Assembly (NCBI RefSeq): GCF_003334815.1 | Contig: NZ_QOWO01000025.1 | Source of the DNA: Escherichia coli | GTDB lineage: Bacteria > Pseudomonadota > Gammaproteobacteria > Enterobacterales > Enterobacteriaceae | Reading direction: 5' to 3' (one strand) | Length of the DNA stretch: 64,000 nt | Part shown: positions 1 to 64,000 of the stretch, piece by piece | How positions within the stretch are numbered: the first letter of the stretch is position 1 | Layout: each line of letters starts with the position of its first letter | The notes under the pieces: generated by a model | The model's database searches: none | Told to the model about the DNA's origin: nothing | What the model saw: only the letters and a program-made list of their open reading frames with translations | Position numbers and translations under genes: made by a program

Positions 1-1571
1 GGGAATCGGCACCGGTGATCCGTGAATCCGGCGGCGATTTTGCCTCCGTCACCGGCGGCACGCGTATTCTTTCTGACTGGCTGGTGATTGAGTGTAGCGT
101 TAACCCCGGCGAGACATTTCTGGATCGGATGATCGCGATGGTGGAAGGCGCACAGCGACGCAAAACGCCGAACGAAATTGCCCTGACCATTCTGCTGATT
201 GCCCTGACTATCGTCTTTTTACTGGCAACCGCCACGCTGTGGCCGTTTTCCGCGTGGGGCGGTAATGCAGTCAGCGTAACGGTACTGGTGGCGCTGCTGG
301 TCTGTCTGATCCCAACCACTATTGGCGGCCTGTTGTCAGCGATCGGCGTCGCCGGGATGAGCCGGATGCTAGGCGCGAATGTGATTGCCACCAGCGGACG
401 TGCAGTTGAAGCGGCAGGTGACGTTGACGTTCTGCTACTGGATAAAACCGGCACCATCACACTCGGTAACCGTCAGGCGTCGGAGTTTATCCCCGCGCAG
501 GGCGTGGATGAAAAAACGCTGGCTGACGCCGCACAACTGGCTTCGCTGGCTGATGAAACGCCGGAAGGCCGCAGTATTGTGATCCTCGCCAAGCAGCGTT
601 TTAACCTGCGCGAGCGCGATGTGCAGTCGCTCCATGCCACCTTTGTACCGTTTACTGCGCAAAGCCGGATGAGCGGGATCAACATCGACAACCGCATGAT
701 CCGTAAAGGTTCTGTCGATGCCATTCGTCGCCATGTTGAGGCTAACGGTGGTCACTTCCCTACCGATGTTGATCAAAAAGTCGATCAGGTTGCGCGTCAG
801 GGAGCCACGCCGCTGGTGGTGGTGGAAGGTTCTCGTGTGCTGGGCGTTATTGCGCTGAAAGATATCGTCAAAGGCGGTATTAAAGAGCGCTTCGCCCAGC
901 TGCGCAAAATGGGCATTAAAACGGTGATGATTACCGGCGATAACCGTCTGACTGCCGCCGCGATTGCTGCGGAAGCGGGTGTCGATGATTTTCTCGCCGA
1001 AGCGACACCGGAGGCCAAGCTGGCATTGATCCGTCAGTATCAGGCGGAAGGTCGTTTGGTAGCGATGACCGGCGACGGCACCAACGATGCTCCGGCGCTG
1101 GCGCAGGCAGATGTCGCGGTGGCGATGAACTCCGGCACCCAGGCGGCGAAAGAGGCGGGCAATATGGTCGATCTCGACTCTAACCCGACCAAGTTGATCG
1201 AGGTGGTGCACATTGGCAAACAGATGCTGATGACCCGTGGCTCGCTGACCACCTTCAGCATTGCCAACGATGTGGCGAAATACTTCGCCATTATTCCGGC
1301 GGCATTCGCGGCAACGTATCCGCAGTTAAATGCGCTGAACATCATGTGCCTGCATTCGCCCGACTCCGCAATCCTCAGTGCGGTGATTTTCAACGCCTTG
1401 ATTATCGTCTTTTTGATTCCCCTGGCGTTAAAAGGCGTGAGTTATAAACCGCTTACCGCTTCTGCCATGTTGCGCCGTAACTTATGGATTTACGGTCTGG
1501 GTGGGCTGCTGGTGCCGTTTATCGGTATCAAAGTCATTGATTTACTGCTGACCGTTTGCGGTCTGGTGTGA
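1..1571 (+). CDS. kdpB: K+-transporting P-type ATPase subunit B, 5'-truncated by window edge
   Basis: ORF 15..1571 in frame from window start; P-type ATPase motifs ([22 protein letters not shown]); followed by kdpC/kdpD/kdpE. Confidence 0.93.
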
Positions 1572-1579
1572 GGTTTACC

Positions 1580-2152
1580 ATGAGTGGATTACGTCCGGCA
1601 TTATCAACATTTATCTTTCTGTTATTGATTACTGGCGGCGTTTACCCGCTGCTGACCACCGTACTGGGGCAATGGTGGTTTCCCTGGCAGGCCAATGGTT
1701 CGTTGATTCGTGAAGGTGATACGGTGCGCGGTTCGGCATTAATCGGGCAGAATTTTACCGGCAACGGCTATTTTCATGGTCGCCCGTCGGCAACGGCAGA
1801 AATGCCCTATAATCCACAGGCTTCTGGCGGGAGCAATCTGGCGGTCAGTAACCCTGAGCTGGATAAACTAATAGCCGCACGCGTTGCTGCATTACGGGCC
1901 GCTAACCCGGATGCCAGCGCGAGCGTTCCGGTTGAACTGGTGACGGCATCGGCAAGCGGGCTGGACAATAATATCACCCCGCAAGCGGCGGCCTGGCAAA
2001 TCCCACGCGTGGCGAAAGCGCGTAATCTCAGCGTTGAACAGCTCACGCAACTGATCGCAAAATACAGCCAACAACCGCTGGTGAAATATATCGGCCAGCC
2101 GGTTGTCAACATTGTTGAACTCAATCTGGCGCTGGATAAACTTGATGAATAA
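1580..2152 (+). CDS. kdpC: K+-transporting ATPase subunit C (190 aa)
   Basis: ORF 1556..2152 trimmed to internal ATG giving [17 protein letters not shown]-terminus; single N-terminal TM; 4-bp overlap with kdpB stop. Confidence 0.9.
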
Positions 2153-4829
2153 CGAACCCTTACGTCCCGACCCCGATCGTCTGCTGGAACAAACTGCCGC
2201 GCCGCATCGGGGGAAGCTGAAAGTTTTCTTCGGTGCCTGTGCAGGCGTCGGGAAGACCTGGGCGATGCTGGCAGAAGCCCAGCGACTGCGGGCGCAAGGG
2301 CTGGATATTGTGGTTGGCGTGGTAGAAACCCACGGGCGAAAAGATACCGCCGCCATGCTGGAAGGGCTGGCTGTTCTGCCGTTAAAACGCCAGGCGTACC
2401 GTGGGCGGCATATCAGCGAGTTTGATCTCGATGCCGCCCTCGCCCGCCGCCCGGCGCTGATCTTAATGGACGAACTGGCGCACAGTAATGCGCCAGGTTC
2501 CCGTCATCCCAAACGCTGGCAGGATATCGAAGAACTGCTGGAAGCTGGCATTGATGTTTTCACTACCGTCAACGTTCAGCATCTGGAAAGTCTGAATGAT
2601 GTGGTCAGCGGCGTCACCGGAATTCAGGTACGGGAAACCGTGCCCGATCCTTTTTTCGATGCCGCCGACGACGTGGTGCTGGTGGACTTGCCCCCGGACG
2701 ATCTGCGCCAGCGGCTGAAAGAAGGCAAAGTCTATATTGCCGGGCAGGCGGAGCGCGCCATTGAACATTTTTTCCGCAAAGGTAATCTGATCGCCCTGCG
2801 CGAACTGGCACTGCGCCGTACTGCCGATCGCGTTGATGAGCAAATGCGCGCCTGGCGGGGGCATCCTGGCGAAGAGAAAGTGTGGCACACGCGCGACGCG
2901 ATCCTTTTATGCATCGGCCATAACACCGGCAGCGAAAAACTGGTCCGCGCAGCGGCGCGGCTGGCGTCACGGCTGGGTAGCGTCTGGCACGCGGTGTATG
3001 TTGAAACCCCTGCCCTGCACCGCTTACCGGAAAAAAAACGTCGGGCAATTCTCAGCGCCTTACGTCTGGCGCAGGAACTGGGCGCGGAGACGGCAACACT
3101 TTCTGATCCAGCGGAAGAGAAAGCGGTAGTGCGTTATGCCCGTGAACATAATCTCGGCAAGATTATTCTCGGTCGCCCGGCCTCGCGCCGCTGGTGGCGT
3201 CGGGAAACGTTTGCTGACCGACTGGCGCGCATCGCCCCCGATCTCGATCAGGTGCTGGTCGCGCTTGATGAACCACCCGCCCGCACGATTAACAACGCGC
3301 CGGATAACCGCTCTTTTAAAGACAAGTGGCGTGTACAAATTCAGGGATGCGTGGTTGCCGCCGCGTTATGCGCCGTTATCACCTTAATTGCCATGCAGTG
3401 GCTGATGGCGTTTGATGCCGCCAACCTGGTGATGCTGTATCTGCTTGGCGTGGTGGTGGTGGCGCTATTTTATGGACGCTGGCCTTCAGTGGTTGCCACC
3501 GTCATTAATGTAGTGAGTTTCGATCTCTTTTTTATCGCCCCACGCGGCACGCTCGCCGTCTCTGATGTGCAATATCTGCTGACCTTCGCGGTGATGTTAA
3601 CCGTCGGGCTGGTGATCGGGAACCTTACTGCTGGCGTGCGTTATCAGGCGCGGGTAGCCCGTTACCGCGAGCAACGCACACGGCACTTATATGAAATGTC
3701 GAAAGCTCTGGCGGTGGGCCGCAGTCCGCAGGATATCGCTGCCACCAGCGAACAATTTATTGCCTCCACGTTTCATGCCCGCAGTCAGGTGTTGTTGCCC
3801 GATGACAACGGTAAATTGCAGCCGTTAACACATCCGCAAGGAATGACGCCGTGGGACGATGCCATCGCGCAGTGGAGTTTTGATAAAGGCCTGCCTGCGG
3901 GCGCGGGCACCGACACGTTACCCGGTGTACCGTACCAGATTTTGCCGCTAAAAAGCGGCGAGAAAACCTACGGGCTGGTGGTGGTGGAGCCGGGGAATCT
4001 GCGCCAGTTGATGATCCCGGAACAGCAGCGCCTGCTGGAGACGTTTACGCTGTTAGTCGCCAATGCCCTTGAGCGGCTGACGCTAACCGCCAGCGAAGAA
4101 CAGGCGCGGATGGCAAGCGAACGTGAACAGATCCGCAACGCCCTGCTGGCGGCGCTTTCGCATGATTTACGCACGCCGCTTACGGTGCTGTTTGGTCAGG
4201 CAGAAATCTTAACGCTCGATCTGGCAAGCGAAGGATCACCCCACGCCCGCCAGGCCAGCGAGATCCGTCAGCATGTGCTGAACACTACCCGACTGGTGAA
4301 TAATCTACTGGATATGGCGCGAATTCAGTCCGGCGGCTTTAATTTGAAGAAAGAGTGGTTAACGCTGGAAGAAGTAGTCGGCAGCGCGCTGCAAATGCTG
4401 GAACCGGGTTTATCGTCGCCCATCAATCTTTCTCTGCCAGAACCGCTGACCTTAATCCACGTTGACGGGCCACTCTTTGAACGGGTGCTGATTAATCTGC
4501 TGGAGAACGCGGTGAAATATGCGGGTGCGCAGGCCGAAATTGGTATCGATGCCCACGTTGAGGGCGAAAATCTACAACTGGATGTCTGGGATAACGGCCC
4601 CGGTCTTCCGCCAGGCCAGGAGCAGACGATATTTGATAAGTTTGCTCGCGGGAATAAAGAGTCGGCAGTACCGGGGGTAGGGCTTGGACTGGCAATTTGT
4701 CGGGCGATAGTGGATGTACACGGGGGCACTATTACCGCGTTCAACCGACCGGAAGGTGGTGCCTGTTTTCGTGTTACACTTCCCCAGCAAACTGCCCCTG
4801 AACTTGAAGAATTTCATGAGGATATGTGA
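2145..4829 (+). CDS. kdpD: Sensor histidine kinase KdpD (894 aa)
   Basis: ORF 2103..4829 trimmed to [16 protein letters not shown] start; N-terminal KdpD domain with Walker A (GACAGVGKT), USP-like region, 4 TM helices, HisKA (SHDLRTPL) and HATPase (GLGLAICR) motifs. Confidence 0.93.
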
Positions 4830-5503
4830 CAAACGTTCTGATTGTTGAAGATGAACAGGCTATTCGTCGCTTTCTGCGCACGGCGCTGGAGGGCGACGGG
4901 ATGCGCGTCTTTGAGGCCGAAACGCTGCAACGCGGCTTGCTGGAAGCGGCAACCCGTAAGCCAGATTTGATTATTCTCGATCTCGGCCTGCCCGATGGTG
5001 ATGGGATTGAGTTTATCCGCGACCTGCGCCAGTGGAGCGCGGTGCCGGTGATTGTGCTTTCCGCACGCAGCGAAGAGAGCGACAAAATCGCCGCGCTGGA
5101 TGCCGGAGCGGATGATTATCTGAGTAAGCCGTTTGGCATTGGCGAATTGCAGGCCCGTCTGCGCGTCGCATTACGCCGCCACTCTGCCACCACCGCGCCC
5201 GATCCGCTGGTAAAATTTTCCGATGTTACCGTCGATTTAGCCGCCCGCGTGATTCACCGGGGTGAGGAAGAGGTGCATCTCACACCAATTGAGTTCCGCC
5301 TGCTGGCGGTGCTGCTCAACAATGCCGGAAAAGTACTCACCCAGCGCCAGCTCCTTAACCAGGTGTGGGGGCCAAACGCGGTCGAACACAGTCACTATTT
5401 GCGTATTTATATGGGACATCTGCGACAAAAACTGGAACAGGATCCCGCCCGCCCACGCCATTTCATTACTGAAACCGGTATTGGCTATCGGTTTATGCTT
5501 TGA
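4826..5503 (+). CDS. kdpE: Response regulator KdpE (OmpR family, 225 aa)
   Basis: [20 protein letters not shown]; receiver domain with conserved Asp (IILDLGLPDGDG) plus winged-helix C-terminus; ATGTGA overlap with kdpD stop. Confidence 0.95.
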   Translation: MTNVLIVEDEQAIRRFLRTALEGDGMRVFEAETLQRGLLEAATRKPDLIILDLGLPDGDGIEFIRDLRQWSAVPVIVLSARSEESDKIAALDAGADDYLSKPFGIGELQARLRVALRRHSATTAPDPLVKFSDVTVDLAARVIHRGEEEVHLTPIEFRLLAVLLNNAGKVLTQRQLLNQVWGPNAVEHSHYLRIYMGHLRQKLEQDPARPRHFITETGIGYRFML

Positions 5504-5736
5504 ATATTAATTTTAATACAGCCTGCCTTTTATTAATTAAAGCCGTAATAATAAATACGGCTTTTTATCTTAAACAACACACAAAAATAACAATTCAATA
5601 TTTTATATTACTGAGTAAAAAGCTCATCATTAAATAAATTAAGATTGATCATTTTTTATTGATCACCTTCACAGTTCAACCGTATTTCCTGGATAGAATA
5701 TCTTCACCTTCATTCACATCAGGAAAGGTAAATTAA

Positions 5737-5841
5737 ATGGAAAATAACAGCCGCACTATGCCCCATATAAGGCGGACAACTCATATTATGAAGTTTGCTC
5801 ATCGCAATAGCTTCGACTTTCACTTCTTCAATGCCCGTTAG
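5737..5841 (+). CDS. speFL: Ornithine-sensing ribosome-arrest leader peptide SpeFL (34 aa)
   Basis: Small ORF MENNSRTMPHIRRTTHIMKFAHRNSFDFHFFNAR in the AT-rich leader about 260 bp upstream of speF; matches the leader peptide as I recall it; not in the supplied ORF track (below length cutoff). Confidence 0.8.
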   Translation: MENNSRTMPHIRRTTHIMKFAHRNSFDFHFFNAR

Positions 5842-6098
5842 TCTACCGACTAAGGGCACTTCAGCGTACAGGTCTTCCTGACTCTCTGTATTACAGGCAT
5901 ATGCCTGTATTCCGCAGTGCTCATTCTCTGTTAACCCTTGTATTATCAGCCACCTGACTGGTAAGGGTTTCTGCATTCTGAAAAAAGCAATCTACCTGAT
6001 TTATTTATCAGCGGGGTAACTTTGCTTTTTTCCGGCACGATCGATTTCTCATTCGAGAAATTGAGGACCTGCTATTACCTAAAATAAAGAGATGAAAA

Positions 6099-8297
6099 AT
6101 GTCAAAATTAAAAATTGCGGTTAGTGATTCTTGCCCGTACTGTTTTACCACGCAGCGAGAATGTATCTACATTAATGAAAGTCGTAATATCGATGTGGCG
6201 GCAATAGTTTTATCGCTCAACGATGTTACATGCGGAAAACTCGATGAAATCGATGCCACGGGTTATGGCATCCCGGTATTTATTGCTACTGAAAATCAAG
6301 AACGTGTACCCGCAGAGTATTTGCCCCGTATTTCGGGTGTCTTTGAGAATTGCGAATCGCGACGAGAATTTTATGGTCGCCAGTTAGAAACCGCTGCCAG
6401 CCATTATGAAACTCAACTGCGCCCACCTTTCTTCCGCGCACTGGTCGATTATGTCAATCAAGGTAACAGCGCGTTTGATTGCCCTGGTCATCAGGGCGGC
6501 GAATTTTTCCGTCGCCATCCGGCGGGGAATCAGTTTGTGGAATACTTTGGTGAGGCGCTGTTCCGTGCCGACTTGTGCAACGCCGACGTAGCGATGGGCG
6601 ATCTGCTGATTCACGAAGGCGCGCCATGCATTGCACAGCAACATGCGGCAAAAGTGTTTAATGCCGATAAAACCTACTTCGTTTTAAATGGCACTTCATC
6701 TTCTAACAAAGTGGTTTTAAACGCCCTGCTAACACCGGGTGATCTGGTGCTGTTTGATCGCAATAACCACAAATCTAACCACCACGGAGCGTTGCTACAG
6801 GCTGGTGCAACACCGGTTTATCTGGAAACGGCACGTAACCCGTATGGCTTTATCGGTGGCATTGATGCGCACTGTTTTGAAGAAAGTTACCTGCGTGAGC
6901 TGATCGCGGAAGTCGCACCGCAGCGGGCAAAAGAGGCTCGTCCTTTCCGCCTCGCTGTGATTCAGTTAGGCACCTACGACGGTACGATTTATAACGCCCG
7001 CCAAGTGGTGGATAAAATTGGTCATCTGTGTGACTACATCCTGTTTGACTCAGCATGGGTCGGCTATGAACAGTTTATTCCGATGATGGCGGACTGTTCG
7101 CCGCTGTTGCTGGATCTTAATGAGAACGATCCGGGTATTCTGGTTACGCAATCTGTGCATAAACAACAGGCTGGTTTTTCTCAGACTTCACAAATTCATA
7201 AAAAAGACAGCCACATCAAAGGGCAACAGCGTTATGTACCGCACAAACGCATGAACAACGCCTTTATGATGCACGCCTCCACCAGCCCGTTCTATCCGCT
7301 GTTTGCCGCACTGGATATCAACGCCAAAATGCATGAAGGTGTCAGCGGTCGTAATATGTGGATGGATTGTGTGGTAAATGGCATTAATGCCCGCAAACTG
7401 ATCCTCGATAACTGTCAGCATATTCGTCCGTTCGTACCTGAACTGGTGGATGGTAAACCCTGGCAGTCGTATGAAACAGCGCAAATTGCGGTTGATCTGC
7501 GCTTCTTCCAGTTTGTACCAGGGGAACACTGGCATTCTTTTGAAGGCTATGCAGAGAATCAATACTTTGTCGATCCATGCAAACTGTTGCTGACAACCCC
7601 AGGTATTGATGCACGTAACGGCGAATATGAAGCGTTCGGTGTACCCGCGACGATTCTTGCTAACTTCCTGCGCGAAAATGGCGTAGTGCCGGAAAAATGC
7701 GATCTTAACTCCATCCTCTTCCTGCTGACTCCGGCAGAAGATATGGCCAAACTTCAGCAACTTGTTGCCCTGCTGGTACGCTTCGAAAAACTGCTTGAGT
7801 CCGACGCGCCATTAGCAGAAGTGCTACCTTCCATCTACAAACAGCATGAAGAGCGCTACGCCGGTTATACCCTGCGTCAGTTGTGTCAGGAAATGCATGA
7901 TTTGTATGCCCGCCACAACGTGAAACAACTGCAAAAAGAGATGTTCCGTAAGGAGCACTTCCCACGCGTCAGCATGAATCCGCAAGAAGCCAACTACGCC
8001 TATTTACGCGGTGAAGTGGAACTGGTTCGTCTGCCGGATGCAGAAGGCCGTATCGCTGCCGAAGGTGCGCTTCCTTATCCTCCGGGTGTGCTGTGTGTTG
8101 TTCCGGGTGAAATCTGGGGTGGTGCTGTTCTGCGTTACTTCAGCGCTCTGGAAGAAGGGATCAACCTGCTGCCAGGTTTTGCACCGGAGCTGCAGGGTGT
8201 CTATATCGAAGAACATGATGGTCGTAAGCAAGTTTGGTGCTATGTCATCAAGCCTCGTGATGCGCAAAGCACCCTGTTGAAAGGGGAAAAATTATGA
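6099..8297 (+). CDS. speF: Inducible ornithine decarboxylase (732 aa)
   Basis: ORF MSKLKIAVSDSCPYCF...; fold-type I PLP decarboxylase (SVHKQQAGFSQTS lysine motif); followed by potE antiporter. Confidence 0.94.
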   Translation: MSKLKIAVSDSCPYCFTTQRECIYINESRNIDVAAIVLSLNDVTCGKLDEIDATGYGIPVFIATENQERVPAEYLPRISGVFENCESRREFYGRQLETAASHYETQLRPPFFRALVDYVNQGNSAFDCPGHQGGEFFRRHPAGNQFVEYFGEALFRADLCNADVAMGDLLIHEGAPCIAQQHAAKVFNADKTYFVLNGTSSSNKVVLNALLTPGDLVLFDRNNHKSNHHGALLQAGATPVYLETARNPYGFIGGIDAHCFEESYLRELIAEVAPQRAKEARPFRLAVIQLGTYDGTIYNARQVVDKIGHLCDYILFDSAWVGYEQFIPMMADCSPLLLDLNENDPGILVTQSVHKQQAGFSQTSQIHKKDSHIKGQQRYVPHKRMNNAFMMHASTSPFYPLFAALDINAKMHEGVSGRNMWMDCVVNGINARKLILDNCQHIRPFVPELVDGKPWQSYETAQIAVDLRFFQFVPGEHWHSFEGYAENQYFVDPCKLLLTTPGIDARNGEYEAFGVPATILANFLRENGVVPEKCDLNSILFLLTPAEDMAKLQQLVALLVRFEKLLESDAPLAEVLPSIYKQHEERYAGYTLRQLCQEMHDLYARHNVKQLQKEMFRKEHFPRVSMNPQEANYAYLRGEVELVRLPDAEGRIAAEGALPYPPGVLCVVPGEIWGGAVLRYFSALEEGINLLPGFAPELQGVYIEEHDGRKQVWCYVIKPRDAQSTLLKGEKL

Positions 8298-9613
8298 GTC
8301 AGGCTAAATCGAACAAAATGGGCGTCGTTCAGTTAACCATACTGACGATGGTCAACATGATGGGCTCCGGTATCATCATGCTGCCGACAAAGCTTGCCGA
8401 AGTCGGGACAATCTCAATTATCTCCTGGCTGGTGACAGCCGTAGGCTCAATGGCACTGGCATGGGCATTCGCAAAATGCGGTATGTTCAGCCGTAAATCA
8501 GGCGGTATGGGCGGTTATGCCGAGTATGCTTTCGGTAAATCCGGTAACTTTATGGCGAACTATACCTACGGCGTCTCACTGCTGATTGCTAACGTCGCGA
8601 TTGCTATTTCGGCGGTTGGTTACGGCACCGAACTGCTCGGCGCGAGTTTGTCGCCAGTGCAGATTGGTCTTGCGACCATCGGGGTGCTGTGGATTTGTAC
8701 CGTGGCTAACTTTGGTGGTGCGCGCATTACCGGGCAAATCAGTAGCATTACCGTGTGGGGGGTCATTATTCCGGTCGTCGGTCTGTGCATTATTGGCTGG
8801 TTCTGGTTTAGCCCGACGCTGTACGTTGATTCCTGGAATCCGCATCATGCACCGTTCTTCAGTGCGGTAGGTTCTTCCATCGCTATGACGCTGTGGGCTT
8901 TTCTTGGTCTGGAGTCTGCGTGTGCGAATACTGATGTAGTGGAAAACCCGGAACGTAATGTGCCAATCGCGGTACTCGGCGGTACGTTAGGTGCGGCGGT
9001 GATTTATATCGTCTCCACCAACGTGATTGCCGGGATTGTGCCAAATATGGAGCTGGCAAATTCAACGGCACCATTTGGTCTGGCCTTCGCGCAGATGTTC
9101 ACGCCGGAAGTGGGTAAAGTCATTATGGCGCTGATGGTGATGTCCTGCTGCGGTTCGCTACTTGGCTGGCAGTTCACCATTGCCCAGGTGTTTAAATCTT
9201 CATCTGATGAAGGCTACTTCCCTAAAATTTTCTCCCGTGTAACCAAAGTGGATGCACCGGTGCAGGGAATGTTGACCATTGTGATTATTCAGAGTGGATT
9301 GGCACTGATGACCATTAGCCCGTCGCTAAACAGTCAGTTCAACGTGCTGGTTAACCTGGCCGTGGTGACCAATATCATTCCGTATATTCTGTCAATGGCG
9401 GCATTAGTCATTATTCAGAAGGTCGCTAATGTGCCCCCCTCAAAAGCGAAAGTTGCAAACTTTGTTGCTTTTGTTGGCGCGATGTATAGCTTTTATGCGC
9501 TGTACTCATCCGGGGAAGAAGCCATGCTGTACGGTTCCATCGTGACCTTCCTTGGTTGGACACTGTATGGTCTGGTATCACCACGCTTTGAACTGAAAAA
9601 TAAACACGGTTAA
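8294..9613 (+). CDS. potE: Putrescine-ornithine antiporter (439 aa)
   Basis: 12-TM APC-family ORF MSQAKSNKMGVVQLTILTMVN; start overlaps speF stop (ATGA). Confidence 0.94.
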   Translation: MSQAKSNKMGVVQLTILTMVNMMGSGIIMLPTKLAEVGTISIISWLVTAVGSMALAWAFAKCGMFSRKSGGMGGYAEYAFGKSGNFMANYTYGVSLLIANVAIAISAVGYGTELLGASLSPVQIGLATIGVLWICTVANFGGARITGQISSITVWGVIIPVVGLCIIGWFWFSPTLYVDSWNPHHAPFFSAVGSSIAMTLWAFLGLESACANTDVVENPERNVPIAVLGGTLGAAVIYIVSTNVIAGIVPNMELANSTAPFGLAFAQMFTPEVGKVIMALMVMSCCGSLLGWQFTIAQVFKSSSDEGYFPKIFSRVTKVDAPVQGMLTIVIIQSGLALMTISPSLNSQFNVLVNLAVVTNIIPYILSMAALVIIQKVANVPPSKAKVANFVAFVGAMYSFYALYSSGEEAMLYGSIVTFLGWTLYGLVSPRFELKNKHG

Positions 9614-9630
9614 TAAAACAAAGTAAAAAA

Positions 9631-9655
9631 GGGCGATTGAATGATCGCCCTTTCT
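9631..9655 (+). terminator. Rho-independent terminator after potE
   Basis: GC hairpin gggcgat..atcgccc followed by T-run. Confidence 0.6.
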
Positions 9656-9704
9656 GTTTGTTGGCAAATAGTTCGTTATTTATGCCGCATCCGGCAGATG
9701 TAGG

Positions 9705-9838
9705 GTCTAAACGCGATCGAACACAGCAACTATTTGCGTAATTATATGGGGCATCTGCGACAAAAACTGGAACAGGATCCGGCCCGGCCTCGCCATTTTA
9801 TTACTGAAACCGGTATTGGGTATCGGTTTATGCTTTGA
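9705..9838 (+). pseudogene. Duplicated 3'-terminal fragment of kdpE (about 130 bp, roughly 90% identical to 5374..5503)
   Basis: Direct nucleotide comparison: aaacgcgatcgaacacagcaactatttgcg... vs kdpE aaacgcggtcgaacacagtcactatttgcg...; same stop codon; translates to ...NAIEHSNYLRNYMGHLRQKLEQDPARPRHFITETGIGYRFML* with no proper start. Confidence 0.8.
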
Positions 9839-9961
9839 AAAAAGTGGCAATGTATGGATAAAGTCATTTTTTATTCAAATATAAGGAACTTAATATTTAA
9901 AAAATGTTCCATACAATTCCTCATCATAAATGACACCGTAGCACACAAGGAGCAAGTAGCG

Positions 9962-10612
9962 ATGCGTGAAATGAATCAGTTAGTAAATACTGAAGATTCA
10001 GCCTGGCCAATAATCCAGAACTGGTTAAAAGACGCCACAAACCATACCGAACTCTTACCGGTTAATAAAGATTTAGCCGAAACCGCACTTTATCAATTAC
10101 AGGTGACAACAAAATCACCGATGGGTGCGCTTGTCTATGGCTCCGGAGGTCTGCTGATTGATAATGGTTGGTTACGCATAGCAGGATCTGGTCACCCCCG
10201 GTTGCCACGAGATCCAGTAAGTTGGACACAACGCCCTGAATTCGCAGGCGTGCGGGCTTTACCCATCGCTGACGATGTCGCAGGGGGAATTTTTGCTCTT
10301 AATGGTGGCGATCTTGGGGAAGATACTGGCTGCGTTTATTATTTTGCGCCAGATACGCTGAATTGGGAAAGTCTGGAAGTTGGATATTCTGAGTTTCTTC
10401 AGTGGGCATTATCCGGTGATTTAGATACCTTCTATGAAAATGTACGATGGCAGCAATGGCGAGAAGACGTAATAAAATTATCGGCAACGGAAGCCTTCAC
10501 GTTCTACCCTTTCTTATGGGTACAAAGTGAAGAAGCAAGAACAAGAAAAGTTATTTCGCTTACTGAACTCTGGGAAATGCAGTATCAAATGAAAGAAACA
10601 TTCACGCAATAA
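9962..10612 (+). CDS. ybfG: Conserved hypothetical protein (YbfG-like)
   Basis: ORF 9854..10612; most likely start at ATG 9962 (MREMNQLVNTE) preceded by AAGGAG RBS; position between potE and ybfP matches K-12 ybfG; symbol from synteny only. Confidence 0.55.
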   Translation: MREMNQLVNTEDSAWPIIQNWLKDATNHTELLPVNKDLAETALYQLQVTTKSPMGALVYGSGGLLIDNGWLRIAGSGHPRLPRDPVSWTQRPEFAGVRALPIADDVAGGIFALNGGDLGEDTGCVYYFAPDTLNWESLEVGYSEFLQWALSGDLDTFYENVRWQQWREDVIKLSATEAFTFYPFLWVQSEEARTRKVISLTELWEMQYQMKETFTQ

Positions 10613-10652
10613 GACATGTTCAGGTCCGGGTTTCATTCCCGGACTCACTATT

Positions 10653-11147
10653 TTAATGTGTATTTATCGCTTTCAATTCTTGCTGGCAATTTTCTGACTG
10701 GCAGCGTCGTAACTCAATAATCCCGACATGCATCATCGAGCCAAAAAATCCGCTTTCGCTGACATAATCCTCATTGACTATCGGTCGAGTGCCGGGCTTG
10801 CCCTGGCAAACCCGCATAAAAAATGAGGTGTAGCATTGCCAACCGGGATTTAAACCGACCTTTTCTTGTGCTGACATATTATGAAGATAAGTAAGTTCTT
10901 TTTCGTTCCCGCCTGACAACTGCCAGCGGCGGGTATTATCAGGTAAGTTATCACCACGGCAATTTGTCTTACACCGGAAAGGTGCAATATTTACCGCAAT
11001 GCTACCCGTTAATCCTCTGGTTTTATCTTTAGGGGTCAGTAACCAGTCGCCAGCTAATGATGATTGTTCAGGTTGGGCGCATGCAGTCAGCAGTAATGTG
11101 GCGGTAATTAGTGACACTATGACGACCAGACTCCTGTTGGTCTTCAT
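10653..11147 (-). CDS. ybfP: Putative lipoprotein YbfP (164 aa)
   Basis: ORF with signal peptide and lipobox (LLLTAC); cysteine-rich. Confidence 0.75.
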   Translation of the reverse strand: MKTNRSLVVIVSLITATLLLTACAQPEQSSLAGDWLLTPKDKTRGLTGSIAVNIAPFRCKTNCRGDNLPDNTRRWQLSGGNEKELTYLHNMSAQEKVGLNPGWQCYTSFFMRVCQGKPGTRPIVNEDYVSESGFFGSMMHVGIIELRRCQSENCQQELKAINTH

Positions 11148-11197
11148 TGGGATTTCCTTGAGCTACTCAGTTTGTTGACAAAGTGTTCGTTGTTTTT

Positions 11198-11296
11198 GCC
11201 GGATGCGGCGTGAACGCCTTATCCGGCCTACAAAATCGCTTAAATTCAATATATTGCACCATCCTCGTAGGCCTGATAAGCGTAGCGCATCAGGCA
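11198..11296. repeat. REP/BIME element (two inverted REP units)
   Basis: gccggatgcggcgtgaacgccttatccggcctac and inverted partner gtaggcctgataagcgtagcgcatcaggc; canonical E. coli REP consensus. Confidence 0.85.
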
Positions 11297-11360
11297 ATTC
11301 TGTGTTTGTCATACGTAAAAAAGGGCGATCTTGCGACCGCCCTTTTTTTATTAAATGTGT

Positions 11361-13001
11361 TTACGCGTTTTTCAGAACTTCGCTAACAATCTCAACCGCT
11401 TCTTTCTCAATCTGCTTGCGATGTTCTTCACCGAGGAAGCTTTCGCAGTAGATCTTATATGCGTCTTCCGTGCCTGACGGACGCGCGGCGAACCAGCCGT
11501 TGTCAGTCATCACTTTCAGACCGCCAATAGAAGCACCGTTGCCCGGAGCAGCAGTCAGGCGCGCGGTGATCGGGTCACCTGCCAGGGTGCTGGCGCTCAC
11601 CATTTCCGGAGACAGCTTAGACAGCGCCGCTTTTTGTGCGGAAGTCGCAGCTGCCTGCAAACGGTTGTAGCTCGGCGCACCAAAGCGTTTTGCCAGTTCG
11701 TTGTAGTGTTCCTGCGGGTTCTTACCGGTGACAGCGGTGATTTCCGCCGCCAGCAGACACATGATGATGCCGTCTTTGTCGGTGGACCACGGCGTGCCGT
11801 CGAAACGCAGGAAGGAAGCCCCTGCACTCTCTTCGCCGCCAAAGCCGAAGCTGCCGTCGAACAGACCATCGACAAACCATTTGAAACCTACCGGGACTTC
11901 TACCAGTTTACGGCCCAAGTCGTTGACCACACGGTCGATCATCGCAGATGAAACCAGCGTTTTACCGACGGCAACATCTTTGCCCCACTGCGGACGATGC
12001 TGGAACAGGTAATTGATTGCCACCGCCAGGTAGTGGTTCGGATTCATCAAACCTGCCGGAGTGACGATACCGTGACGGTCATAATCCGGGTCGTTAGCAA
12101 ACGCCAGATCGAACTTATCACGCAGTGCCAGCAGGCCCGCCATCGCACACTCGGAGGAGCAGTCCATACGGATCGCGCCGTCTTTATCAAGGTGCATAAA
12201 GCGGAAGGTTTGATCGACCTGATCGTTAACGATAGTCAGGTTGAGGTTGTAATACTCGCCAATACGCTTCCAGTATTCGATACCGGAACCGCCCAGCGGA
12301 TCAACGCCCAGCGTCAGGCCCGCTTTCTGAATCGCGGCCATATCAACGATATCGGCCAGACCTTCCACGAACGGCTGCACCAGATCCTGCTCTTTCACAT
12401 GACCGGATGCCATCGCTTCGTCGAGGGAGATACGCTTCACGCCTTTCAGGCCATCGGCCAGCAGTGCGTTGGCCCTGTCTTCCACCACTTTAGTGACGTT
12501 GGTATCAGCCGGGCCACCATTTGGCGGATTGTATTTGATTCCACCATCTTCCGGCGGGTTATGGGACGGTGTAATCACGATACCGTCTGCCAGCGGGCCA
12601 CCTTTTTTATTGTGAACCAGGATGGCATTGGAAACGGCAGGCGTCGGGGTGAAGCCATTGTTTTCCTGCACAATGACATCAACGCCGTTCGCTGCCAGCA
12701 CTTCCAGAACGGAAATGAATGCAGGTTCGGACAGGGCGTGAGTATCTTTACCCACATAGCAAGGGCCAGTGATGCCGTTTTTCGCACGTTCTTCAGCAAT
12801 TGCCTGAGCGATCGCCAGAATGTGCGGCTCGTTAAAGCTGTGGCGCGCTGCACTGCCACGGTGACCGGAAGTACCGAATTTCACCGCGTGCTCCGCATTC
12901 CCTGCTTCTGGTTTCAGTACATAATATTGCGCCGTCAGTTGGGCGACGTTAATCAAATCACTCTGTTGTGCAGGTTGGCCTGCACGATTGTGGATTGCCA
13001 T
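11361..13001 (-). CDS. pgm: Phosphoglucomutase (546 aa)
   Basis: ORF 11361..13052 trimmed to [16 protein letters not shown] start; active-site TSGHRG / TPSHNP motifs. Confidence 0.93.
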
Positions 13002-13026
13002 TGCTTTGTCCTTTGTCTGCAACGTT

Positions 13027-13572
13027 TTAGATAGTTCCGCAAACCTTCTCAATCAATTCCGCCGGGAATTGCATCGACTGCATGATGTGTTCGATCATGC
13101 TGCATTTACGGCCGGTGTTGGTGTTGGTGATCACCCAATACGGCGTGCCTGGCACATGTTTCGGCTTGGTCTGATTACCATTTTTCAGCAGCGTTTGTTC
13201 ATCTGCCGCAAAGTAAACGCGTGTACGACCGTGCAACGATTCCGTTGCTTCGGCAAACGCCTGGGCGTCAAGAGAATATAGTGTAGACAACAGCAGCATA
13301 AAGCGATTGACCGCTCGCTTTTGCTCTGCGTATTCATCCGAAAGCAGAAGTTCACGCATTGCGCGAACCTTGTCTTTAATCGTTTTGACCGGCTTCGCTT
13401 CGACGATAGCAGGTGACGCAACGCGAACCTCTTTCGTCACCGGAGCAGCAGGCTGTGATGCGGCGGAAAATTTCAACATACGCCGTAAAATGTCGGATGC
13501 GCTCTCGCCGATATGCTTAGTGTGGCTGGCAATATAGCTGTAGAGTTCATCATCAACTTCAATCGTTTTCAT
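13027..13572 (-). CDS. seqA: Negative modulator of replication initiation SeqA (181 aa)
   Basis: ORF trimmed to [35 protein letters not shown] start; lies immediately upstream of pgm. Confidence 0.93.
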
Positions 13573-13756
13573 CTTAATCCAGTGCAGTGTCTTAGCTGAA
13601 TACAAGTCGCCAGGAGTATATGAATAAATCCCGGCAGCGGATAGCGTCAAGCCTGGCTTGCAGAAAAACTCGGAATAAACCTTATTTGTTGCAGCCCTGT
13701 GGCACAATGGTCAACATAATACCCTAACCCGACAACGCGAAAAAAAGAACTTTGCC

Positions 13757-14521
13757 ATGAAATTGAATATCCGCGCGCAAACTGCACAAAACCAGCACAA
13801 TAATTCTCCCATCGTTCTTGTCCACGGTCTGTTTGGCAGCCTCGACAACCTTGGCGTACTGGCTCGCGATCTGGTAAACGATCACAATATCATCCAGGTT
13901 GATATGCGTAACCACGGTCTTTCACCGAGAGATCCGGTAATGAATTACCCGGCGATGGCGCAGGATCTTGTTGATACTCTGGATGCACAGCAGATCGACA
14001 AAGCAACATTTATCGGTCACTCCATGGGCGGTAAAGCGGTAATGGCACTTACTGCACTAGCCTCCGATCGCATCGATAAACTGGTGGCGATCGATATCGC
14101 GCCGGTCGACTATCACGTACGCCGTCATGATGAGATTTTTGCGGCTATCAACGCGGTCAGTGAATCGGACGCACAAACTCGCCAGCAAGCAGCAGCAATA
14201 ATGCGCCAGCATCTTAATGAAGAAGGGGTGATTCAGTTTCTGCTGAAATCTTTTGTTGACGGGGAGTGGCGCTTTAACGTGCCGGTATTGTGGGATCAGT
14301 ATCCGCATATTGTAGGTTGGGAGAAAATCCCGGCATGGGATCACCCTGCCCTGTTTATCCCTGGCGGCAATTCTCCGTATGTTAGCGAGCAGTACCGTGA
14401 TGATTTACTGGCTCAATTTCCACAGGCACGGGCGCATGTGATTGCAGGCGCGGGTCACTGGGTCCATGCTGAAAAACCGGATGCGGTATTACGCGCTATC
14501 CGTCGCTATCTCAATGATTAA
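13757..14521 (+). CDS. ybfF: Alpha/beta hydrolase esterase YbfF (254 aa)
   Basis: ORF with GHSMGG nucleophile elbow; divergent from seqA. Confidence 0.88.
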   Translation: MKLNIRAQTAQNQHNNSPIVLVHGLFGSLDNLGVLARDLVNDHNIIQVDMRNHGLSPRDPVMNYPAMAQDLVDTLDAQQIDKATFIGHSMGGKAVMALTALASDRIDKLVAIDIAPVDYHVRRHDEIFAAINAVSESDAQTRQQAAAIMRQHLNEEGVIQFLLKSFVDGEWRFNVPVLWDQYPHIVGWEKIPAWDHPALFIPGGNSPYVSEQYRDDLLAQFPQARAHVIAGAGHWVHAEKPDAVLRAIRRYLND

Positions 14522-14660
14522 CGCAACTGATTAAAAACCCAGCGTCCGCGTCGCTTTCCGCGCGTGGGCGTTGGCGTGACTCATCGCGCTGATGTATTAT
14601 GGCGCGCTATCCATCCGGGCAGAGGCCTGGCTGATTGTTTCCCCCGAAGTCACCAAGATC

Positions 14661-14954
14661 ATGGCCAAAGAACAAACGGACCGTACGACATTAGATCTGT
14701 TCGCGCACGAGCGTCGACCGGGACGACCGAAAACTAATCCGCTTTCGCGCGATGAACAGCTGCGTATTAATAAACGCAACCAGCTAAAACGCGACAAAGT
14801 ACGTGGCCTTAAGCGTGTCGAACTGAAGCTGAACGCGGAAGCTGTCGAGGCGCTGAACGAGCTGGCGGAGTCGCGCAATATGAGCCGTAGCGAACTGATC
14901 GAAGAGATGTTAATGCAGCAACTGGCGGCGCTGCGTAGTCAGGGCATCGTTTAA
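14661..14954 (+). CDS. ybfE: Small DNA-binding protein YbfE (CopG/RHH-like, 97 aa)
   Basis: ORF 14592..14954 trimmed to [14 protein letters not shown]; basic, coiled-coil C-terminus. Confidence 0.7.
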
Positions 14955-15093
14955 ATTTCCACTTTCATGTAGCACAGTGTGCAGTCCTGCTCGTTTGCTG
15001 ATTCCGCAAGACTGCCTGTTCTGCTATGATTGCCTTTATCCGTGGGCAATTTTCCACCCCCATTTCAATAAGTTTCAAGAGGTTATTTCACTC

Positions 15094-15624
15094 ATGGCTA
15101 TCACTGGCATCTTTTTCGGCAGCGACACCGGTAATACCGAAAATATCGCAAAAATGATTCAAAAACAGCTTGGTAAAGACGTTGCCGATGTCCATGACAT
15201 TGCAAAAAGCAGCAAAGAAGATCTGGAAGCTTATGACATTCTGCTGCTGGGCATCCCAACCTGGTATTACGGCGAAGCGCAGTGTGACTGGGATGACTTC
15301 TTCCCGACTCTCGAAGAGATTGATTTCAACGGCAAACTGGTTGCGCTGTTTGGTTGTGGTGACCAGGAAGATTACGCCGAATATTTCTGCGACGCATTGG
15401 GCACCATCCGCGACATCATTGAACCGCGCGGTGCAACCATCGTTGGTCACTGGCCAACTGCGGGCTATCATTTCGAAGCATCAAAAGGTCTGGCAGATGA
15501 CGACCACTTTGTCGGTCTGGCTATCGACGAAGACCGTCAGCCGGAACTGACCGCTGAACGTGTAGAAAAATGGGTTAAACAGATTTCTGAAGAGTTGCAT
15601 CTCGACGAAATTCTCAATGCCTGA
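15094..15624 (+). CDS. fldA: Flavodoxin 1 (176 aa)
   Basis: ORF trimmed to [23 protein letters not shown]; FMN-binding T/SxTGxT loop. Confidence 0.94.
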
Positions 15625-15829
15625 TGTGATGCGGCGTAGACTCATGTCTACGCCGTATTAATAGATAATGCCAATCAAAATAATTGCTACAAATTTGTAA
15701 CTTTTGCTGTTGTACCTGTACAATGTCCCGGTGTTCAAGTGGCCTTGCCGTTGTAAATGTAAGCTGTGCCACGTTTTTATTAACAATATTTGCCAGGGAC
15801 TTGTGGTTTTCATTTAGGCGTGGCAATTC

Positions 15830-15848
15830 TATAATGATACGCATTATC
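15830..15848. promoter_or_regulatory. Fur box (autoregulatory operator) in uof-fur promoter
   Basis: tataatgatacgcattatc resembles the 19-bp Fur consensus GATAATGATAATCATTATC. Confidence 0.6.
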
Positions 15849-15920
15849 TCAAGAGCAAATTCTGTCACTTCTTCTAATGAAGTGAACCGCTTAGTAACAG
15901 GACAGATTCCGCATGACTGA
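15834..15920 (+). CDS. uof: Upstream-of-fur leader peptide Uof (28 aa), translationally coupled to fur
   Basis: Small ORF MIRIISRANSVTSSNEVNRLVTGQIPHD ending 8 nt inside the fur start. Confidence 0.7.
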   Translation: MIRIISRANSVTSSNEVNRLVTGQIPHD

Positions 15921-16359
15921 TAACAATACCGCCCTAAAGAAAGCTGGCCTGAAAGTAACGCTTCCTCGTTTAAAAATCCTGGAAGTTCTTCAGGAGCCGG
16001 ACAACCATCACGTCAGTGCGGAAGATTTATACAAACGTCTGATCGATATGGGTGAAGAAATTGGTCTGGCTACGGTATATCGCGTACTGAACCAGTTTGA
16101 CGACGCTGGTATCGTCACCCGCCACAATTTTGAAGGCGGTAAATCCGTATTTGAACTGACACAGCAACATCACCACGATCACCTGATCTGCCTCGACTGC
16201 GGCAAGGTTATCGAATTTAGTGATGATTCCATCGAAGCGCGTCAGCGTGAAATTGCCGCAAAACATGGCATTCGCCTGACTAACCACAGTCTCTATCTTT
16301 ACGGTCACTGTGCCGAAGGCGATTGCCGCGAAGATGAACATGCGCACGAAGGCAAATAA
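15913..16359 (+). CDS. fur: Ferric uptake regulator (148 aa)
   Basis: ORF MTDNNTALKKAGLKVTLPRLKILEVLQ...; C-terminal HHHDH/CxxC metal sites. Confidence 0.96.
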   Translation: MTDNNTALKKAGLKVTLPRLKILEVLQEPDNHHVSAEDLYKRLIDMGEEIGLATVYRVLNQFDDAGIVTRHNFEGGKSVFELTQQHHHDHLICLDCGKVIEFSDDSIEARQREIAAKHGIRLTNHSLYLYGHCAEGDCREDEHAHEGK

Positions 16360-16376
16360 GCCAGCCTGAACGAGAA

Positions 16377-16404
16377 AAGCCAACCTGCGGGTTGGCTTTT
16401 TTAT
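16377..16404 (+). terminator. Rho-independent terminator after fur
   Basis: aaagccaacc-tgcg-ggttggcttt hairpin followed by T-run. Confidence 0.65.
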
Positions 16405-16442
16405 GCAAGGGAAATAAGAAAAGCGAGAGTTACAGCTCTCAC

Positions 16443-16769
16443 TTATTTGTTATTACTGCGTATTTCCTGCCAGACTTTATCACAATCGGCTTTCACCGCC
16501 TGATCATTTCCGGTTTGCGTTGCACGCAGACACTGCTGATAATCCAGTACGCGTACACTTTCCTGGTCGGCAAACTGCTGATGTTGTTTCTCTTTCTTCA
16601 GCACGTTTAACACGCTCTGGCAGGCTTCAATTTTTTCTGGCGAACCTTGTGCGGTGTTGATACAGGCGCTGTATGCCTCTTTCAGACGACTGTCTTCCTG
16701 TGGCGCGGTTGATTGCGCACAAGCTACCAGCCCCGATGCCATTATGGCGATGAGAATCAGTTTTTTCAT
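16443..16769 (-). CDS. chiQ: Chitobiose-uptake lipoprotein ChiQ (108 aa)
   Basis: ORF MKKLILIAIMASGLVACAQ with lipobox; immediately downstream of chiP. Confidence 0.85.
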   Translation of the reverse strand: MKKLILIAIMASGLVACAQSTAPQEDSRLKEAYSACINTAQGSPEKIEACQSVLNVLKKEKQHQQFADQESVRVLDYQQCLRATQTGNDQAVKADCDKVWQEIRSNNK

Positions 16770-16818
16770 AGCAAATTCCTCAAACGTGCGGCAGGCACAA
16801 AACCTGCCGCGTCGGGCA

Positions 16819-18225
16819 TCAGAAGATGGTGAATGGTGCGATTACCATAAATTTCACGTCACGCTCATCCTGGAAGATGTTGCCGTAACCACCGCCCCAG
16901 CTTGGGATGTCGGAGTGGTTGTCGTATTCGGTGAAATGCAGTTTGAACATCGTGCCTTTGGCGCGACCGTCCTGAATGGTATAGACCGCATCCAGGCTGT
17001 AGGCAGACTCTTCAATAGTCCGGTTTTTGTCGTAGTACGCATCCGGATTGCTCTGCCAGGTCGCAGGTTTAGCATCCCATGCGTAAACGTAGGAAGCGCC
17101 GATGGCGAAGCCTGGAAGATTCCAGTTTTTCAGGTCATACATCGCACCGAAGAAGACCGCTTTTTCGCCGTTGGCGTTGAAGTCAGAACGGTTATCCCAC
17201 CAGATATCCAGGCGACCGTTTGAGGAAGCGTAGGTTGGAGTCATACGTTGCAGGAAGTATCCCTGCTGACCGTCAGCCTTAACCCAGGTGCCTTCGAGGC
17301 GCAAATCCACTACGTCAGCCGCCCGGTAACCAAAGGTCAACGCTTGCAGCCAGGCGGTGCCGTCATAAAGGTCGTTGACGCTGCGATCGTCAACTTTATC
17401 TCGGGTACCGTAGAACTGGTAGCTGGTGGTTAACGGGCTACCGGCGATATCAAATTTGTAGCTGGCTTTGGCAAAATATTGATCGATATACCCTTCCGCC
17501 TGACCAAATGCCGCTTCCAGTACGAAGTTATTTTTGAAGTCGTATTTCGCCCCAAAGGAGTGCAGATAATCAACTTTGGTGGTTTTATCGTTCTGATAAA
17601 ACTCATCCATTTCCAGATGCCACGGCGCTTTGTATTCGTTGGTCCACATGTAGGAGAAACTCAACGCACCAGCATCGCCGTAATCAAAATTCGCCCCGGC
17701 TTCCGCCCCCTGATAAGTACCTGGCATAAAGCTCCAGTGCGGCGCTAACAGCGTTTGACCAGTTGGGTGAATGTAACCTGCCCTCGCCCAAACCGGACCG
17801 TATTTAAATTTGGCCGCAGCTTTATACAGGCTTATACCGCTTTTGTCGCCGGACCAGTCTTCGTCATAGGCTTTATTACTTTTTGAAAACGCGATTTCGT
17901 TCGGGTGGGAGCTGTCGCCGTTTTCCGCCATTTCAATCGCCGTAAACGCAGCAATATCAAGGCCGAACATATCAGCAGCATAACCGGACTGAAAATCGAG
18001 GTTGGCATTCCAGGTGGAGTGAGAAAGGTTGGTTTTGTATTTGTCGCCGTCGGTAACATCTTTTCGGTCGCGTTCACGCTGCCAGTAATAGATACCGCCG
18101 GTTAAGGTTGAATCGTCGATGAATCCTTCGGCGCGAGCCTCCGGCATTGCCATAAAGCCCGACATTGCTGTAACACCGGCGATAGCCAGCGCCAGCGTAC
18201 TACGTTTGCCACTAAACGTACGCAT
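16819..18225 (-). CDS. chiP: Chitoporin ChiP, OprD-family outer-membrane porin (468 aa)
   Basis: [35 protein letters not shown]...; signal peptide, C-terminal aromatic residue (F); long AT-rich 5' leader. Confidence 0.92.
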
Positions 18226-18624
18226 GGGTTAATCCTCTTTGACGTATAAATTGCTGCACCAAAGGTGAACAGCGAAAAAATAAAAATTAAAAAAGTAGCG
18301 TTGAGAAAAGTCTCGCTGACTACAGGAACAGACTATTTTTCGCGACGCGAATTATCAATCTCTTTCTGTAACCAGAATGTAAGAACATGAGCAACCGCAC
18401 ATATTTTGATGATTTTTGTTACAAGGCTTAAGTTTGCGGTTGAAAGGCTTGCAGAAGAATAAAAGCGTGAAATTCCAGCAAGATGAAAGCGGTTACATTT
18501 TATTTAATTATGTTTTGTTATTTTAAATTTATTTTATGGATAAATTGCGAAGCGGAATTAATTCGCGAAGAAAAGCAGAAAAAACGCCGCTGAACGCGGC
18601 GTTTTGGATTGTTTGCTGTTTCTT

Positions 18625-18787
18625 GCCGGATGCGGCGTGAACGCCTTATCCGGCCTACAAAAGCACGCAAACTCAATATATTGCAGAGATCATGTAGGCC
18701 TGATAAGCGTAGCGCATCAGGCAATTTAGCGTTTGAAACTGTTTGTCTGTTCCTTGCCGGATGCGACGTAAACGCCCCATCCGGCAT
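18625..18787. repeat. REP/BIME cluster (at least three REP units)
   Basis: Repeated gccggatgcggcgtgaacgccttatccggcctac / gtaggcctgataagcgtagcgcatcaggc / gccggatgcgacgtaaacgccccatccggca units. Confidence 0.85.
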
Positions 18788-18801
18788 AGCGAAACTTAAA
18801 A

Positions 18802-20466
18802 TTACTCGCCTACTTTCGCCCAGGTATCACGCAGCCCAACGGTGCGGTTAAATACCGGTTTTTCCGCCGTAGAATGGCGGCTATCGAGGCAGAAGTAACC
18901 TTCACGCTCAAACTGGAATGCTTTACCCGCAACCGCATCTTTCAGCGACGGTTCAGCAAAGCCCTGTTTGATCACCAGCGATTCCGGGTTAATCACCGAC
19001 AGGAAATCATCCGCAGCACCTGGGTTAGGCACGCTGAACAGACGGTCATACAAACGGATTTCAACCGGCAGCGCATGTGCCGCGCTCACCCAGTGAATAA
19101 CACCTTTGACTTTACGACCATCTGCCGGATCTTTGCTTAAGGTATCGGCGTCATAAGTACAGAAGATGGTGGTGATATTACCTTCGGCATCTTTCTCGAC
19201 GCGTTCTGCCTTAATCACATAAGCATTACGCAGACGCACTTCTTTACCCAGCACCAGACGTTTGTACTGCTTGTTAGCTTCTTCGCGGAAATCGGCGCGA
19301 TCAATCCAAATCTCACCGCTAAACGGCACCTGACGGCTGCCCATTTCCGGTTTGTTCGGATGGTTCGGCATGGTAACCATTTCGCCTTCGCCCTGATAGT
19401 TTTCGATAACCAGTTTCACCGGATCGATAACCGCCATTGCGCGCGGCGCATTTTCGTTGAGATCTTCACGGATGCAGGATTCCAGCGACGCCATCTCAAT
19501 GGTGTTGTCCTGCTTGGTCACGCCGATGCGTTTGCAGAACTCACGAATAGAAGCCGCAGTGTAACCACGACGACGCAGACCGGAAATGGTCGGCATACGC
19601 GGGTCATCCCAGCCTTCAACGTGCTTGTCGGTCACCAGCAGGTTCAACTTACGCTTGGACATCACGGTGTATTCCAGATTCAGGCGCGAGAACTCATACT
19701 GGCGCGGGTGAACAGGAATCGTGATGTTGTCCAGTACCCAGTCGTACAGACGACGGTTGTCCTGGAACTCAAGCGTACACAGAGAGTGCGTAATACCTTC
19801 CAGGGCATCGCTGATGCAGTGGGTGAAGTCGTACATCGGGTAGATGCACCACTTGTTGCCAGTCTGGTGGTGTTCAGCAAATTTAATACGGTACAGCACC
19901 GGATCGCGCATCACGATAAACGGTGAAGCCATGTCGATTTTCGCACGCAGGCAGGCTTTACCTTCTTCAAAACCACCGGCACGCATTTTTTCGAACAGCG
20001 CCAGGTTCTCTTCAACGCTGCGGTCGCGGTACGGGCTGTTTTTACCCGGTTGCGTCAGGGTGCCGCGGTATTCGCGGATCTGTTCCGGCGTCAGTTCATC
20101 AACGTACGCCAGGCCTTTATTGATCAGTTCGATCGCATAGGCGTGGAGCTGATCAAAATAATCGGAGGAGTAACGGACGTTACCAGACCAGTGAAAACCT
20201 AACCACTCTACGTCGTTTTTGATCGACTCAACATACTCGATATCTTCTTTTACCGGGTTAGTGTCGTCGAAACGCAGGTTGCACTGGCCTTTATAGTCCT
20301 GGGCGATCCCGAAGTTCAGGCAGATAGATTTCGCATGGCCAATATGCAGATAGCCATTCGGCTCCGGCGGGAAACGGGTGTGTACTGTGGTGTGCTTACC
20401 ACTGGCCAGATCTTCATCGATGATCTGACGGATAAAGTTAGTCGGGCGGGCTTCTGCCTCACTCAT
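18802..20466 (-). CDS. glnS: Glutaminyl-tRNA synthetase (554 aa)
   Basis: [23 protein letters not shown]; class I HIGH (HIGH AKS) and VMSKR motifs. Confidence 0.96.
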
Positions 20467-20668
20467 CGTGGATTCCTCAAAGCGTAAACAACGTATAACG
20501 GCGTATGATCTTATAAGCGGGACAGGCTGACAACTGTTAGTTTTTTAAAATTGATAATCTAACAAGGATTATGGGGATGATTGATGAAAAAAAAAGCGGC
20601 AGAGAAGATCTCCACCGCTTGTCATTGTTGGATGCGACGCTCAAGCGTCGCATCAGGCATAAAGCAGA

Positions 20669-22615
20669 TTACTTTTTGATTTCATACAGCGGTGTTTGAC
20701 CCGCCACAACATGGCCCTGAGCTTTAATGATCAAGCCACTGAAATCGTCGATATTGCTGCAAACCACCGGGCTAATCATCGAGCGGGCGTTAGCGTTCAG
20801 GTAATCCAGATCCATTTCCAGAATCGGTTGCCCTGCGCTTACCTGCGCACCCTCTTCCACCAGACGTTTAAAGCCTTTACCTTCCAGCGCTACGGTGTCG
20901 ATACCCATATGGACGACGATCTCCGCGCCTTTTTCGGTTTCCAGGCAGAACGCGTGGTTGGTGTTGAAGATTTTCACGATTGTCCCTGCGGCTGGTGATA
21001 CGACGATTTTATCTGTCGGTTTCACCGCCACACCGTCACCCACCGCTTTGCTGGCGAATGCTTCGTCAGGAACCTGATCCAGTGCCACGACATCACCGGT
21101 AATCGGCGATACCAGCTCCGCGATAGATACCGCGTTTGGTACAGCCTGCGGTTTTGCTACAGGCGCGGCAGTTGCCGGAGTTGCTTCAGCTGACGCAGCG
21201 GCTACCGGACCACGGGCAACGACTTTCTTCATCGCATCGCCGATGGATTCTGCTTTCGCGCCAACAATCACCTGAATAGTCTGTTTGTTCAGTTTCACTA
21301 CCCCAGAAGCACCCAGACGTTTACACATCGTATCGTTAACGCGGGCAGAGTCAGCCACTGTAAGGCGCAGACGGGTGATACAGGCGTCAATCGCTTTCAG
21401 GTTGTCAGTGCCGCCAACCGCAGCAATATAGTTGGTTGCCAGTTGAGTCAGACCTTCTTCAGTGTTGCTGTTGGCTTCTTCAGTAACGATCTCGTCTTCT
21501 TTATCTTCACGACCCGGCGTTTTCAGGTTGAACATGCGGATAACCAAACTGAACACCACGAAGTAGATAGCGAAGAAGATAACGCCCATCACCAGCAGCA
21601 TCCAGACGTTCTGGCTGGCGGCCGGCAGGTTATACATCAACGCGTAGTCGATAGCCCCCGCAGAGAAAGAGAAGCCCGCGTGGATACCCAGCAGCGTTGC
21701 CACAAACAGGCTGATACCGGTCAGCAGTGCGTGCAGGAGGTACAGCAGCGGAGCAAGGAACATGAACAGGAATTCCAGCGGCTCAGTCACACCGGTCAGG
21801 AACGCAGTAACAGCAACAGAAAGCAGCATACCGCCAACCATCGGACGACGCTCTTTCGGTGCTGCGAAGTACATCGCCAGCGCCGCACCCGGCAGACCGA
21901 ACATCATGATCGGGAAGAAGCCGGACATGAACATCCCCGCGGTGCCGTCACCGGCATAGAAGCGGTTAATGTCACCGTGGAAAACCGTACCCGCCGCGTT
22001 GGTGAATTCACCAATCTGGAACCAGGCGATGGTGTTCAGTACCTGATGCAGACCGGTTGGGATCAGCAGACGGTTGATGAAACCAAAGATACCGGAACCC
22101 AGCGCGCCCGCAGAAACGATCCACTCGCCGCCTGCATGGATAGCGTGCTGTACCGGCGGCCAGACGTAACCAAAAATGGCCGCCAGCACCAGGCAGAAGA
22201 ATCCGGTGGCAATCGGCACAAAGCGTTTGCCGCCGAAGAAGCTCAGGAAGTCCGGCAGTTTAATATCGGACCAACGGTTATAGGCTGCGCCACCAACCAG
22301 ACCGGTAATGATACCCGCCAGTACACCCATGTTAATTTCTGGGTTGATGGTCACCATCGCTTTGGTTAACACAAAGTAACCTACCGCACCCGCCAGCGCC
22401 GCCGCACCAGCGCTGTCTTTCGACCAGCTGGATGCCACACCGATGGCGAAGATTAATGCGAGGTTATCAAAAATCGCACCGCCCGCCTGGGCAATAAACG
22501 CAACGTTAAGTAAATCTGGCTGACCGAATCGCAGCAACAGTGCCGCCACCGGCAGCACCGCGATAGGGAGCTGTAACGCCCTACCGAGTCGCTGGAAAAA
22601 ACCTAAAATATTCAT
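20669..22615 (-). CDS. nagE: PTS N-acetylglucosamine-specific EIICBA (648 aa)
   Basis: ORF MNILGFFQRLGRALQLPIAVLP; EIIC membrane domain, EIIB cysteine region, C-terminal EIIA. Confidence 0.95.
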   Translation of the reverse strand: MNILGFFQRLGRALQLPIAVLPVAALLLRFGQPDLLNVAFIAQAGGAIFDNLALIFAIGVASSWSKDSAGAAALAGAVGYFVLTKAMVTINPEINMGVLAGIITGLVGGAAYNRWSDIKLPDFLSFFGGKRFVPIATGFFCLVLAAIFGYVWPPVQHAIHAGGEWIVSAGALGSGIFGFINRLLIPTGLHQVLNTIAWFQIGEFTNAAGTVFHGDINRFYAGDGTAGMFMSGFFPIMMFGLPGAALAMYFAAPKERRPMVGGMLLSVAVTAFLTGVTEPLEFLFMFLAPLLYLLHALLTGISLFVATLLGIHAGFSFSAGAIDYALMYNLPAASQNVWMLLVMGVIFFAIYFVVFSLVIRMFNLKTPGREDKEDEIVTEEANSNTEEGLTQLATNYIAAVGGTDNLKAIDACITRLRLTVADSARVNDTMCKRLGASGVVKLNKQTIQVIVGAKAESIGDAMKKVVARGPVAAASAEATPATAAPVAKPQAVPNAVSIAELVSPITGDVVALDQVPDEAFASKAVGDGVAVKPTDKIVVSPAAGTIVKIFNTNHAFCLETEKGAEIVVHMGIDTVALEGKGFKRLVEEGAQVSAGQPILEMDLDYLNANARSMISPVVCSNIDDFSGLIIKAQGHVVAGQTPLYEIKK

Positions 22616-22947
22616 CTTATTCCCCCTACGAGAACCCTATTTGGCTCGTTTCAAGCCGTATTTTTATTTTGCTGCAAATTGTACTGCCGATGTTCTGTAA
22701 TCAGATTGTTAGATCATCTGCTACAGAGTGTGTGAAAATTTAATTCGTATCGCAAATTAAACGCGTGTCTTTTGTGAGTTTTGTCACCAAATATCGTTAT
22801 CATCACTCCCTTTTACTGGCTAAACCAGAAAACTTATTTTATCATTCAAAAAATCAGGTCGGATTGACGCCTGTCTGCGCAAATCCAGGTTACGCTTAAA
22901 GATGCCTAATCCGCCAACGGCTTACATTTTACTTATTGAGGTGAATA
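22616..22947. promoter_or_regulatory. Divergent nagE / nagBACD control region
   Basis: AT-rich 330-bp intergenic region between divergent nagE and nagB; NagC/CRP operators expected here from established knowledge, individual sites not mapped. Confidence 0.5.
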
Positions 22948-24956
<2,009 letters not shown>

Positions 24957-24964
24957 GAGAAAGT

Positions 24965-26185
24965 ATGACACCAGGCGGACAAGCTCAGATAGGTAATGTT
25001 GATCTCGTAAAACAGCTTAACAGCGCGGCGGTTTATCGCCTGATTGACCAGTACGGGCCAATCTCGCGGATTCAGATTGCCGAGCAAAGCCAGCTTGCCC
25101 CCGCCAGCGTAACCAAAATTACGCGTCAGCTTATCGAACGCGGGCTGATCAAAGAAGTTGATCAGCAGGCCTCCACCGGGGGCCGCCGCGCTATCTCCAT
25201 CGTCACCGAAACCCGCAATTTCCACGCAATCGGCGTACGGCTTGGTCGTCATGACGCCACCATCACTCTGTTTGATCTCAGCAGCAAAGTGCTGGCAGAA
25301 GAACATTACCCGCTGCCGGAACGTACCCAGCAAACGCTGGAACATGCCCTGTTGAATGCCATTGCTCAGTTTATTGATAGCTACCAGCGCAAACTGCGCG
25401 AGCTGATCGCGATTTCGGTGATCCTGCCAGGGCTTGTTGACCCGGACAGCGGCAAAATTCATTACATGCCGCATATTCAGGTAGAAAACTGGGGGCTGGT
25501 AGAAGCTCTGGAAGAACGTTTTAAAGTGACCTGTTTCGTTGGTCACGATATCCGTAGTCTGGCGCTGGCGGAGCACTACTTCGGTGCAAGTCAGGATTGC
25601 GAAGACTCCATTCTGGTGCGTGTCCATCGCGGAACCGGGGCCGGGATTATCTCTAACGGGCGCATTTTTATTGGCCGCAACGGCAACGTCGGTGAAATTG
25701 GCCATATTCAGGTCGAACCGCTGGGTGAACGCTGCCACTGCGGCAACTTTGGCTGCCTGGAAACTATCGCTGCCAACGCTGCCATTGAACAACGGGTGTT
25801 GAATCTGTTAAAGCAGGGCTACCAGAGCCGCGTGCCGCTGGACGACTGCACCATCAAAACTATCTGCAAAGCCGCGAACAAAGGCGATAGTCTGGCGTCG
25901 GAAGTAATTGAGTATGTCGGTCGTCATCTGGGTAAAACCATCGCCATTGCTATCAACTTATTTAATCCGCAAAAAATTGTTATTGCCGGTGAAATCACCG
26001 AAGCCGATAAAGTGCTGCTCCCTGCTATTGAAAGCTGCATTAATACCCAGGCGCTGAAGGCGTTTCGCACTAATCTGCCGGTGGTACGTTCTGAGCTGGA
26101 TCACCGCTCGGCAATCGGCGCTTTTGCGCTGGTAAAACGCGCCATGCTCAACGGTATTTTGCTCCAGCATTTGCTGGAAAATTAA
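24965..26185 (+). CDS. nagC: ROK-family transcriptional repressor NagC (406 aa)
   Basis: ORF with N-terminal HTH and ROK sugar-kinase-like domain (CHCGNFGCLE zinc motif). Confidence 0.95.
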   Translation: MTPGGQAQIGNVDLVKQLNSAAVYRLIDQYGPISRIQIAEQSQLAPASVTKITRQLIERGLIKEVDQQASTGGRRAISIVTETRNFHAIGVRLGRHDATITLFDLSSKVLAEEHYPLPERTQQTLEHALLNAIAQFIDSYQRKLRELIAISVILPGLVDPDSGKIHYMPHIQVENWGLVEALEERFKVTCFVGHDIRSLALAEHYFGASQDCEDSILVRVHRGTGAGIISNGRIFIGRNGNVGEIGHIQVEPLGERCHCGNFGCLETIAANAAIEQRVLNLLKQGYQSRVPLDDCTIKTICKAANKGDSLASEVIEYVGRHLGKTIAIAINLFNPQKIVIAGEITEADKVLLPAIESCINTQALKAFRTNLPVVRSELDHRSAIGAFALVKRAMLNGILLQHLLEN

Positions 26186-26232
26186 TGTGCTTTTATAGTG
26201 GCGCTTATTGTTGTCAATATTCTGGGTAGTCC

Positions 26233-26985
26233 ATGACCATTAAAAATGTAATTTGCGATATCGACGGCGTGCTGATGCACGATAACGTCGCCGTACCGGG
26301 TGCAGCGGAATTTTTGCACGGGATTATGGATAAAGGCCTGCCGCTGGTGTTGCTGACCAACTATCCTTCGCAGACTGGGCAAGATCTGGCGAACCGCTTT
26401 GCCACCGCAGGTGTCGATGTACCTGACAGCGTGTTTTATACCTCTGCGATGGCGACTGCCGATTTCCTGCGTCGCCAGGAAGGCAAGAAAGCGTATGTGG
26501 TGGGCGAAGGCGCACTGATTCATGAACTGTACAAAGCCGGTTTCACTATTACCGATGTGAACCCTGATTTCGTGATTGTTGGCGAAACGCGTTCCTACAA
26601 CTGGGACATGATGCATAAAGCAGCCTATTTCGTCGCTAACGGTGCACGTTTTATCGCCACCAATCCGGACACCCACGGGCGCGGTTTTTATCCCGCTTGT
26701 GGCGCGTTGTGTGCAGGGATTGAGAAAATCTCCGGGCGCAAACCGTTCTATGTTGGTAAGCCCAGCCCGTGGATCATCCGCGCAGCATTAAACAAAATGC
26801 AGGCGCATTCGGAAGAAACGGTGATTGTCGGCGATAACCTGCGTACCGATATTCTGGCCGGCTTCCAGGCAGGTCTGGAGACGATTCTGGTGCTTTCTGG
26901 TGTTTCGTCGCTCGACGATATCGACAGTATGCCTTTCCGCCCCAGCTGGATTTACCCGTCAGTCGCTGAAATCGACGTTATCTGA
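26233..26985 (+). CDS. nagD: HAD-family UMP phosphatase NagD/UmpH (250 aa)
   Basis: ORF MTIKNVICDIDGVLMHDN with HAD DxDG motif. Confidence 0.93.
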   Translation: MTIKNVICDIDGVLMHDNVAVPGAAEFLHGIMDKGLPLVLLTNYPSQTGQDLANRFATAGVDVPDSVFYTSAMATADFLRRQEGKKAYVVGEGALIHELYKAGFTITDVNPDFVIVGETRSYNWDMMHKAAYFVANGARFIATNPDTHGRGFYPACGALCAGIEKISGRKPFYVGKPSPWIIRAALNKMQAHSEETVIVGDNLRTDILAGFQAGLETILVLSGVSSLDDIDSMPFRPSWIYPSVAEIDVI

Positions 26986-26990
26986 ATAGC

Positions 26991-27012
26991 AACCACGTCT
27001 GCGGACGTGGTT
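26991..27012 (+). terminator. Hairpin terminator after nagD
   Basis: aaccacgtc-tgcg-gacgtggtt perfect inverted repeat. Confidence 0.5.
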
Positions 27013-27036
27013 GGCTCTGATGACAAACGCCAAACT

Positions 27037-27135
27037 GCCTGATGCGCTACGCTTATCAGGCCTACGCAGCTCCTGCAATATATTGAATTTTCATGCTTTT
27101 GTAGGCCGGATAAGGCGTTCACGCCGCATCCGGCA
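27037..27135. repeat. REP/BIME element (two inverted REP units)
   Basis: gcctgatgcgctacgcttatcaggcctac ... gtaggccggataaggcgttcacgccgcatccggca. Confidence 0.85.
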
Positions 27136-27381
27136 TGAACAAATCGCACTTTGTCAGCAATTTGGCCCCCGTAAAATATAAACATTCAATAAAACCCGCT
27201 AAAAATTATCGATTCATCAATAAATATATCCTCACACCAGACCTTTTTTCACCAATCGACAATCACCATTACGTTTTTTATTTTTTCACCGCCAAATCGC
27301 TTGCGCACAGTGCTGCTTTGCGGCATTTTTTTAAACAAGCAAACACAACAAGCAACAAATACCAGGTTAACGGAGAAGGTT

Positions 27382-29046
27382 ATGTGTTCAATTTTTGGCG
27401 TATTCGATATCAAAACAGACGCAGTTGAGCTGCGTAAGAAAGCCCTCGAGCTGTCACGCCTGATGCGTCATCGTGGCCCGGACTGGTCCGGTATTTATGC
27501 CAGCGATAACGCCATTCTCGCCCACGAACGTCTGTCAATTGTTGACGTTAACGCGGGGGCGCAACCTCTCTACAACCAACAAAAAACCCACGTACTGGCG
27601 GTAAACGGTGAAATCTACAACCACCAGGCATTGCGCGCCGAATATGGCGATCGTTACCAGTTCCAGACCGGGTCTGACTGTGAAGTGATCCTCGCGCTGT
27701 ATCAGGAAAAAGGGCCGGAATTTCTCGACGACTTGCAGGGCATGTTTGCCTTTGCACTGTACGACAGCGAAAAAGATGCCTACCTGATTGGTCGCGACCA
27801 TCTGGGGATCATCCCACTGTATATGGGGTATGACGAACACGGTCAGCTGTATGTGGCCTCAGAAATGAAAGCGCTGGTGCCAGTTTGCCGCACGATTAAA
27901 GAGTTCCCGGCGGGGAGCTATTTGTGGAGCCAGGACGGCGAAATCCGTTCTTACTATCATCGCGACTGGTTCGACTACGATGCGGTGAAAGATAACGTGA
28001 CCGACAAAAACGAGCTGCGTCAGGCACTGGAAGATTCAGTTAAAAGCCATCTGATGTCTGATGTGCCTTACGGTGTGCTGCTTTCTGGTGGTCTGGATTC
28101 CTCAATTATTTCCGCTATCACCAAGAAATACGCAGCCCGTCGCGTGGAAGATCAGGAACGCTCTGAAGCCTGGTGGCCGCAGTTACACTCCTTTGCTGTA
28201 GGTCTGCCGGGTTCACCGGATCTGAAAGCAGCCCAGGAAGTGGCAAACCATCTGGGCACGGTGCATCACGAAATTCACTTCACTGTACAGGAAGGTCTGG
28301 ATGCCATCCGCGACGTGATTTACCACATCGAAACTTATGATGTGACCACTATTCGCGCTTCAACACCGATGTATTTAATGTCGCGTAAGATCAAGGCGAT
28401 GGGCATTAAAATGGTGCTGTCCGGTGAAGGTTCTGATGAAGTGTTCGGCGGTTATCTTTACTTCCACAAAGCACCGAATGCCAAAGAACTGCATGAAGAG
28501 ACGGTGCGTAAACTGCTGGCCCTGCATATGTATGACTGCGCGCGTGCCAACAAAGCGATGTCAGCCTGGGGCGTGGAAGCACGCGTTCCGTTCCTCGACA
28601 AAAAATTCCTTGATGTGGCGATGCGTATTAACCCACAGGATAAAATGTGCGGTAACGGCAAAATGGAAAAACACATCCTGCGTGAATGTTTTGAAGCGTA
28701 TCTGCCTGCAAGCGTGGCCTGGCGGCAGAAAGAGCAGTTCTCCGATGGCGTCGGTTACAGTTGGATCGACACCCTGAAAGAAGTGGCTGCGCAGCAGGTT
28801 TCTGATCAGCAACTGGAAACTGCCCGCTTCCGCTTCCCGTACAACACGCCAACCTCTAAAGAAGCGTACTTGTATCGGGAGATCTTTGAAGAACTATTCC
28901 CGCTTCCGAGCGCCGCTGAGTGCGTGCCGGGCGGTCCTTCCGTCGCTTGTTCTTCCGCTAAAGCGATCGAATGGGATGAAGCGTTCAAGAAAATGGACGA
29001 TCCGTCTGGTCGCGCGGTTGGTGTTCACCAGTCGGCGTATAAGTAA
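27382..29046 (+). CDS. asnB: Asparagine synthetase B, glutamine-hydrolysing (554 aa)
   Basis: ORF 27301..29046 trimmed to MCSIFGVFDIK (N-terminal Cys nucleophile after Met); SGGLDSS PP-loop. Confidence 0.95.
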   Translation: MCSIFGVFDIKTDAVELRKKALELSRLMRHRGPDWSGIYASDNAILAHERLSIVDVNAGAQPLYNQQKTHVLAVNGEIYNHQALRAEYGDRYQFQTGSDCEVILALYQEKGPEFLDDLQGMFAFALYDSEKDAYLIGRDHLGIIPLYMGYDEHGQLYVASEMKALVPVCRTIKEFPAGSYLWSQDGEIRSYYHRDWFDYDAVKDNVTDKNELRQALEDSVKSHLMSDVPYGVLLSGGLDSSIISAITKKYAARRVEDQERSEAWWPQLHSFAVGLPGSPDLKAAQEVANHLGTVHHEIHFTVQEGLDAIRDVIYHIETYDVTTIRASTPMYLMSRKIKAMGIKMVLSGEGSDEVFGGYLYFHKAPNAKELHEETVRKLLALHMYDCARANKAMSAWGVEARVPFLDKKFLDVAMRINPQDKMCGNGKMEKHILRECFEAYLPASVAWRQKEQFSDGVGYSWIDTLKEVAAQQVSDQQLETARFRFPYNTPTSKEAYLYREIFEELFPLPSAAECVPGGPSVACSSAKAIEWDEAFKKMDDPSGRAVGVHQSAYK

Positions 29047-29053
29047 GAAATGC

Positions 29054-29086
29054 GAAACAGCCCCGGTGAAATCCGGGGCTGTTTCA
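29054..29086 (+). terminator. Rho-independent terminator after asnB
   Basis: gaaacagccccgg-tgaaat-ccggggctgtttc hairpin. Confidence 0.7.
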
Positions 29087-29356
29087 GTTATTGAGGTGCT
29101 TGTTGATTCTGATATGCAGTAAGGAAATGTTCCGGGTTTGCCACATCACTGTTTGACAACTCATCACTGTAGGCCAGTATTTCATAGATTAATTTCCCAC
29201 CACTATTGTTAAATTCCGAATTTCATCCTGTATGACAAAAGAATGGCTGTAGGGTGGGAAAAAACACAAAGTAAACAATAATTGACGAATATAGCGCCAC
29301 GCTGTTCGCAACCTAACCAAACAGTCACTTTCGAGCAATTTTCCTTGAAAAAGAGG

Positions 29357-29385
29357 TTGACGCTGCAAGGCTCTATACGCATAAT
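29357..29385 (+). promoter_or_regulatory. Putative sigma70 promoter of the tRNA operon with GC-rich discriminator
   Basis: TTGACG -35, 17-bp spacer, CATAAT -10, followed by gcgccccgc discriminator typical of stringently controlled stable-RNA promoters; about 40 nt upstream of first tRNA. Confidence 0.5.
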
Positions 29386-29425
29386 GCGCCCCGCAACGCC
29401 GATAAGGTATCGCGAAAAAAAAGAT

Positions 29426-29502
29426 GGCTACGTAGCTCAGTTGGTTAGAGCACATCACTCATAATGATGGGGTCACAGGTTCGAATCCCGTCGTAGCCAC
29501 CA
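29426..29502 (+). tRNA. metT: tRNA-Met (elongator, anticodon CAU)
   Basis: GGCTACGTAGCTCAGTTGGTTAGAGC ... GTCGTAGCCACCA; cloverleaf with CAT anticodon and encoded CCA. Confidence 0.93.
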
Positions 29503-29511
29503 TCTTTTTTT

Positions 29512-29596
29512 GCGGGAGTGGCGAAATTGGTAGACGCACCAGATTTAGGTTCTGGCGCCGCAAGGTGTGCGAGTTCAAGTCTCGCCTCCCGCACCA
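29512..29596 (+). tRNA. leuW: tRNA-Leu (anticodon UAG), long variable arm
   Basis: GCGGGAGTGGCGAAATTGGTAGACGC ... CTCGCCTCCCGCACCA; 85 nt with variable arm. Confidence 0.92.
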
Positions 29597-29619
29597 TTCA
29601 CCAGAAAGCGTTGTACGGA

Positions 29620-29694
29620 TGGGGTATCGCCAAGCGGTAAGGCACCGGTTTTTGATACCGGCATTCCCTGGTTCGAATCCAGGTACCCCAGCCA
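29620..29694 (+). tRNA. glnU: tRNA-Gln (anticodon UUG)
   Basis: TGGGGTATCGCCAAGCGGTAAGGCACCGGTTTTTGATACCGG...CCCCAGCCA. Confidence 0.92.
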
Positions 29695-29709
29695 TCGAAG
29701 AAACAATCT

Positions 29710-29786
29710 GGCTACGTAGCTCAGTTGGTTAGAGCACATCACTCATAATGATGGGGTCACAGGTTCGAATCCCGTCGTAGCCACCA
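29710..29786 (+). tRNA. metU: tRNA-Met (elongator, anticodon CAU), second copy
   Basis: Identical to 29426..29502. Confidence 0.93.
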
Positions 29787-29833
29787 AATTCTGAATGTGT
29801 CGAATATGTTCGGCAAATTCAAAACCAATTTGT

Positions 29834-29908
29834 TGGGGTATCGCCAAGCGGTAAGGCACCGGATTCTGATTCCGGCATTCCGAGGTTCGAATCCTCGTAC
29901 CCCAGCCA
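29834..29908 (+). tRNA. glnV: tRNA-Gln (anticodon CUG)
   Basis: TGGGGTATCGCCAAGCGGTAAGGCACCGGATTCTGATTCCGG...CCCCAGCCA; anticodon CTG is wild type, not the supE CTA allele. Confidence 0.92.
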
Positions 29909-29912
29909 CATT

Positions 29913-29939
29913 AAAAAAGCTCGCTTCGGCGAGCTTTTT
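29913..29939 (+). terminator. Rho-independent terminator of tRNA operon
   Basis: aaaaaagctcgc-ttcg-gcgagcttttt. Confidence 0.75.
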
Positions 29940-29959
29940 GCTTTTCTGCGTTCATTCAA

Positions 29960-30052
29960 TGTCGAATGCGATGTTGACACGTCTTATCCTTCAATGTCGG
30001 ATGCGACGCTGCCGCGTCTTATCCGACCTACGGTTGGCACGCATCCGGCAAT
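29960..30052. repeat. REP-like palindromic units
   Basis: gtcggatgcgacgctgccgcgtcttatccgacctac and related half-sites. Confidence 0.7.
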
Positions 30053-30061
30053 GTTGTAAGG

Positions 30062-31237
30062 CTACAACCCTAACGCATATTTCAGCGCCTGACGTTTCAA
30101 CACGCCAGCACGCTCCGCCGCCATTAACCCGAGATTACGCATAAAACGCAGTGGTGGCAGATTATTGCTGAATCCGGCATAAAACAGATCCATACCGCTT
30201 TGCATAATGAAGTTATCCGCCATGCGCCGCATCTGGTAACGCTTGAGGACAGGATAACTGGCCCACGCTTCGCCGTAGCTGCGGGCGTTGACCAGAACAT
30301 CAATCAGGGCATCGACATCACGATAACCAAGATTCACTCCCTGCCCCGCCAGCGGATGGATGGTATGCGCGGCATCGCCCACCAGCGCAAGCCCTGGCTG
30401 CACGTACTGCAACGCATGGCGACGCGTCAGCGGAAACGCACCAGCGGCAAGCGGTGTAACGTAACCCAGACGCGACGGGAAATGCTTCGCGATTTCCGCC
30501 TGGAGCTGTGCCATATTCATATTCTGCAACTGGCGAATACGCGCCGGAGAGTCATACCACACCAGCGATGCCCAGTTATCAAACAACGGCAGAAACGCAC
30601 GCGGTCCGTCCGGAGTAAATTGCTGCCAGGTGCTGTCGCCGGGATCGTTCTCGCACTGGACGCTAATCAACATGCACGACTGCGCATACTGCCATGCATG
30701 AACGCCAATTCCCGCCATCTGCCGCACCTGCGAATTTGCGCCGTCGGCACCAATCACCAGCTTCGCGCGAATCACTTCACCGCCTTTCAGCTCCAGCTCC
30801 TGAAGATCATCATGGCGATGCAGCGCAATCAGCGAGCCTGGCACACGTAACGTTACTTTCGGATGCGCTTCCAGCGCCTGCCACAACGCCTGTTGCAGGA
30901 CAGTGTTTTCCACCATATAGCCAAGCAGCGGTAGCTTAAGTTCAGCGGCGTCAAACACCACATGCGCCGTTTCCCACTCCCACGTTTCCAGTCTGCGGTA
31001 AGGATGGCAACGCATAGCCTGTACTGCATCCCAGACCCCTAACCCTTTAAGCAATGATACCGAAGCCGCGCTGATCGCCGAGATCCGCACGTCCGGTTGG
31101 CTATCAGCGACAAACGGCGCTGGTTCTGCGTGCTCGATCACCGTTACCGCAAATCCGTGCTGTGCCAGCCCCAGCGCCAGTGCGCCGCCGACCATTCCTC
31201 CGCCGACAATGGCAATTTCCGTTGGTTGATTTGTCAT
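30062..31237 (-). CDS. ubiF: FAD-dependent 2-octaprenyl-3-methyl-6-methoxy-1,4-benzoquinol hydroxylase (391 aa)
   Basis: ORF 30062..31243 trimmed to MTNQPTEIAIVGGGMVGGALALGL (GxGxxG FAD fingerprint). Confidence 0.93.
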   Translation of the reverse strand: MTNQPTEIAIVGGGMVGGALALGLAQHGFAVTVIEHAEPAPFVADSQPDVRISAISAASVSLLKGLGVWDAVQAMRCHPYRRLETWEWETAHVVFDAAELKLPLLGYMVENTVLQQALWQALEAHPKVTLRVPGSLIALHRHDDLQELELKGGEVIRAKLVIGADGANSQVRQMAGIGVHAWQYAQSCMLISVQCENDPGDSTWQQFTPDGPRAFLPLFDNWASLVWYDSPARIRQLQNMNMAQLQAEIAKHFPSRLGYVTPLAAGAFPLTRRHALQYVQPGLALVGDAAHTIHPLAGQGVNLGYRDVDALIDVLVNARSYGEAWASYPVLKRYQMRRMADNFIMQSGMDLFYAGFSNNLPPLRFMRNLGLMAAERAGVLKRQALKYALGL

Positions 31238-31382
31238 GGTCAATCATCCTGTTAGCAATATGCTTTAAGTTTACAGGATTTTTACCCCTAAGGGCTGATA
31301 ACGCTCATACTGGTCACAACGGCAGCAAAGCATTACACTATGCGCCCTGCATTCCTGGCTACTATTTCGCAAGAGCAAGTCG

Positions 31383-32807
31383 ATGACCAAAAAACTCCAT
31401 ATTAAAACCTGGGGCTGTCAGATGAACGAGTACGATTCATCGAAGATGGCCGATCTGCTGGATGCCACCCACGGCTATCAACTGACCGACGTGGCGGAAG
31501 AAGCGGATGTGCTGCTGCTGAACACCTGCTCAATCCGCGAGAAGGCTCAGGAAAAAGTCTTCCATCAGTTGGGTCGCTGGAAACTGTTAAAAGAGAAGAA
31601 TCCAGACCTGATTATCGGCGTCGGTGGCTGCGTGGCATCGCAAGAAGGCGAGCACATTCGCCAGCGCGCCCACTATGTCGATATTATTTTTGGGCCGCAA
31701 ACGCTGCACCGTCTGCCGGAGATGATCAACTCCGTGCGTGGCGACCGCAGCCCGGTTGTAGATATCAGCTTCCCGGAAATCGAGAAGTTTGACCGTCTAC
31801 CGGAACCGCGCGCCGAAGGGCCGACCGCGTTTGTCTCCATCATGGAAGGCTGCAATAAATATTGCACCTACTGCGTGGTGCCTTACACCCGTGGTGAAGA
31901 GGTAAGCCGTCCGTCCGACGATATTCTGTTTGAGATTGCCCAGCTTGCGGCTCAGGGCGTGCGTGAAGTCAACCTGCTCGGTCAGAACGTGAACGCCTGG
32001 CGTGGTGAAAACTACGACGGCACCACCGGATCGTTTGCCGATCTGCTGCGTCTGGTTGCTGCGATCGACGGGATCGATCGTATTCGCTTTACCACCAGCC
32101 ATCCGATCGAATTCACCGACGATATCATCGAAGTGTATCGCGACACGCCGGAGCTGGTGAGCTTCCTGCATCTGCCGGTACAGAGCGGTTCCGATCGCAT
32201 TCTGAACCTGATGGGCCGTACCCATACGGCGCTGGAGTACAAAGCGATCATCCGTAAACTGCGTGCGGCGCGTCCAGATATTCAGATCAGTTCTGATTTC
32301 ATCGTTGGCTTCCCTGGCGAAACCACCGAAGACTTCGAGAAAACGATGAAGCTGATTGCCGACGTCAATTTCGACATGAGCTACAGCTTTATCTTCTCTG
32401 CACGTCCGGGTACACCAGCCGCCGATATGGTTGATGATGTTCCGGAAGAAGAGAAGAAGCAGCGTCTGTATATTCTGCAAGAGCGCATTAATCAGCAAGC
32501 GATGGCGTGGAGCCGCCGGATGCTCGGCACCACCCAGCGTATTCTGGTAGAAGGTACATCGCGTAAGAGCATCATGGAGCTTTCCGGGCGTACGGAAAAT
32601 AACCGCGTGGTCAACTTCGAAGGCACGCCGGATATGATCGGTAAATTCGTCGATGTAGAAATTACCGACGTCTACCCGAACTCTCTGCGCGGTAAAGTGG
32701 TGCGTACTGAAGATGAAATGGGTCTGCGCGTGGCAGAAACACCGGAATCAGTGATTGCCCGTACCCGCAAAGAAAACGACCTTGGCGTGGGTTATTATCA
32801 GCCGTAA
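31383..32807 (+). CDS. miaB: tRNA-i6A37 methylthiotransferase, radical SAM (474 aa)
   Basis: [22 protein letters not shown]; CxxxCxxC radical-SAM motif (CNKYCTYC). Confidence 0.95.
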
Positions 32808-32959
32808 TTCTCAGGCCTGCCGTTCCGGTGGGCCTTGTTTTTTCTCTCTTTATCCCCATCTTTATTGCAATGCTTGCGCCTTTTTCCTGTGGCGTGAATA
32901 ATTTCCTTATAGGCCGGTGAATGTTCAGCTTCCGGCGGCATACAGATAAGAGGAACGGT

Positions 32960-44927: not shown

Positions 44928-45631
44928 AGGTCGCTCACATCCTTAAGCGTTACCGGGCATTCAGACTGGACAGTTAATGGCTGCCAGGGAAGCGTGGCAT
45001 AGAAACGATCGCTTCCCGCTGCCAGCTCTTCGAACATACGACTCCCGGCGCTATCGTATTTGTACAGGGTTAGCGCCTCGCGTAGCGAAGTGTTGTCTTC
45101 GCACTGAGAAGATTGCCAGTAGAGACGTCCTAACGAATAGGCGGAAAAATAGTGCATCCAGCTGTGATAGTAATGGTGAGCTCGTACATAGACGCGCGAT
45201 TGCAGCCATAAACTCTCTTCTTCCGTCAGCCACTTGTTGAGCACACCGACCCGTGACAGAAACCCCATTCGAACATAATCCCAGGCTTTGATTCCCCCTT
45301 CCCCACAGCACATAGCGGTTTGGGCAACGAATTGGGTATAAATCAACCCTCTCTCCGAGCCACCAGCAATTAATGCTTTCCACTCTTCAGGGGAAGAGCG
45401 ATGCCATGTCAGATATAAGCCAGCTAAATCATTGGCATGACCATCATCAGTCATCTGATAAATAGTCTGAATTAAATCATCACGATTATTTATTCCCCAG
45501 GATGATGAGAGCTCGAATTCTTTTATCCCAGTATACATTTTTGGCGAGTCATGCGCGGGTTTGCAACCCTGATTAAGTATTTCCATGGGCGCAGAAAGCG
45601 CAAAAAGAAGATATTGTTCTTCCTTATTCAT
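44924..45631 (-). CDS. ybeU: DUF1266-like protein YbeU (235 aa)
   Basis: ORF paralogous to ybeR; 4-bp overlap (ATGA) with downstream djlC. Confidence 0.85.
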
Positions 45632-45732
45632 TTGTTAATAATCCCTTAAGTGCATTAACTGACTACTTTTTTATTATTGATGAGTATAAACTTGACGCTT
45701 TCAAAATAAAAAGAAAATCGAAGCATTCACAC

Positions 45733-46287
45733 ATGAATAAAAAATTAATGTATATATTCGCAATTTTTATAGTTGCAGCAATTACCTGTATTAGCCAACC
45801 CAAGAAAACGACGTTGCGTGATAAAGCCATGGTGAATTATGCCTTTGATTATTTAAGCTCACCGGGCAGTCTTCCATTCACCACGGCAGCCACGGAGCTT
45901 TCCGCGATTCATGGTCACTCAACGTCGCAATATCGCCTTGGAGAATTTTATCTTCATGGTAGCGACGGTAAACCACTGGATTATACACAGGCGAGATACT
46001 GGTATGAGCAATCAGCGGAACAGGAAAATCCACGCGCGCAAAGTAAACTGGGGTGGATCTACCTCAAAGGTCTGGGGGTCAAACCCGACACCCGTAAAGC
46101 AATTCTCTGGTATAAGGAAGCAGCTGAACAAGGGTATGCTCATGCTCAATATACTTTAGGTTTGATCTACAGAAATGGCTCAGGTATTAATGTTAACCAT
46201 TATGAATCTCAAAAATGGTTAAAACTGGCCGCCAAACAACATTACAAAAATGCGGAAAGATTACTTGCCGGGCTTCCCGCACATTAA
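45733..46287 (+). CDS. ybeT: Sel1-repeat protein YbeT with N-terminal signal/anchor (184 aa)
   Basis: Hydrophobic N-terminus [21 protein letters not shown], then Sel1/TPR-like repeats ([51 protein letters not shown]). Confidence 0.85.
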
Positions 46288-46296
46288 CGTCGACTG

Positions 46297-47724
46297 TCAC
46301 CCGAACAGATGGAGTATTTTCCCTATCAAACCAGCAAAGATAAAAATATAGAAAATAATTTTAATGATGCCCAGACAGCCTGGCCCACCATCGTCAACGG
46401 GCATTGGCTGCGGTTGCGGCTCCGGTTCAACAGTTTGCTTCTCGGTAAAATTCGCCGCCTGAATTAATAATCGACGAATAATTAATGCTTCCAGTGGACA
46501 ACGATTTTCTGCATCAAGGCGGCTCACAATCGGCATTAATGATTCTTCTGTAGGTTGGCAGGCCTGCACTAATTGTTTGGCAACTAGATATAATGGCCAT
46601 AAGGTATGTTCTGTATCACGCGTGAGTGAGATCCGCGGCTTACGTCCTTTGTGCAAAACCATCTCGACCAGTGAACGCCCCAGCGCAGAGAGTTTTTCAT
46701 CGCTGAGTATTTCGTATAAATGAAAACGCGTACGGGCGCTGTCGCCGGGGACATAAAGTAGCGGTTTTCCCTGATCGTTAACCAGATCACGCGCTTCAAT
46801 CATCATCACCAGTAATGGGTAATAATCGACCCGATGCTGACGGCACCATTGCAACATTAAAGCATCCGCCTGGGTGGAGGGATACTCGCGCCAGTAGTCA
46901 CAAAGTTCTGCCAACAGGCTTTCGCCTTCTCCACAATAGACGCGTTGCGCGTATTCATAATAAGGCGCATCTTCATTATCAGGTTCAGTTTCCCGCCATG
47001 ACTGGGCGTAATCCAGAAGTTCGGGGATATCCAGGCGACCTGCGCTATACCAGCGGAGTAAATTTCTGTGCAGTTTTGCATCATCGGGGATAATCACTGC
47101 GCGATGTTGCGCTAAATACAATGTCAGCCATTGTGGATGCGATGACCAAATCCGAGCGAACATTTGGTAAAAATCGATGGTGTCATTTTGCACGGCAACG
47201 GGCAGATGCAGAATGGTCTGGAAGTTAAAAACATTCCCCTTCGCAATGGCATATAAAAAGGATTCCAGTTCTTCTTCGTCTATTTCCCCGGTATTTTCCT
47301 CCTGTAACCACCGCAATCTTTCTGCTAATAACACCACGCACTCGAAGGATAAATGGGCAGTGTTCATGGCGATTGTGCACAGCGACCAGCGTAATTCATC
47401 AATCTCCTCCATCGAGCAATAATTTAATTGCTGAATGAATCGCTGCCAGGCGGAGGGCAGAAAACGTTCACTATCAGAGGCAAGTAACGCACGAAAGGCG
47501 AGCAGAATTTCATGTTCTGCTACCTCATATTCTTCTGGTTGCCAAACAGATTTAGCAGGCGACTGCGCAATCCGTAGCGCCTCCTCATACGCCTGACGAA
47601 GTTGTTTAAAACCCTGCGGATCGGTTTCTGGATGAAAGGACGGTAACAGCGCCAGATAAGCGCGGCGGATAATATCGACGTCAGTCGTTTCCTCTATATC
47701 GAGGATCTTCCAGCAATTTTTCAT
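46297..47724 (-). CDS. djlB: Membrane-anchored J-domain co-chaperone DjlB (475 aa)
   Basis: Paralog of DjlC (alignable along full length); J-domain-like N-terminus ([19 protein letters not shown]); C-terminal hydrophobic anchor. Confidence 0.88.
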
Positions 47725-48428
47725 AGGTCGCTCATATCCTTAAGCGTTTCCGGGCATGCAGAATAGTAAGCCAATGGTTGCCAGGACAAGGTAGGGTAAT
47801 ACGCATCATCACTGGCAAATAATTGATAAAACATATCATTGCCGGAATCGTCGTATTCTTTACGCGCTAAGAATTCGCGTAATAAAGGCAGATGATCATC
47901 TTCGGGAGACTGCCAATATTGCCGACCAAAGGTATAACCGGCAAAGTATTGCCGCCAGTTACTATAATAACGTAGAGCCCGTAGATGAATGCGCGACTGG
48001 ATCCATAGACTTTCTTCTTCGCTCAACCAGTTATTAAGTACGCCCATTCGGCTTAAAAAACCCATCCGGACATAATCCCAGGCTTTGATTCCCCCTTCGC
48101 CACAGCATTCGGCGGTGCTGGCGACAAATTGCGCATAAGCCTGACCTTGCTCATTTAGTTCAGCAAGATAGTCACGCCATTCACATGGCGAATAACGAAA
48201 CCAGCGGTGATAAAACCCTGCCAACCGAGCGGCATGACCGTTATCGATCATTCGGTGAATTGTGCGCAGCAGGTCATCACGGTCATCAATTCCCCATGAG
48301 GAAGAAAGGTCAAAAAAGCATGTACCTAAATACATTTTGGGTGATGAATGCGAAGGTAAACAGCATTCATTGCGTATTTCCATCGGAGTGGAAAGTGCAA
48401 ACAATATTTTTTGCGACTCCATGTCCAT
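47721..48428 (-). CDS. ybeR: DUF1266-like protein YbeR (235 aa)
   Basis: Paralog of YbeU; 4-bp overlap with djlB. Confidence 0.85.
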
Positions 48429-48591
48429 ATAATTTATCCTTAAATATTCATTAAATGAATATTAGCCGCATTGCGAGGCTCGTTTATTTATACTTTTCTG
48501 ACGCGACATAATACGCATAAAATAAGGCTTACGCAAAAATGGAACACATAAAAATATAATATGTTTTATCTGCAACCATAAGGAAATGATA

Positions 48592-49569
48592 ATGATTTTC
48601 ACGTCAAGTTGCTGCGATAATTTATCAATAGATGAGATTATCGAACGTGCTGAAAAAGGCGATTGCGAGGCTCAATATATTGTTGGGTTTTATTATAATC
48701 GCGATAGCGCAATTGATTCTCCGGACGACGAAAAAGCCTTTTACTGGCTGAAGCTGGCCGCTGAGCAAGGTCATTGTGAAGCACAGTATTCCTTAGGGCA
48801 AAAGTATACCGAGGATAAAAGCCGTCATAAAGATAATGAGCAAGCCATCTTCTGGCTGAAAAAAGCTGCCCTACAAGGCCATACTTTCGCTTCCAACGCC
48901 CTTGGCTGGACACTGGATCGTGGAGAAGCCCCCAATTATAAAGAAGCGGTTGTCTGGTATCAGATAGCCGCGGAGAGCGGAATGTCTTATGCGCAAAATA
49001 ATCTTGGGTGGATGTACAGAAATGGCAACGGAGTCGCAAAAGACTATGCGCTGGCATTTTTCTGGTACAAACAAGCTGCATTACAAGGCCATAGTGACGC
49101 GCAAAACAATCTGGCCGATCTTTATGAAGACGGAAAAGGCGTTGCTCAAAACAAGACACTCGCCGCATTCTGGTATTTGAAAAGCGCACAGCAGGGTAAT
49201 CGGCACGCCCAGTTTCAAATTGCATGGGATTATAACGCTGGCGAAGGGGTGGACCAGGACTATAAGCAAGCGATGTACTGGTATCTGAAGGCTGCCGCTC
49301 AGGGGAGCGTCGGCGCTTACGTCAACATCGGTTATATGTATAAACACGGACAAGGCGTTGAGAAAGATTATCAGGCTGCCTTTGAATGGTTTACGAAAGC
49401 CGCTGAATGCAATGACGCCACTGCCTGGTATAACCTGGCCATTATGTATCACTACGGAGAAGGAAGACCTGTCGATCTCCGACAGGCTCTCGACCTGTAT
49501 CGTAAAGTTCAGTCATCCGGAACCAGAGATGTCAGTCAGGAAATTCGTGAGACTGAAGATTTACTGTAG
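48592..49569 (+). CDS. ybeQ: Sel1-repeat protein YbeQ (325 aa)
   Basis: ORF 48586..49569 (start choice among MIM); about eight tandem Sel1 repeats (AQ(Y/N)xLGxxYxxGxGVxxDxxxAxxWYxKAAxQG). Confidence 0.85.
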   Translation: MIFTSSCCDNLSIDEIIERAEKGDCEAQYIVGFYYNRDSAIDSPDDEKAFYWLKLAAEQGHCEAQYSLGQKYTEDKSRHKDNEQAIFWLKKAALQGHTFASNALGWTLDRGEAPNYKEAVVWYQIAAESGMSYAQNNLGWMYRNGNGVAKDYALAFFWYKQAALQGHSDAQNNLADLYEDGKGVAQNKTLAAFWYLKSAQQGNRHAQFQIAWDYNAGEGVDQDYKQAMYWYLKAAAQGSVGAYVNIGYMYKHGQGVEKDYQAAFEWFTKAAECNDATAWYNLAIMYHYGEGRPVDLRQALDLYRKVQSSGTRDVSQEIRETEDLL

Positions 49570-49638
49570 AGATAAAAACAAGGGCCGGGGAATTTCATTC
49601 GGCCCATATTCTCTTTATTGCTGTGCGAAATCAGACTA

Positions 49639-50121
49639 TTACGGCTCAAACGGGCGTCTCTGGAACTGGTCATGACCACATTTCGGGCATAGCGTCAGCA
49701 CTTCCGGTGTGTAGATCGGGAGATGGAAGTGACATTTCTCGCAGACCAGATTTCCCAGCCCGACCACTTCTCCGCTGTGATAAACCCCATGATGATTGAG
49801 GTCCTGGAAAACTTCGCGCCATTCAAGCTGCGTTTTATCGGTGATGTCTGCCAGCTCCTGCCACAAGCTTTCTTTAATCACCCGCATAAAGACGCTGTCA
49901 GATTCTTCTTTCAGGCTCTCTTCATAGCTCATGGCGAACTCTTCCAGGTCACGTCTGACAGCTCGCGTCAGCTCATCGACCTCGGTTCGCGTTAACTCCC
50001 CTGTTTTTATTACGCGCTCGCGCGCCTGTTCCACCAGTGCGTCGATATCACGTTCGCCATTGCGCAGGCGTTCGCTCAGTGACGCAACCAGTTCACGGTA
50101 ATATTGAGCAACCTTGTTCAT
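49639..50121 (-). CDS. ybeL: DUF1451 zinc-ribbon protein YbeL (160 aa)
   Basis: ORF with C-terminal CxxC...CxxC (CEKCHF...CPKCGH); divergent from leuS. Confidence 0.8.
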   Translation of the reverse strand: MNKVAQYYRELVASLSERLRNGERDIDALVEQARERVIKTGELTRTEVDELTRAVRRDLEEFAMSYEESLKEESDSVFMRVIKESLWQELADITDKTQLEWREVFQDLNHHGVYHSGEVVGLGNLVCEKCHFHLPIYTPEVLTLCPKCGHDQFQRRPFEP

Positions 50122-50355
50122 CGTTTCATCTCCCGGGTCGTTAACTGACTATAATAATAGACGTTCTTTGTTCCTTGCTTTGCTAATACGCCCACAAACT
50201 CTGTAAATTAATGTATGAATAATCCGGGCATCATTTCAACGTCGAGTGCGCGAAAGGCTGTTTTGACGCGGACGTTTGGGCTATGCTATGCGGATCTGAA
50301 AAACCACCTCAACGCTACATTTGTAGCCGTATTGAAAACAGGACCACTGGCTGCC

Positions 50356-52938
50356 ATGCAAGAGCAATACCGCCCGGAAGAGATAGAATCCAAAGTACAG
50401 CTTCATTGGGATGAGAAGCGCACATTTGAAGTAACCGAAGACGAGAGCAAAGAGAAGTATTACTGCCTGTCTATGCTTCCCTATCCTTCTGGTCGACTAC
50501 ACATGGGCCACGTACGTAACTACACCATCGGTGACGTGATCGCCCGCTACCAGCGTATGCTGGGCAAAAACGTCCTGCAGCCGATCGGCTGGGACGCGTT
50601 TGGTCTGCCTGCGGAAGGCGCGGCGGTGAAAAACAACACCGCTCCGGCACCGTGGACGTACGACAACATCGCGTATATGAAAAACCAGCTCAAAATGCTG
50701 GGCTTTGGTTATGACTGGAGCCGCGAGCTGGCAACCTGTACGCCGGAATACTACCGTTGGGAACAGAAATTCTTCACCGAGCTGTATAAAAAAGGCCTGG
50801 TATATAAGAAGACTTCTGCGGTCAACTGGTGCCCGAACGACCAGACCGTACTGGCGAACGAACAAGTTATCGACGGCTGCTGCTGGCGCTGCGATACCAA
50901 AGTTGAACGTAAAGAGATCCCGCAGTGGTTTATCAAAATCACTGCTTACGCTGACGAGCTGCTCAACGATCTGGATAAACTGGATCACTGGCCAGACACC
51001 GTTAAAACCATGCAGCGTAACTGGATCGGTCGTTCCGAAGGCGTGGAGATCACCTTCAACGTTAACGACTATGACAACACGCTGACCGTTTACACTACCC
51101 GCCCGGACACCTTTATGGGTTGTACCTACCTGGCGGTAGCTGCGGGTCATCCGCTGGCGCAGAAAGCGGCGGAAAATAATCCTGAACTGGCGGCCTTTAT
51201 TGACGAATGCCGTAACACCAAAGTTGCCGAAGCTGAAATGGCGACGATGGAGAAAAAAGGCGTCGATACTGGCTTTAAAGCGGTTCACCCATTAACGGGC
51301 GAAGAAATTCCCGTTTGGGCAGCAAACTTCGTATTGATGGAGTACGGCACGGGCGCAGTTATGGCGGTACCGGGGCACGACCAGCGCGACTACGAGTTTG
51401 CCTCTAAATACGGCCTGAACATCAAACCGGTTATCCTGGCAGCTGACGGCTCTGAGCCAGATCTTTCTCAGCAAGCCCTGACTGAAAAAGGCGTGCTGTT
51501 CAACTCTGGCGAGTTCAACGGTCTTGACCATGAAGCGGCCTTCAACGCCATCGCCGATAAACTGACTGCGATGGGCGTTGGCGAGCGTAAAGTGAACTAC
51601 CGCCTGCGCGACTGGGGTGTTTCCCGTCAGCGTTACTGGGGCGCGCCGATTCCGATGGTGACGCTGGAAGACGGTACCGTAATGCCGACCCCGGACGACC
51701 AGCTGCCGGTGATCCTGCCGGAAGATGTGGTAATGGACGGCATTACCAGCCCGATTAAAGCAGATCCGGAGTGGGCGAAAACTACCGTTAACGGTATGCC
51801 AGCACTGCGTGAAACCGACACTTTCGACACCTTTATGGAGTCCTCCTGGTACTATGCGCGCTACACTTGCCCGCAGTACAAAGAAGGTATGCTGGATTCC
51901 GAAGCGGCTAACTACTGGCTGCCGGTGGATATCTACATTGGTGGTATTGAACACGCCATTATGCACCTGCTCTACTTCCGCTTCTTCCACAAACTGATGC
52001 GTGATGCAGGCATGGTGAACTCTGACGAACCAGCGAAACAGTTGCTGTGTCAGGGTATGGTGCTGGCAGATGCCTTCTACTATGTTGGCGAAAACGGCGA
52101 ACGTAACTGGGTTTCCCCGGTTGATGCTATCGTTGAACGTGACGAGAAAGGCCGTATCGTGAAAGCGAAAGATGCGGCAGGCCATGAACTGGTTTATACC
52201 GGCATGAGCAAAATGTCCAAGTCGAAGAACAACGGTATCGACCCGCAGGTGATGGTTGAACGTTACGGCGCGGACACCGTTCGTCTGTTTATGATGTTTG
52301 CTTCTCCGGCTGATATGACTCTCGAATGGCAGGAATCCGGTGTGGAAGGGGCTAACCGCTTCCTGAAACGTGTCTGGAAACTGGTTTACGAGCACACAGC
52401 AAAAGGTGATGTTGCGGCACTGAACGTTGATGCGCTGACTGAAAATCAGAAAGCGCTGCGTCGCGATGTGCATAAAACGATCGCTAAAGTGACCGATGAT
52501 ATCGGCCGTCGTCAGACCTTCAACACCGCAATTGCGGCGATTATGGAGCTGATGAACAAACTGGCGAAAGCACCAACCGATGGCGAGCAGGATCGCGCTC
52601 TGATGCAGGAAGCACTGCTGGCCGTTGTCCGTATGCTTAACCCGTTCACCCCGCACATCTGCTTCACGCTGTGGCAGGAACTGAAAGGCGAAGGCGATAT
52701 CGACAACGCGCCGTGGCCGGTTGCTGACGAAAAAGCGATGGTGGAAGACTCCACGCTGGTCGTGGTGCAGGTTAACGGTAAAGTCCGTGCCAAAATCACC
52801 GTTCCGGTGGACGCAACGGAAGAACAGGTTCGCGAACGTGCTGGCCAGGAACATCTGGTAGCAAAATATCTTGATGGCGTTACTGTACGTAAAGTGATTT
52901 ACGTACCAGGTAAACTCCTCAATCTGGTCGTTGGCTAA
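50356..52938 (+). CDS. leuS: Leucyl-tRNA synthetase (860 aa)
   Basis: ORF 50215..52938 trimmed to [18 protein letters not shown]; class I HMGH and KMSKS motifs. Confidence 0.96.
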
Positions 52939-52952
52939 GCGCGGGAGGAAGC

Positions 52953-53534
52953 GTGCGATATCTGGCAACATTGTTGTTATCTCTGGCGGTGTTAATCACC
53001 GCCGGGTGTGGCTGGCATCTGCGTGATACCACGCAGGTTCCTTCCACTATGAAGGTCATGATCCTGGACTCAGGCGATCCGAACGGGCCATTAAGCCGTG
53101 CGGTGCGTAACCAGTTACGTCTGAATGGTGTCGAGTTGCTTGATAAAGAAACCACGCGTAAGGACGTTCCATCCTTGCGTTTGGGTAAAGTGAGCATCGC
53201 GAAAGATACCGCATCGGTATTCCGTAACGGTCAAACAGCAGAGTATCAGATGATCATGACGGTTAATGCGACCGTGTTGATCCCCGGCCGTGATATCTAC
53301 CCGATTAGCGCCAAAGTCTTCCGTTCGTTCTTCGATAACCCGCAAATGGCGTTAGCGAAAGATAACGAACAAGACATGATCGTAAAAGAGATGTACGACC
53401 GTGCTGCCGAACAGCTGATTCGTAAGCTGCCAAGCATCCGTGCTGCGGATATTCGTTCCGACGAAGAACAGACGTCGACCACAACGGATACTCCGGCAAC
53501 GCCTGCACGCGTCTCCACCACGCTGGGTAACTGA
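52953..53534 (+). CDS. lptE: LPS-assembly lipoprotein LptE (193 aa)
   Basis: [26 protein letters not shown] with lipobox. Confidence 0.93.
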
Positions 53535-54565
53535 TGATTCGGTTGTACCCGGAACAACTCCGCGCGCAGCTCAATGAAGGGCTGCGCGCGGCGTATCTTT
53601 TACTTGGTAACGATCCTCTGTTATTGCAGGAAAGCCAGGACGCTGTTCGTCAGGTAGCTGCGGCACAAGGATTCGAAGAACACCACACTTTTTCCATTGA
53701 TCCCAACACTGACTGGAATGCGATCTTTTCGTTATGCCAGGCTATGAGTCTGTTTGCCAGTCGACAAACGCTATTGCTGTTGTTACCAGAAAACGGACCG
53801 AATGCGGCGATCAATGAGCAACTTCTCACACTCACCGGACTTCTGCATGACGACCTGCTGTTGATCGTCCGCGGTAATAAATTAAGCAAAGCGCAAGAAA
53901 ATGCCGCCTGGTTTACTGCGCTTGCGAATCGCAGCGTGCAGGTGACCTGTCAGACACCGGAGCAGGCTCAGCTTCCCCGCTGGGTTGCTGCGCGCGCAAA
54001 ACAGCTCAACTTAGAACTGGATGACGCGGCAAATCAGGTGCTCTGCTACTGTTATGAAGGTAACCTGCTGGCGCTGGCTCAGGCACTGGAGCGTTTATCG
54101 CTGCTCTGGCCAGACGGCAAATTGACATTACCGCGCGTTGAACAGGCGGTGAATGATGCCGCGCATTTCACCCCTTTTCATTGGGTTGATGCTTTGTTGA
54201 TGGGAAAAAGTAAGCGCGCATTGCATATTCTTCAGCAACTGCGTCTGGAAGGCAGCGAACCGGTTATTTTGTTGCGCACATTACAACGTGAACTGTTGTT
54301 ACTGGTTAACCTGAAACGCCAGTCTGCCCATACGCCACTGCGTGCGTTGTTTGATAAGCATCGGGTATGGCAGAACCGCCGGGGCATGATGGGCGAGGCG
54401 TTAAATCGCTTAAGTCAGACGCAGTTACGTCAGGCCGTGCAACTCCTGACACGAACGGAACTCACCCTCAAACAAGATTACGGTCAGTCAGTGTGGGCAG
54501 AGCTGGAAGGGTTATCTCTTCTGTTGTGCCATAAACCCCTGGCGGACGTATTTATCGACGGTTGA
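53534..54565 (+). CDS. holA: DNA polymerase III delta subunit (343 aa)
   Basis: [34 protein letters not shown]; start overlaps lptE stop. Confidence 0.94.
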
Positions 54566-54566
54566 T

Positions 54567-55208
54567 ATGAAATCTTTACAGGCTCTGTTTGGCGGCACCT
54601 TTGATCCGGTGCACTATGGTCATCTAAAACCCGTGGAAACGCTGGCGAATTTGATTGGTCTGACGCGGGTCACAATCATCCCTAATAATGTTCCTCCGCA
54701 TCGTCCCCAGCCGGAAGCGAACAGCGTGCAGCGTAAACACATGCTTGAACTGGCGATTGCCGACAAGCCATTATTTACTCTTGATGAACGCGAGCTAAAG
54801 CGCAATGCCCCCTCTTACACTGCGCAAACACTGAAAGAGTGGCGGCAGGAACAAGGACCGGACGTGCCGCTGGCGTTTATTATTGGTCAGGATTCACTGC
54901 TGACCTTTCCGACCTGGTACGAATACGAAACGATACTCGACAATGCACATTTGATCGTCTGTCGGCGTCCAGGTTACCCACTTGAAATGGCGCAACCGCA
55001 ATACCAGCAATGGCTGGAAGATCATTTGACACATAACCCGGAAGATCTTCACCTTCAGCCTGCCGGTAAAATTTATCTGGCTGAAACGCCGTGGTTTAAC
55101 ATCTCGGCGACCATCATCCGCGAACGTTTGCAAAACGGTGAATCATGTGAGGATTTATTGCCGGAACCGGTACTGACTTACATTAACCAACAAGGCTTGT
55201 ATCGCTGA
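54567..55208 (+). CDS. nadD: Nicotinate-nucleotide adenylyltransferase (213 aa)
   Basis: [23 protein letters not shown] (nucleotidyltransferase HxGH motif). Confidence 0.95.
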
Positions 55209-55231
55209 TACCTGTCGTTACGGAGGGCATG

Positions 55232-55843
55232 ATGCGACTGTGGTTAATTCGTCATGGTGAAACGCAAGCGAATATCGATGGTCTTTACAGCGGTCATGCG
55301 CCCACCCCCCTGACCGCGCGCGGTATTGAGCAAGCGCAAAATCTGCATACGCTGCTACATGGTGTTTCCTTTGATCTGGTTTTATGCAGTGAACTGGAAC
55401 GGGCACAGCATACCGCGCGACTGGTTCTCAGTGACCGCCAGCTCCCCGTGCAAATCATACCTGAACTCAACGAAATGTTTTTTGGCGACTGGGAGATGCG
55501 ACATCATCGCGACCTCATGCAAGAAGATGCCGAAAACTATAGCGCGTGGTGCAATGACTGGCAGCATGCAATCCCCACGAACGGTGAAGGATTTCAGGCA
55601 TTTTCGCAACGTGTGGAACGCTTTATCGCAAGGCTTAGTGAATTTCAGCACTATCAGAATATTTTAGTCGTCAGCCATCAGGGTGTACTGAGTCTGTTAA
55701 TCGCCCGTTTAATTGGCATGCCTGCCGAGGCTATGTGGCATTTTCGCGTTGACCAGGGGTGTTGGAGCGCCATTGATATCAACCAAAAATTCGCGACGCT
55801 ACGCGTCCTCAATAGCCGTGCCATCGGGGTCGAGAATGCATGA
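55232..55843 (+). CDS. cobC: Histidine-phosphatase family alpha-ribazole phosphatase (203 aa)
   Basis: ORF MRLWLIRHGETQANIDG (RHG catalytic motif). Confidence 0.92.
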   Translation: MRLWLIRHGETQANIDGLYSGHAPTPLTARGIEQAQNLHTLLHGVSFDLVLCSELERAQHTARLVLSDRQLPVQIIPELNEMFFGDWEMRHHRDLMQEDAENYSAWCNDWQHAIPTNGEGFQAFSQRVERFIARLSEFQHYQNILVVSHQGVLSLLIARLIGMPAEAMWHFRVDQGCWSAIDINQKFATLRVLNSRAIGVENA

Positions 55844-56084
55844 CTTTTCTGTTTTTTTACGGGTAAGCCGCAACGACCATTGACAGACCCGGGCAGGCTG
55901 ATATTCTCCGCAGCCAGACTTTTTCCGCCAGACACGACTTTGTAGAAATTGTTTTACAAAAATGGCGATGCAATCTGCGGCGCGGGGTGGGATGATAGCC
56001 CACTTTCGAAAGCCGATTCGGCGACAATTGTCCCGAAATCGCCTCTGGTTCAGGTATACTGACAGACCATTTTTATCTATTTGA

Positions 56085-56420
<336 letters not shown>

Positions 56421-56423
56421 TGC

Positions 56424-56891
56424 GTGAAGCTGCAACTTGTCGCCGTGGGAACGAAAATGCCGGACTGGGTACAAACCGGTTTTACCGAGTACCTGCGTCG
56501 TTTTCCGAAAGATATGCCCTTCGAGCTGATTGAAATTCCGGCCGGAAAACGCGGCAAGAATGCGGACATCAAGCGCATACTCGACAAAGAGGGTGAGCAG
56601 ATGTTGGCGGCCGCAGGCAAAAACCGCATTGTCACCCTCGATATTCCAGGCAAGCCCTGGGATACGCCGCAGTTAGCCGCTGAGCTGGAACGCTGGAAGC
56701 TGGATGGTCGCGACGTCAGTCTACTGATTGGCGGGCCTGAAGGGTTGTCGCCTGCCTGTAAAGCGGCGGCTGAGCAGAGCTGGTCGCTGTCGGCGCTTAC
56801 CCTCCCCCATCCGCTGGTTCGCGTGCTGGTCGCAGAGAGTCTGTACCGGGCGTGGAGCATCACCACCAACCATCCTTATCACCGTGAGTGA
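56424..56891 (+). CDS. rlmH: 23S rRNA m3-pseudouridine1915 methyltransferase RlmH (155 aa)
   Basis: ORF begins at GTG; SPOUT-fold [16 protein letters not shown]. Confidence 0.93.
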
Positions 56892-56921
56892 TAAGGGAGC
56901 TTTGAGTAGAAAACGCAGCGG

Positions 56922-64000: not shown

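Follow-up and report, generated by a model that had tools for sequence, protein, structure and literature searches.

A published ornithine-sensing arrest peptide in the kdpE–speF spacer of Escherichia coli, and an opposing reading frame, the former ybfK, that is probably not a gene

Which of the two open reading frames (ORFs) in the spacer between kdpE and speF of Escherichia coli is a gene, given that both read identical triplets in opposite directions, codon on codon? The window analysed here (the whole stretch of 64,000 nucleotides from one E. coli contig) displays the K-12-type gene order, with kdpD and kdpE (4826..5503) followed by the spacer (5504..6098), speF (6099..8297) and potE (8294..9613). 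The spacer spans 595 bp with a GC content of 0.358, in agreement with an original prediction made from the sequence, which had described it as AT-rich and about 600 bp long; it is 100% identical to its counterpart in K-12 MG1655, and window positions (w) convert to the opposite strand of K-12 as 726559 - w. That prediction had also placed a 34-codon ORF at 5737..5841 and an 85-amino-acid ORF, fully covering it, on the opposite strand at 5719..5976. Both are present at these coordinates, on the plus and minus strands respectively, and the translation of the 34-codon ORF, re-read in the sequence as MENNSRTMPHIRRTTHIMKFAHRNSFDFHFFNAR, is exactly as quoted. The tail of kdpE is duplicated and brackets the operon; one hit, which had the look of a speF-less junction, proved to be an IS1-mediated deletion. 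Our results very strongly suggest that the spacer comprises the promoter and the approximately 390-nt leader of the acid-inducible speFL-speF-potE operon, with SpeFL as its attenuation leader peptide and the antisense ORF as a chance frame.

The identity of the 34-codon ORF is established by several independent resources. Specifically, its product is identical at 34 of 34 residues to the SpeFL chain of PDB entries 6TBV and 6TC3 (E 7.6e-20) and matches the Pfam family PF10940 "Leader peptide SpeFL" (E 4.6e-5), while the NCBIfam search returned no match for the peptide. Databases name it leader peptide SpeFL (formerly DUF2618), the curated K-12 record NC_000913.3 annotates speFL as b4803, and PGAP annotates speFL in most of the 1709 genomes with this spacer. 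AGG and CGG, the codons at positions 12 and 13 of the ORF, are rare in E. coli. The gap between speFL and speF measures 257 nt (6099 - 5841 - 1), the length published for speFL together with a UAG stop (10.1101/604074). The same study assigned ornithine recognition to a HIRRXXH motif at residues 10-16, noted the rare Arg codons 12 and 13, and delineated an effector domain involving Phe20/26/28/30/31 (10.1101/604074). Since each of these published features can be read in the window (Table 1) and all 34 residues are identical, the element is SpeFL itself and not a relative. The assignment to SpeFL in the original prediction is thus borne out by PDB identity, PF10940 and the RefSeq entry b4803; the comparison with the published speFL sequence that it proposed returned an identical sequence with all published features, and nothing we found contradicts it.

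A SpeF scan of one genome per species recovered 80 speF-like loci, about 60 of which carry a SpeFL-like ORF 200-490 nt ahead of speF, in taxa ranging from Escherichia to Shewanella and in some Sutterella. This recurrence is far beyond chance, and most loci that lack the ORF are decarboxylase paralogues of lower identity or truncated contigs. Selection on each reading frame was then measured across 48 Enterobacterales orthologues of exactly 34 codons, chosen by the presence of IRRxxH. The speFL frame has a pooled pN/pS of 0.151 (pS 0.77), and all registers other than the speFL sense frame range from 0.32 to 1.54. At sense codon positions 1, 2 and 3, the variable columns number 18, 17 and 29, and the summed diversity amounts to 5.5, 4.0 and 13.9, respectively. 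These patterns point to strong purifying selection on the peptide, and a lack of sense-strand conservation, which the original prediction had named as evidence that would speak against it, is not what the 48 orthologues display. Seven residues are invariant among them (His10, Ile11, Arg12, Arg13, His16, Phe26 and Phe28); IRRxxH occurs in 48 of 48 by the selection criterion, while His10 was not part of that criterion. The rare codons are also widely kept, with AGG at codon 12 in 37 of 48 orthologues, CGG or CGA at codon 13 in 38 and ATA at codon 11 in 30, so the arrest motif and the rare Arg codons are conserved, as the prediction had suggested checking.

The antisense ORF, for its part, could be traced to a former gene. 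An older K-12 map shows ybfK adjoining kdpE on the opposite strand (PMC5493296), and a published table of threonine codons lists for YbfK two in-frame ACA, two out-of-frame ACA, one ACG and no ACC or ACU (PMC7521043), a fingerprint that the codon counts of the 85-amino-acid ORF reproduce exactly. Map position and codon fingerprint together identify the ORF as the former ybfK, and the original prediction, which had tentatively mentioned a small protein annotated at this position in some genomes, proves right on this point. A look-up of protein clusters returned only 'hypothetical protein' names for the 85-amino-acid product, without the name YbfK, and a literature search for b4590 returned unrelated papers only. 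The ybfK feature is absent from the current K-12 record and from PGAP annotations, having been removed by curators.

The removal is well supported by comparative data. Over the speFL overlap, the ybfK register has a pN/pS of 1.275 and contains a stop in 17 of the 48 species; the longest antisense ORF over speFL has a median length of 47.5 amino acids, reaches at least 80 in only 4 of the 48 and measures 70 in E. albertii. In the part outside speFL (5842..5976), every one of the 21 aligned relatives carries at least one indel of a length not divisible by three. No Shine-Dalgarno sequence precedes the antisense ATG (upstream sequence TTGCTTTTTTCAGA), whereas speFL has AGGAAAGG; the scan detected no promoter-like site on the minus strand of the spacer, and the 85-amino-acid product matches nothing in Pfam even at E 10 and nothing in NCBIfam. 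Its length is unremarkable by itself, since 5.3% of spacer shuffles that preserve dinucleotides contain an ORF of at least 85 amino acids and eight other antisense ORFs at least as long occur in the neighbouring 7 kb of real genes. Stops in the ybfK register arise solely from TTA, CTA or TCA codons on the sense strand: when SpeFL is recoded with random synonymous codons, no stop interrupts the register over speFL in 70% of cases, and the speFL of the K-12-type lineage contains none of these codons, which leaves the register open. Conservation beneath the N-terminal half of the antisense ORF is accounted for by sense RNA elements and not by coding. From these sequence comparisons, the former ybfK is most plausibly a chance open frame and not a gene. 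The original prediction had considered any such annotation a mis-call, and indeed the frame is neither conserved nor constrained, and the annotation has already been dropped.

Published expression data fit this picture. Ribosome-profiling support, which the original prediction had named, next to proteomic evidence, as what could favour the antisense frame, amounts to <1 ppm of monomers for YbfK, and the same authors classed YbfK as important for fitness from transposon data (Price et al., 10.1101/038851). The latter effect might be taken to favour a gene, but damage to speFL and the attenuator would be expected to produce it equally; the simplest reading is that insertions in ybfK would lower fitness by disrupting both. 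Adams et al. (PMC7815308, supplementary file 2) mapped a region of Rho termination at K-12 720082 (+), which corresponds to window position 6477 (-), and, for the downstream 800-nt segment that contains ybfK, gave read counts of 18 in the absence and 101 in the presence of bicyclomycin. This increase upon Rho inhibition indicates that the scant antisense transcription is silenced by Rho before the ORF is reached.

Turning to the sense strand, a sigma-70 consensus scan of the spacer identified no promoter on either strand and no consensus -35 element, which fits an activator-dependent promoter. The conserved TTTGA-N6-TCACA element (CGTGA-N6-TCACA in Serratia) may represent a CRP/FNR-type activator site. 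Downstream of it, GGATARAAT is kept 38-43 nt before the AUG across Enterobacteriaceae, and in Salmonella the transcription start has been mapped, with orf34 at +32 (PMC6386406); by homology, transcription in E. coli would start near 5706, with the speFL AUG likewise at +32. The hairpin that holds the speFL stop codon is 87% paired in 28 Enterobacteriaceae species, four of its pairs having changed on both sides, exceeds every shuffled and slid control, and matches a pause hairpin described previously (10.1101/604074, PMC6386406). It is absent in Serratia, Yersinia and Hafnia, where a C-rich unstructured sequence follows the stop. The segment 5800-5841 contains 13 C and 6 G, a composition compatible with the predicted rut region but incapable of proving Rho binding.

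A consensus fold of the leaders of 22 species added five conserved helices within the 257-nt leader, several of which show compensatory changes (Table 1); the terminator scan also flagged 6010-6026. The TTCTT segment at 5824-5828 pairs with AAGAG at 6087-6091 in 21-22 of the 22 species, with invariant bases that provide no covariation support. An Rfam search of 5300-6400 at a permissive threshold produced only chance snoRNA-like matches (E 0.28-8.7, far under gathering scores) and no curated RNA family over the speF leader; the Rfam 'speF' motif of other bacterial groups has no match to the leader here.

Table 1. Features of the kdpE–speF spacer (window coordinates) and the basis of each call.
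Feature	Position	Strand	Basis
Intrinsic terminator-like hairpin and T-run, predicted to close the kdpFABC-kdpDE transcript before the speF promoter	5539..5564	+	Terminator scan: 9-bp stem, 4 GC pairs, T-rich tail
TTTGA-N6-TCACA (or TTGAT-N4-TTCAC), its centre lying about 41 nt before the predicted transcription start	5658..5673	+	Conserved block, 48 species
Predicted -10 hexamer TAGAAT, speFL-speF-potE promoter	5694..5699	+	Conservation and homology to the Salmonella start
speFL Shine-Dalgarno region AGGAAAGG, 8 nt before the AUG	5721..5728	+	Sequence; AAAGG/GGAA kept in orthologues
speFL, 34 codons and TAG stop, ornithine-sensing ribosome-arrest leader peptide	5737..5841	+	PDB, Pfam, RefSeq, pN/pS
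HIRRTTH, the HIRRXXH ornithine-recognition loop, codons 10-16	5764..5784	+	Motif per 10.1101/604074
Rare codons ATA(11), AGG(12), CGG(13) within the loop	5767-5775 (AGG CGG 5770-5775)	+	Sequence
C-terminal hydrophobic effector domain, codons 20-34, Phe20/26/28/30/31 all found	5794..5838	+	Residues named in 10.1101/604074
Predicted rut region, C-rich and G-poor 3' part of speFL	5800..5841	+	Composition; role from 10.1101/604074, PMC6386406
Predicted anti-Shine-Dalgarno TTCTT	5824-5828	+	Consensus fold, pairs with 6087-6091
Hairpin holding Arg34 and the UAG stop, RNA-polymerase pause hairpin before the Rho termination point	5832..5857	+	Minimum-energy fold, covariation; described in 10.1101/604074, PMC6386406
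Conserved leader hairpin TACAGGC / GCCTGTA	5892..5909	+	Consensus fold, 22 leaders
Conserved leader hairpin, strong covariation	5946..5961	+	At three pairs, both sides differ in 9-10 sequences
Conserved stem AAAAGCAA / TTGCTTTT around hairpin CTGA...TCAG (5996-6011), then T-run	5983..6029	+	Retained in 19-22 of 22 species
Conserved hairpin TCGATTTCT / GAGAAATTGA, closely preceding the speF ribosome-binding site	6041..6064	+	AU to GC compensatory change in 9/22 species
speF Shine-Dalgarno AAGAG; speF ATG at 6099	6087..6091	+	Sequence; TAAAGAG kept in 22/22
85-codon antisense ORF, the former ybfK (K-12 720583..720840), probably not a gene	5719..5976	-	pN/pS, stops, indels, no Shine-Dalgarno, no family

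For ornithine binding, stalling and Rho dependence, our account of the leader draws on the literature. Ornithine-dependent arrest and Rho control of speF were demonstrated for this exact sequence by toeprinting, bicyclomycin treatment, cryo-EM and mutagenesis, with a structure in which the peptide binds ornithine and alanine substitutions that abolish arrest (10.1101/604074); in Salmonella, a 157-nt Rho-terminated transcript was described, and mutants of the start and stop of orf34 were assayed (PMC6386406). In the resulting model, once transcription has begun near 5706, ribosomes would translate the 34 codons of speFL and unwind the pause hairpin, the AGG-CGG pair at codons 12-13 would delay trailing ribosomes and thereby keep the C-rich rut in the 3' part of speFL exposed, and RNA polymerase would pause at the hairpin containing the speFL stop. 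At low ornithine, the lead ribosome would terminate and depart, Rho would load, and transcription would end just past the hairpin; the CU-rich segment could additionally sequester the ribosome-binding site of speF by base pairing. When ornithine is high, nascent SpeFL and the exit tunnel would capture ornithine via the HIRRXXH loop, and the Phe-rich C-terminus would prevent release at the UAG, leaving stalled and queued ribosomes to mask rut, which would prevent Rho loading and allow speF-potE to be transcribed and translated. Ornithine sensing with Rho-dependent attenuation of speF-potE, as the original prediction had it, therefore coincides with the mechanism published for the exact sequence, and the features it requires are conserved here. 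Two further layers were described in Salmonella: the speF ribosome-binding site is sequestered, and arginine and RNase G exert an effect via the Arg codons (PMC6386406). The role of these codons is disputed between arginine sensing with RNase G decay and a ribosome spacing that keeps rut exposed (PMC6386406; 10.1101/604074).

Several other readings of the locus can be envisioned. Both strands might code, ybfK being a young, lineage-restricted de novo gene of K-12-type E. coli and Shigella with very low translation. The 85-amino-acid ORF is intact in the K-12-type genomes examined and, with one amino-acid change, in a leader that is 97.8% identical; its 90%-identity cluster has 469 members, and the exact sequence occurs on at least 1000 contigs. 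An ORF this long appears in only about 5% of shuffles, and insertions in ybfK did affect fitness (10.1101/038851). Yet intactness within a single lineage is explained by nucleotide identities of 98-100%, and the fitness effect by the damage done to speFL and the attenuator. The frame combines a pN/pS of 1.28 with stops or frameshifts in nearly all relatives, shrinking to 45 amino acids in three divergent (type-B) leaders of E. coli and to 70 in E. albertii; it lacks a Shine-Dalgarno sequence before its ATG and a promoter-like site on the minus strand, its ribosome-profiling signal stays at <1 ppm (10.1101/038851), Rho ends antisense transcripts upstream of it (PMC7815308), and curators have removed it. 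We therefore regard coding on both strands as extremely improbable. Much the same holds for a regulatory antisense RNA that would modulate speF expression by pairing with the speFL leader, the ORF being incidental and no protein being made. Antisense transcription of speF is measurable (18 versus 101 reads upon Rho inhibition in the 800-nt segment with the ORF), but these reads are very few and typical of the pervasive antisense transcription that Rho silences, the spacer has no promoter-like element on the minus strand, and conservation is fully explained by the sense peptide and the sense RNA helices; such an RNA is hardly to be expected here. Should the former ybfK nonetheless be translated very weakly as a K-12-type de novo protein, or an antisense transcript tune speFL, an outcome to which we assign next to no probability, the locus would be a rare instance in which one strand encodes a leader peptide and the other, codon on codon, a protein.

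A different doubt concerns the sense strand itself, where speFL might be translated only as a spacer while RNA structures and Arg codons do the regulating, as in classical amino-acid attenuators. The conserved rare Arg codons and the highly structured leader are in keeping with this, as are arginine-dependent effects in Salmonella that operate through the Arg codons and alternative RNA folds (PMC6386406). Against it, amino-acid constraint extends along the entire peptide (pN/pS 0.15; seven invariant residues). To our knowledge, classical attenuator leaders show no such constraint outside their regulatory codons, and the peptide-wide constraint on SpeFL is unlike theirs. The published structure with ornithine-bound peptide and the alanine substitutions that abolish arrest (10.1101/604074) likewise argue for a sequence-specific role of the peptide, and a mere spacer function is very unlikely. 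An ornithine-sensing SpeFL peptide opposite a chance frame thus accounts best for the evidence on both strands.

Within E. coli, the speF leader presents a deep dimorphism. Among 5426 complete genomes, 5045 carry speF and 1709 have the spacer type of the window. Taken alone, the latter number had raised the possibility that speF is an accessory gene, which was rejected given its presence in 5045 genomes; a second, divergent leader allele accounts for the remaining difference. Approximately 3340 genomes carry a 5' portion of speF only 80-95% identical to that of the window (type B), making type B the speF allele of most E. coli genomes. In the three type-B genomes examined, the leader is about 83% identical to that of the window and has an insertion of about 51 nt, and its SpeFL, MENNNRLMPHIRRTTHIMKFAHRNSFDFHFFNAR, shares 31 of 34 residues with the window peptide, the remaining nucleotide differences in speFL being synonymous. 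About 11 of 35 positions are changed in the ybfK register of type B, with a stop arising from the Leu7 TTA codon, and the antisense ORF of these three leaders spans 45 amino acids with a different N-terminus. This dimorphism and the duplication of the kdpE tail exceed the SpeFL/ybfK finding in novelty but lie outside the scope of the present analysis.

The SpeFL leader was already known, having been published in 2019-2020, solved structurally and entered into Pfam, RefSeq and PDB; through it, the ribosome senses ornithine and switches on putrescine synthesis and export under acid stress. There is nothing new in the SpeFL/ybfK finding as such, and both the observation and the interpretation in the original prediction are correct. 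The value of the present analysis lies in annotation: alongside the identity, conservation, codons and RNA helices of the leader, it supports the removal of ybfK quantitatively. The hundreds of 85-amino-acid 'hypothetical protein' entries in databases would accordingly be artefacts, and a published puzzle, namely that insertions in a near-unexpressed 'ybfK' affect fitness, finds a simple explanation if they cut the speFL attenuator.

Compared with known systems, the element does not differ from SpeFL/orf34 (b4803, PF10940, 6TBV, 6TC3) in peptide, position, 257-nt spacing, UAG stop, rare Arg codons or stop hairpin. The Salmonella orthologue has a longer gap, with the speF AUG at +516, and its stop is reported as UGA (PMC6386406). 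The nearest functional analogue is TnaC of tnaCAB: in both, a free amino acid is captured jointly by a short leader peptide and the exit tunnel, release at the stop is blocked, and the stalled ribosome hides rut and prevents Rho termination before the structural genes (10.1101/604074). By contrast, the TnaC peptide sequence is unrelated, its ligand is Trp instead of ornithine, and rare Arg codons play no role. The upstream ORF MdtU of mdtJI is, like SpeFL, polyamine-responsive and coupled to premature Rho termination (PMC7815308), but it has another peptide, spermidine as its ligand and a less well-defined mechanism. As for ybfK, it appears to be the same kind of artefact as yceQ, another annotated 'protein' without ribosome-profiling signal or homologues that lies over the regulatory region of another gene, whose apparent mutant phenotype stems from the rne promoter and leader region and which was dismissed as non-coding (10.1101/038851). 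Whereas yceQ covers a promoter and a structured 5' UTR, ybfK additionally covers a translated leader peptide, codon for codon.

In complete E. coli genomes, the speF leader together with the 5' part of speF exists in two deeply divergent allelic forms. This stretch corresponds to positions 5504-7300 of the window, which carries the K-12-type allele, and is compared here with the divergent type-B allele at loci L087-L089. The K-12-type spacer between kdpE and speF was found in 1,709 of 5,426 complete genomes; speF itself was present in 5,045 of these 5,426, and approximately 3,340 of the genomes with speF have it at only 80-95% identity. Three type-B genomes were examined; their leaders share approximately 83% identity with that of the window, a divergence like that between E. 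coli and Citrobacter, and differ from it by an indel of approximately 51 nt. Next to the divergent leader and speF, potE is 97.7-99.3% identical. This dimorphism suggests either that one form was replaced by recombination long ago or that the regulatory region has balanced alleles. The type-B leaders also contain a PGAP-annotated open reading frame (ORF) that shares the first 22 nt of speFL, the ornithine-sensing leader peptide ORF, in another frame and spans the promoter region; it is probably another spurious call, as was ybfK, the retired antisense ORF overlying speFL.

Features in and around the speF leader (window coordinates unless a locus is named)
Feature	Position	Remarks
Direct repeat, 145 nt	5360-5504 and 9695-9839	90% identity between copies
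TTTGA-N6-TCACA, alternatively TTGAT-N4-TTCAC; conserved	5658-5673	centre ~41 nt 5' of predicted start site
Stem AAAAGCAA/TTGCTTTT, then T-run	5983-6031	~70 nt before speF ATG
ybfG, DUF2625 protein, 252-aa ORF	9854-10612	after kdpE-tail repeat
44-aa 'hypothetical protein' (PGAP), type-B leaders	~3473-3607, loci L087-L089	same strand as speFL

The operon is bracketed by a direct repeat made up of the kdpE 3' end and a duplicate of it directly after potE, where it forms the pseudogene ybfI (b4636), which PGAP names 'incomplete winged-helix protein'. The arrangement, with the kdpE tail on both sides of speFL-speF-potE, is like an insertion scar. ybfI-ybfG-ybfP is missing from L087 and L088, two of the three type-B genomes, and there potE abuts pgm. 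The K-12 annotation lists ybfG as a pseudogene containing an internal stop, but some strains have it annotated as intact.

Within the leader, the conserved element upstream of the predicted transcription start, whose Serratia counterpart reads CGTGA-N6-TCACA, resembles a class II activator site of the CRP/FNR type. A promoter scan detected no -35 hexamer at the speFL-speF-potE promoter, and speF is known to be induced by anaerobiosis and acid; a class II site at this position would agree with both. Closer to speF, the stem followed by a T-run is conserved across 19-22 of 22 species, and its 6010-6026 portion was flagged by the terminator scan. It could represent a second, intrinsic attenuation point or, alternatively, part of the 'ring-like' structure of Ben-Zvi et al.

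The leader is also subject to natural lesions. Two genomes (L003, NZ_AP022177; L085, NZ_AP027759) carry IS1 events, one of each kind: an IS1A insertion within speFL, which leaves a truncated ORF annotated by PGAP as a 'hypothetical protein', and an IS1-associated deletion that took out the leader along with the 5' end of speF. A further strain (L002) combines a T14K substitution in SpeFL with a frameshifted speF.

YbfK is among six proteins present at less than 1 ppm that were still scored as 'important for fitness' in minimal glucose (10.1101/038851). Because the ybfK ORF overlies speFL and the Rho attenuator, this phenotype is most simply read as a cis effect on speF-potE expression. A published Rho termination region (Rho score 3.9) lies antisense within speF at K-12 position 720082 (+), equivalent to window position ~6477 (-), and over the 800 nt that follow, a stretch containing the ybfK ORF, bicyclomycin raised antisense reads from 18 to 101 (PMC7815308).

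The primary paper describes SpeFL as a gammaproteobacterial family (10.1101/604074). SpeFL-like upstream ORFs (uORFs) precede speF outside Enterobacterales as well, both in Shewanella (L060-L066 and L070; peptide MKRKSKIMAHIRRTRHIMMP...) and in Sutterella/Burkholderiaceae metagenome-assembled genomes (MAGs; L057, L062, L069, L071 and L077). The peptides of the betaproteobacterial gut MAGs (...VIRRIRHIMCFxCRSCF...) are missing His10 and have a longer C-terminal tail.

Follow-up and report, generated by a model that had tools for sequence, protein, structure and literature searches.

The Escherichia coli pseudogene ybfI is a remnant of the kdpE 3' end and probably the scar of one old rearrangement within Escherichia

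How did a second copy of the end of kdpE come to lie beyond speF and potE in Escherichia coli, 4.3 kb from the gene itself? We addressed this question in a window of 64,000 nucleotides, by which we mean the whole stretch of E. coli DNA that was analysed. Its gene order is kdpD-kdpE-speFL-speF-potE-fragment-DUF2625 (ybfG)-ybfP-pgm, with kdpE and pgm convergent, and from the kdpD 3' end to pgm (window 4659-11759) it differs from MG1655 at 4 of 7,101 positions. A preliminary description of this DNA had reported a match of about 90% between 9709-9838 and 5374-5503, the kdpE stop codon included, which our alignment confirmed and extended by 14 nt in the 5' direction and 2 nt in the 3' direction. 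Positions 9695-9840 align with the kdpE 3' end (5360-5505) on one ungapped diagonal with an offset of 4335, with 132 of 146 positions identical (14 mismatches, 0 gaps, 90.4%). Far from falling below significance, the match scored E=1.5e-52 in a blastn comparison of the fetched loci, and a repeat search of the window returned the same kdpE-tail pair as 145 nt at 90%. The elements of the locus are as follows.

4826-5503, plus strand: intact kdpE (225 aa), whose 3' end supplies the parent repeat copy (5360-5505, 146 nt with the stop and the next 2 nt) (ORF list, RefSeq, alignment)
5504-6800, plus strand: K-type block, comprising the kdpE-speF intergenic region, speFL and the first ~700 nt of speF (identity profile)
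5737-5841: speFL, within the K-type block and cassette C1
6099-8297, plus strand: speF, cassette C1 (ORF list, RefSeq)
8294-9613, plus strand: potE, cassette C1 (ORF list, RefSeq)
9623-9655, no strand: term1, the potE terminator hairpin (9626-9655) (terminator scan, repeat search)
9656-9695, no strand: X' (9656-9682) and REP head (9683-9695), a diverged duplicate, ~40 nt long, of X-REP1 (11170-11210) and the left side of the illegitimate junction
9695-9840, plus strand: kdpE' fragment (ybfI), annotated as 9689-9838
9841-9961, plus strand: spacer of 121 nt between the kdpE' stop and DUF2625
9962-10612, plus strand: DUF2625 (ybfG), cassette C2, an intact ORF in the window
10653-11147, minus strand: ybfP, a lipoprotein gene, cassette C2
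11170-11296, no strand: BIME, made up of X (11170-11196), REP1 (11197-11231) and inverted REP2 (11267-11296), the shared right flank of the slot
11315-11350, no strand: term2, the pgm-side terminator hairpin and partner of term1

Cassette C1 denotes speFL-speF-potE(-term1), which is bracketed by the two kdpE-tail copies, and cassette C2 denotes spacer-DUF2625-ybfP. The fragment corresponds to kdpE codons ~179-225 plus the stop; the TGA is included in the match with its register kept, and the N-terminal part and start codon of the gene are missing. Translation in the kdpE frame gives QM*GLNAIEHSNYLRNYMGHLRQKLEQDPARPRHFITETGIGYRFML*, where a TGG-to-TAG change has created an in-frame stop at 9701-9703 with no start codon upstream, in agreement with the earlier description of a gene remnant. 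Synonymous third-position changes account for 8 of the 14 differences from kdpE, including all 6 in the last 100 nt, and fragment alleles of the type found in strain 3150 also carry a 1-nt deletion. The homology that includes the stop, the broken coding frame and the descent from the orthologous gene rather than a paralogue are all features of a truncated-gene pseudogene. The MG1655 RefSeq record already lists the same object as pseudogene ybfI (b4636, 716721-716870, equivalent to window 9689-9838), and RefSeq/PGAP labels it a partial winged helix-turn-helix pseudogene with its N terminus missing. The fragment, annotated as ybfI in E. coli K-12, is what is left of a kdpE 3' end and has no function. 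That annotation carries no origin or population context, to which we add the structure of the junction, a single origin, the frequencies of the haplotypes and the products of deletion; the literature searched made no mention of an E. coli ybfI and returned only Bacillus genes of that name.

The immediate surroundings of the fragment were also as originally described, with a potE terminator (hairpin 9626-9655) and a partial REP (head at 9683-9695) before it and ybfG (ORF 9962-10612) after it. Taken across the interval, the order of elements is potE-term1-X'-REP head, kdpE'-spacer-DUF2625-ybfP-X-REP-REP-term2-pgm. REP motifs are abundant in the window (20 occurrences versus 3.3 expected), and the repeat search paired term1 (9623-9653) with term2 (11315-11345) as a direct repeat of 31 nt, 81% identical, at a distance of 1,692 bp. 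Rfam gave a sub-threshold match to naRNA4, a REP-derived nucleoid-associated RNA, at 11164-11228 (41.5 bits versus 59.5). DUF2625 is intact in the window and disrupted in both MG1655, where it is the pseudogene ybfG, and ER2796, where it is annotated with an 'internal stop'. Two of the four differences between the window and MG1655, at 10170 and 10287, fall inside ybfG.

The preliminary description had taken the fragment to be the scar of a relatively recent placement of speF-potE beside kdpE, and this part of the claim did not survive comparison with other species. We surveyed one genome per species (GTDB representatives) with a KdpE query, which yielded 80 loci. The kdpE gene is followed directly by pgm in Serratia, Pantoea, Dickeya, Pectobacterium, Yersinia, Rouxiella, several to many Citrobacter, Enterobacter asburiae and two Escherichia species. 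Between kdpE and pgm, speF-potE is present in E. albertii, the E69 lineage, other Citrobacter, Kluyvera, many Enterobacter and Raoultella, and the order kdpE-speF-potE-pgm also occurs in Lelliottia, Cedecea, Trabulsiella, Phytobacter, Pluralibacter and Atlantibacter. A search of every locus with the kdpE tail of that same locus revealed no second copy in any genus that carries speF-potE. Likewise, neither DUF2625 nor ybfP adjoined kdpE outside E. coli in the 80 loci, and blastn found no homologue of the fragment spacer (9841-9961) in any non-E. coli kdpE locus. Species without speF-potE thus show kdpE-pgm and never the kdpE-ybfG contiguity that had been proposed as a check, so the fragment is not a general footprint of speF-potE arrival; within E. 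coli, such contiguity does exist in 3 of 5,426 complete genomes, all of which are secondary deletions (see below). Consequently the scar is no guide to when speF-potE, a module found at this position across many genera, arrived.

Framework sequences of the E69 type reveal how the joint is built. E69 has potE-term1-X-REP-REP-term2-pgm with no insert, where X is a sequence of ~27 nt preceding the first REP, and a 38-nt stretch of this genome (14906-14943) can be aligned with X'-REP as well as with X-REP of the window, which are 81% identical to each other over 42 nt (blastn). At the joint, a duplicate of the right flank, consisting of X' and 13 nt from the start of a REP, therefore runs directly into a duplicate of the left flank, the final 146 nt of kdpE; REP and kdpE have at most 1-3 bases in common where they meet. 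REP sequences are said to have been found at duplication join points in Salmonella by Shyamala et al. in 1990. The present locus is similar in that the junction has one of its sides 13 nt inside a REP, REPs frame the slot and several haplotypes of the slot break at REPs. Unlike in a REP-REP exchange, however, only the left partner is a REP (its head, 9683-9695); on the right lies kdpE coding DNA at codon ~179, which points to REP-adjacent illegitimate recombination. Nor does the block resemble the product of a transposon or insertion sequence, with duplicated flanks of 146 nt and ~40 nt instead of a target duplication of 2-14 nt and no transposase in the block; IS1 occurs only as a later insertion in some genomes.

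A further comparison is with att-flanked genomic islands, in which an accessory block likewise lies between direct repeats (attL and attR) of the 3' end of a flanking gene and is excised precisely by recombination between them. Unlike those islands, the block at 5504-9694 contains only speFL, speF and potE and no integrase or other recombinase gene, and the repeat is 146 nt long and 10% diverged rather than a short identical core. Excision crossovers were not confined to a fixed core, falling at 5486-5505 in strain CUWW10, 5465-5505 in strain GF4-3 and 5417-5445 in metagenome contig L101; such differing points within identical stretches argue for homologous rather than site-specific recombination.

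We next consider the source and age of the fragment. It is 88-90% identical to kdpE of the E. coli group, 85.5% to that of E. albertii and at most 82% to those of Citrobacter and the other sampled genera. Half of its 14 differences (7) fall at synonymous sites that vary among aligned Escherichia kdpE alleles, 6 of them also among E. coli-labelled alleles and 1 only in the Escherichia locus L007, and at 4 of these 7 sites the fragment has the state of the E69 allele. These similarities identify an Escherichia kdpE as the source, and the 10% divergence reflects both polymorphism among alleles and decay as a pseudogene. Three to four fragment alleles have diverged from one another, by ~8% in addition to the 1-nt deletion. 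An identical REP/kdpE junction (REP head, codon ~179) occurs in the alleles of the window, strain 3150, strain 2020CK-00188 (L106) and locus L090, and the fragment alleles have in common four private states found in no intact kdpE (TAG, GGT, AAC and AAT). The shared junction and private mutations indicate that the fragment is probably the scar of a single, old event inside Escherichia, upholding the earlier view of an old rearrangement scar. The spacer beside the fragment differs by 1.7% between alleles and C2 by 3.6%. The contrast between 8% in the fragment and 1.7% in the spacer suggests that the fragment has probably exchanged sequence with resident kdpE alleles by gene conversion, which blurs dating. 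A metagenome-derived allele spanning the kdpE tail, spacer, DUF2625 and the end of ybfP was 88% identical to the window.

Two copies of a kdpE tail in direct orientation would allow homologous recombination to delete speFL-speF-potE precisely. We searched 5,426 complete E. coli genomes with a chimeric query in which kdpE was joined to the downstream flank of the fragment, revealing three genomes with kdpE contiguous with ybfG and no speFL-speF-potE (KL53, CUWW10 and GF4-3). In KL53, an IS1-associated deletion of window 5568-9976 has removed speFL-speF-potE together with the fragment. CUWW10 has K-12-type states at all 14 diagnostic sites followed by the flank of the fragment, placing the crossover in the last 20 identical nt (5486-5505); the strain shares identical KdpD, KdpE and Pgm proteins with the K-12-type reference ER2796 and matches the window at ~99% in the flanks. 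GF4-3 carries another kdpE allele and a crossover window of 5465-5505. In both CUWW10 and GF4-3, the flanks are ~98-99% identical to the window, and an intact kdpE runs into the spacer and C2 with C1 absent, so that the intervening DNA is precisely lost and one hybrid repeat is left. These genomes show that the 146-bp repeat pair recombines and that C1 has been precisely deleted in CUWW10 and GF4-3; the kdpE-ybfG genomes are revertants, not relics.

Metagenomes yielded comparable arrangements. A degenerate scan returned eight contigs, of which those with kdpE-C2 look like revertants or chimeras. The kdpE-C2 arrangement was found in four human-gut contigs (L099, L101, L102 and L104), including L101, which switches from kdpE-type to fragment-type sequence within 5417-5445, the longest identical run. 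These contigs are short, with recorded coverage of only 1.5x for L101 and 4.3x for L102, and all four may be chimeras across shared stretches of 20-41 nt, given that three other metagenome contigs break inside the repeat.

Across the 5,426 complete genomes, the potE-fragment-DUF2625 junction was present in 1,827 (about 34%), and potE was contiguous with pgm in 3,197, meaning that ~59% of E. coli are without the fragment. The gene speF itself was detected in 5,126 of the same genomes. The polymorphic unit in E. coli is the ~1.7-kb block of fragment, DUF2625 and ybfP, not speF-potE. This block is bounded by the diverged hairpin copies term1 and term2. In LF82 and a STEC strain, for example, the potE-pgm gap is 55-56 bp and contains a single terminator without fragment, DUF2625 or ybfP. 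In the common short form, potE-side sequence lies to the left of a term2-type hairpin, as expected of a deletion between the identical 15-nt GTAAAAAAGGGCGAT of term1 and term2; we infer the polarity of this change. Recombination between the two terminators would remove the fragment-C2 block and so give rise to the short potE-pgm form. The insert-free form of the E69 type (potE-term1-X-REP-REP-term2-pgm) was rare, occurring in 2 of 5,426 E. coli genomes. Many E. coli genomes have an IS1 between the fragment and DUF2625 (window ~9850-9977), which is also the position of the IS1 in KL53. The ~300 of 5,426 genomes that gave no megablast match to the 5' part of K-12 speF suggest that it may not be unusual for the inducible ornithine decarboxylase to be lost or to decay, and speF of strain 2020CK-00188 (4188-6386 in its locus) is annotated with an internal stop.

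The reading that we consider likely is that the kdpE-pgm interval is a slot for alternative cassettes, C1 or C2, and that the K-12 type has both in tandem, fused by duplicated flanks. The slot can be empty (kdpE-BIME-pgm), contain C1 or contain C2, and the order in which the haplotypes would have arisen is based on a few outgroups; an intact slot with C2 alone was seen only as a deletion derivative. The REP downstream of potE on a C1 chromosome would have been joined to kdpE codon ~179 on a C2 chromosome, and the other side would have been closed by ordinary homologous exchange. The result would be C1 and C2 in tandem, with a joint consisting of a copied right flank and a copied left flank. 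Continuity of the fragment with the ybfG-side spacer implies that a full kdpE once abutted ybfG, and we infer both the existence of a kdpE-C2 progenitor and the type of event that joined C1 and C2. As to the recipient, we lean slightly towards C2 plus the kdpE tail having entered a C1 chromosome.

The opposite polarity would generate the same joint and is structurally as good. Under this alternative, which we hold to be rather unlikely, kdpE-ybfG-ybfP-pgm was ancestral, and speFL-speF-potE-term1-X-REP, either linear or circular with a kdpE tail, was integrated by a crossover in kdpE that duplicated or displaced the kdpE 3' end. Escherichia lineages without speF-potE do exist (L006, L007 and L094), the reverse reaction, loss of speF-potE between the repeat copies, is observed, and the exclusively synonymous differences in the 3' 100 nt are consistent with two functional alleles brought together. 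However, E. albertii, the E69-like lineage and many genera have kdpE-speF-potE-pgm without a scar, ybfG-ybfP lies beside kdpE nowhere outside E. coli, and natural kdpE-ybfG haplotypes carrying a kdpE allele of their own did not come to light. The last point reflects several searches for a progenitor, that is, an intact kdpE of the allelic lineage of the fragment followed by C2. None was present among the 80 species loci. Searches for DUF2625 and YbfP homologues with seven genomic contexts returned only the fragment-bearing arrangement, L094 and unrelated contexts of distant DUF2625, and scanning metagenomes for a pattern peculiar to the L091 allele gave no hits. L094, an E. coli assembly (GCA_974498655.1), has kdpE-REP-REP-ybfP-X-REP-term2-pgm and is without C1, DUF2625 and the fragment.

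A deeply divergent segment at the start of C1 might have been the mark of such an import. Compared with LF82, the STEC strain, E69 and E. albertii, the window is 41-48% identical just after the kdpE stop and 61-89% from there to ~6800; beyond ~6800, most bins are 91-100% identical to LF82 and STEC, and lower values are scattered among them. The K-type block was present in ~1,709 of the 5,426 complete genomes versus 3,318 for the alternative L-type, and none of the 80 enterobacterial loci contained a close donor of it. At the level of the SpeFL peptide, only two N-terminal residues differ (S5N and T7L). Strain 2020CK-00188 has an L-type block together with the identical fragment junction, and it matches the K-type strain 3150 at 99.3-99.5% across the fragment and C2. 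The occurrence of the same junction with L-type and K-type shows that the junction and the K-type block are historically independent. The block is therefore ruled out as the mark of an imported speF module, for which no donor genus was found either, and this further weighs against the opposite polarity. We also withdraw the suggestion of a younger age for the K-type block than for the fragment: the window and strain 3150 are 96-98% identical there, about as in the spacer and C2, and it is the fragment that is the outlier.

An improbable alternative is that the kdpE tail and BIME were first duplicated in tandem and the two cassettes then inserted separately into the copies. Such a duplication does occur at this locus in Escherichia sp. 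MOD1-EC7003 (L007), a genome without speF-potE, where copies 185 bp apart give a 195-nt alignment at 95% identity (9651-10029). The duplicated unit comprises the last ~55-58 nt of kdpE and REP-REP-term2, and its junction, 'GACCGCCC' / 'CCGCCATTT', joins the terminator stem at a similar CCGCCC motif in kdpE (~5448). Like the window, this genome has a kdpE tail remnant between kdpE and pgm near REPs and a terminator copy, but the two duplications are independent, that of MOD1-EC7003 having another junction, a shorter remnant, no cassettes and more similar copies (95%). The terminator stem and ~5448 meet in L007 as opposed to the REP head and 5360 in the window, three or more events are needed versus two, and the position of X' on the potE side of the joint better fits fused cassette flanks. 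Together, these arrangements mark the kdpE-pgm interval as a hotspot for rearrangements associated with REPs and terminators.

Base composition and homologue distribution bear on a highly improbable alternative, in which horizontal transfer brought in the fragment along with DUF2625-ybfP, its source being a foreign response-regulator gene, either a paralogue or one from another genus. GC content is ~48-54% in C1 and ~43-47% in C2, the lowest of the region, versus 55-61% in the kdp genes and 55% in pgm. The low GC of both cassettes fits accessory cassettes, and that of C2 would suit an import; both cassettes are lower than their flanks, which does not settle the polarity. Outside E. coli contexts, homologues of DUF2625 reach no more than ~57% identity (Erwinia ~57%; Pantoea and Kosakonia 51-53%), which is also compatible with a foreign source. 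For YbfP, a near-orphan without a Pfam domain, 5.8 billion proteins included 27 relatives, and the contexts examined were all from Escherichia. Against a foreign origin of the fragment itself, its nearest relatives are Escherichia kdpE genes (88-90%, compared with at most 82% for other genera), the match runs through the stop codon and its synonymous-site states are also seen in aligned Escherichia kdpE alleles. A distant DUF2625 homologue (53% identity, L093 3475-6675) adjoins PAAR, Imm74 and DcrB-domain genes, which hints that some DUF2625 proteins lie in toxin/immunity neighbourhoods.

It is scarcely credible that the fragment has been retained for a function, as a DUF2625 promoter or 5' region, a small ORF (9734-9838, TTG start) or a 3' UTR-derived RNA, since the better conservation of its 3' 100 nt than of its 5' part and a weak promoter-like match whose first hexamer (TTGAAA at 9835) overlaps its stop are set against promoter-like matches no more frequent than in shuffled sequence (5 versus 3.5 expected), a terminator (term1) upstream, a 1-nt deletion in 3150-type alleles, no Rfam family at threshold over the fragment (the one match, to MicX at 9616-9801, scored 34 bits versus a gathering threshold of 75 and is probably spurious) and its absence from about 59% of E. 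coli. With a terminator upstream, a broken frame, no start codon, Rfam matches below threshold and a pseudogene annotation, the fragment alone appears to do nothing today and shows no sign of function.

Returning to the slot with alternative cassettes, it is possible, although we say so tentatively, that this REP-framed slot and its duplicated flanks make speFL-speF-potE and DUF2625-ybfP independently and recurrently losable and re-acquirable, in which case ybfI would be a working part of a population-level switch for gain and loss of an acid-stress operon rather than debris. The locus provides a natural example of how REP/BIME-rich gaps between convergent genes generate alternative haplotypes, and of a 146-bp repeat at 90% identity that suffices to delete a 4.3-kb operon in nature; its significance beyond E. 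coli genome history is small. For studies of SpeFL and speF regulation, it is relevant that the speF leader region of K-12 is a minority, deeply divergent allele. In the speFL-speF gap of the L-type strain LF82 (L002 8627-8680), we also observed a dispersed repeat of ~50 nt, with a median of 4 matches per E. coli genome, that is absent from the K-12 type.

Follow-up and report, generated by a model that had tools for sequence, protein, structure and literature searches.

In the papers examined, the gene ybfG of Escherichia coli is handled as a pseudogene or as a neutral knockout control, one study having picked the K-12 ybfG knockout as a presumed neutral pseudogene control, and literature searches found no mention of DUF2625 or PF10946. 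In the stretch of DNA analysed here (64,000 nucleotides of one E. coli contig, called the window below) the same gene appears as a single intact open reading frame. The locus raises two questions: how the intact allele relates to the K-12 pseudogene, and what the protein might do in the strains that have kept it.

The ybfG gene and its surroundings

The initial annotation described an uninterrupted 216-codon open reading frame, preceded by AAGGAG at 9947..9952 and placed between a kdpE remnant and the lipoprotein gene ybfP. The sequence bears out both the frame, which runs from the ATG at 9962 to the TAA ending at 10612 with 216 sense codons and no internal stops, and its position. The features of the locus, in window coordinates, are the following.

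9962..10612, + strand: ybfG coding sequence, DUF2625, predicted SUKH-like fold (ATG at 9962, TAA at 10610-10612, 216 aa)
9947..9952, + strand: Shine-Dalgarno sequence AAGGAG, with a 9-nt spacer to the ATG, read from the sequence
9695..9839, + strand: kdpE 3' remnant (K-12 pseudogene ybfI), directly 5' of ybfG
10653..11147, - strand: ybfP lipoprotein gene, convergent with ybfG and part of the same accessory islet
10623..10645: GC-rich hairpin in the gap between ybfG and ybfP, terminator-like on the + strand, from a consensus scan alone

The program-made list of reading frames also holds a longer in-frame version of 252 aa, starting from the ATG at 9854, and this form is annotated in some databases. 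We prefer the start at 9962 because an alignment of 41 homologues begins at that Met and the ribosome-binding site is found there; the extra 36 residues of the longer form are unlike a signal peptide. A signal peptide was sought in YbfG and none was found, in agreement with what had been read from the 216-aa product at the outset. The Pfam search that had been proposed as a check returned DUF2625 (PF10946) with an E value of 1.5e-87 over residues 4-202 (model positions 1-206/207), and the NCBIfam model NF008494 (PRK11408.1-1) scored 512.7 bits against a cutoff of 278; these two matches make the reading frame a genuine gene and not a chance one. None of the PADLOC and PHROGs models matched YbfG or YbfP, which leaves a known antiphage or phage role unsupported. 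The kdpE remnant is 90.3% identical to MG1655 kdpE over 145 nt; against the kdpE 3' end of strain M114 (L010 3001-3142) the identity is 88.7%.

The K-12 lesions

The initial statement that K-12 carries a pseudogene at this locus proved correct. In MG1655 (NC_000913.3), the pseudogene ybfG (b0691, formerly split into ybfG/ybfH) is annotated at 715947-716597 beside the pseudogene ybfI. Its position, with ybfI/potE on one side and ybfP/pgm on the other, is shared by the window gene, and the window and MG1655 are colinear through potE-ybfI and ybfP-pgm; the window gene is thus the orthologue of K-12 ybfG. Both genes are 651 bp long and 649 of the 651 nucleotides are identical. Alignment to the MG1655 ybfG/ybfH region located the lesion in two codons.

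10169..10171, + strand: codon 70, TGG (Trp) in the window, TAG (amber, W70*) in MG1655; base 10170 is G versus A
10286..10288, + strand: codon 109, GGA (Gly) in the window, GTA (Val, G109V) in MG1655; base 10287 is G versus T

In the family alignment of 41 sequences, the conservation of W70 is 90% or higher, and G109, which lies within the motif ADDxxGGFFAxNGG, is invariant. This conservation identifies W70* and G109V in K-12 as derived, damaging states; the window allele has the family consensus at both codons. The window gene is the intact, ancestral allele, and the K-12 gene was lost through W70* plus G109V. Of the two options raised initially, an intact allele in this strain or a strain-specific frameshift in the reference, the first stands, with no amber in the window allele, whereas the frameshift is ruled out by the equal 651-bp length and by the in-frame nonsense codon. 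MG1655 ybfG, interrupted by its amber, is accordingly not a single intact frame. Over 10,001 aligned bases (window 4559-14559), the window and MG1655 differ at four single bases (6138, 7314, 10170, and 10287), which makes the window strain a very close K-12 relative, and two of these four differences fall inside ybfG.

The islet between potE and pgm and its distribution

The gene is part of a small accessory islet bounded by two hairpin repeats.

9623..11345: accessory islet of ~1.69 kb (ybfI'-ybfG-ybfP plus REP elements), between two ~31-bp hairpins
9623-9653: ~31-bp terminator hairpin, copy 1, AAAAGGGCGAT...ATCGCCCTTT
11315-11345: ~31-bp terminator hairpin, copy 2, AAAAGGGCGAT...ATCGCCCTTT
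~11190-11300: REP/BIME-type repeats in the gap between ybfP and pgm, GCCGGATGCGGCGTGAACGCCTTATCCGGCCTAC and related

Of 5426 complete E. coli genomes, 1844, about one third, have the islet segment. In most islet-free genomes a single terminator hairpin separates potE and pgm (L011), an arrangement suggesting that the islet was gained or lost through recombination between the two hairpin repeats. The REP/BIME-type repeats explain why the stretch between ybfP and pgm finds ~39 matching places per genome. Strain M114 (L010) has a third arrangement, kdpE-REP-ybfP-pgm, which is without both speF-potE and ybfG; since it carries ybfP but not ybfG, the two genes are not obligatorily linked, and there is a hint that the 3' end of kdpE was the site of an insertion or a rearrangement of the speFL-speF-potE block. 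The GC content of ybfG is 44.4%, against 50.9% for the whole window, and this difference, together with the partial distribution among genomes and the structure of the islet, indicates that ybfG is an accessory gene and probably a horizontally acquired single-gene cassette.

The gene itself was found in 1853 of the 5426 genomes, with at least 80% of its length in 1778, and a 61-mer of the window allele centred on codon 70 was identical in 1277. The corresponding 61-mer of the K-12 amber allele occurred in 364 of the 5426 genomes, and its carriers among the matches sampled were mostly named K-12 laboratory derivatives (MG1655, MC4100, and ER1709); the 61-mer with the K-12 Val109 allele occurred in 355 genomes. 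BL21(DE3) does not have the K-12 amber 61-mer, a Rosetta2-DE3 genome has the same sequence around codon 70 as the window allele, and a BL21 (TaKaRa) genome matched the 2.2-kb ybfG region at a reported identity of 100.0%. The intact allele is already in the public annotation of more than 1,000 genomes and is hence ordinary. It is already known, and what is new here, of modest value, is the functional reading of the gene.

The DUF2625 family

Homologues of YbfG are not confined to close relatives. DUF2625 comprises 1467 clusters at 50% identity (E ≤ 0.001), with members in five phyla, the Proteobacteria, Bacteroidota, Firmicutes, Actinomycetota, and Myxococcota, and YbfG shares 44-57% identity with members from other genera and phyla. 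Across 41 aligned sequences 28 columns are invariant, and the invariant polar residues include T50, S52, D67, R72, R83, D104, and D105. Such conservation, with identities of 45-55% from phylum to phylum, is unusually high for an immunity protein.

About half of the sampled members, nearly all of them from Bacteroidota, have a signal peptide of 21-23 aa before the conserved domain, and some of these exported-type proteins have a lipoprotein-type Cys (signal-bearing examples are loci L008-L090 in Bacteroidota and proteins P0227, P0234, P0254, P0262, and P0292). The signal peptides imply that some DUF2625 proteins act outside the cytoplasm, which is unusual and unexpected for immunity to a DNase that acts in the cytoplasm. 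NucA/NucB enzymes are natively extracytoplasmic nucleases, and signal-bearing DUF2625 proteins could fit with this. Outside the E. coli locus, the family is also found in polyimmunity arrays and in fusions between immunity domains: in P0273, DUF2625 is fused to a SMI1_KNR4 (SUKH-1) domain (E = 2.4e-7), and P0257 is a tandem DUF2625 protein. Fused and tandem immunity architectures of this type are known as polyimmunity proteins (Zhang et al. 2012).

Predicted fold

A sequence search of the PDB, with YbfG alone and with a profile of 41 sequences, gave no meaningful match, leaving fold comparison as the only informative approach. The AlphaFold2 model of YbfG (pLDDT of 93.4, pTM of 0.90) had as its closest solved structures the type VI DNase immunity proteins Tdi1 and Tdi2, at a sequence identity of 12-13%, and an independent Foldseek search also ranked Tdi2 and Tdi1 at the top, with a TM score of ~0.6. 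The next structural matches were SUKH proteins, namely, 2icg, YobK (2prv), 3d5p, FBXO3, Knr4, Syd, and RhsPI (8bd1). From the model, YbfG is predicted to have a SUKH-superfamily fold. At the sequence level, only weak Pfam matches to SUKH families were found (SMI1_KNR4 in YbfG, E = 0.14; SUKH_6 in the DUF2625 region of P0273, E = 0.11); Pfam may place DUF2625 in the SUKH clan. Foldseek against AFDB50 returned DUF2625 members alone, with no outgroup annotation.

The structural neighbours set a frame for comparison. Tdi1/Tdi2 of Bacteroidales and Atu4351/Tdi1 of Agrobacterium are DUF1851 proteins that protect against Ntox15 DNase effectors of type VI systems; these proteins are cytoplasmic, of ~200 aa, and DNase neutralising, and orphan copies far outnumber the toxin-linked ones. 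The likeness of YbfG to them is at the level of the fold only, given the 12-13% identity and a Pfam scan in which DUF1851 did not match YbfG, and the partner toxins differ, since NucA/NucB domains are found beside DUF2625 and Ntox15 is the target of Tdi, which works by "fold-splitting." Compared with SUKH-1 proteins (SMI1/KNR4; B. subtilis YobK and RhsPI), which have ~130-160 aa, DUF2625 proteins are larger (~215 aa) and have extra elements, and their conservation across phyla far exceeds that of typical SUKH-1 immunity proteins.

DUF2625 genes beside NucA/NucB toxins

In four independent loci, from Firmicutes or from human oral metagenomes (taxon unassigned), a toxin gene is followed by a DUF2625 gene, and the upstream toxin domain is NucA/NucB in all four.

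Clostridium homopropionicum (L034): 2437-aa RHS-repeat protein with a C-terminal NucA/NucB (PF14040) tip after NPVNLYDPSG; 21 bp to DUF2625
Anoxybacillus (L080): 457-aa protein with a helical N terminus and a C-terminal NucA/NucB domain; ~20 bp to DUF2625
Human oral metagenome contigs (L092-L095): 139-aa orphan NucA/NucB tip; 18 bp to DUF2625
C. butyricum megaplasmid (L100 4726-4978): two frameshifted NucA/NucB fragments, E ~1e-16 each, unannotated; ~25 bp to DUF2625

We take the NPVNLYDPSG sequence of the C. homopropionicum protein to be a variant Rhs core-end motif. The Anoxybacillus toxin is possibly LXG-like, the match of its N terminus to WXG100 being nonsignificant (E = 0.85). In the oral metagenomes, the tip and DUF2625 pair stands in an array with Imm26, Tox-ART-HYD1, GH-E (with Imm33 after it), PT-TG, and RHS, and the array on the C. 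butyricum megaplasmid has a GH-E nuclease and then an ankyrin-repeat protein. With these broken toxin fragments, the C. butyricum megaplasmid seems to carry an immunity gene that has outlived its own toxin. The identity of YbfG to the toxin-linked copies (45% for Clostridium and 43% for Anoxybacillus) is in the range of other homologues, so that these copies do not form a separate subfamily. The NucA/NucB tips are 55-65% identical among themselves, in parallel with the tight conservation of DUF2625.

Elsewhere in the family, a toxin adjoined DUF2625 in 0 of ~75 Gram-negative loci, no NucA/NucB domain was found near the Brevibacillus and Streptomyces plasmid copies, and a Pfam census of 120 nonredundant genes immediately next to DUF2625 genes gave no enriched family. 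Synteny was confined to within genera (seven annotated contexts and ~75 genome loci), and this, together with the neighbour census, led us to reject a conserved Gram-negative operon partner. On a Yersinia-like contig (L005 4344-12675), the DUF2625 gene lies in a mobile or defence-type island, where it is accompanied by an anti-restriction gene, the toxin-antitoxin pair CbtA/CbeA, and genes with NucS_C-like, IS110, pP_pnuc, and Mrr_cat domains. There is no toxin gene beside E. coli ybfG, and the NucA/NucB domain is absent from the 64-kb window; with a kdpE remnant as its upstream element, YbfG can only be an orphan member.

Proteobacterial NucA/NucB tips had been expected to pair with DUF2625, and this expectation was rejected: in the two examined (L096 83-933 and L097 5001-5709), the next gene is ComJ (PF11033). 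With the proteobacterial tips paired with ComJ, the loci covered yielded no toxin that could reach the E. coli cytoplasm and be blocked by YbfG. ComJ corresponds to Nin, which in B. subtilis inhibits the DNA-entry nuclease NucA. It fills the same slot, directly downstream of NucA/NucB domains, and in this sense Nin/ComJ is a functional analogue, although YbfG had no PF11033 match in the Pfam scan. ComJ follows the sampled proteobacterial tips, whereas DUF2625 follows the tips from Firmicutes and oral metagenomes, and one nuclease domain thus appears, on gene order, to be served by two unrelated immunity or inhibitor families.

Proposed function and alternatives

The reading that we favour, and for which we put the chances a little above even, is that YbfG is an orphan immunity protein, an inhibitor of NucA/NucB-type DNases. 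It would be a cytoplasmic, single-domain, SUKH-fold protein that stands alone, and the attack would come from a competitor whose polymorphic toxin system delivers a NucA/NucB-type DNase domain. We infer that YbfG would bind this domain in a tight 1:1 complex in which the nuclease would be occluded or distorted, and the chromosome would thereby be protected. With no cognate toxin at its side, and lying between potE and pgm in a small islet of horizontal origin, E. coli ybfG would serve defence only. The Tde/Tdi orphan immunity genes are a precedent for such a role: orphan Tdi genes are about 10-fold more numerous than the toxins and are found on mobile elements, and orphan Tdi proteins with 61-65% identity bind the toxin at nanomolar affinity (PMC10470768).

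For the family as a whole, the corresponding proposal is that DUF2625 is an unrecognised and unusually conserved family of NucA/NucB inhibitors, the second beside Nin/ComJ, in which cytoplasmic orphans would block injected toxins and the signal-peptide forms of Bacteroidota would act extracytoplasmically. We regard this wider claim as evenly balanced.

The absence of a toxin neighbour from most DUF2625 loci, with heterogeneous genes in its place, is what would be expected if YbfG were instead a SUKH-fold module that binds other proteins in housekeeping or regulation unrelated to toxins, like Syd or Smi1/Knr4, and if the toxin adjacency in a few Firmicutes reflected a specialised offshoot of the family; the polar residues that are invariant across phyla would likewise suit a conserved partner or ligand. 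We nevertheless consider such a role unlikely. The divergence of the toxin-linked copies from YbfG does not exceed that of other homologues, and ybfG is an accessory gene, missing in about two-thirds of E. coli and disrupted in K-12 laboratory derivatives. The fusion to SUKH-1, the tandem duplication, and the placement in toxin/immunity arrays are hallmarks of immunity genes, and the nearest solved structures are bona fide DNase immunity proteins.

Those structures bear in turn on which toxin would be neutralised. Since Tdi1 and Tdi2, the best structural matches, neutralise Ntox15 nucleases, YbfG could be an orphan immunity protein against another class, such as Ntox15/Tde-type DNases, or against several classes. 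SUKH immunity proteins do partner many nuclease and deaminase families (Zhang et al. 2012), and the pairing of proteobacterial NucA/NucB tips with ComJ would also be accommodated. However, all four toxin-linked loci have NucA/NucB upstream and no different toxin was seen in them, the kinship with Tdi proteins stops at 12-13% identity with no Pfam match to DUF1851, and the conservation of DUF2625 parallels the 55-65% identity of the NucA/NucB tips, so that we see only a small chance for a different toxin class.

It has further to be asked whether the E. coli gene is still maintained. Two intact E. coli alleles differ at 20 sites, with 10 synonymous and 10 nonsynonymous changes (dN/dS of ~0.28) and with zero changes at family-invariant positions, a weak but consistent sign that ybfG may be under purifying selection. 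In some strains the ybfG match is interrupted by an inserted IS1 (H1) or the gene is present as partial copies (H39 and H40), and IS elements, one of them an IS200, are found inside the 2.2-kb ybfG region of other genomes. That ybfG is a functionless leftover of an acquired islet, intact only because the time for decay has been short, would agree with its loss in K-12, the insertions or truncations in other strains, the lack of a cognate toxin nearby, and one study's choice of the K-12 knockout as a control presumed to be neutral, but it is very improbable given the low dN/dS over the 20 differing sites with all invariant residues kept, the identical codon-70 61-mer in 1277 genomes and at least 80% of the gene in 1778, and the retention of a good ribosome-binding site.

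Significance

Orphan immunity to NucA/NucB-type DNases would give an E. coli y-gene, and with it a DUF family of ~1,500 clusters at 50% identity, a concrete function that is cheap to test. It would also make DUF2625 a second family of candidate inhibitors of NucA/NucB nucleases, which are relevant to biofilm dispersal, and would be a further example of orphan immunity genes outnumbering toxins. If it is true, K-12 laboratory strains are without a natural interbacterial defence gene that one third of E. coli have kept. K-12 derivatives are natural ybfG nulls, and phylogroup A strains such as BL21 have an intact codon 70; the null status of K-12 is of relevance where it serves as prey or as the expression host in toxin assays. 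In supE44/glnV44 amber-suppressor derivatives of K-12, the TAG codon of ybfG would be expected to be partly read through.

Follow-up and report, generated by a model that had tools for sequence, protein, structure and literature searches.

What occupies the 576 bp between glnS and chiP in Escherichia coli, and does the cluster of REP units found there serve either of the genes beside it? The gap (18226-18801) was analysed within a window of 64,000 nucleotides, meaning the whole stretch of DNA studied, and is bounded by the glnS stop on one side and the chiP ATG on the other. The order on the minus strand is glnS, the gap, chiP and chiQ, and the window is numbered in the direction opposed to MG1655 (window coordinate = 726559 − MG1655 coordinate). 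Over the 801 bases around the region the sequence is 100% identical to that of E. coli BL21(DE3), BW25113 and further K-12/B-type genomes. The reading put forward here, to which a probability of about 0.88 is given, is that this DNA is the spacer between glnS and chiP known from E. coli K-12, composed of three already described minus-strand units, and that its BIME is accessory. All the elements (Table 1) are known kinds of feature, already described for K-12, and the significance of the region beyond accuracy of annotation is small. The analysis separates four textbook elements that an earlier reading had run together: the REP/BIME cluster, the terminator of glnS, the chiP promoter with its NagC control and the leader (ChiZ) to which ChiX pairs. 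Shown by it are the anatomy, the assignment of the repeats to families, the complementarity to ChiX, the pattern of conservation and the frequencies of the alleles.

Table 1. Features of the glnS-chiP region in window coordinates, listed in the order in which the minus strand is read.
Feature	Position	Strand	Details
glnS CDS (glutamine--tRNA ligase)	18802..20466	-	Stop TAA 18804-18802; ORF list and RefSeq annotation of the identical sequence
Y' REP, first hairpin of the glnS 3' UTR	18756..18786	-	-24.5 kcal/mol; GTAG tail degraded to CTATG
Head-to-head linker	18724..18754	.	17-nt copy of the Y-to-terminator spacer, AAGGAACAGACAAACAGT, and BIME-1 flanking motif TTCAAACGCTAAAT
Z1 REP, short 29-nt Z form	18694..18722	-	100% consensus, inverted
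Tail-to-tail 'L' linker of BIME-1, 33 bp	18660..18692	.	IHF-consensus site ACTCAATATATTG
Y REP	18625..18658	-	100% consensus; intact GTAG tail 18657-18660; -20.9 kcal/mol
glnS intrinsic terminator (predicted)	18571..18605	-	10-bp stem AAAACGCCGC/GCGGCGTTTT, 5-nt loop, then TTCTGCTTTT
Distal operator-like motif TTCGCGAATTAATTCC	18549..18571	-	Just downstream of the terminator; from the conservation profile and cross-genus sequences
CRP-like site TGTGC-N6-TCATG	18386..18401	-	Conserved; centre at -70.5 relative to the chiP TSS
23-bp palindrome GATAATTCGCG-T-CGCGAAAAATA, candidate NagC operator	18334..18356	-	Between and overlapping the -35 and -10 boxes
chiP promoter (predicted)	18330..18358	-	-35 TTGATA 18358-18353, 17-nt spacer, -10 TAGTCT 18335-18330
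chiP 5' UTR = sRNA ChiZ, 98 nt	18226..18323	-	MG1655 annotation 708236-708333
ChiX pairing site CGUCAAAGAGGA	18233..18244	-	Lies over the Shine-Dalgarno sequence; 8-19 nt before the AUG
chiP CDS (chitoporin)	16819..18225	-	ATG at 18225; ORF list and annotation

An earlier note on this DNA, made from its sequence alone, had described at least three REP units in alternating orientation at 18625..18787, and this holds. Compared with the REP consensuses by blastn-short, the three units map as Y, Z and Y: Y (18625-18658) agrees with the Y consensus at 34/34 positions (100%), Z1 (18694-18722), inverted with respect to both Y units, with the short Z consensus at 29/29 (100%), and the degenerate Y' (18756-18785) with the Y consensus at 26/30 (87%). 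The foot tetranucleotide GTAG/CTAC is found in two of the three, Y (18657-18660) and Z1 (18693-18697), and is degraded in Y' (CTATG). An independent repeat search returned Y and Y' as a direct repeat of 42 nt (86% identity, spacing 131) and also the inverted repeat formed by Y and Z. The same consensuses match exactly at 11198, 11267, 27037 and 27101 in the window, and the region used as a query finds, among the matches listed, a median of at least 39 matching places per E. coli genome; exact copies elsewhere and many places in each genome mark a dispersed family rather than chance palindromes. The properties looked for in a REP, namely a consensus palindrome, high copy number, dispersal and extragenic position, are thus all present. 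Y' starts 15 nt past the glnS stop, so that the cluster does abut that gene, as had been proposed. Between nagE and glnS, at 20644-20658, lies a further 15-nt exact fragment of a Z-type REP.

The type of BIME is decided by the Z unit. BIME-1 consists of Y and Z1 with a long conserved L linker, often with an IHF site inside, and is described as a single pair; BIME-2 consists of tandem Y and Z2 units with a short S linker, and clusters with extra REPs are the 'atypical BIMEs' of the Bachellier/Gilson scheme (Ton-Hoang, 2012). As naRNA4 is Y-l-Z2 (Qian, 2015) and its Rfam consensus reads Y, linker and GCCUGAUGCGACGCUUGCGCGUCUUAUCAGGCC, Z2 must be the long GCGACGCTTGCGCGTC form, which leaves Z1, by elimination, for the short unit seen here; identity as BIME-2 was rejected on this ground. 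The search for Z2 at the cluster gave as its sole match a 14-nt stretch that is common to Z1, and the naRNA4 matches in Rfam (42.5 and 31 bits, threshold 59.5) are sub-threshold and come from the Y hairpins. Y and Z1, inversely oriented and separated by the 33-bp L linker, have the arrangement of a BIME-1, but not its limitation to a single pair, since Y' is attached as a third REP along with a second copy of the spacer. Because the Y-Z1 pair encloses an L linker with an IHF-consensus site, the core is, in our own parsing, a BIME-1 (RIB/RIP) element accompanied by one degenerate Y' on the Z1 side. The boundaries of the head-to-head linker were parsed from the direct repeat, from alignment with other BIME-1s and from comparison of alleles.

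The likeness to BIME-1 (RIB/RIP) comprises the tail-to-tail consensus Y and Z1, the 33-bp L linker with its IHF-consensus core CAATATATTG, the flanking motif beside Z1, the position at the 3' end of a transcription unit and near-identity to two other BIME-1 copies in the window. The cluster departs from these elements in its extra degenerate Y' and duplicated spacer on the Z1 side, which bring the REPs to three, and in having local sequence where the canonical Y-side flanking motif TGACAAAGTG would stand. With BIME-2 elements such as REP325/naRNA4 it shares Y REPs, a copy number that varies between strains and the sub-threshold naRNA4 matches, whereas it has neither a Z2 REP nor a short S linker, and its units are not tandem and identical. 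The two other BIME-1 elements (Y-L-Z1) lie at 11198-11295 and 27037-27134, and both REPs in them match the consensus at 100%.

The L linker aligns with the linkers of these two Y-Z1 pairs, with AAAnTCAATATATTGCA in common, and is itself dispersed (median of 12 places per genome). Its putative IHF site, ACTCAATATATTG at 18671-18683, has one mismatch to the consensus WATCAANNNNTTR; a match to that consensus stands at the equal linker position in all three BIME-1s of the window, against a background of 0.21 matches per 200 bp. Binding of IHF to L is an established general property of BIME-1 (Ton-Hoang, 2012), and the IHF binding that the earlier note had foreseen is on this motif plausible. The same cannot be said of the gyrase binding foreseen with it. 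BIME-2 (Y-S-Z2) is the documented gyrase target (Ton-Hoang, 2012), and the preferential cleavage of Y-type REPs is documented within BIME-2 (Sutormin, 2018), but the element here is Y-L-Z1 plus Y'; nor was the glnS-chiP locus found in the part of the gyrase supplement of Sutormin (2018) that was available. The assignment is thereby corrected to a BIME-1-like element with an IHF site, not a gyrase-associated BIME-2. As to Rfam, the L linker of the cluster scores 28.9 bits against ES036, below the threshold of 37.6, while that of the copy near 27 kb (27058-27100, minus strand) passes the gathering threshold with 41.1 bits, which makes the 'sRNA' family ES036/CssrF in effect the BIME-1 L motif.

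The earlier note had seen in the BIME the place where the glnS 3' end would be stabilised. Overlooked in that first reading, and lying inside the span labelled there as leader and promoter, is a predicted intrinsic terminator: a GC-rich hairpin followed by a U-run on the transcribed strand, 3' of glnS, whose stem (18605-18581, minus strand) is a perfect 10 bp with 6 GC pairs and whose hairpin has an energy of -16.5 kcal/mol. Conservation was followed in 80 chiP loci from species-representative genomes. Most of them keep glnS and chiP in synteny, the two genes being usually 385-565 bp apart, and a AACGCCGC-loop-GCGGCGTTTTTT hairpin stands 25-45 nt past the glnS stop in seven other genera (Salmonella, Citrobacter, Klebsiella, Enterobacter, Buttiauxella, Trabulsiella and Leclercia). 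Between glnS and the terminator of these seven genera no E. coli-type REP was found. The stem of the terminator is kept in all the Enterobacteriaceae genera examined, but the REPs are not. This pattern identifies the REPs as later insertions between the glnS stop and the terminator, through which the K-12 glnS 3' UTR would have grown to ~230 nt, with three REP hairpins and its end at the conserved terminator. The glnS 3' end is thus most likely set by the terminator at 18605-18571, downstream of the BIME, and not by the BIME. In the available part of the Term-seq tables of Adams (2021) neither the REPs nor the terminator have a called 3' end, which refutes neither placement of the transcript end.

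Several matches over the terminator to Rfam families (RefA9, STnc420, sroD and the Trp leader) were rejected, being sub-threshold and of the generic-hairpin kind. Flanked by an A-run as well as a T-run, the terminator (18581-18605) also scores on the plus strand, antisense to chiP; no convergent gene uses this plus-strand version. For strain 2009C-3133, RefSeq lists a 52-aa 'hypothetical protein' (locus L002, 685-843) on the strand opposite to glnS and chiP that spans the terminator/REP region. Similar mechanical ORFs occur in the window at 18518-18787 (minus strand) and 18609-18851 (plus strand), and all of these are probably spurious calls due to the repeats.

The number of REPs differs among strains, as the comparison of BIME copy number that the earlier note proposed makes clear. 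The three-REP allele, sought with a 136-bp query (18640-18775) and scored at >=80% coverage, is present in 2462 of 5426 complete E. coli genomes (~45%); in the remaining E. coli genomes the gap is ~131 bp shorter and holds a single Y REP. The state with a single Y REP is found in Escherichia albertii and E. whittamii too, and since they share it with the other E. coli, one REP is likely ancestral for the genus. Comparison of the sequences shows that the K-12 allele differs from the single-REP allele by an added 131-bp block made up of the BIME-1 flanking motif, Z1, L, the consensus Y and a second 17-nt Y-to-terminator spacer. The loop of Y' (GTTTAC) is that of the single-REP alleles, and the loop of the terminator-proximal Y (GTTCAC) is that of other BIME-1s; Y' is probably the resident REP that K-12 has in common with single-REP alleles. 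The K-12 cluster would accordingly be composed of a BIME-1 core, Z1-L-Y with the IHF site in L, added to an older solitary Y' beside the stop codon.

Other repeats are found at the same place. In SCPM-O-B-8794, a divergent Escherichia strain (locus L008, 2491-2625), a BIME-2-like arrangement of Z2 REP, 22-nt linker and Y REP sits between the glnS stop and the terminator, and this Z2-S-Y allele was found at the glnS-chiP locus in none of the 5426 complete E. coli genomes. A Superficieibacter sp. (locus L011, 2436-2640) has a REP-like palindrome of its own, GCCGGGTGGCGGCTTCGCCTTGCCCGGCCTAC, between glnS and the conserved terminator, suggesting that repeats of this sort insert repeatedly into the interval between stop codon and terminator. 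BIMEs in general are hotspots of intergenic polymorphism (Ton-Hoang, 2012). Two of the three REPs are missing from more than half of the E. coli genomes, and all three from other genera; whatever function the cluster may have is, judged by these comparisons, dispensable. Given that the 131-bp block is an addition carried by ~45% of E. coli genomes, the BIME is best viewed as an accessory polymorphic repeat insertion and not as a locus-specific regulatory device. The locus is a clean example of BIME polymorphism and could serve as a natural test of the effect of REP number on the mRNA of an essential gene.

Whether the BIME nevertheless works, in line with the view of the earlier note, as a functional element of the glnS mRNA 3' end, blocking 3'-5' exonucleases or attenuating transcription and so setting the stability or level of the mRNA, has to be weighed against these distributions. 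All three REPs lie within the glnS 3' UTR and form hairpins on the glnS sense strand (-24.5, -13.2 and -20.9 kcal/mol for Y', Z1 and Y, respectively), and the 3' UTR as a whole folds far better than shuffled sequences (-101 kcal/mol, z = -7.7). In this minimum free energy fold Y' pairs with Y at long range, although co-transcriptional folding would favour the local REP hairpins. REP-mediated stabilisation of mRNA and BIME-associated attenuation of transcription are established general properties (Newbury, 1987, and Espeli, 2001, as cited in later work). However, of the 3' elements only the conserved terminator, which lies past the BIME, is common to other genera, 55% of the E. coli genomes carry a single REP and the other genera lack REPs altogether, and the Term-seq tables cited above, as far as available, call no 3' ends at the palindromes. 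Such a role is therefore rather unlikely, and protection of the glnS 3' end by the REPs, like the position of the transcript end itself, is something we infer or take from the literature.

The closeness of Y' to the stop codon raises a different possibility, a control of glnS translation in which the terminating ribosome would stall and the mRNA would be cleaved, with rescue by tmRNA. Such a mechanism was reportedly described in 2015 by Liang, Rudd and Deutscher for REPs located <16 nt from a stop codon. The stem of Y' starts at nt 16 after the TAA, which gives a spacing of 15 nt, and the spacing is equal in the single-REP alleles and in E. whittamii. Yet this value is exactly at the cut-off and rises to 16 nt once the weak U-A pair that closes the stem is disregarded, a constant spacing is trivial if the REP was simply inherited, and glnS was not found in the RepRanger text or supplements to the extent that these were available, all of which makes this control distinctly improbable. 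The accessory reading of the BIME is also preferred over a role in DNA architecture, in which IHF on the L linker, alone or together with gyrase on the Y REPs, would shield the chiP promoter from glnS read-through or supercoiling, or else bound a domain: the IHF-consensus site in L, the frequency of such sites in BIME-1 L linkers (Ton-Hoang, 2012), the preference of gyrase for Y-type REPs within BIME-2 (Sutormin, 2018) and the location, with a constitutively expressed housekeeping gene on one side and a promoter under tight repression on the other, speak for it, but it is very unlikely when gyrase enrichment is documented for BIME-2 and not for Y-L-Z1, when the locus does not appear in the available part of the gyrase supplement, and when most E. 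coli genomes and all the other genera lack the element but keep the chiP promoter architecture.

That architecture takes up the AT-rich part of the gap. The promoter boxes were located in the sequence by their position before the annotated TSS (G at 18323). In an alignment of 70 sequences the best-conserved block of the whole gap, 18357-18330, contains the 23-bp palindrome, which is identical at 15/23 positions, aligned by the centres, to the nagE-nagB operator sequence TTTAATTCGTATCGCAAATTAAA (window 22742-22764). The search with a NagC pattern gave 3 matches against 1.75 expected, a number not above chance for a pattern as loose as this one. NagC is reported to repress chiP (Plumbridge et al., 2014, as cited in PMC4098024), and the palindrome is a candidate NagC operator. 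Within the distal motif, GCGAATTAAT at 18566-18555 is conserved at >=90%, and the version of the distal block in other genera, TTCGCGATGCGAATTAAT, comes close to an inverted copy of the proximal palindrome. The motif is a candidate for a second NagC site, ~210 bp upstream of the first, with which a DNA loop could be formed. The site at 18386-18401 we take to be CRP-like from its resemblance to the CRP consensus.

Judged from sequence, chiP resembles the NagC two-operator system of nagE-nagB in having an AT-armed 23-bp palindrome with a CG-rich centre that overlaps the promoter, and a second similar motif upstream. It differs in the spacing of the operators, ~210 bp being larger than the ~93 bp at nagE-nagB. 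The proposed chiP promoter would thus consist of a -35 (TTGATA) and a -10 (TAGTCT) box overlapped by a conserved NagC-type palindrome and accompanied by the CRP-like site at −70.5 and the distal operator-like motif; the binding of NagC and CRP here, as that of IHF to L, is what we infer or take from the literature. By its presence or absence the 131-bp BIME-1 block divides E. coli into two allele classes of roughly equal size. It is highly improbable that the block causes heritable differences between strains in glnS 3'-end processing or translation or, by IHF bending beside the distal operator-like motif, alters repression of chiP through a NagC loop; were either so, a repeat element would have given rise to a regulatory polymorphism of natural origin.

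Between the promoter and the gene, the long structured leader of ~380 bp that the earlier note had assigned to chiP is not supported. The span 18226-18600 is indeed AT-rich (GC 0.36 vs 0.51 window-wide), but the chiP 5' UTR, which is ChiZ, measures 98 nt and its fold (-16.8 kcal/mol, z = −1.13 vs shuffles) is no better than that of shuffled sequence. The other ~280 bp of the supposed leader are taken up by the promoter, the palindrome over it, the CRP-like site, the distal motif and the glnS terminator. No chiP TSS is annotated upstream of 18323. A second promoter farther upstream, by which a long leader could be rescued, was considered and rejected, the consensus-like sequence at 18526-18497 being one match against 1.3 expected.

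The placing of the ChiX target in the chiP 5' UTR was right. An exact-complement search with the MG1655 ChiX sequence finds a perfect 12-nt complement at 18244-18233, any other 12-mer complement in the 64-kb window being of low complexity. This complement to the ChiX seed lies over the chiP ribosome-binding site and within the transcript that runs from the TSS to the start codon. RNAduplex, run with ChiX against the whole region, returned a long-range duplex no better than that obtained with shuffled ChiX. ChiZ is an Hfq-dependent RNA of ~90 nt that begins at the chiP TSS, ends where Term-seq places a 3' end (MG1655 708334, at the chiP start codon), is made by Rho-dependent termination and sponges ChiX, with support from Term-seq and northern analysis (Adams, 2021, PMC7815308). 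At the present locus, pairing of ChiX over 12 nt that cover the ribosome-binding site blocks translation and favours Rho termination, and the ChiZ leader fragment so freed acts as the ChiX sponge. The locus is identical in sequence to MG1655, including the ChiZ annotation, the pairing site and the 3' end, and shows no differences from the ChiX-chiP-ChiZ circuit. That circuit is said to have been treated by Figueroa-Bossi in 2009, Overgaard in 2009 and Bossi in 2012.

One chicken isolate, E. coli ECCWS199 (locus L086, 190-960), carries an IS1A insertion at the 5' end of chiP, which is there listed as a pseudogene. Elsewhere in the window, the whole-window Rfam scan finds the sroC sRNA at 38296-38458 (174.8 bits) and, at 29426-29905, five clustered tRNA genes, both of which fit the K-12 gltI and tRNA-Gln/Met/Leu region.

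Follow-up and report, generated by a model that had tools for sequence, protein, structure and literature searches.

The metT tRNA operon of an Escherichia coli clone has genuinely lost one of its two tandem Gln(CUG) genes, whereas the loss of one Gln(UUG) gene that accompanies it in a single assembly of that clone is most likely an assembly collapse, absent from the organism. Both losses are read in the stretch of DNA analyzed here (the window), which is the last 64 kb of the 67320-nt contig QOWO01000025.1; its right end is the contig end. We consider it probable that one loss is real and the other a collapse artefact because sister assemblies disagree with the window over Gln(UUG), the five-gene sequence is a legal path through a k=77 assembly graph, and public records with a single Gln(UUG) gene show batch structure.

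The window contains a metT operon with five tRNA genes

The first-pass annotation of the window had described five genes in the order Met, Leu, Gln(UUG), Met, Gln(CUG), with their own promoter and terminator, and had proposed tRNA gene prediction and alignment to MG1655 as checks. ARAGORN, Rfam, and consensus scans agree with that description. ARAGORN predicted five tRNA genes in the entire 64-kb window, all on the plus strand, and between 29000 and 30100 Rfam returned the same five tRNA matches and no other family (Table 1). A GC-rich stretch follows the promoter-like site. The operon sits between asnB and ubiF on the asnB strand, as placed by open reading frames and by the annotation of MG1655 and of a record with 100% identity across the 1501-bp region of the operon.

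Table 1. Features of the metT operon and of the contig end, with positions in the window
Feature	Position	Strand	Basis	Sequence
Predicted promoter-like site, sigma-70-like (TTGACG, 17 nt, CATAAT)	29357-29385	+	Consensus scan, 10/12; same as MG1655 upstream of metT	
metT, elongator tRNA-Met(CAU)	29426-29502	+	ARAGORN; Rfam RF00005, 71.1 bits; identical to MG1655	
leuW, tRNA-Leu(UAG)	29512-29596	+	ARAGORN; Rfam; identical to MG1655	
Single tRNA-Gln(UUG), glnU/glnW equivalent	29620-29694	+	ARAGORN; MG1655 alignment	
metU, elongator tRNA-Met(CAU), 78-nt perfect repeat of metT	29710-29786	+	ARAGORN	
Single tRNA-Gln(CUG), glnV/glnX equivalent, wild-type anticodon	29834-29908	+	ARAGORN; MG1655 alignment	
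Predicted intrinsic terminator: GC stem, TTCG loop, T-run	29914-29949 (stem-loop and T-run 29914-29939)	+	Terminator scan; identical to MG1655	
glnU-glnW spacer, skipped with the 109-bp unit			MG1655 alignment	TCTTCTTCGAGTAAGCGGTTCACCGCCCGGTTAT
glnV-glnX spacer, skipped with the 112-bp unit			MG1655 alignment	ATTTATTCAAGACGCTTACCTTGTAAGTGCACCCAGT
IS10/ISVsa5-like element, first 77 nt, inserted in ybeF; contig end	63924-64000	+	IS boundary at 63924	

Location, gene order, and tRNA sequences are those of the K-12 metT operon, and the putative sigma-70 promoter and Rho-independent terminator are consensus matches identical to K-12. The tandem glnU-glnW and glnV-glnX pairs of a seven-gene operon were not found, and five genes are present. 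Judged by its sequence, the window carries a functional metT operon of the canonical E. coli type, in which one copy represents each Gln pair. For the metT operon, a Rho-independent terminator and a processing pathway that uses RNase E and RNase P have been described (PMC2241853). By analogy with K-12, the five genes would be made as one polycistronic transcript from one promoter, ended at one intrinsic terminator, and processed by the same two enzymes. Between the terminator and ubiF, at 29955-30024, lie two tandem 35-nt REP-like units that are 85% identical; they look like an ordinary REP/BIME-type element.

Two exact repeat units separate the window from MG1655

The metT operon of MG1655 has seven genes, as the first-pass annotation had stated for K-12, with two copies of each Gln gene where the window has one. 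In the alignment, the window lacks two pieces of MG1655: exactly 109 bp, corresponding to one Gln(UUG) gene plus a 34-nt spacer, and exactly 112 bp, corresponding to one Gln(CUG) gene plus a 37-nt spacer. The reading that each Gln pair is down to one copy in this sequence is therefore correct, as is the statement that the CUG anticodon is wild type and not supE. Beyond these two units, a single SNP in the metU-glnV spacer is all that differs; locus, gene order, promoter, terminator, and all tRNA sequences are the same.

The copies involved are perfect repeats of 77 nt for glnU/glnW, 77 nt for glnV/glnX, and 78 nt for metT/metU. The 109-bp deletion falls somewhere within the 77-nt perfect repeat at 29620-29696, and the 112-bp deletion within that at 29832-29908. 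Each removes exactly one unit, with breakpoints in perfect direct repeats and no filler. An exact-unit deletion of this kind fits recombination or slippage and assembly collapse alike, and sequence alone cannot tell them apart, because an assembler that skips the loop between identical copies yields the same sequence.

Sister assemblies and reads share the Gln(CUG) loss

Three sister contigs of the clone (CBDBYT010000027.1, DABAWY010000022.1, and DABDQN010000023.1) have a chiP-to-rlpA distance of 43239, which is 109 bp more than in the window. For QOWO01000025.1 (GCA_003334815.1), the chiP-to-rlpA distance of 43130 and the chiP-to-contig-end distance of 47181 both equal the window values, and every piece of this contig that was compared agrees with the window letter for letter. 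Taken from gene coordinates, the sister excess is exactly one Gln(UUG) unit and neither +112 nor +221; by the same coordinates, the 112-bp Gln(CUG) unit is absent from all four of the ~67-kb draft contigs measured across the operon. Every piece of the sister contigs that was compared (chiP and rlpA) matches the window exactly, and these contigs stop at or near the right-hand IS junction of the window.

The graph behind Logan contigs has k=31, and no 31-mer can occur in it twice (PMC12424806). With a single Gln(CUG) gene, the contig is predicted to stop 30 nt into metU at a length of 34195 nt, while with a tandem pair it would stop 30 nt into the distal copy at 34073 nt. Contig ERR271227_12, identical in four samples, is 34195 nt long; since its 31-mers are unique, it therefore runs through a single Gln(CUG) gene.

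The Gln(CUG) loss was thus reproduced in independent assemblies and reads of the clone. We conclude that the single Gln(CUG) copy is genuine, inherited by the whole clone, and a fairly common strain variant. The 112-bp loss is a real deletion between the identical 77-nt repeats of glnV and glnX, which arose by homologous recombination or replication slippage.

The Gln(UUG) loss is probably an assembly collapse

Of the four clone contigs measured, only the source of the window lacks the 109-bp Gln(UUG) unit, and the loss was not reproduced in the three independent sister assemblies, each of which is 109 bp longer. Because the excess equals the unit exactly, we infer from the coordinates that it is a second Gln(UUG) gene.

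The ends of the source contig bear on how it was assembled. At its right end, the contig stops 77 nt into the IS10/ISVsa5-like element, whose end sequence is multi-copy in 1876 genomes and is annotated with an adjoining IS4-like ISVsa5 transposase. At its left end, it reaches ~77 nt further than the DABAWY and DABDQN contigs do. A de Bruijn contig ends exactly k bases inside a repeat, and the default largest k of SPAdes for 150-nt reads is 77. These contig ends suggest that the source assembly was built on a k=77 graph.

The operon sequence is compatible with a collapse on such a graph. Every operon word of up to 78 nt also occurs in a seven-gene relative. Of the 79-nt words, only the two that span the junctions, starting at 29619 (29619-29697) and at 29831 (29831-29909), are missing from it. 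The five-gene sequence is a valid graph walk of a seven-gene genome at k<=77. For Gln(UUG), the path is legal at k=77 and illegal at k=78 because glnU and glnW share exactly one 77-mer. With tandem-repeat collapse in de Bruijn assemblies, the window therefore shares both a legal path at k up to the repeat size and a contig end k bases into a repeat, and a collapse is the likely explanation here. A walk through the k=77 graph could skip the 34-nt inter-copy spacer and merge glnU and glnW into one gene.

Such a collapse is possible but not obligatory, as a good assembler with reads of at least 100 nt can thread a 77-nt repeat. It is also possible that the four assemblies come from different isolates of the clone and that the source isolate carries a private, genuine Gln(UUG) deletion. 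The contracted layout creates spurious ORFs of its own (115, 112, and 53 aa), and exact look-ups of these returned nothing on record. We consider the Gln(UUG) loss most likely to be an assembly collapse.

These results divide the interpretation offered by the first-pass annotation. Loss of one copy of each Gln tRNA holds for Gln(CUG), in all clone assemblies and the Logan contig, but probably not for Gln(UUG), given the three longer sisters. The operon does mark a distinct lineage through its clone-wide Gln(CUG) loss, but not through the Gln(UUG) loss, which the sisters do not share. Repeat collapse, named there as an artefact to exclude, is likely for Gln(UUG) from the k=77 signature and the sister assemblies, and does not apply to Gln(CUG).

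Markers and relatives of the clone

ChiP Q153H (window 17767) and RlpA A100V (60247) were each found in nine contigs, and the YbeF::IS fusion peptide in one, in a look-up that covered a collection of 153 billion gene positions. No marker-bearing contig exceeded 200 kb, and the clone is therefore represented only by draft and Logan assemblies. The two substitutions are useful clone markers. Sequencing runs that belong to the clone are ERR271227, SRR3823859, SRR3951465, SRR10357323, and ERR14335422. A third SNP, at 37988 in gltI and within reach of the operon, was set aside as a marker because it is synonymous. The IS10/ISVsa5-like insertion lies in ybeF, a LysR-type regulator gene, and creates a 66-aa YbeF::IS fusion ORF at 63761-63961; a search for the ybeF::IS junction in 5426 complete genomes gave no match.

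A structural comparison came from CFS3292, a close seven-gene relative that is colinear with the window over ~63 kb with 12 mismatches and differs from it structurally only by an ISApl1 insertion and the two tRNA units. The ISApl1 copy of CFS3292 lies between kdpE and speFL (window ~5544), where the window has none. NCTC9100 also has seven genes, and ten 24-kb matches differ from the window at 2 positions.

Seven genes are the norm among complete E. coli genomes

We surveyed 5426 complete E. coli genomes for the tandem junctions of the operon. The glnU-glnW junction was present in 5342/5426 and the glnV-glnX junction in 5268/5426; since each tandem junction is present in nearly all genomes, seven genes are the norm. 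In 143/5426 genomes (2.6%), Gln(CUG) occurs as a single gene in its proper context, at 99-100% identity. This allele tracks lineages; among its carriers are the reference strain E24377A, a coherent porcine ETEC clade, O139:H1 strains, and one experimental clone series. In E24377A and the porcine ETEC clade, metU, spacer, single Gln(CUG), and terminator of the natural allele follow one another without interruption, as they do in the window.

A single Gln(UUG) gene in context was found in 71/5426 genomes (1.3%) and tracks submission batches: 25 of the 60 matches listed came from two projects (14 AVS and 11 GF). The K-12 laboratory derivatives MG1655p, ME8067, AS19, and Origami2 were among the single-Gln(UUG) matches listed. 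Unlike most of the 143 natural single-Gln(CUG) genomes, of which only 20 also have the single-Gln(UUG) context, the window shows one Gln(UUG) gene. The uninterrupted segment of leuW, Gln, metU, Gln, and terminator occurs in 20 genomes, compared to 1.9 expected under independence (~11x). Seven of these 20 carry [Met-Leu-Gln]x3, so the plain five-gene layout is found in 13 genomes. Both five-gene genomes with published methods (n=2) were assembled with the Unicycler hybrid approach.

The survey also returned layouts longer than the standard operon. TUM2805 (NZ_CP128950.1, 3248383-3249433) reads [Met-Leu-Gln(UUG)]x3-Met-Gln(CUG), with eleven tRNA genes, and match counts indicate the same x3 layout in GF130, GF8, GF161, GF153, GF54, and STK78-E, which come from a few submission batches. 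The layout may have arisen by true amplification or from an assembly loop that was traversed wrongly. In K-12 GM4792 and in H1827/12, matches of ~350 nt at 88% identity span both triplication probes, that for Gln(UUG) and that for Gln(CUG), and their annotation gives four tRNA-Gln genes in tandem, which suggests runs of Gln genes without an intervening metU.

Collapsed tRNA arrays occur in public genomes

Some complete records contain an operon that is shorter still. MC1061 (NZ_CP195014.1), GF47 (NZ_CP172169.1), AVS0947 (NZ_CP124460.1), and IPCEC48 (NZ_AP026794.1) have Met and Gln(CUG) only, and IAL7250 (NZ_CM130729.1) has Met and two Gln(CUG) genes; none of the five records holds a Gln(UUG) or Leu(UAG) gene. 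Under the wobble rules, an anticodon with C34 cannot read CAA. The tRNA sets of these five records could not decode CAA or CUA and are impossible sets. DH10B, presumably a finished genome descended from MC1061, has all seven operon genes; if that descent is right, the two-gene MC1061 record therefore cannot reflect the ancestral strain. The other genes of the metT operon have been treated as essential tRNA genes (PMC6265465).

As a control, synthetic contracted versions of the unlinked alaWX, glyVXY, and metZWV arrays were used as whole-array probes with 250-nt flanks against the 5426 complete genomes, with wild-type K-12 scoring <=813 bits and contracted arrays >=1064 bits. Spacer probes for the three-to-two contraction of glyVXY and metZWV were rejected as non-discriminating, the two spacers of each array being nearly identical. 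At least one contracted ala, gly, or initiator-met array was detected in 415/5426 genomes, and an array collapsed to a single copy in 238/5426 (4.4%), including the K-12 derivatives MG1655p, J53, C3026, DH5a, and C600. Of the 20 genomes of the five-gene type, at least 6 were among the single-copy-array matches listed, compared to the 4.4% base rate (p ~1.5e-4), and the MC1061 record shows collapse of each of the three control arrays as well. Triplication of a Gln or Ala array was found in 107 genomes. Genuine expansion and contraction of tandem tRNA arrays clearly occur beside artefacts.

Alternative explanations of the two losses

A less likely account, which we nevertheless take seriously, is that both losses are genuine: the clone lost one Gln(CUG) gene and the source isolate then lost one Gln(UUG) gene, leaving one gene per isoacceptor. 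The five-gene set retains all four anticodons and is thus complete and viable, and the plain five-gene layout is read in 13 complete genomes. Array copy number also varies commonly, with 143 single-Gln(CUG) genomes and 107 genomes with triplications; variation by one copy among strains has been reported (PMC4539685), and recombination between metT and metU has been seen on a plasmid (PMC5400242). Against this account, the 109-bp unit is still there in three sister assemblies of the clone, and the k=77 signature of the source contig makes a collapse possible. The prior for a private Gln(UUG) deletion is <=~1.3%, itself inflated by batch artefacts, and the ~11-fold excess of double contractions over independence co-occurs with collapse of unlinked arrays. 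In a more specific form, both losses would be genuine in a natural phylogroup-A isolate, and the excess of double contractions would be partly biology, for instance selection for balanced Gln isoacceptor dosage; we find this unlikely.

A second alternative is that both losses are artefacts in an organism with the standard seven genes. Since each Gln pair is a perfect repeat of 77 nt, the two could collapse equally well at k<=77, and collapsed forms of the operon do exist among public "complete" genomes. For Gln(CUG), however, this alternative is contradicted by the sister assemblies and the Logan contig: the 112-bp unit is missing from 4/4 draft assemblies, and the k=31 contig passes Gln(CUG) at the exact single-copy size. 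We believe that at least two different assemblers are represented, judging from accession styles and contig-end behaviour, with the DAB-prefixed assemblies taken to be SKESA builds from the NCBI Pathogen Detection pipeline. Three of the assemblies resolve the equally difficult Gln(UUG) pair, and the single-Gln(CUG) allele tracks lineages such as the porcine ETEC clade and E24377A. A double artefact is accordingly very improbable. The idea that five genes are ancestral and that K-12 gained the duplicates, which has nothing specific in its favour, was rejected as next to impossible, given the presence of the Gln(UUG) and Gln(CUG) junctions in 5342/5426 and 5268/5426 genomes across all lineages and the seven genes of relatives that are ~12 SNPs away in 63 kb.

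Precedents and biological significance

Loss of a tandem tRNA copy has a classical precedent in the tyrT-tyrV operon, where one tandem tyrosine tRNA gene was reportedly lost by unequal recombination, as Russell et al. are said to have shown genetically in 1970. That operon is a different one, with a longer spacer than those of the window. Another parallel is the derivation of pUST314 from pUST313 in Salmonella by spontaneous recombination between identical tRNA genes of the metT operon (PMC5400242). As in the window, the deletion took precisely the stretch that separates two identical tRNA genes and left one hybrid copy. Unlike in the window, metT was joined to metU and leuW-glnU-glnW was removed, a product that on the chromosome would have no tRNA to decode CAA and CUA.

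Where tandem tRNA arrays consist of perfect repeats of 77-94 nt, neither draft assemblies nor even "complete" RefSeq assemblies represent them reliably. As these arrays are both polymorphic and error-prone, claims about their copy number need read-level support. The operon described here represents a known kind of variation, a difference of one tandem tRNA copy (PMC4539685), in an allele that is already present in public genomes, to which a probable collapse has been added. Its biological weight is small: the tRNA set is complete, and the Gln tRNA genes, which more likely fell from four to three than from four to two, would number two only if both losses were real.
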